In this document: positions 1 through 4,218 of the stretch, piece by piece
How positions within the stretch are numbered: the first letter of the stretch is position 1
Layout of the letters: each line of letters begins with the position of its first letter
Source of the DNA: Escherichia phage Qbeta
Length of the DNA stretch: 4,218 nt
Strand: one strand, 5' to 3'
Sequence record: FJ483840.1
Notes under the pieces: generated by a model
What the model was told of the DNA's origin: nothing
The model's input: the letters and a program-made list of their open reading frames with translations, nothing else
Database searches by the model: none
Position numbers and translations under genes: made by a program

Positions 1-61
1 GGGGGACCCCCCTTAGGGGGTCACCTCACACAGCAGTACTTCACTAAGTATGAGAGGACAT
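1..61 (+). promoter_or_regulatory. 5' untranslated leader of an ssRNA phage genome, with terminal G-run and a C-run/G-run hairpin
   Basis: The sequence begins GGGGGACCCCCCTTAGGGGG. The C-run (7..12) and G-run (16..20) can form a 5-bp hairpin with a UUA loop. An AGAGGA Shine-Dalgarno-like element lies at 53..58, just ahead of the AUG at 62. A terminal 5' G-run is characteristic of Qβ-type genomes. Confidence 0.75.
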
Positions 62-1324
62 ATGCCTAAATTACCACGTGGTCTGCGTTTCGGAGCCGAT
101 AATGAAATTCTTAATGATTTTCAGGAGCTCTGGTTTCCAGACCTCTTTATCGAATCTTCCGACACGCATCCGTGGTACACACTGAAAGGTCGTGTGTTGA
201 ACGCTCATCTTGATGATCGCCTACCTAATGTAGGTGGTCGCCAGGTCAGGCGTACTCCACATCGTGTTACTGTTCCGATTGCCTCTTCAGGCCTTCGTCC
301 GGTAACAACCGTTCAGTATGATCCCGCAGCACTATCGTTCTTATTGAACGCTCGTGTTGATTGGGATTTCGGTAATGGCGATAGTGCGAACCTTGTCATT
401 AATGACTTTTTGTTTCGCACTTCCGCACCTAAGGAGTTCGATTTCTCGAATTCTTTAGTTCCTCGTTATACTCAGGCCTTCTCCGCTTTTAATGCCAAGT
501 ATGGCACTATGATCGGCGAAGGGCTCGAGACTATAAAATATCTCGGGCTGTTACTGCGCAGACTGCGTGAGGGTTACCGCGCTGTTAAACGCGGCGATTT
601 ACGTGCTCTTCGCAGGGTTATCCAGTCTTACCATAATGGTAAGTGGAAGCCGACTACTGCTGGTAATCTCTGGCTTGAATTTCGTTATGGCCTTATGCCT
701 CTCTTCTATGACATCAAAGACGTCATGTTAGATTGGCAGAACCGTCATGATAAAATTCAACGCCTCCTTCGGTTTTCTGTCGGTCACGGTGAGGACTGCG
801 TTGTCGAATTCGACAACTTATATCCAGCCGTTGCTTACTTTAAACTGAAAGGTGAGATTACACTCGAACGCCGTCATCGTCATGGTATATCTTACGCTAA
901 TCGCGAAGGATATGCTGTTTTCGATAACGGTTCCCTTCGGCCTGTGTCCGATTGGAAGGAGCTTGCCACCGCATTCATCAATCCGCATGAAGTTGCTTGG
1001 GAGCTAACTCCCTACAGCTTCGTTGTTGATTGGTTCTTGAATGTCGGTGACATACTTGCTCAACAGGGTCAGCTATATCATAATATCGATATTGTAGACG
1101 GTTTTGACAGACGTGACATCCGGCTCAAATCCTTCACTATAAAAGGTGAACGAAATGGGCGGCCTGTTAACGTTTCTGCTGACCTGTCTGCTGTCGATTT
1201 ATTTTACAGCCGACTCCATACGAGCAGTCTTCCGTTCGCTACACTTGATCTCGATACTACCTTTAGTTCGTATAAACACGTCCTTGATAGTATCTTTTTA
1301 TTAACCCAACGCATTAAGCGTTGA
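62..1324 (+). CDS. A2: Maturation protein A2 (attachment protein; in Qβ also the lysis effector that inhibits MurA)
   Basis: ORF from the AUG at 62 to the TGA at 1322..1324 encodes 420 aa (MPKLPRGLRFGADNEILNDFQELWFPDLFIESSDTHPWYTLKGRV...). I recognise this as near-identical to Qβ A2. It is the first gene, as in all leviviruses. The six-frame track starts the ORF at an upstream in-frame AUG at 50 (MRGH extension); I favour 62 because the AGAGGA element at 53..58 sits immediately upstream of it. Confidence 0.93.
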   Translation: MPKLPRGLRFGADNEILNDFQELWFPDLFIESSDTHPWYTLKGRVLNAHLDDRLPNVGGRQVRRTPHRVTVPIASSGLRPVTTVQYDPAALSFLLNARVDWDFGNGDSANLVINDFLFRTSAPKEFDFSNSLVPRYTQAFSAFNAKYGTMIGEGLETIKYLGLLLRRLREGYRAVKRGDLRALRRVIQSYHNGKWKPTTAGNLWLEFRYGLMPLFYDIKDVMLDWQNRHDKIQRLLRFSVGHGEDCVVEFDNLYPAVAYFKLKGEITLERRHRHGISYANREGYAVFDNGSLRPVSDWKELATAFINPHEVAWELTPYSFVVDWFLNVGDILAQQGQLYHNIDIVDGFDRRDIRLKSFTIKGERNGRPVNVSADLSAVDLFYSRLHTSSLPFATLDLDTTFSSYKHVLDSIFLLTQRIKR

Positions 1325-1344
1325 AACTTTGGGTCAATTTGATC

Positions 1345-1746
1345 ATGGCAAAATTAGAGACTGTTACTTTAAGTAACATCGGGAAAGATGGACAACAAAC
1401 TCTGGTCCTCAACCCGCGTGGGGTAAATCCCACTAACGGTGTTGCCGCGCTTTCACAAGCGGGTGCAGTTCCTGCACTGGAGAAGCGTGTTACCGTTTCG
1501 GTATCCCAGCCTTCTCGCAATCGCAAGAACTACAAGGTCCAGGTTAAGATCCAGAACCCGACCGCTTGCACTGCAAACGGTTCTTGTGACCCATCCGTTA
1601 CTCGCCAGGCATATGCTGACGTGACTTTCTCGTTCACGCAGTATAGTACCGATGAGGAACGAGCTTTTGTTCGTACAGAGCTTATCGCTCTGCTCGCTAG
1701 TCCTCTGCTGATCGATGCTATTGATCAGCTGAATCCAGCGTATTGA
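1345..1746 (+). CDS. cp: Major coat (capsid) protein
   Basis: AUG at 1345 to the TGA at 1744..1746 encodes 133 aa (MAKLETVTLSNIGKDGQQTLVLNPRGVNPTNGVAALSQAGAVPALEKRVTVSVSQPSRNRKNYKVQVKIQNPTACTANGSCDPSVTRQAYADVTFSFTQYSTDEERAFVRTELIALLASPLLIDAIDQLNPAY). This is recognisably the Qβ coat protein, including the two Cys residues (CTANGSC) that form inter-subunit disulfides in Qβ. The track ORF starts at 1321 because it counts a TTG; the real start is the AUG at 1345. Confidence 0.96.
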   Translation: MAKLETVTLSNIGKDGQQTLVLNPRGVNPTNGVAALSQAGAVPALEKRVTVSVSQPSRNRKNYKVQVKIQNPTACTANGSCDPSVTRQAYADVTFSFTQYSTDEERAFVRTELIALLASPLLIDAIDQLNPAY

Positions 1747-2334
1747 ACACTGCTCATTGCCGGTGGTGGCTCAGGGTCAAACCCCGATTCGGTTATCCCG
1801 GATCCACCGATTGATCCGCCGCCAGGGACAGGCAAGTATACCTGTCCCTTCGCAATTTGGTCCCTAGAGGAGGTTTACGAGCCTCCTACTAGGAACCGAC
1901 CGTGGCCTATCTACAATGCTGTCGAACTCCGGCCTCGCAAGTTTGATGTTGCCCTCGAAGATCTTTTGGGCAATACAAATTGGCGCGACTGGGATTCACG
2001 GCTGAGTTATACCACGTTCCGCGGTTGCCGTGGCAATGGTTATATTGACCTCGATGCGACTTATCTTGCTACTGATCAGGCTATGCGTGATCAGAAGTAC
2101 GATATTCGCGAGGGCAAAAAACCTGGTGCTTTCGGTAACATTGAGCGATTCATTTATCTTAAGTCGATAAATGCTTATTGCTCTCTTAGCGATATTGCGG
2201 CCTATCACGCCGATGGTGTGATAGTTGGCTTTTGGCGCGATCCATCTAGTGGTGGTGCCATACCGTTTGACTTCACTAAGTTTGATAAGACTAAATGTCC
2301 TATTCAAGCCGTGATAGTCGTTCCTCGTGCTTAG
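1345..2334 (+). CDS. A1: A1 read-through protein (minor capsid protein; coat extended by about 196 aa through suppression of the coat UGA)
   Basis: The frame stays open after the coat UGA (1744..1746) from 1747 to a TAG at 2332..2334, which is followed immediately by an in-frame TAA at 2335..2337. The extension reads TLLIAGGGSGSNPDSVIPDPPIDPPPGTGKYTCPFAIWSLEEVYEPP...KCPIQAVIVVPRA, which I recognise as the Qβ A1 read-through domain. Total length is 329 aa if UGA is decoded as Trp. Confidence 0.9.
1744..1746 (+). other. Leaky UGA stop codon (programmed translational read-through site separating coat from the A1 extension)
   Basis: UGA in the context UAU-UGA-ACA-CUG, followed by about 585 nt of open in-frame sequence. 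In Qβ this UGA is misread by tRNA-Trp at a few percent frequency. Confidence 0.88.
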
Positions 2335-2348
2335 TAACTAAGGATGAA

Positions 2349-2368
2349 ATGCATGTCTAAGACAGCAT
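2349..2368 (+). promoter_or_regulatory. Coat-protein translational operator hairpin containing the replicase initiation codon
   Basis: AUGCAUGUC-UAA-GACAGCAU forms an 8-bp stem (2349..2357 paired with 2361..2368) with a bulged A at 2353 and a 3-nt UAA loop. The replicase AUG (2353..2355) lies in the 5' arm. This matches the known Qβ operator that coat-protein dimers bind to repress replicase translation. Confidence 0.88.
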
Positions 2369-4122
2369 CTTCGCATAACTCTCTTAGCGCACAATTGCGC
2401 CGAGCTGCGAACACAAGAATTGAGGTAGAAGGTAACCTCGCACTTTCCATTGCCAACGATTTACTATTGGCTTATGGTCAATCGCCATTTAACTCTGAAG
2501 CTGAGTGTATTTCACTCAGTCCGAGATTCGACGGGACCCCGGATGACTTTAGGATAAATTATCTTAAAGCCGAGGTCATGTCGAAGTATGACGATTTCAG
2601 CCTAGGTATTGATACCGAAGCTGCTGCCTGGGAAAAGTTCCTGGCAGCAGAGGCTGAATGTGCTTTAACGAACGCTCGTCTCTATAGGCCTGACTACAGT
2701 GAGGATTTCAATTTCTCACTGGGCGAGTCATGTATTCACATGGCTCGTAGAAAAATAGCCAAGTTAATAGGAGACGCTCCGTCCGTTGAGGGTATGTTGC
2801 GTCACTGCCGTTTTTCCGGTGGTGCCACAACAACGAATAACCGTTCGTACGGTCATCCGTCCTTCAAGTTTGCGCTTCCACAAGCGTGTACGCCTCGGGC
2901 TTTGAAATATGTTTTAGCTCTTAGAGCTTCTACACATTTCGATATCAGAATTTCTGATATTAGCCCTTTTAATAAAGCAGTTACTGTACCTAAGAACAGT
3001 AAAACCGATCGTTGTATTGCTATCGAGCCTGGCTGGAATATGTTTTTTCAACTAGGCATCGGTGGCATTCTACGCGATCGGTTGCGTTGCTGGGGTATCG
3101 ATCTGAATGATCAGACGATAAATCAGCGCCGCGCTCACGAAGGCTCCGTTACTAATAATTTAGCAACGGTTGATCTCTCAGCGGCAAGCGATTCTATATC
3201 TCTTGCTCTCTGTGAGCTCTTACTGCCCCCAGGCTGGTTTGAGGTCCTTATGGACCTCAGATCACCTAAAGGGCGGTTGCCTGACGGTAGTGTTGTTACC
3301 TATGAGAAGATTTCCTCTATGGGTAACGGATACACATTCGAGCTTGAGTCGCTTATCTTTGCTTCTCTTGCTCGTTCCGTTTGTGAGATACTGGACTTAG
3401 ACTCATCTGAGGTCACTGTCTACGGAGACGATATTATCTTACCGTCCTGTGCAGTCCCTGCCCTTCGGGAAGTCTTTAAGTATGTTGGTTTTACAACCAA
3501 TACTAAAAAGACTTTTTCCGAGGGGCCGTTCAGAGAGTCGTGCGGTAAGCACTACTATTCTGGCGTAGATGTTACTCCCTTCTACATACGTCACCGTATA
3601 GTGACCCCTGCCGATTTAATACTGGTTTTGAATAACCTATATCGGTGGGCCACGATTGATGGCGTATGGGATCCTAGGGCCCATCCCGTGTACCTCAAGT
3701 ATCGTAAGTTGCTGCCTAAACAGCTGCAACGTAATACTATACCTGATGGTTACGGTGATGGGGCCCTCGTCGGATCGGTCCTGATCAATCCTTTCGCGAA
3801 AAACCGCGGGTGGATCCGGTACGTACCGGTGATCACGGACCATACAAGGGACCGAGAGCGCGCTGAGTTAGGGTCGTATCTTTACGACCTCTTCTCGCGT
3901 TGTCTCCCGGAAAGTAACGATGGGTTGCCTCTAAGGGGTCCGTCGAGTTGCGATTCTGTAAATCTGTCTGCTGTCGATCAACTTATCTGTAGGAGCAATC
4001 CTACAAAGATAAGTAGATCTACTGGCAAGTTCGATATACAGTATATCGCGTGCAGTAGCCGTGTTCTGGCACCCTACGGGGTCTTCCAGGGCACGAAGGT
4101 TACATCTCTACACGAGGTGTAA
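2353..4122 (+). CDS. rep: RNA-directed RNA polymerase, replicase beta subunit (catalytic subunit)
   Basis: AUG at 2353 to the TAA at 4120..4122 encodes 589 aa (MSKTASSHNSLSAQLRRAANTRIEVEGNLALSIANDLLLAYGQ...). The canonical RdRp catalytic motif YGDD is at 3421..3432 (VTVYGDDIILPS). An AAGGA Shine-Dalgarno-like element lies at 2340..2344. I recognise the protein as the Qβ replicase. The track ORF starts at an in-frame AUG at 2344 (MKC-) that overlaps the SD; 2353 is the accepted start. Confidence 0.95.
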   Translation: MSKTASSHNSLSAQLRRAANTRIEVEGNLALSIANDLLLAYGQSPFNSEAECISLSPRFDGTPDDFRINYLKAEVMSKYDDFSLGIDTEAAAWEKFLAAEAECALTNARLYRPDYSEDFNFSLGESCIHMARRKIAKLIGDAPSVEGMLRHCRFSGGATTTNNRSYGHPSFKFALPQACTPRALKYVLALRASTHFDIRISDISPFNKAVTVPKNSKTDRCIAIEPGWNMFFQLGIGGILRDRLRCWGIDLNDQTINQRRAHEGSVTNNLATVDLSAASDSISLALCELLLPPGWFEVLMDLRSPKGRLPDGSVVTYEKISSMGNGYTFELESLIFASLARSVCEILDLDSSEVTVYGDDIILPSCAVPALREVFKYVGFTTNTKKTFSEGPFRESCGKHYYSGVDVTPFYIRHRIVTPADLILVLNNLYRWATIDGVWDPRAHPVYLKYRKLLPKQLQRNTIPDGYGDGALVGSVLINPFAKNRGWIRYVPVITDHTRDRERAELGSYLYDLFSRCLPESNDGLPLRGPSSCDSVNLSAVDQLICRSNPTKISRSTGKFDIQYIACSSRVLAPYGVFQGTKVTSLHEV

Positions 4123-4218
4123 CCTGGGAGGGCGCCAATATGGCGCCTAATTGTGAATAAATTATCACAATTACTCTTACGAGTGAGAGAGGGATCTGCT
4201 TTGCCCTCTCTCCTCCCA
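4123..4218 (+). promoter_or_regulatory. 3' untranslated region with three stem-loops and terminal CCCA (replicase recognition and initiation region)
   Basis: Hairpin 1: GGCGCC (4131..4136) / GGCGCC (4142..4147), loop AAUAU. Hairpin 2: UAAUUGUGA (4148..4156) / UCACAAUUA (4165..4173), 8-nt A/U-rich loop. Hairpin 3: GAGAGAGGG (4185..4193) / CCCUCUCUC (4204..4212), 10-nt loop AUCUGCUUUG. The genome ends ...CUCCCA-3', the hallmark 3' terminus of Qβ-type phage RNA. Confidence 0.85.

Follow-up and report, generated by a model that had tools for sequence, protein, structure and literature searches.

A complete coliphage Qbeta genome, almost certainly of a natural strain of Qubevirus durum, and its RNA elements

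The stretch of DNA analyzed here (the window, 4218 nt) raises two questions: whether it is a whole phage genome with genuine ends or a portion of something larger, and, if it is a genome, which phage it represents. The initial annotation had taken it for a complete Qβ-type Allolevivirus genome. Our comparisons agree on completeness, and the window is almost certainly the entire plus-strand genome of a naturally occurring coliphage Qbeta strain, species Qubevirus durum. It starts with GGGGGACCCCCC and ends with CTCTCCTCCCA, has the length, 5' G-run, and 3' CCCA end first ascribed to it, and aligns end to end with Qbeta-clade genomes, the termini coinciding. In a nine-genome alignment both termini are the ends of independent complete genomes, and the 3' terminus ...CUCCUCCCA is common to all of the genomes compared. 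The 5' G-run GGGGG is the same in HL4-9, VK, and BR12, and laboratory Qbeta has one G less.

The BLAST comparison with Qβ that had been set beforehand returned a near full-length alignment of high identity. By megablast, HL4-9 (FJ483841) spans 100% of the window at 95.8-95.9% identity (the higher value is from the pairwise alignment), and AB971354 (Qbeta Anc(P1)) aligns full-length at 95.6%. Pairwise identity to BZ1, VK, and BR12 is 92-93%; the six Qbeta-clade genomes share 92-96% nucleotide identity with the window, and M11 and MX1 only ~71%. All 33 phage records with a megablast coverage of at least 80% are Qbeta, Qubevirus durum, or M11. The window belongs to F-specific RNA phage genogroup III. 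The group indicated by the label Allolevivirus stands, while the name does not: the genus is now Qubevirus, and the Qbeta species is Qubevirus durum. The RefSeq "Qbeta" entry NC_001890.1 is identical to MX1 (AF059242), and comparison against it misleads, with an identity of only ~71-75%; suitable references are AB971354, AY099114, and the FJ48384x strain series.

In sequence, A2, coat, and replicase are identical to ACT66729.1, ACT66730.1, and ACT66732.1, respectively, and the record that carries these three is exactly 4218 nt long and belongs to a series of environmental strains. The strain is probably TW18, record FJ483840, as judged from accession order and elimination: FJ483837-39 are DL10, T72, and DL20, FJ483841-44 are HL4-9, BR12, VK, and BZ1, and TW18 is the sole listed GIII strain still unaccounted for.

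Could the window instead be laboratory or reference Qbeta, or a laboratory-evolved derivative? The full-length match to AB971354 at 95.6% and the other full-length laboratory records at 95.0-95.6% among the matches listed speak for this, but they also leave laboratory Qbeta ~4.4% diverged from the window: 172 codons differ, 138 synonymously and 34 non-synonymously, ~79% of the changes fall at third positions, and no frame is disrupted. Moreover, no phage record in the megablast identity table is at least 99% identical to the window, the hog-lagoon isolate HL4-9 is slightly closer to it than laboratory Qbeta, and 25 sites are unique to the window in comparison with these two. Together with the exact proteins of a separate GenBank record of the environmental-strain series, this divergence contradicts a laboratory identity, which we regard as extremely unlikely. 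The identification as Qβ thus holds for the species and is refined to a separate natural lineage. The near equidistance of the window from HL4-9 (95.9%) and Qbeta (95.6%), and the fact that some 300-nt windows favor the former and some the latter, would also fit a mosaic formed by recombination between an HL4-9-like parent and a Qbeta-like one. However, the informative sites (22 shared by the window and HL4-9, 14 by the window and Qbeta, and 13 by HL4-9 and Qbeta) are interleaved genome-wide without forming blocks, and the pattern fits a near-trichotomy with homoplasy, leaving a mosaic very unlikely.

The sequence is written in DNA letters and Qbeta cDNA plasmids exist, so that an origin as part of a larger cellular or plasmid replicon (a cloned cDNA, for example, or an endogenous element) was also weighed. 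We give this practically no weight: megablast against complete E. coli genomes (5,426 genomes; 20,395 E. coli records) and 72,556 plasmids found no match to the window, neither end carries vector sequence, five genomes sequenced independently begin and end exactly where the window does, and the length equals that of the 4218-nt source record. As had been claimed, the window is not an internal piece of a larger replicon and its termini are genuine genome ends. Having set these alternatives aside, we treat the window below as a complete natural Qbeta genome. That the genome is RNA follows by analogy with established Qbeta biology, and identity with records classified in Fiersviridae points to positive-sense ssRNA in a T=3 capsid. 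The host range would likewise be that established for Qbeta, namely, F-piliated E. coli. Related records give E. coli Hfr or F+ strains as hosts.

Table 1. Genes and RNA elements of the 4218-nt window
Feature	Coordinates	Strand	Remarks
5' UTR	1..61	+	five-G start, 5'-terminal hairpin 1-27
A2 maturation (and predicted lysis) gene	62-1324	+	420 aa, stop TGA
Coat gene	1345-1746	+	133 codons, terminates at the UGA below
Coat UGA stop, presumed leaky	1744-1746	+	context UGA-ACA
A1 minor capsid protein, by presumed read-through	1345..2334	+	coat plus 195-residue extension
Predicted replicase translational operator hairpin	2349..2368	+	8-bp stem, bulged A2353, UAA loop
Replicase beta-subunit gene (RNA-dependent RNA polymerase)	2353-4122	+	589 aa, stop TAA
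M-site, putative internal replicase and S1 binding region	2546..2868	+	homology only
Predicted long-range pairing, upstream arm	2973..2980	+	UAAAGCAG, complementary to 4196-4203
Predicted long-range pairing, downstream arm	4196..4203	+	CUGCUUUG, in 3'-terminal hairpin loop
3' UTR	4123..4218	+	four hairpins predicted, closed by stem 4125-4130 / 4213-4218
3'-terminal CCA	4216..4218	+	genome ends CCCA

The gene order A2, coat, A1 read-through, replicase is confirmed by the ORFs and Pfam families (Table 1), and the proteins are indeed Qβ proteins, all of them with full-length matches to Pfam families and to Qbeta PDB structures. Taken with the length, termini, and end-to-end alignment, this agreement goes far beyond chance. 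A2 belongs to Pfam PF03863 (Phage_mat-A; 7e-135), its residues 1-420 match the maturation protein A2 of PDB 5VLZ (E = 1e-287), and its coordinates are the same as those of the annotated CDS in HL4-9, VK, and BR12. A Shine-Dalgarno GAGG precedes it at 53-57. By analogy with established Qbeta biology, A2 would also bring about lysis through MurA. The 5'-terminal hairpin is stable (-21.3 kcal/mol for the 33-nt fold; z = -3.2); the complement of the genome 5' end forms the minus-strand 3' terminus. An A>G change has created an in-frame AUG at 50-52, 12 nt before the canonical A2 start, and this AUG is also found in HL4-9 and VK. Several residues are strain specific, namely, K17Q and I114 of the coat, S121 and C246 of A2, and T418, P445, P519, and N537 of the replicase. 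We consider it quite unlikely that some ribosomes start at AUG 50-52 and add four N-terminal residues (MRGH-) to A2, or that the strain-specific residues confer a distinct phenotype.

The coat protein is a member of Pfam PF01819 (Levi_coat; 2e-61) and matches the Qbeta capsid structures 5KIP and 1QBE with E values of about 1e-81. The UGA at codon 134 is the sole internal stop of the 990-nt A1 frame, which is closed by a double stop, TAG TAA, at 2332-2337. UGA-A is kept in eight of eight Q. durum genomes, and UGA is also present in SP. Occasional read-through of this codon, and its efficiency, are attributed to it here from established Qbeta biology, the mechanism being taken from GenBank annotation notes. 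The A1 read-through domain corresponds to Pfam PF16814 (1e-96), A1 matches the A1 protein structures 3RLC and 3RLK (E = 3e-127), and its coordinates equal those of the annotated CDS in VK and BR12.

The replicase (Pfam PF03431, RNA_replicase_B; 4e-216) matches PDB 3MMP, 4Q7J, and 3AGP over residues 1-588 (E = 0). Its catalytic motifs are intact: both the Asp of TVDLS and YGDD are present, corresponding to Asp273/358/359 (PMC4200798). No alternative-frame ORF of at least 50 aa spans the coat-replicase junction in the window; that is, it holds no separate overlapping lysis gene there. Among 10 alternative-frame or minus-strand ORFs, none is open in all nine genomes, every one of them being interrupted in one or more of M11, MX1, and SP. 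The identification of the window matters only for its interpretation: the two ends are true termini of a genome, the four plus-strand genes are the only real ones, and the noncoding and some of the coding stretches hold RNA-level signals.

The RNA elements are present and conserved, and some show covariation. The bulged A2353 of the operator hairpin is the first base of the replicase AUG; the centroid fold of the hairpin is ((((.((((...)))))))). All six Qbeta-clade strains have this hairpin sequence unchanged, and M11, MX1, and SP show compensatory changes in its outer pairs (AUGC/GCAU to CUGC/GCAG). Established Qbeta knowledge and the annotation "modulates replicase gene" suggest that coat binding at this hairpin shuts off replicase translation. 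The M-site was placed from Qbeta nt 2545-2867 (PMC4176380) and moved by +1 because every CDS coordinate in the window is +1 relative to AB971354. This stretch is 96-97% identical to Qbeta and HL4-9, and binding of S1 to it would be expected from what is established for Qbeta.

The 3'-terminal domain folds with -47.8 kcal/mol (z = -7.6), and none of 200 shuffled sequences is as stable; 12 of the 33 pairs of the nine-genome consensus are kept through two-sided changes. The terminal hairpin is predicted at 4185-4212 with its loop at 4194-4203, and the predicted partner of this loop lies about 1.2 kb upstream. Positions 2971-2981, which contain the upstream arm, do not vary in any of the nine genomes, SP included; at 11 nt, this stretch ties for the third longest invariant run of the genome. 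The three synonymous third positions within it are fixed, as against 23% of replicase third positions that are invariant. The downstream arm is invariant in eight of the nine genomes, HL4-9 having one U>A. The arms thus show invariance and no covariation, and the pairing is a predicted one. No Rfam family matches the window, which reflects the content of the library. As anticipated, the biology of the window is that of the already-known Qbeta system: every known Qbeta gene and regulatory RNA element is present, and nothing is novel.

During infection, the RNA would serve as mRNA for four proteins, as in Qbeta. A2 would act as the single-copy maturation protein and also as the lysis agent, the capsid would be built of coat protein, and occasional read-through of the coat UGA would yield the minor capsid protein A1. 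The replicase beta-subunit would associate with the host factors EF-Tu, EF-Ts, and S1 and, late in infection, coat bound to the hairpin that holds the replicase start codon would repress replicase translation. In the replicase system, the first templating base is the penultimate C of CCA, and the terminal A is a nontemplated addition (PMC4200798). Minus-strand synthesis on the window RNA would accordingly begin de novo with GTP opposite this C, aided by the internal M-site and by the long-range pairing, which would set the 3' hairpin loop beside its upstream arm, and each strand would receive a nontemplated A at its end.

Among known phages, HL4-9 (FJ483841.1; hog lagoon, USA) has the gene order, A2 and coat starts, and termini of the window, and shares with it the in-frame AUG 50-52 and the replicase C terminus VTSLHEV. 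It is 3 nt longer, owing to one additional A1 codon, differs at 15 A2, 2 coat, and 17 replicase residues, and carries, in its 3' loop arm, a U>A that is absent from the window. Laboratory Qbeta (AB971354.1, Anc(P1); also AY099114) has the same architecture, operator hairpin, and long-range arms. Besides the extra 5' G of the window, the 5' hairpin reads CCCCCC-UUA in the window and CCCCC-UUUA in laboratory Qbeta, which also lacks the upstream in-frame AUG; 8 A2, 11 A1 (4 of them in the coat), and 15 replicase residues differ.

M11 (AF052431) and MX1 (AF059242 = NC_001890) represent the other Qubevirus durum lineage. Both share with the window the plan of four genes, read-through at UGA-A, an operator hairpin, and the shape of the 3' domain, and their long-range arms are identical to those of the window, but they have a shorter 5' UTR, one more A2 codon, and a slightly shorter replicase. 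The SP/FI group (Qubevirus faecium, genogroup IV; GQ153934) has the gene order of the window with a read-through protein, and in it the terminal ...CUCCUCCCA and the two long-range arms are conserved. In contrast, its genome (4276 nt) and A2 are longer, and the SP replicase has only 55.5% protein identity to that of the window. More distantly, the maturation, coat, and replicase genes of MS2 (Emesvirus zinderi, formerly Levivirus) are homologous to those of the window, and MS2 has a coat-binding operator at its replicase start. The MS2 replicase aligns to that of the window over only ~1/3 of its length, with ~44% identity. In MS2 the lysis gene is a separate, overlapping one, and there is no read-through protein (PMC8743537).

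The 4218-nt window, which begins with GGGGGACCCCCCTTAGGGGG and ends with CCCTCTCTCCTCCCA, constitutes a complete genome in its own right rather than part of a larger replicon. By megablast against 50,697 phage records, the hog lagoon isolate HL4-9 (FJ483841) covers 100% of the window at 95.8% identity, laboratory Qbeta (Anc(P1), AB971354) aligns full length at 95.6%, strains BZ1, VK, and BR12 at 92 to 93%, and M11 and MX1 at about 75% across the alignable 80%. Global alignment gave identities of 95.9% (HL4-9), 95.6% (AB971354), 92.7% (BZ1), 92.2% (VK), 92.1% (BR12), 71.3% (M11), and 70.6% (MX1), and at both ends the termini of the window are those of these independently determined complete genomes. 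The initial annotation had described a complete Qβ-type genome with genuine ends, and the full coverage by Qbeta-clade genomes and the shared termini bear this out. A cellular or plasmid origin, which would make the window a piece of a larger replicon, was rejected, as neither the complete genomes of E. coli (5,426) nor the plasmids (72,556) searched gave a match.

A comparison with the "Qbeta reference genome" had also been proposed, and here the choice of record matters. The RefSeq entry titled "Enterobacteria phage Qbeta, complete genome" (NC_001890.1) is identical to MX1 AF059242.1 over all 4215 nt, carries MX1p locus tags, and shares only about 71 to 75% identity with true Qbeta-clade genomes, the window included; its use would therefore give a misleadingly low identity, and the proposed comparison holds when made with AB971354. 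The same RefSeq record labels A2 a "head maturation protease."

In sequence, A2, coat protein, and replicase are identical to the GenBank proteins ACT66729.1, ACT66730.1, and ACT66732.1, each on a 4218-nt record, and the accessions that immediately follow, ACT66733-36, belong to FJ483841 (HL4-9). Among the neighboring nucleotide records, FJ483837-39 belong to group II (strains DL10, T72, and DL20), and FJ483841-44 are HL4-9, BR12, VK, and BZ1. The genogroup III strains according to PMC6963950 are Qbeta, BR12, BZ1, VK, TW18, HL4-9, M11, and MX1. From the order of the protein accessions, the flanking accessions, and the fact that TW18 is the sole genogroup III strain in that list left unaccounted for, we infer that the window is most probably Qbeta strain TW18, FJ483840. 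It represents a separate strain of environmental origin that differs from laboratory Qbeta by about 4.4%; the earlier Qβ/Allolevivirus label stands as to clade, not as to reference strain, and the genus has since been renamed Qubevirus (PMC8743537).

Three long reading frames occupy nearly the entire + strand, and with the read-through stretch they follow the gene order given by the initial annotation, whose description holds at its stated coordinates. Each of the proteins matches its expected Pfam family and, full length, a solved Qbeta structure. The replicase retains YGDD and, within TVDLS, the catalytic aspartate, residues that PMC4200798 numbers Asp273/358/359. Relative to laboratory Qbeta, the window has 138 synonymous and 34 nonsynonymous codon differences, third codon positions account for about 79% of the changes, and no frame is disrupted, a pattern characteristic of functional genes that purifying selection has maintained in a natural lineage.

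Genes and longest invariant runs of the window, with predicted RNA folds
Feature	Coordinates	Strand	Description
5' hairpin	1-27		Predicted stable fold, -21.3 kcal/mol, z = -3.2
A2	62-1324	+	Reading frame from Shine-Dalgarno-preceded ATG; Phage_mat-A, 7e-135; PDB 5VLZ full length
Invariant run	1329-1339		11 nt, TTGGGTCAATT; A2-coat intergenic region, just before coat start
Coat	1345-1746	+	Ends in TGA; Levi_coat, 2e-61; PDB 5KIP and 1QBE full length
A1 extension	1747-2331	+	195 open in-frame codons after coat TGA, then TAG TAA; Read-through, 1e-96; PDB 3RLC
Predicted operator fold	2349-2368		8-bp stem, bulged A from the replicase AUG, UAA loop
Replicase	2353-4122	+	RNA_replicase_B, 4e-216; PDB 3MMP, 4Q7J, and 3AGP full length
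Invariant run	3034-3047		14 nt, TGGAATATGTTTTT; within replicase gene
Invariant run	3661-3677		17 nt, GGCGTATGGGATCCTAG; within replicase gene

Residues S121 and C246 of A2 and I114 of the coat protein are unique to the window among the strains compared, and T418, P445, P519, and N537 of the replicase differ from all four of those strains; coat Q17 differs from three of the four, and in BZ1 the coat lysines are differently arranged around Q17. An in-frame ATG at positions 50 to 52 precedes the A2 start by 12 nt and would lengthen the protein by MRGH-. Compared with laboratory Qbeta, an A>G change creates this ATG, which is common to HL4-9 and VK, is absent from Qbeta, BZ1, and BR12, and has no Shine-Dalgarno sequence upstream, GAGG at 53-57 serving AUG62. 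Two protein clusters contain bacterial entries. The 90%-identity cluster of the replicase (window 2353-4119) also includes many bacterial EF-Ts proteins, likely bridged by the engineered EF-Ts/EF-Tu/linker/replicase fusion chain of PDB 3AGP, and this grouping looks like a clustering artifact rather than biology. The coat cluster (window 1345-1743) includes TNU90119.1, a 137-amino-acid "hypothetical protein, partial [Lactococcus cremoris]" from a contig of 428 nt, whose presence is best explained by contamination of a bacterial assembly with Qbeta or a Qbeta-VLP.

Further genes, whether minus-strand or in alternative frames, were rejected: none of the 10 such ORFs of at least 50 amino acids stays open throughout all nine genomes aligned, one or more of M11, MX1, and the group IV phage SP interrupting each. 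This supports the earlier claim that the four + strand genes alone are meaningful. A recombinant mosaic was likewise rejected, since the informative sites for the three possible groupings (22, 14, and 13) are interleaved along the genome without block structure; neither sliding identity nor informative-site patterns gave a sign of recombination.

The predicted fold around the replicase start is shaped like the coat-protein operator of Qbeta; its sequence is identical in the six Qbeta-clade strains, and its outer pairs carry compensatory changes in M11, MX1, and SP. At the 5' end (positions 1 to 12), the window starts with five G and has CCCCCC-UUA, as in the four FJ48384x strains, versus four G and CCCCC-UUUA in laboratory Qbeta. 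This could reflect genuine variation among strains in the 5' hairpin, or else an end-determination artifact common to that sequencing series.

The 96-nt 3' untranslated region is predicted to fold into four hairpins with a closing stem in which the 3' terminus takes part (-47.8 kcal/mol; z = -7.6; 0 of 200 shuffles equally stable), and in the nine-genome consensus of the 3' domain, 12 of the 33 pairs persist although both partners have changed. Within the terminal hairpin loop, CUGCUUUG at 4196-4203 is complementary to UAAAGCAG at 2973-2980. A long-range pairing of 8 nt with a partner roughly 1200 nt upstream was reportedly described by Klovins et al. in 1998. Here, what points to such a pairing is solely the complementarity together with unusual conservation: the upstream arm lies within an 11-nt run that does not vary across the nine genomes, SP included. 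By length this run ties for third among such runs in the genome, and it spans three synonymous third positions, where replicase third positions overall are only 23% invariant. As both arms are invariant, they show no covariation. In HL4-9 the equivalent loop reads CUGCUUAG (other genomes, CUGCUUUG), which would lose one pair with UAAAGCAG and is not compensated in the upstream arm; this is either tolerated variation at the helix edge or a sequencing error in the record. The three tabulated runs are the longest invariant ones across all nine Qubevirus genomes, otherwise 55 to 70% identical, and suggest RNA-level constraint besides that on protein. A search of Rfam at E values up to 1 matched no family, a result that counts neither for nor against these levivirus elements, which have no match in that library.

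The life cycle would be that of Qbeta, verified in the window at the level of its sequence prerequisites. Lysis by Qbeta is mediated by A2, and the phage depends on the F-pilus; an MS2-type lysis gene is absent from the window, as the ORF breakage across nine genomes shows. The + strand would act as mRNA, with A1 made by read-through of the coat UGA (per GenBank annotation notes) and operator-bound coat protein repressing replicase translation. The replicase β subunit would assemble with EF-Tu, EF-Ts, and S1, recognize the M-site via S1 (PMC4176380), start synthesis de novo by pairing GTP with the penultimate C of the 3' CCA, and then add a nontemplated A (PMC4200798). The window carries all the testable features that define Qubevirus durum; its genome is already in the public databases and is that of one of the most thoroughly studied viruses.

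What the first reader, a model, noticed from the sequence alone, without database searches (positions are those of the whole stretch)
62..1324. No dedicated lysis gene; lysis is probably carried out by A2
Unlike MS2-type genomes, there is no small overlapping lysis ORF spanning the coat-replicase junction; that interval is occupied by the A1 read-through frame. In Qβ, the maturation protein A2 itself causes lysis by inhibiting MurA, the first committed step of peptidoglycan synthesis. The A2 here is near-identical, so the same single-protein lysis mechanism is expected.
Basis: established knowledge. Interest (0 to 1): 0.4.

Follow-up and report, generated by a model that had tools for sequence, protein, structure and literature searches.

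The report
Qβ maturation protein doubles as lysin
The window is a complete genome of an already-deposited Qβ-type RNA phage that has no separate lysis gene; its maturation protein A2, 98% identical to the Qβ protein shown to block the cell-wall enzyme MurA, almost certainly does the lysing, which is the textbook situation.

Summary

**What the window is.** It is a full Qubevirus durum (Qβ) genome. It has A2 at 62..1324, coat at 1345..1746 with a UGA stop, the A1 read-through to 2334, and replicase at 2353..4122. Its A2 and replicase match GenBank proteins ACT66729.1 and ACT66732.1 exactly.

**A2.** It is 412/420 identical to laboratory Qβ A2 (PDB 5VLZ/5VM7).
- Residues 1-120 are identical. This includes residues 30-120, reported to make most MurA contacts.
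- The 1-180 minimal lytic fragment differs only at F121S, a naturally variable site.
- The C-terminal residues needed for lysis are kept.

**No separate lysis gene.**
- No non-A1-frame ORF spans the coat-replicase interval; the longest open stretch is 54 codons.
- Several hydrophobic +1-frame ORFs exist. The best is 1155..1304, with ATG and a Shine-Dalgarno. They are what 43% T at third codon positions produces by chance.
- These ORFs vary in length between isolates and show no suppression of synonymous change.

**One nuance.** Laboratory Qβ has a published cryptic +1 lysis ORF at the replicase start. Here its landing codon is a stop (GAGGUAG instead of GAGGUUG).

Function was not tested. F121S and Y246C are not seen in the other isolates compared.

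The parts
62..1324 (+). A2 gene: maturation protein that also acts as the single-gene lysis protein (420 codons + TGA)
   Evidence: ORF list. Pfam Phage_mat-A E=7e-135. 412/420 identical to PDB 5VLZ/5VM7 A2. Exact match to ACT66729.1.
52..58 (+). Purine-rich Shine-Dalgarno-like GAGAGGA ahead of the A2 AUG at 62. It overlaps an upstream in-frame ATG at 50..52.
   Evidence: Sequence. 5' alignment with relatives.
149..421 (+). Codons for A2 residues 30-120, the part of the beta-region reported to make most MurA contacts. The protein sequence is identical to laboratory Qβ.
   Evidence: Alignments. Definition of the contact segment from PMC12856241, citing Cui et al. 2017.
62..601 (+). Codons for A2 residues 1-180, reported as the shortest fragment that lyses cells. 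The only difference from laboratory Qβ is F121S.
422..424 (+). A2 codon 121, TCC Ser (Phe in laboratory Qβ). Not seen in the other isolates compared, at a naturally variable site (F/V/S; P or A in other Qubevirus).
797..799 (+). A2 codon 246, TGC Cys (Tyr in all 12 other Qβ-type A2 proteins compared). Lies outside the 1-180 lytic fragment.
1304..1315 (+). A2 codons 415-418 (T, Q, R, I), the C-terminal stretch shown by mutagenesis to matter for lysis. T415, Q416 and R417 are kept. V418I is conservative and is the majority state in nature.
   Evidence: PMC12856241 Tables 3-4. Alignment.
1345..1746 (+). Coat gene ending in the leaky UGA at 1744..1746
   Evidence: Pfam Levi_coat E=2.3e-61. Sequence.
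1747..2334 (+). A1 read-through extension. It fills the interval where MS2-type phages carry the lysis gene L.
   Evidence: Pfam Read-through domain E=1.2e-96. Open-frame map.
2353..4122 (+). Replicase beta-subunit gene
   Evidence: Pfam RNA_replicase_B E=4.4e-216. Exact match to ACT66732.1.
2422..2428 (+). GAGGTAG, the counterpart of the GAGGUUG +1 shift site of the published cryptic Qβ lysis ORF. The landing codon at 2426..2428 is a TAG stop here, produced by a synonymous GTT>GTA change in replicase Val25.
   Evidence: Description of the cryptic gene in PMC12856241.
2429..2557 (+). Remnant of the cryptic +1 frame (42 codons + stop), cut off from the shift site by the TAG. Not hydrophobic, and no Shine-Dalgarno before its TTG at 2450.
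1155..1304 (+). Best-looking embedded sgl-like ORF: +1 frame inside A2, ATG, AGGTGA 5 nt upstream, hydrophobic N-terminus, 49 codons. Judged a by-product of A2 coding, not a gene.

Best explanation
The window is the genome of a Qβ-type (Qubevirus durum) F-specific RNA coliphage with four products: A2, coat, A1 and replicase. It has no separate lysis gene.

Lysis is caused by A2. As A2 accumulates late in infection, free or as the single copy on each virion, the outward-facing beta-region of A2 binds the closed, UDP-GlcNAc-loaded form of the host enzyme MurA. This blocks the first committed step of peptidoglycan synthesis. The cell then bursts at the septum when it next tries to divide.

Shown here: the gene layout, the identity of A2 with the structurally and genetically characterised Qβ A2, complete identity of the reported MurA-contact segment, and the lack of any embedded ORF with the signature of a gene.

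Inferred from published work on laboratory Qβ: MurA binding, MurA inhibition and lysis by this particular A2.
For: (1) The whole genome is 95.8% identical to Qβ isolates, with identical gene order. A2 and replicase are exact matches to deposited Qβ proteins ACT66729.1 and ACT66732.1 on a 4218-nt record.

(2) A2 is 412/420 identical to the A2 in PDB 5VLZ/5VM7 (MurA complex) and 5MNT.

(3) Residues 1-120 are identical to laboratory Qβ. Residues 30-120 carry most MurA contacts, and 1-180 is the minimal lytic fragment (PMC12856241 citing Cui et al. 2017).

(4) Six of the eight substitutions are shared with other natural isolates. Position 418 tolerates S, E and deletion in lysis assays, and T415, Q416 and R417 are unchanged.

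(5) No ORF bridges coat and replicase outside the A1 frame. There is no similarity to MS2 L. The small ORFs have no Pfam or PHROGs family.

(6) Sgl-like embedded ORFs are expected by chance. T is 43% at third codon positions, which becomes the middle position of +1-frame codons. Among synonymous shuffles of A2, 85% contain at least one ORF with >=25 codons, a 4-nt Shine-Dalgarno and a hydrophobic 19-mer. With a 6-nt Shine-Dalgarno plus ATG the figure is 13%.

(7) None of the candidates lies in a stretch of reduced synonymous variation. Their lengths and start codons change between isolates through changes that are synonymous in the main frame.

(8) In laboratory Qβ, A2 plasmids with tiny C-terminal changes (dR417, Q416P, V418K) do not lyse, although the embedded 1154-1246 ORF is untouched. 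The 1-180 fragment lyses without that ORF.

(9) Reviews state that A2 is the Sgl of Qβ and inhibits MurA.
Against: No experiment exists for this isolate's A2 in what I could read.

F121S sits immediately next to the reported contact segment and is a hydrophobic-to-polar change. Y246C is unique among the 13 Qβ-type A2 proteins compared. Either could change MurA affinity or A2 stability.

I could not obtain the primary structural paper or coordinates, so the contact segment is known only second-hand.

Kajitani et al. 2026 report a viable Qβ mutant (V418K) whose free A2 does not lyse, and release of particles without functional A2. So even in Qβ the sufficiency of cytosolic A2 is not the whole story.

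Functional Sgls can be short, poorly conserved and fast-evolving, so lack of conservation does not strictly exclude an embedded one.
Confidence: 0.9

Rival explanations
1. A separate small membrane protein encoded in the +1 frame inside the 3' part of A2 (1155..1304, 49 aa, MGGLLTFLLTCLLSIYF...) is the lysis protein or contributes to lysis. This would be like the embedded Sgls found in many other ssRNA phages.
For: It meets the three screening criteria used by Chamakura et al. 2020 (>=25 codons, Shine-Dalgarno, hydrophobic helix-length stretch). It has an ATG, AGGTGA 5 nt upstream, and a maximum 19-residue Kyte-Doolittle hydropathy mean (KD19) of 1.79. The ATG and a Shine-Dalgarno-like motif are present in all 12 group III genomes examined, including M11 and MX1 at about 75% nucleotide identity.
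Against: The ATG and the Shine-Dalgarno-like motif fall in A2 codons for invariant G362-E363-R364-N365-G366, so their conservation is largely forced by A2.

ORF length toggles between 30, 43 and 49 codons through changes that are synonymous in A2.

The +1 peptide is less conserved than A2 over the same bases (73% against 85%). Third-position variation is not reduced (37% against 38%).

Such ORFs arise in 13-85% of synonymous shuffles.

The ORF is absent from SP and FI. It has no family match.

In laboratory Qβ, A2 clones that keep this ORF intact but alter A2 codons 416-418 do not lyse, and A2 1-180 lyses without it.
Confidence: 0.03
2. Lysis is helped or caused by the cryptic +1-frame product at the start of the replicase gene described for laboratory Qβ. 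That product is 67 aa: 24 replicase residues fused by a +1 shift at GAGGUUG to 43 residues of the +1 frame.
For: It is published for laboratory Qβ (Nishihara et al. 2004, as described in PMC12856241). In laboratory Qβ the heptamer, the 24 + 43 = 67 arithmetic and the open frame are all present. Downstream of the shift site, the window keeps the +1 frame open for 42 codons.
Against: In the window the landing codon is TAG (GAGGTAG at 2422..2428), so a shift at that site terminates at once.

Among 10 natural Qβ-type isolates, only BR12 keeps TTG, and there the frame stops after 12 codons. BZ1 and VK are also truncated, and FrSangria has the same TAG.

Synonymous variation is not reduced.

The remaining TTG at 2450 has no Shine-Dalgarno, and the peptide is not hydrophobic.
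Confidence: 0.01
3. A2 of this isolate is weakened as a MurA inhibitor because of F121S and/or Y246C. The phage would then lyse late or poorly, or persist in a carrier-like state as reported for the original isolate Q, rather than behaving like laboratory Qβ.
For: F121S abuts the contact segment and replaces an aromatic residue with a polar one. C246 is unique among the sequences compared. The ancestor of Qβ is described as a chronic, poorly lysing phage, and modern Qβ may have gained MurA affinity by mutation.
Against: Residues 1-120 are identical to modern laboratory Qβ. Position 121 varies in plaque-forming isolates (V in FrHibiscus and FrBurgundy) and across the genus (P, A). Position 246 lies outside the 1-180 lytic fragment. 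The sequence is from a series of cultured coliphage isolates. From my own knowledge, not checked, these are obtained by plaque assay.
Confidence: 0.05

Closest known systems
Qβ A2 (maturation protein / type I single-gene lysis protein; UniProt Q8LTE2; PDB 5VLZ, 5VM7, 5MNT, 7LHD)
   Same: Same species-level genome, same gene position and length (420 aa), and 98.1% identity. Residues 1-120 and the C-terminal T415-R417 are identical.
   Different: Eight substitutions: F121S, A198T, R219K, Y246C, S374D, N389S, F404Y, V418I. Six are shared with other natural isolates. S121 and C246 are not seen in the others compared.
MS2 L (type II Sgl, 75 aa, +1 frame across the coat-replicase junction)
   Same: Both phages are F-specific Fiersviridae that lyse with one protein and no endolysin or holin.
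   Different: The window has no junction-spanning ORF, because the interval holds the A1 read-through domain. There is no similarity to L. The mechanisms differ: L does not inhibit peptidoglycan synthesis.
Cryptic +1 lysis gene at the start of the Qβ replicase gene (Nishihara et al. 2004)
   Same: Same location, and the downstream +1 frame is homologous: KVTSHFPLPTIY....
   Different: The shift and landing codon UUG is UAG in the window. The configuration of laboratory Qβ (UUG plus 43 open codons) is found in none of the 10 natural Qβ-type isolates examined.
Other 'protein antibiotic' Sgls: phiX174 E (MraY), phage M and PP7 Sgls (MurJ)
   Same: The same strategy of blocking supply of lipid II so that the cell lyses at division.
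   Different: Those are small membrane peptides encoded by dedicated embedded genes. A2 is a 48-kDa soluble structural protein with a second job, and it targets the cytoplasmic enzyme MurA.

Membership tests
Qβ-type A2 (Mat that is also the MurA-inhibiting Sgl) | Member of the ssRNA-phage maturation protein family, first gene of the genome | tested here: met
   Pfam PF03863 E=7e-135, residues 36-420. PHROG 4286 E=1.9e-142. Gene at 62..1324, ahead of coat.
Qβ-type A2 (Mat that is also the MurA-inhibiting Sgl) | Close sequence identity to the A2 for which MurA binding and lysis were demonstrated | tested here: met
   412/420 identical to PDB 5VLZ/5VM7 and to BAP18762.1. Same 90% cluster as UniProt Q8LTE2.
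Qβ-type A2 (Mat that is also the MurA-inhibiting Sgl) | MurA-contact segment of the beta-region (residues 30-120) preserved | tested here: met
   Residues 1-120 are identical to laboratory Qβ. The segment is defined second-hand from PMC12856241 citing Cui et al. 2017.
Qβ-type A2 (Mat that is also the MurA-inhibiting Sgl) | Minimal lytic fragment 1-180 preserved | tested here: inconclusive
   One difference, F121S, at a site that varies naturally (F/V/S; P, A in other Qubevirus). Its effect is unknown.
Qβ-type A2 (Mat that is also the MurA-inhibiting Sgl) | C-terminal residues required for lysis by full-length A2 (T415, Q416, R417; 418 not Lys) | tested here: met
   The window has T415-Q416-R417-I418-K419-R420. 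I418 is the majority in natural isolates.
Qβ-type A2 (Mat that is also the MurA-inhibiting Sgl) | Expression alone lyses E. coli; lysis blocked by a resistant murA allele or MurA excess; direct inhibition of MurA | not testable with these tools
   Needs wet-lab assays. Known only for laboratory Qβ.
Qβ-type A2 (Mat that is also the MurA-inhibiting Sgl) | Genome lacks any other functional lysis gene | tested here: met
   No junction ORF. Embedded candidates are within chance expectation and unconstrained. The cryptic +1 ORF is closed by TAG. Absence of function cannot be proven by sequence alone.
MS2 L-type lysis gene | ORF of about 60-75 codons in a non-coat frame overlapping the coat 3' end and the replicase 5' end | tested here: not met
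   The longest non-A1-frame open stretch between 1650 and 2460 is 54 codons (2006..2170), and it lies wholly inside A1. Nothing links 1746 to 2353.
MS2 L-type lysis gene | Sequence similarity to L / L-like Sgls | tested here: not met
   tblastn of MS2 L (sequence from memory) gives best E=3.1, on the minus strand. The small ORFs have no Pfam or PHROGs hits.
Cryptic +1 lysis gene of laboratory Qβ (Nishihara 2004) | GAGGUUG shift site after replicase codon 24, with UUG as the landing or restart codon | tested here: not met
   The window has GAGGTAG at 2422..2428, so the landing codon is a stop.
Cryptic +1 lysis gene of laboratory Qβ (Nishihara 2004) | 43-codon open +1 frame downstream of the shift site | tested here: inconclusive
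   42 homologous codons are open at 2429..2557, but they are separated from the shift site by the stop. The only internal start is TTG at 2450, with no Shine-Dalgarno.

The most novel reading that the evidence does not exclude
The +1-frame ORF inside the 3' part of A2 (1155..1304) may be a real small membrane protein. Its ATG and Shine-Dalgarno-like motif are present in every group III Qubevirus genome examined, including M11 and MX1. It encodes a 30-49 aa peptide with a hydrophobic N-terminus. It could be a second, A2-independent lysis or membrane-perturbing factor, and might explain the published release of particles when A2 is non-functional.
Probability: 0.03. Interest if true: 0.6.

Novelty: already known. 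Interest (0 to 1): 0.08.

Why it matters
It matters little beyond confirmation. A2 as the MurA-inhibiting 'protein antibiotic' of Qβ has been established since 1983-2001 and has a solved complex structure. This window is a deposited Qβ isolate whose A2 keeps the reported contact region unchanged.

Two small points may be of use to specialists.

First, natural isolates, including this one, break the cryptic +1 lysis ORF described for laboratory Qβ. This argues that the ORF is dispensable in nature.

Second, natural variation at A2 position 121 (F/V/S) and the unique Y246C are ready-made probes for how tolerant MurA binding and lysis timing are.

Tried and rejected
**Papers not held.** I tried to read the primary papers for residue-level A2-MurA contacts and for the early genetics. 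These were Cui 2017 (PMC5676892), Reed 2013 (PMC3709820), Reed 2012 (PMC4631118), Karnik and Billeter 1983 (PMC555316) and Nishihara 2004 (by DOI). None is held. The contact segment and the cryptic gene are therefore taken second-hand from Kajitani et al. 2026. Searches for 'L138Q' and 'FJ483840' found nothing.

**Family and similarity searches with no result.**
- Rfam at gathering thresholds found no family in the window.
- Pfam and PHROGs scans of eight small alternative-frame peptides gave nothing above noise.
- tblastn of MS2 L gave only noise.

**Embedded candidates examined and rejected as genes.**
- 354..458, 567..731 and 852..1007: no Shine-Dalgarno, with the start lost or the frame truncated in relatives.
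- 2030/2036..2170: no Shine-Dalgarno. The ATG is ACG in seven of the ten other Qβ-type genomes, the upstream GTG (2030) is kept in all but HL4-9, and the frame is closed in M11, MX1, SP and FI.
- 3659..3784: only a 4-nt Shine-Dalgarno, and the ATG is ACG in laboratory Qβ, BZ1, VK, BR12 and M11.
- 1439/1487..1624 and 1757..1867: not hydrophobic, and truncated in relatives.

**Not considered.** Minus-strand ORFs, because the minus strand of an ssRNA phage is not translated (established knowledge).

**Searches not run.** A2 is 98% identical to a solved structure, so they could not change the verdict.

Full report
**What the window is.** The 4218-base window is a complete genome of a Qβ-type RNA coliphage.

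- Megablast against phage records gives full-length matches at 95.8% (FJ483841, Qβ strain HL4-9) and 95.6% (AB971354, laboratory Qβ). It gives 92-93% to strains BZ1, VK and BR12, and about 75% to M11 and MX1.
- The ORF map and Pfam give the four expected products. A2 is at 62..1324 (Phage_mat-A, E=7e-135). Coat is at 1345..1746 (Levi_coat, E=2.3e-61). A read-through extension runs to 2334 (Read-through domain, E=1.2e-96). Replicase is at 2353..4122 (E=4.4e-216).
- The A2 and replicase proteins are exact matches to GenBank ACT66729.1 and ACT66732.1, on a 4218-nt record.
- These accession numbers sit directly before those of FJ483841. The window is therefore very probably the neighbouring record of the same 2009 isolate series. 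That is an inference from numbering and I could not verify it.

**Checking the observation.**

- The frame 62..1324 is 420 codons plus TGA. It stays open back to an in-frame ATG at 50.
- ATG 62 is the one preceded by the purine-rich GAGAGGA at 52..58. It is the start annotated in every close relative, and the first residue of the solved protein.
- The coat gene ends in UGA at 1744..1746, and the same frame continues to TAG at 2332..2334.
- In the other two plus-strand frames, no stop-to-stop stretch between 1650 and 2460 exceeds 54 codons. None connects the coat end with the replicase start.
- The factual part of the finding is therefore correct.

**How similar A2 is, and where it differs.**

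- Against the A2 of PDB 5VLZ/5VM7/7LHD the window's protein is 412/420 identical.
- The eight differences are F121S, A198T, R219K, Y246C, S374D, N389S, F404Y and V418I (codons).
- In an alignment of 13 Qβ-type A2 proteins, six of these states also occur in other natural isolates. D374 and I418 are the majority states in nature.
- S121 and C246 are found only in this sequence. Position 121 is itself variable: V in FrHibiscus and FrBurgundy, P in M11 and MX1, A in SP and FI.
- According to Kajitani et al. 2026, summarising Cui et al. 2017, most MurA contacts lie in A2 residues 30-120, and residues 1-180 are the shortest fragment that lyses cells.
- Residues 1-120 of the window's A2 are identical to laboratory Qβ, and F121S is the only change within 1-180.
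- The same paper shows that full-length A2 needs its C-terminus up to R417 for lysis. Position 418 tolerates Ser, Glu and deletion but not Lys. The window keeps T415, Q416 and R417 and has Ile at 418.

**Is there a hidden lysis gene?** Single-gene lysis proteins of ssRNA phages are often short, embedded and unconserved. I therefore applied the published screening criteria to all plus-strand alternative frames: at least 25 codons, a Shine-Dalgarno, and a hydrophobic helix-length stretch.

- Several hydrophobic ORFs appear, all in the +1 frame.
- The reason is compositional. T makes up 43% of third codon positions in A2 and A1, and 36-38% in replicase and coat. The third position of the main frame is the middle position of +1-frame codons, which specifies Phe, Leu, Ile, Met or Val.
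- Only one candidate combines ATG, a good Shine-Dalgarno (AGGTGA, 5 nt upstream) and a hydrophobic segment. It is 1155..1304, 49 aa, MGGLLTFLLTCLLSIYF....
- Its ATG and a Shine-Dalgarno-like motif are present in all 12 group III genomes I compared, including M11 and MX1. That is the one mildly intriguing thing in this region.

Several results argue against this ORF being a gene:

- These bases encode the invariant A2 residues G362-E363-R364-N365-G366, so the motif is largely forced by A2.
- The ORF is 30, 43 or 49 codons long in different isolates. The cause is changes that are synonymous in A2, such as CTA/CTT at Leu395.
- Its peptide is less conserved than A2 over the same bases, 73% against 85%.
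- Third-position variation inside it equals that of the rest of A2: 37% against 38% in one test, and 17 of 26 conserved-residue codons synonymously variable in another.
- It is absent from SP and FI.
- In synonymous-codon shuffles of A2, at least one ORF meeting the criteria appears in 85% of shuffles with a 4-nt Shine-Dalgarno. With a 6-nt Shine-Dalgarno plus ATG the figure is 13%.
- Experiments on laboratory Qβ point the same way. A2 clones with changes only at codons 416-418 fail to lyse although this ORF is intact, and A2 1-180 lyses without it.

The other candidates lack a Shine-Dalgarno, lose their start codon, or are truncated in relatives, and none shows reduced synonymous change. They are 354..458, 567..731, 852..1007, 2030..2170 and 3659..3784. 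None has a Pfam or PHROGs family.

Kajitani et al. 2026 cite Nishihara et al. [quoted passage not shown]

- A +1 shift after the GAG codon in GAGGUUG, restarting on UUG, gives a 67-aa lytic protein.
- In laboratory Qβ I find exactly this. GAG is replicase codon 24, TTG follows in the +1 frame, and 43 codons are open, so 24 + 43 = 67.
- In the window the heptamer is GAGGTAG at 2422..2428. A change that is synonymous in the replicase (Val25 GTT>GTA) turns the landing codon into a stop.
- Among ten natural Qβ-type isolates, two have TAG (the window and FrSangria) and six have TCG.
- Only BR12 has TTG, and there the frame stops after 12 codons, as it does in BZ1 and VK.
- Synonymous variation is normal in this region.
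- The cryptic gene is therefore a peculiarity of the laboratory strain, and it cannot operate in this genome by the described route. This strengthens 'no dedicated lysis gene'.

**Mechanism.** By homology with Qβ, A2 accumulates during infection. Its exposed beta-region binds MurA in the closed, UDP-GlcNAc-bound state. The open form clashes with the tip of the beta-region. Peptidoglycan precursor synthesis stops, and the cell lyses at the septum like a cell treated with a cell-wall antibiotic. For this isolate these steps are inferred, not shown.

**Caveats.**

- F121S and Y246C are untested.
- The contact map is second-hand.
- Recent work reports a viable Qβ mutant whose free A2 does not lyse, so details of how and in what form A2 acts are still debated.

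**Verdict.** The feature is already known, in a genome that is itself already deposited and annotated. Interest is low.

Noticed in passing
window 2422..2428 (and 2429..2557): The shift site of the published cryptic +1 lysis ORF of laboratory Qβ (GAGGUUG) reads GAGGTAG here, so the landing codon is a stop. FrSangria has the same TAG. Six other natural isolates have TCG, and BZ1, VK and BR12 truncate the frame after 12 codons. Only laboratory Qβ has UUG plus 43 open codons.
   Followed up: yes
window 1155..1304: A +1-frame ORF inside A2 with an ATG, AGGTGA 5 nt upstream and a hydrophobic N-terminus. The ATG and the Shine-Dalgarno-like motif are present in all 12 group III genomes (30, 43 or 49 codons) and absent in SP and FI. 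It is within chance expectation and shows no synonymous constraint.
   Followed up: yes
window 50..52: An in-frame ATG 12 nt upstream of the A2 start (TATGAGAGG; laboratory Qβ has TATAAGAGG) would add MRGH to A2. It is shared with HL4-9, VK, FrHibiscus and FrBurgundy. It lies inside the Shine-Dalgarno region of the real start and has no Shine-Dalgarno of its own.
   Followed up: partly
window 2647..2739 and 2827..2901: These stretches of the replicase gene have strongly reduced synonymous variation across 12 group III genomes (5 of 20 codons variable against 12.5 expected). They fall inside or at the edge of the counterpart (window 2546..2873) of the 'replicase binding region m' annotated in phage SP. 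This is consistent with RNA-structure constraint.
   Followed up: partly
window 2786..2905: A +1-frame TTG ORF of 39 codons encodes a basic, non-hydrophobic peptide, with GGAG 12 nt upstream. It is open with the same start in all 12 group III genomes (longer in M11 and MX1). SP has no start codon there and FI is truncated. It overlaps the low-synonymous-variation stretch, so its persistence may be a by-product.
   Followed up: partly
window 1402..1488: A third stretch of reduced synonymous variation lies in the 5' third of the coat gene. It starts about 40 nt downstream of the end (window 1361) of the counterpart (window 1248..1361) of the SP 'replicase binding region s'. No cause was established.
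   Followed up: no
window 1155..1304 (A2 residues about 365-414): This part of A2 is a hot spot of amino-acid change among Qβ-type isolates. First codon positions vary at 27% of sites, against 7% in the rest of the gene (Fisher p=0.001).
   Followed up: no
window 2344..2352: A second in-frame ATG sits 9 nt upstream of the annotated replicase start (ATGAAATGCATG). It is conserved in all Qβ-type genomes and lies next to or in the coat-binding operator region. Relatives annotate the downstream ATG.
   Followed up: no
protein cluster of the replicase: The 90% cluster holding the replicase also lists many bacterial EF-Ts proteins of 283 aa. This is presumably a clustering artefact, perhaps through engineered replicase-EF-Ts fusion constructs. 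It is not a property of the window.
   Followed up: no

Follow-up and report, generated by a model that had tools for sequence, protein, structure and literature searches.

For natural read-through of a stop codon, the A1 protein of Escherichia phage Qβ is the type example, and it occurs in the type species itself. Historically it was also the first example (Weiner and Weber, 1971). Phages of the MS2 type (Emesvirus, formerly Levivirus) have homologous maturation, coat and replicase proteins, and the corresponding Pfam families are common across the Fiersviridae. MS2-type genomes are devoid of a read-through extension and have their own lysis gene overlapping the coat/replicase junction (PMC13114773); the stretch of 4218 nt analysed here in its entirety (hereafter the window) is the opposite on both counts. 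The UGA codon of Qβ has been described as being read as tryptophan ('1/15'; PMC8067240), and read-through at a level of ~5% has been reported, with A1 serving in the formation of infectious particles (PMC7026636). PMC13517186, citing Weiner and Weber (1973), gives a level of 3–5%, and PMC13114773 describes A1 of Qβ as a low-copy virion component required for infectivity (Weiner and Weber, 1971; Hofstetter et al., 1974). Qβ display technology also builds on the coat/A1 read-through (PMC8067240). The same logic is seen in the CP-RTD proteins of luteoviruses, in which a leaky coat stop leads to particles displaying a minor capsid subunit that is extended at its C-terminus (PMC7026636, Table 1). 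Read-through of capsid genes in eukaryotic viruses involves unrelated proteins and hosts, and usually needs either downstream RNA structures or defined motifs in the 3' context (PMC13517186).

The system closest to the locus analysed here was A1 of Qβ (Qubevirus durum, formerly Allolevivirus genogroup III), which has the same layout of A2, coat/A1 and replicase genes at coordinates within 1–3 nt of those in the window, the same UGA-A site with identical flanks (CCAGCGTAT TGA ACACTGCTCATT) and the same extension of 195 codons closed by UAG-UAA. Across coat and A1 together, Qβ Anc(P1) and the window differed at 36 nucleotides. The more divergent Q. durum phages M11 and MX1, and the phages SP, FI and NL95 (Q. 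faecium, formerly genogroup IV), also have the UGA and a homologous extension of 195–199 codons, with a strongly conserved C-terminal part of the A1 domain. Those of genogroup IV differ in having UGA-G, a single UAA and much more divergent extensions.

Identity and organisation of the genome

With a 5' end beginning GGGG, a 3' end finishing CCCA and three large ORFs on the plus strand, the window has the extent of a full-length genome; its sequence is that of a complete Qβ-type ssRNA coliphage genome, and the phage belongs to Qubevirus durum. A megablast search of the window against phage records returned 80 matching records, all of Qβ or Qubevirus. The top match was Qβ strain HL4-9 (FJ483841; 95.8% identity over 100% of the window), in which positions 1345–1746 are annotated as capsid protein and 1345–2337 as 'read-through protein'. 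Record AB971354, 95.5% identical to the window, carries the annotation 'A1 read-through protein ... leaky stop codon'. These two matches bear out the placement in the Allolevivirus lineage made in the first-pass annotation; according to the taxonomy in the sequence record, 'Allolevivirus' is now the genus Qubevirus. At the level of the whole genome, identity was 95.8% to HL4-9, 95.5% to Anc(P1) and 92.6% to BZ1, the high full-length nucleotide identity to Qβ reference genomes that is expected within Q. durum, and ~72% to M11 and MX1. As no record in the collections searched exceeded 95.8% identity to the window over the whole genome, the phage is, on this sequence comparison, a distinct strain of the Qβ lineage and a natural variant. 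An exact 30-nt pattern taken from the variable linker did not occur in the viral or metagenome contigs scanned, and a look-up of the exact replicase protein gave no match.

Pfam searches with the products of the ORFs at 62–1321, 1345–1743, 1747–2331 and 2353–4119 assigned them to Phage_mat-A, Levi_coat, Read-through (PF16814) and RNA_replicase_B, respectively. The gene order was A2 (maturation/lysis), coat/A1 and replicase, with no separate lysis gene. The coordinates of the read-through unit and of the replicase gene are given in Table 1. The replicase gene begins 16 nt past the terminators of A1; its start was inferred from the annotated starts in FJ483841 (2356) and AB971354 (2352). A mechanical ORF listing put the replicase start at the ATG at 2344, whereas the annotated Qβ start corresponds to the ATG at 2353. 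Translation from the latter yields a polypeptide of 589 amino acids, as in CAA32872 and the annotation of AB971354.

Table 1. Features of the coat/A1 read-through unit and the neighbouring replicase gene in the window
Feature	Position	Strand	Observations
Major coat protein CDS	1345..1743	+	Pfam PF01819 Levi_coat, 206 bits; coordinates as in the capsid CDS of FJ483841
Leaky UGA coat stop, read-through site	1744..1746	+	A at 1747 (UGA-A context)
Read-through extension, 195 codons	1747..2331	+	No in-frame stop; PF16814; 3RLC/3RLK
Tandem terminators UAG UAA closing A1	2332..2337	+	TAG 2332–2334, TAA 2335–2337
Replicase beta-subunit gene	2353..4122	+	Pfam PF03431, 719 bits; outside the read-through unit

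The coat gene, its UGA stop and the open frame beyond it

Translation of positions 1345–2337 in a single frame resulted in 133 codons (including the initiator Met, from the ATG at 1345), a stop, 195 sense codons and two further stops. The first-pass annotation had described the coat ORF as ending in a UGA with 195 further codons to a tandem TAG-TAA, which is exact; the coordinates it assigned to the feature, 1744–2334, are correct for a feature that begins with the UGA and stops at the first terminator, and the second terminator takes the feature to 2337. The nine nucleotides at 1741–1749 read TAT TGA ACA. A single UGA coat stop followed in frame by about 195–200 open codons, as is characteristic of the Qubevirus coat/A1 unit, is thus present. 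Based on a per-codon stop probability of 0.047, derived from the base composition of the window, the probability of 195 consecutive open codons was 7.7e-5. When the stretch was shuffled 20,000 times, the frame stayed open in only three cases, and the remaining five frames of the same stretch contained 4–16 stops each.

The coat protein (calculated molecular weight 14.3 kDa) forms the shared N-terminal part of A1. With Trp at the position of the UGA, the read-through product would comprise 329 amino acids with a calculated molecular weight of 36.2 kDa, in good agreement with the roughly 36 kDa that had been proposed, and the predicted junction peptide would be ...QLNPAY-W-TLLIAGGGSGSNPDSVIPDPPIDPPPGTGK, in which W marks the UGA position. 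Three parts make up the extension: a linker rich in Gly and Ser, a segment rich in proline (PDPPIDPPPG) and the globular A1 read-through domain. The correct annotation for the window is coat at 1345–1746 and A1 at 1345–2337, with the UGA read through. The A2 gene likewise stops at a UGA-A (1322–1324), and its frame closes five codons on at a second UGA (1340–1342), which sits just before the coat start.

Homology to A1 and purifying selection in the extension

Alignment of 1747–2331 to the Qβ A1 domain, which had been named beforehand as the test of the extension's identity, gave 96% amino acid identity, and searches for an in-frame stop or for a lack of A1 homology found neither. A search with the 195 amino acids of the extension against PDB sequences returned matches only to 3RLC/3RLK, 'A1 protein' (E=3e-127), the alignment to 3RLC_A spanning extension residues 11–195 with a handful of substitutions. 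The match to Pfam family PF16814, 'Read-through domain', scored 322 bits, the cut-off being 27. The identification of the extension as the A1 read-through is upheld by alignment and by the PDB and Pfam searches alike. Amino acid identity over the extension was 95% to HL4-9, 96% to Anc(P1) and 92% to BZ1.

The comparison was based on nine Qubevirus genomes (the window, HL4-9, Anc(P1), BZ1, M11, MX1, SP, FI and NL95), which are independent and were sequenced from 1988 onward. In all nine, the coat gene ended in UGA and the homologous frame beyond it stayed open for 195–199 codons. The six Q. durum genomes all had the UGA-A context and a TAG TAA end, while the Q. faecium genomes (SP, FI, NL95) had the UGA-G context and a single TAA. 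The hexanucleotides UGAACU (Qβ) and UGAGCR (FI) are given in PMC13517186. Since G, not A, follows the leaky coat UGA in the genogroup IV phages SP, FI and NL95, read-through in this genus does not always require an A on the 3' side.

The pattern of evolution in the extension is that of protein-coding sequence. Estimated by the method of Nei and Gojobori against four relatives, the dN/dS ratio of the extension was 0.13–0.17, equal to or lower than that of the coat gene (0.17–0.21), and the differences fell mostly at the third codon position, for example 3/2/17 by codon position against Anc(P1). In comparisons with M11 and MX1, pN was ~0.35 for the N-terminal third of the extension and only ~0.08 for the C-terminal third; pS was about even (0.54–0.74). 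Because pS stays about equal while pN falls, these substitution patterns attribute the strongly conserved C-terminal part of A1 to constraint at the protein level, with a steep gradient along the domain. A constraint at the RNA level as the cause of the conserved C-terminal half was considered and rejected on the same figures.

These data leave hardly anything of the reading in which the open frame is non-functional, either as a chance ORF or because the stop is an artefact of sequencing or quasispecies: nothing beyond general possibility speaks for it, and it is already refuted by a chance probability of ~8e-5, strong homology to a solved domain, a dN/dS ratio of 0.13–0.17 and the presence of the UGA in all nine independent genomes.

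Origin of the extended product

We regard it as close to certain that the window is a Qβ-type genome in which read-through of the coat UGA gives rise to A1, and nothing in the sequence contradicts this explanation. In the mechanism proposed, ribosomes on the coat cistron would normally terminate at the UGA at 1744–1746, which would be decoded as sense in a few percent of passages, by analogy with Qβ, where the normal tRNA-Trp reads UGA as Trp at a level put at ~3–7% in the classical literature. The A directly 3' of the UGA would weaken termination, an effect reportedly described in E. coli by Engelberg-Kulka and by Poole, Brown and Tate. Translation would then go on in frame for 195 codons to the UAG-UAA at 2332–2337. 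In the resulting A1 of 329 amino acids and 36 kDa, a flexible linker rich in Gly/Ser and proline would join the coat domain to the globular read-through domain, and a few copies of A1 would replace coat subunits in the T=3 capsid, where they would be needed for infectious particles. The decoding tRNA, the frequency of read-through, the presence of A1 in virions and its requirement for infectivity would be as described in the Qβ literature; for the frequency, the insertion of Trp and the incorporation into virions, this is an extrapolation from Qβ laboratory strains ~4.5% divergent in nucleotides.

An alternative is that the extension is translated alone, by internal initiation after the coat stop, yielding a free domain and not a coat fusion. 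A TTG-initiated ORF of 122 amino acids at 1966–2334, in the A1 frame, appeared in the mechanical ORF listing and could be taken to point in this direction. However, the only in-frame ATG, GTG or TTG codons of the extension are at 1966, 2083, 2218 and 2311, and none of these has a Shine-Dalgarno-like motif 4–12 nt upstream; ribosomes can therefore reach the extension only by starting at the coat gene and passing the UGA. Initiation at any of the four would also remove the conserved linker and proline-rich segment as well as the start of the domain, all of which are under purifying selection, and would leave the in-frame coupling to the coat gene and the UGA in nine genomes unexplained. In addition, PMC13114773 reports that A1 shares the N-terminus of the coat protein by classical protein chemistry (Weiner and Weber, 1971). 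Independent initiation inside the extension is thus unlikely on the sequence, and we consider a separately translated domain highly improbable as the explanation of the locus.

Even less probable is recoding of the UGA as selenocysteine through a SECIS element in place of misreading by tRNA-Trp. UGA is the codon for selenocysteine, and hairpins were predicted downstream of the coat UGA. Against this, when the whole window was scanned with Rfam (E<=1), neither SECIS, including the bacterial SECIS models, nor any other curated RNA family was matched, and no SECIS hairpin was identified directly 3' of the UGA. The fold of the region 1720–1850, on the 3' side of the UGA, had a z-score of -3.7, which is ordinary for this genome: among 131-nt segments taken genome-wide (n=69), the mean z-score was -3.0 and 30% were at least as stable. 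Folding of an alignment of six Q. durum genomes resulted in a covariation term of +0.7, with compensatory change in two of 41 pairs. Insertion of Trp has, moreover, been reported for the Qβ UGA (PMC8067240).

An RNA structure that would stimulate read-through from the 3' side of the UGA was likewise rejected, the z-score being ordinary for the genome and covariation not favourable. Nor was a defined 3' stimulatory motif or structure of the kind known from eukaryotic viruses evident in the window by Rfam, folding or covariation analysis. The absence of an Rfam match in the window, the ordinary downstream fold and the lack of favourable covariation argue for simple context-dependent leakiness, due to the UGA and its immediate context, over a structured recoding signal as the basis of the read-through leading to A1. 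The first-pass annotation had spoken of 'programmed' read-through; the read-through unit itself stands, and the adjective goes slightly too far, given that a dedicated RNA element stimulating the read-through is not known and none was found.

Lysis function and a small ORF embedded in the extension

As the first-pass annotation had implied, the window contains no separate lysis gene of the MS2 type: no such ORF overlaps the coat and replicase genes, and there is no conserved additional plus-strand ORF between 1300 and 2400. This fits with lysis by A2 in Qβ, a function assigned to that protein in PMC13114773 (Karnik and Billeter, 1983; Bernhardt et al., 2001).

A GTG-initiated ORF of 46 amino acids (2030–2170, plus strand, +1 frame relative to A1) is embedded in the extension and has a strongly hydrophobic N-terminus (MAMVILTSMRLILLLIRLCVI; GRAVY 1.3). 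It was considered as a hidden lysis gene and rejected. The frame is open in Qβ strains and broken by internal stops in M11 and MX1; in place of the GTG start, HL4-9 has GTA and MX1 has GAG. Since it is broken in M11 and MX1, the ORF is most likely a chance ORF, as far as can be judged from these sequences.

Amino acid substitutions particular to the strain

Compared with Qβ Anc(P1), the extension contains seven amino acid changes (K145N, P148S, K182R, Q195R, E198K, K204E and K211N), five of which alter charge. All seven fall in the N-terminal 78 residues (1747–1980), with none in 1981–2331, and synonymous changes are spread over the whole extension. The clustering of the amino acid changes had a p value of 0.004 in a Fisher test applied post hoc. 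That the cluster marks a naturally diversifying, host-interaction surface of A1 is a tentative suggestion which we think rather doubtful; if true, this would make the strain an 'entry-enhanced' variant of natural origin that could help to establish the function of A1.

At A1 residue 195, the codon at 1930–1932 is CGG (G at 1931), encoding Arg, where Anc(P1), HL4-9 and BZ1 have Gln. Q195R is the change resulting from A1930G, a mutation fixed repeatedly in the laboratory evolution of Qβ and reported to raise cell entry and lower burst size (PMC12469967). The window has Q195R without the companion changes C1760U or C2011A, in a natural-looking genome ~4.5% divergent, and this 'laboratory-adaptive' allele thus also exists in such a genome. 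Within the coat gene, residue 113 (codon 1684–1686) is changed from GCT to ATC relative to Qβ (A113I). All three nucleotides are replaced, which is unusual between genomes only ~4.5% apart.

Significance of the locus

The coat/A1 read-through unit described here is a textbook feature and already known, and every feature that defines the Qubevirus coat/A1 unit and can be examined in sequence is present, including the extension homologous to the A1 domain (PF16814; 3RLC/3RLK). The presence of A1 in a Qβ genome adds no new biology, and its value lies in the correct annotation of the window. Of marginal further value is the addition of a distinct natural Qβ variant that carries A1 Q195R.

Follow-up and report, generated by a model that had tools for sequence, protein, structure and literature searches.

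The replicase-start hairpin of Qβ-type phage genome FJ483840.1 is an unchanged copy of the known Qβ coat-protein operator

Introduction

The operator of phage Qβ is widely used as a tethering or packaging tag, both for Qβ virus-like particles and in fusion tools built on the Qβ coat protein. The MS2 operator has a 4-nucleotide (nt) loop and, in its 7-bp stem, a bulged A that binding requires; the AUG lies on the 3' side of the hairpin. In the Qβ operator, by comparison, the loop has 3 nt, the stem has 8 bp, and the bulged A is the A of the AUG itself on the 5' arm; this bulge is reported to be dispensable for binding. The two systems are alike in outline, in that a coat dimer of MS2/R17 (Emesvirus), as of Qβ, uses adenine pockets in its β-sheet to bind a small hairpin at the replicase start and represses translation, and each of the two stems carries one unpaired purine (PMC3561173, PMC12724129). 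Wild-type MS2 coat protein nevertheless discriminates against the Qβ hairpin (PMC12724129).

Citing Lim 1996 and Rumnieks & Tars 2014, PMC12724129 lists the requirements of the Qβ operator as a three-nucleotide loop, an eight-base-pair stem, and an adenine as the last loop base. With the A of the replicase AUG numbered +1, the same paper places A+8 in a pocket of Ser, Gln, and Lys and stacks A+1 and A+7 on the two monomers' Tyr. PMC11724954 cites PDB 4L8H for the stacking of the bulged A on Y89 of the coat protein. An in-cell selection for Qβ coat-protein binders yielded a UAA loop, a C-G closing pair, and a 4-bp upper stem (PMC11724954). In the cryo-EM model of the virion, the operator is stem-loop 34 (Qβ nucleotides 2351 to 2364), bound to a C/C coat dimer (PMC8880383). 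Repression of replicase translation by the coat protein is stated for Qβ in several sources (PMC2978339, PMC3561173, PMC7467689), and translation through the coat gene is described as opening the replicase initiation site (PMC2978339).

Here, we compare the replicase start of sequence record FJ483840.1 with these systems. By "the window" we mean the whole stretch of DNA that was analyzed, 4,218 nt in length. The hairpin at the replicase start of this genome is an unchanged copy of the well-characterized Qβ operator and, as such, an element that is already known. The regulatory switch in this strain is intact and identical to that of the reference; the value of the analysis lies in confirmation, and it raises no new question.

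Results

FJ483840.1 is the complete genome of a Qβ-type (Qubevirus durum) single-stranded RNA phage. Its best full-length match in the phage collection that we searched is Qβ strain HL4-9 (FJ483841), with 95.8% identity. The reference Qβ genome, AB971354, is 95.6% identical over its full length, and M11 and MX1 are about 75% identical. On the basis of the full-length identity to Qβ strains, we place the window as a complete genome of a Qubevirus durum (Qβ) lineage that the collection itself lacks. Judged by sequence, it is a distinct Qβ lineage that has diverged by about 4% from the records in the collection searched. The segment from 2200 to 3000 is closest to the isolates FrHibiscus and FrBurgundy (98%), and the whole-genome identity to those two is about 95%; this uneven closeness may hint at mosaicism or at uneven divergence. 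A scan of the whole window against 4,227 Rfam models (E <= 1) gave no match anywhere, an absence that is uninformative since Rfam holds no family for the operator element and thus no curated model to score against. The coordinates of the features discussed below are collected in Table 1.

Table 1. Features of the replicase-start operator and of its genome context (window coordinates)
Feature	Position	Strand	Basis or remark
Operator hairpin, AUGCAUGUCUAAGACAGCAU	2349-2368	+	MFE fold; identical to published Qβ operator
Lower stem, 5' arm AUGC (-4 to -1)	2349-2352	+	Pairs with 2365-2368
Replicase (β-subunit) start codon AUG	2353-2355	+	Qβ CDS annotation; PDB β-subunit chains
Upper stem, 5' arm UGUC	2354-2357	+	Pairs with 2361-2364 (GACA); C2357-G2361 closes the loop
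Loop U+6 A+7 A+8	2358-2360	+	A+8 (2360) is the adenine entering the coat-protein pocket
Stem, 3' arm, GACAGCAU	2361-2368	+	Within replicase codons 3 to 6
Replicase Shine-Dalgarno UAAGGA	2339-2344	+	Read from sequence; 8 nt upstream of AUG, outside the hairpin
Maturation/A2 gene	62-1324		
Coat-protein gene (trans-acting repressor of the operator hairpin)	1345-1746	+	Matches PDB 4l8h, 1qbe
Read-through A1 gene	ends 2334		
Replicase β-subunit gene (regulated target)	2353-4122	+	ORF list; Qβ annotations; PDB Qβ replicase chains

The letters at 2349 to 2368, read directly from the window, are ATGCATGTCTAAGACAGCAT. Folded as RNA, they form the structure ((((.((((...)))))))) with an energy of -5.7 kcal/mol. 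The pairs are 2349-2368, 2350-2367, 2351-2366, 2352-2365, 2354-2364, 2355-2363, 2356-2362, and 2357-2361; all eight are Watson-Crick, and they make up a lower and an upper stem of 4 bp each. A2353 is unpaired in every fold, as a single bulge between the two stems, and the 3-nt loop U2358 A2359 A2360 likewise appears in all folds. Context was varied with nested windows of 100 to 800 nt and one fold of 1,451 nt. The hairpin is the minimum-free-energy (MFE) structure in contexts of 20, 36, 61, 100, 121, 200, 400, 800, and 1,451 nt; its pair probabilities are 0.82 to 1.0 in the 200- to 800-nt contexts and only about 0.5 to 0.6 in the 100-nt context. The MFE fold thus bears out the anatomy and coordinates given in a preliminary description of this DNA, namely, an 8-bp hairpin with a bulged A and a 3-nt loop at 2349 to 2368. 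That description had named the folding of 2330 to 2390 as a check for an alternative structure, and the hairpin remains the MFE structure in a 61-nt context as in all others tried.

The 20-mer is identical, letter for letter, to the Qβ RNA operator printed in PMC12724129. Comparison with the published operator was a further check proposed in the preliminary description, which had read the hairpin as the Qβ coat-protein operator; with an identical 20-mer in a window that is itself a Qβ strain, this reading holds. Stem-loop 34 of the virion model corresponds to window positions 2352 to 2365, inside the 20-mer. Relative to the Qβ operator as described (Witherell & Uhlenbeck 1989; Lim, Spingola & Peabody 1996; Rumnieks & Tars 2014; Chang et al. 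2022), the 20-nt sequence, the fold, the position on the replicase AUG, and the genome context are the same. There is no difference inside the element, and the differences that do exist are the divergence of the genome at large and one flanking base: within 10 nt, the flanks depart from Qβ only by a G-to-A change at 2375, which turns Arg8 of the replicase into His. The window hairpin unites the features of the Qβ type, that is, a 3-nt loop with A+8, an 8-bp stem closed by a C-G pair, A+1 as the bulged A, an AUG inside the hairpin, a cognate coat gene, and compensatory changes among relatives. It lacks those of the MS2 type (a 4-nt ANYA loop, a bulge two pairs below the loop, and an AUG on the 3' side); its loop has 3 nt, its bulge lies four pairs below the loop, and it carries the AUG on the 5' arm. 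Although the element functions in the manner of the MS2 operator, it does not belong to that type.

Which AUG starts the replicase? Three AUG triplets lie within 12 nt: one at 2344, which is in frame and adds the residues MKC; one at 2349, which is out of frame; and the real start at 2353. The list of open reading frames begins the gene at 2344, three codons early (MKC-MSK...), and we rejected this candidate because both the CDS annotation and the PDB chains begin at 2353. The replicase CDS of AB971354 is annotated from 2352, equivalent to window position 2353, and the β-subunit chains in the PDB start with MSKTASS, which aligns to residue 4 of the frame read from 2344. With the start at 2353, the bulged A is A+1 and the loop spans +6 to +8. 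The start codon then consists of the bulged A2353 together with U2354 and G2355, which are paired with A2364 and C2363, respectively. The Qβ annotation and the PDB chains therefore confirm the earlier placement of the replicase initiation site within the hairpin. The AUG at 2349 opens a mini-ORF, AUG-CAU-GUC-UAA, whose stop codon lies in the operator loop. Both upstream AUGs, at 2344 and 2349, are missing from M11, MX1, SP, NL95, and FI, which was a further ground for rejecting 2344; on that account, they seem incidental to the sequence of the Shine-Dalgarno and the lower stem.

The Shine-Dalgarno region lies outside the hairpin and has a predicted partner of its own. In folds of 1.4 kb, positions 2333 to 2346 are predicted to pair over long range with positions 1592 to 1602 of the coat gene. 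This partner, at +248 to +258 from the coat AUG, has the same coordinates in the folds of the window, Qβ, M11, and MX1. No pairing between the Shine-Dalgarno and the middle of the coat gene occurs in the MFE folds of SP, NL95, and FI, where the Shine-Dalgarno pairs locally with the end of the read-through gene instead. As predicted, the long-range pairing would be the Qβ counterpart of the translational coupling of coat and replicase, and it fits the statement that coat translation opens the replicase site (PMC2978339).

To what extent is the hairpin conserved? We extracted the replicase starts of ten relatives, and the resulting genus alignment comprises nine sequences, a small sample. In this alignment, 93% of the cells are paired compared to 81% in column shuffles, and none of 500 shuffles reached 93%. 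When the register was slid as a control, only 21 to 49% of the cells were paired. RNAalifold independently predicted the same structure from the alignment. Double compensatory changes occur in two pairs (6 cells). The two lowest pairs are swapped in SP, NL95, and FI, from A-U to U-A and from U-A to A-U, and the lower stem AUGC...GCAU becomes UAGC...GCUA or AAGC...GCUU. The noncoding positions -4 and -3 hence covary with the coding positions +16 and +15, the latter being the synonymous wobble base of codon 5. Such covariation of noncoding with wobble positions argues against a pure coding explanation. Two of the eight stem pairs covary and the remainder are invariant, and the 3' arm is constrained in addition by the conserved N-terminal peptide MSKT(A).

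Among the nine genus members, the upper stem (2354 to 2357 with 2361 to 2364) is nearly invariant, A+7 and A+8 are invariant, and position +6 is U or A. The operators of SP, NL95, FI, M11, and MX1 resemble that of the window in that the hairpin sits on the replicase AUG, its 3-nt loop ends in AA, the upper stem is UGUC/GACA, and the lower stem has 4 bp. SP, NL95, and FI often have an AAA loop, their two lowest pairs are swapped as described above, and coat residue 89 is Phe or Ser as opposed to the Tyr of the window. In M11 (2348 to 2369) and MX1 (2347 to 2368), A+1 is paired with U and a C is bulged on the 3' side, which gives a stem of 9 bp compared to 8 bp in the window. These two operators do without a 5' bulged A, so the detail of the bulge is not a genus-wide constant. 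The coats of M11 and MX1 keep Tyr89 without the 5' bulged A, and SP and FI (Phe89) and NL95 (Ser89) keep the bulged A. From the sequences, then, the bulge and the stacking residue 89 do not covary in the simple way that would be expected.

Within Qβ proper, the 20-mer is identical in all strains. Two laboratory isolates, QB_2 and QB_3 (GQ153929 and GQ153930), carry a change of A+1 to G at position 25 of their records, which gives a GUG start and a bulged G and keeps the fold; viable phage therefore tolerate a change at the bulged position. The fold is also kept in a third deposited laboratory variant, in which the U2350-A2367 pair becomes U·G. The old SP record X07489 has a C at +4 (2442 to 2457; AUGCCAAAG), which puts a C·A mismatch in place of the upper-stem pair between U+4 and A. 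FI-BR1 has U at +4 and is otherwise identical to X07489 in the operator region. The C in the SP record may be genuine to the strain or may stem from an error in sequencing.

The coat protein encoded in the window is identical to that of Qβ at 128 of 132 residues (97%) and matches PDB entries 4l8h, 1qbe, and 5kip with E values of 1e-75 to 1e-81. The four substitutions (G9S, K16Q, S34A, and A113I, mature numbering) affect neither Tyr89 nor any pocket residue. The adenine-pocket residues V32, T49, S51, Q65, and K67 are all present, as is Y89, and the five pocket residues do not vary across the genus.

We also asked how common a hairpin of this shape is. The isolated 20-mer has a z score of -2.41, with 7 of 200 shuffles folding as well, and in larger contexts the z score is only -1 to -1.4. 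When the window was scanned for hairpins of at least 8 bp with a 3-nt loop and no more than one bulge, 30 were found, compared to 15.3 ± 4.0 in dinucleotide shuffles, where hairpins of this shape cover about 7.6% of the sequence. Those with an NNA loop number 8 in the window and 3.6 ± 1.9 in the shuffles. Since similar hairpins are frequent in the window, shape alone proves little, and from this one sequence a hairpin over the start codon is only mildly unlikely. With single-sequence statistics this weak, it is conservation and identity to a characterized element that carry the case. The hairpins found by the scan on the plus strand include 2621-2650, 3235-3264, 522-549, 625-644, 1359-1380, 2198-2227, 3918-3945, and 4130-4148; the last six of these, among others, coincide with numbered operator-like stem-loops of Chang et al. 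2022 (PMC8880383).

Discussion

We are highly confident that the segment from 2349 to 2368 serves as the translational operator of the replicase gene in this Qβ-type RNA phage, a reading that takes the binding, the repression, and the contacts from the literature on Qβ itself. What the present data contribute to it is the fold, its position on the start codon, the conservation and covariation, the identity to the Qβ sequence, and an intact cognate coat protein. The plus-strand segment forms a small hairpin with the replicase AUG in its stem, and by analogy with Qβ, a coat dimer would bind this hairpin as coat protein accumulates. In the complex, A+8 of the loop would enter the pocket of V32, T49, S51, Q65, and K67, and Tyr89 of the two subunits would serve as the stacking partner of A+7 and the bulged A+1. 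Once bound, the dimer would block the 30S subunit from the AUG and the adjoining Shine-Dalgarno, and with the 30S subunit kept off the AUG, replicase synthesis would stop late in infection. The contact between operator and coat would persist in the virion as one among many coat-RNA contacts. The preliminary description had the coat protein shutting off replicase synthesis, and the literature on the identical Qβ sequence (PMC2978339, PMC3561173, PMC7467689) supports the view that it would do so here.

How much of this control could the RNA exert alone? The start codon had been called sequestered, which is correct insofar as the AUG lies in the stem but is overstated for the RNA by itself, given a stability of -5.7 kcal/mol, an A of the AUG that is bulged, and a Shine-Dalgarno outside the hairpin. 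A hairpin this weak, with the Shine-Dalgarno outside it, leaves the bound coat dimer as the source of the block. The same points weigh on the idea that the hairpin is a purely cis-acting, protein-free attenuator that occludes the AUG, possibly together with long-range masking of the Shine-Dalgarno by the coat gene. The location of the AUG within the stem, the predicted pairing of the Shine-Dalgarno with +248 to +258 of the coat gene in the window, Qβ, M11, and MX1, and the opening of the replicase initiation site by coat translation (PMC2978339) are all consistent with such an attenuator. However, with that stability and a bulge at the AUG, the hairpin lacks the strength to silence initiation by itself, and the invariance of A+7, A+8, and the C-G closing pair, superfluous for a structural block, is exactly as coat binding requires. 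We consider pure cis attenuation quite unlikely; most likely, a cis-attenuation layer coexists with repression by the coat protein and does not replace it. Packaging offers another reading, in which the hairpin is mainly the nucleation site, a single high-affinity assembly signal, and repression is secondary. In the virion, a coat dimer is indeed found on the operator (PMC8880383), and to this extent the earlier claim that the hairpin nucleates packaging has a basis. Yet the dimer that it binds is an ordinary C/C dimer, the operator is one among the Qβ virion's 33 operator-like stem-loops, almost half of these stem-loops are clustered in the genome's 5' half, and the start of a co-replicational assembly has been proposed at the 5' end (PMC8880383). 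Current models invoke many hairpins of moderate affinity and assembly at multiple sites (PMC8880383, PMC10610835, PMC7467689), and the roughly twofold excess of 3-nt-loop hairpins over shuffles fits dispersed signals of this kind. A role mainly in nucleation thus seems unlikely, and the part of the claim that makes this hairpin the nucleator is not established for Qβ.

Could the hairpin lack a function at the RNA level altogether, as a chance fold or as a by-product of coding for the conserved N terminus MSKTA? The abundance of the shape (30 in the window, compared to about 15 in shuffles, where it covers about 7.6% of the sequence), z scores of about -1 in larger contexts, and a coding 3' arm with a conserved MSKT would all be in keeping with this explanation. 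We rejected it because noncoding -4 and -3 covary with +16 and +15, the second of which is a synonymous wobble position. The structure-preserving variants among the deposited records and the solved complex of the same sequence with coat protein (PDB 4L8H) likewise speak against it, and we give it next to no credence. A further role on the other strand was also considered. The minus-strand complement of 2349 to 2368 forms an 8-bp hairpin of the same energy, -5.7 kcal/mol, with the 3-nt loop UUA, which ends in A; in Qβ-proper strains, binding of the coat protein could conceivably extend to the replicative minus strand, with effects on replication or on the selection of strands. In the relatives with an AAA loop (MX1, SP, NL95, and FI-BR1), the minus-strand loop is UUU, so the feature is not conserved, and we regard such a role as very improbable.

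Beyond the genus, a replicase search of IMG/VR brought up only distant relatives (about 40% identity), whose replicase starts carry hairpins of other types; these relatives are unusable for covariation of the Qβ operator. Two types recur among these distant Fiersviridae. In one, the 5' arm includes the Shine-Dalgarno sequence (AGGA), the loop has 3 nt, a one-base bulge lies on the 5' side, and the AUG is in the 3' arm (examples among contigs L011 to L090 are L018, L027, L032, L039, L051, and L066). In the other, the AUG is followed directly by a 5- to 6-bp hairpin with a UAAA loop (for example, L029, L034, L040, and L067).

Follow-up and report, generated by a model that had tools for sequence, protein, structure and literature searches.

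A complement of the 3'-terminal hairpin loop in the replicase gene of a Qβ-like phage very probably corresponds to the known long-range replication pseudoknot of Qβ

Introduction

Does a short complementarity between the replicase gene and the 3'-terminal hairpin of an RNA phage genome reflect a functional RNA-RNA contact and, if so, is it one that has already been described? The question arises for Escherichia phage Qbeta sequence record FJ483840.1, in which a few nucleotides in the loop of the last hairpin (U1) are complementary to a segment far upstream. A pseudoknot between the U1 loop and a site ~1200 nt upstream was reported for Qβ by Klovins and van Duin (1999, J Mol Biol 294:875), and is presented as essential for Qβ replication in the passage on that phage in PMC3561173. 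The latter paper, by Rumnieks and Tars (2012), describes the Qβ interaction explicitly. An initial annotation of FJ483840.1, made from the sequence alone, had proposed that the complementarity corresponds to this interaction, and had warned that a match of seven nucleotides could easily arise by chance. In this study, we examined the two segments with respect to their uniqueness, position, predicted structure and conservation among alloleviviruses. Throughout, "the window" is the whole stretch of DNA that was analyzed, 4218 nt in length, and positions are those of the window unless stated otherwise.

Results

A Qβ-like allolevivirus genome

The window spans the whole genome of a Qβ-like allolevivirus (Qubevirus durum), with four genes as in Qβ. 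Its open reading frames matched the maturation (A2), coat/read-through (A1) and replicase genes, in the gene order of Qβ. Qβ strain HL4-9 (FJ483841) aligned with the window end to end, over 100% of its length, at 95.8% nucleotide identity. Qβ Anc(P1) (AB971354) was 95.6% identical, and further Qβ isolates likewise aligned end to end; strains BR12, VK and BZ1 were 92% identical to the window, and M11 and MX1 ~75%. As 95.8% was the top identity in the phage collection, the window represents a distinct Qβ-like strain and not a copy of a deposited genome. At the two strands of interest here, window numbering is that of AB971354 plus one. The replicase gene occupies positions 2353–4122. There is an in-frame ATG 9 nt 5' of its annotated start at 2353 (window 2344–2352), and this is why the mechanically called replicase open reading frame has 592 amino acids versus 589 in Qβ records.

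For comparative analyses, the window was combined with 13 further allolevivirus genomes (Qβ Anc, HL4-9, BR12, VK, BZ1, FrMerlot, M11, MX1, SP, NL95 and three FI strains), giving a set of 14 in which the group IV phages include SP and NL95. IMG/VR held only distant relatives, with replicase identities of 49% or less on contigs without authentic 3' termini, and one degenerate-pattern scan of JGI metagenomes returned four contigs, none of them a Qubevirus. Two JGI contigs that match the degenerate pattern (L101 at 1609–1640 and L102 at 12031–12062) encode GNTVVTVPKNSKS, a sequence similar to the replicase motif NKAVTVPKNSKT, probably by chance; at 49 and 58 kb these contigs are evidently not ssRNA phages.

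The 3'-terminal hairpin and its loop

The fold of the last 100 nt of the window had a z-score of -7.7 relative to shuffles and gave the following features:

4185–4212, plus strand: 3'-terminal hairpin U1, with a stem of 4185–4193/4204–4212 and a 10-nt loop at 4194–4203, AUCUGCUUUG (MFE fold).
4125–4130, plus strand: partner of the 3'-terminal CUCCCA in the pairing by which the 3'-UTR domain is closed (MFE fold).
4213–4218, plus strand: 3' terminus CUCCCA, where minus-strand synthesis starts (sequence and fold).

A pairing equivalent to that of 4125–4130 has been reported in the cryo-EM model of Qβ, at residues 4124–4129 (PMC8880383), and initiation at the 3' CCA has been described (PMC10610835). 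Across the alloleviviruses, two pairs in the U1 stem had changes on both sides. The core of the loop, CUGCUUU(G), was invariant in 13 allolevivirus 3' ends save for a single base in HL4-9. Position 4194 is A in the Qβ-like strains, which have the 10-nt loop, and C in M11, MX1 and all group IV phages.

U1 also has a role in the virion. In cryo-EM structures of Qβ virions, the maturation protein binds U1 and the tip of the hairpin is remodeled, and mutations in U1 abolish infectivity through loss of the maturation protein (PMC8880383). At least two constraints thus act on the U1 loop, and the pseudoknot probably belongs to the RNA that is replicating, not to the packaged RNA.

Complementarity of the loop with the replicase gene

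The heptamer AAAGCAG occurs once on the plus strand of the window, at 2974–2980, and its exact reverse complement, CUGCUUU, also occurs once, at 4196–4202, within the 10-nt loop that the fold placed at 4194–4203. On both points the initial annotation was accurate. A wobble pair, U2973·G4203, lengthens the pairing to eight contiguous pairs (seven Watson-Crick and one U·G) between two strands:

2973–2980, plus strand: upstream strand of the pseudoknot, UAAAGCAG, in the replicase gene (unique match, eight pairs with 4196–4203).
4196–4203, plus strand: downstream strand of the pseudoknot, CUGCUUUG, within the U1 loop (unique match, fold, eight pairs).

In M11, MX1 and the group IV phages, the C at 4194 can pair with G4203, producing an 8-nt loop and competing with the eighth (U·G) pair. 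It is therefore the seven Watson-Crick pairs that make up the conserved core, with the eighth being secure in the Qβ-like strains only.

To what extent might such a match be expected by chance? When the upstream 4184 nt were shuffled with dinucleotide composition preserved (n = 2000), a Watson-Crick complement to the loop of at least 7 nt was present somewhere in 38% of shuffles, as the caution attached to the original heptamer had rightly anticipated. In only 2.4% of shuffles did a complement of that length lie no more than 100 nt from the real position in either direction. In the window genome AAAGCAG was the sole Watson-Crick complement to the U1 loop of at least 7 nt, the runner-up being a 6-nt match at 2646–2651, and the region 1000–1500 nt upstream contained no other Watson-Crick complement to the loop of at least 6 nt. 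A scan in which G·U pairs were allowed was uninformative, as the U/G-rich loop then matched dozens of sites and 99% of shuffles reached eight pairs. The complementarity by itself is not beyond chance, and its weight comes from position and conservation.

The duplex energy of the 2973–2980 site, -8.9 kcal/mol, ranked second genome-wide, behind a G·U-containing site at 1454–1465 (CACAAGCGGGUG, -9.0 kcal/mol). The U1 loop might then be thought to contact a different upstream partner, either 1454–1465 or 2419–2430 (nine pairs including G·U), with 2973–2980 being kept for some other structure. In duplex energy, these sites match or come close to the flagged one; however, both depend on several G·U pairs and lie ~2730 and ~1766 nt upstream, respectively, compared with the published ~1200 nt. 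Neither is among the invariant runs of the replicase gene, unlike 2971–2981, with the qualification that 1454–1465 is in the coat gene and so lies outside that comparison. We regard a contact with either of these sites in place of 2973–2980 as extremely improbable.

Correspondence with the published Qβ pseudoknot

The distance from the loop to the 2973–2980 site in the window is 1216 nt. Because of this distance, and because no other complement of at least 6 nt is present at 1000–1500 nt, the site maps unambiguously to the published interaction, and the match in position on which the initial annotation had placed its weight is borne out by the sole complement in range. Alignment to Qβ gave the same answer, in that both strands are base-for-base identical to those of Qβ AB971354 (2972–2979 and 4195–4202) and of X14764. 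The upstream strand also lies ~105 nt past the M-site, which in Qβ spans 2545–2867. The abstract of the 1999 study reportedly describes how a single-stranded sequence between domains, situated 1200 nt upstream, interacts with 8 nt of the loop in the 3'-terminal hairpin. The eight pairs found here, and the predicted linker in which the upstream strand resides (see below), agree with that description. There is no structural difference from the Qβ pseudoknot; what differs is that the window is a distinct strain, known here from its sequence.

Based on these data, we are highly confident that the flagged complementarity is the published long-range replication pseudoknot of Qβ in a Qβ-like strain, as matched to the published description rather than to its coordinates. 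Rfam covariance models had no matches in the whole window up to E = 1, and a literature search with the sequence string returned unrelated papers only.

Conservation of the upstream strand

Positions 2973–2980 consist of the last base of the codon for Asn207, the codons for Lys208 and Ala209, and the first base of that for Val210, with the flagged heptamer lying in the Lys208, Ala209 and Val210 codons. None of the eight positions varied among the 14 alloleviviruses, not even 2973, 2976 and 2979, which are synonymous. The eight positions lie within AAUAAAGCAGU (2971–2981), an 11-nt segment that ties for the longest invariant nucleotide run of the replicase gene in the 14 alloleviviruses, a gene in which 39% of nucleotide columns were invariant. 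Conservation of protein sequence did not commonly extend to the codons: for the 256 replicase codons with an invariant degenerate amino acid, the codon was also invariant in just 15% (22% where degeneracy is two-fold, 12% where it is four-fold). The Asn-Lys-Ala codons at 2971–2979 were all invariant, forming one of only three runs of at least three invariant codons in the 589 codons of the gene. This silent-site invariance supports a constraint on 2973–2980 that would act at the level of RNA.

We considered and rejected the possibility that an overlapping gene imposes the silent-site constraint, as no open reading frame of at least 60 amino acids besides the replicase overlaps 2971–2981.

The other longest invariant runs of the replicase gene in the same 14 genomes are UGGGAUCCUAG and CUCGUCGGAU, at 3667–3677 and 3766–3775. 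GAUCC at 3670–3674 is complementary to GGAUC at 3772–3776, and a conserved RNA helix may exist there.

Covariation and variants of the pseudoknot strands

The initial annotation had looked to covariation across allolevivirus genomes as a further check. In the 13 complete allolevivirus 3' ends, there was no covariation in the pseudoknot. Pairing potential of the eight pairs was retained in 98.8% of cells, and seven of the eight pairs never varied. As both strands are invariant, this test was uninformative, that is, silent rather than negative.

Two variants affect individual pairs. Qβ clone KC137662, from a population mutagenized with 5-azacytidine, has the substitution U2973C and thus a C-G pair in place of U·G. 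The loop of HL4-9 reads CUGCUUAG rather than CUGCUUUG (its position 4205 is window 4202), leaving A2974 in an A·A mismatch. The upstream strand of HL4-9 has no compensating change, and such a change would make a stop codon. The mismatch may be a tolerated defect or variant of an end pair, or an error in sequencing of the 3' end. Unless it is a sequencing error, it sits uneasily with a strict need for every pair.

These observations bear on whether the two segments are conserved for separate reasons and never pair. By such an account, the U1 loop would be kept for the maturation protein A2 and/or for recognition by the replicase, and AAUAAAGCAGU would be kept for coding or as a single-stranded A/U-rich site bound by a host factor, S1 or Hfq. 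In keeping with it are the frequency of 7-nt loop complements in shuffled sequences, the pseudoknot's having no covariation, the mismatch that HL4-9, a natural isolate, tolerates, the A/U-rich and predicted single-stranded character of the upstream site, and the demonstrated binding of the maturation protein to U1 in virions, where loss of that protein is how U1 mutations abolish infectivity (PMC8880383). However, coding cannot explain why three consecutive synonymous positions are invariant, given that comparable codons vary in 85% of cases, and the match in position has a probability of ~2%. The dual constraint on the loop, for its part, does not account for the silent-site invariance of the upstream strand, and that invariance still points to pairing. 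Moreover, in the 1999 experiments of Klovins and van Duin, single mismatches reportedly abolished replication, and second-site changes that restored pairing are said to have rescued it. Considering, in addition, that the section of PMC3561173 on Qβ reports the pairing as essential for replication, we judge it very unlikely that the complementarity is a coincidence, and favor pairing of 2973–2980 with the U1 loop.

The predicted linker and adjacent long-range helix

Folding of positions 2853–4218 by partition function placed the upstream strand in an unpaired segment next to a long-range helix, with the following features:

2967–2979, plus strand: predicted single-stranded inter-domain linker, UUUUAAUAAAGCA, which carries the upstream pseudoknot strand (unpaired in the MFE fold).
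2980–2989, plus strand: 5' strand of the long-range helix, GUUACUGUAC, which pairs with 4050–4059 in the MFE folds of the window and Qβ.
4050–4059, plus strand: 3' strand of the long-range helix, GUGCAGUAGC (MFE folds of the window and Qβ).

The linker was unpaired between a helix of 2897–2901/2962–2966 and the helix starting at 2980, and it was also unpaired in the fold of Qβ AB971354. The unpaired probability was 0.69–1.0 for 2973–2979, and only 5% of the 8-mers of the fold were equally accessible. Thermodynamic folds of the group IV phages SP and NL95 did not leave the site cleanly unpaired, and the M11 fold was also less clean, as is expected of long-range thermodynamic predictions.

The predicted helix of 2980–2989/4050–4059 closes a domain of ~1.07 kb that covers most of the replicase gene. 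It lies immediately next to the pseudoknot strand, and either of the two could include G2980. Covariation was observed in this helix between group III and group IV phages, with U2982-A4057 replaced by C-G and A2988-U4051 by U·G. M11, MX1, HL4-9 and clones with A2983G also had one-sided changes in it that keep pairing. The A2983G clones (KC137649 and KC137675) are from 5-azacytidine-mutagenized Qβ, and their substitution changes Thr210 to Ala and the A-U pair of the helix to G·U; it is the documented AZC-adaptive substitution A2982G (PMC3556134).

Based on its position and span, the helix is probably the domain-closing interaction described by Klovins, Berzins and van Duin (RNA, 1998). That interaction in Qβ closes a domain of ~1000 nt in the replicase gene and bridges the M-site region and the 3' end, compared with a span of ~1070 nt for the helix in the window. 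Unlike the pseudoknot, the helix is nested, and the two probably work together.

Discussion

How would a replicase bound far from the 3' end of its template begin synthesis there? In the mechanism proposed for Qβ, the replicase holoenzyme would be anchored at the M-site via ribosomal protein S1, and the U1 loop, CUGCUUUG at 4196–4203, would pair with UAAAGCAG at 2973–2980 in the single-stranded linker a short distance downstream from the M-site. The pseudoknot, together with the helix of 2980/81–2989 with 4050–4058/59, would fold the 3' untranslated domain back onto the site that anchors the replicase. The 3'-terminal CCA would thereby be held near the active site, allowing minus-strand synthesis to begin. 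For the window strain, we infer the same positioning mechanism from its sequence identity with Qβ.

A similar arrangement is found in tombusviruses, eukaryotic plus-strand RNA viruses whose replication is regulated by long-range contacts of the 3' end and in which, as in Qβ, pairing over a kilobase range brings the site of 3' initiation to a replicase bound within the RNA. There is no relationship between the viruses, their sequences or their host factors, and the likeness is one of analogy only.

Closer comparisons are available in other ssRNA phages. The Qβ site and the proposals for other ssRNA phages have in common a conserved UGCUU-type loop in the 3'-terminal hairpin, with a complement ~1200–1300 nt upstream within the replicase gene. 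In phage M, the proposed partner is AGCAA, ~1215 nt upstream of the U1 loop UUGCU, and is experimentally unverified (Rumnieks and Tars, 2012, PMC3561173). Searching for Watson-Crick complements of each phage's own U1 loop, we noted matches of 5–7 nt in MS2 (2211–2216), GA (2199–2205), PP7 (2320–2325) and M (2168–2172). Those of MS2, GA and PP7 fall at one column of the replicase alignment (193/194), with sequences that differ between genera: CAAGCA in MS2 (from 2211) and CAAGCAA in GA (from 2199) versus the loop sequence UGCUUG, and CUGAGC in PP7 (from 2320) versus GCUCAG. Relative to the position that is homologous to the Qβ site, the candidate partners in MS2, GA, PP7 and M are ~50–60 codons upstream, and nothing comparable was present at that replicase column in AP205 or PRR1. 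The MS2, GA and PP7 candidates are hints of a relocated, covarying pseudoknot.

A broader scheme can be put together from these elements, which we offer tentatively and consider possible but rather doubtful as a whole. In this scheme, the U1 loop would have two states, being paired to 2973–2980 when the RNA is competent for replication, and bound by the maturation protein, with its tip remodeled, in the virion; in addition, a functionally equivalent pseudoknot, relocated and covarying, would be present across the Fiersviridae. If the two-state view of U1 is true, then binding of the maturation protein would compete with the pseudoknot and help to switch the genome from a template to packaged cargo.

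The element identified here is real but already known and characterized by experiment in Qβ, and its finding in the window is a rediscovery with no new biology. The additions of our study are modest, namely that the silent-site constraint has been quantified and that the neighboring long-range helix was found to covary while the pseudoknot does not. The result is useful for annotation, and the design of Qβ-derived replicons should avoid silent changes at 2973–2980 or changes in the U1 loop. The element explains how the Qβ replicase, anchored ~1.4 kb from the 3' end, finds its initiation site, and it is a textbook case of a long-range RNA structure controlling viral replication.
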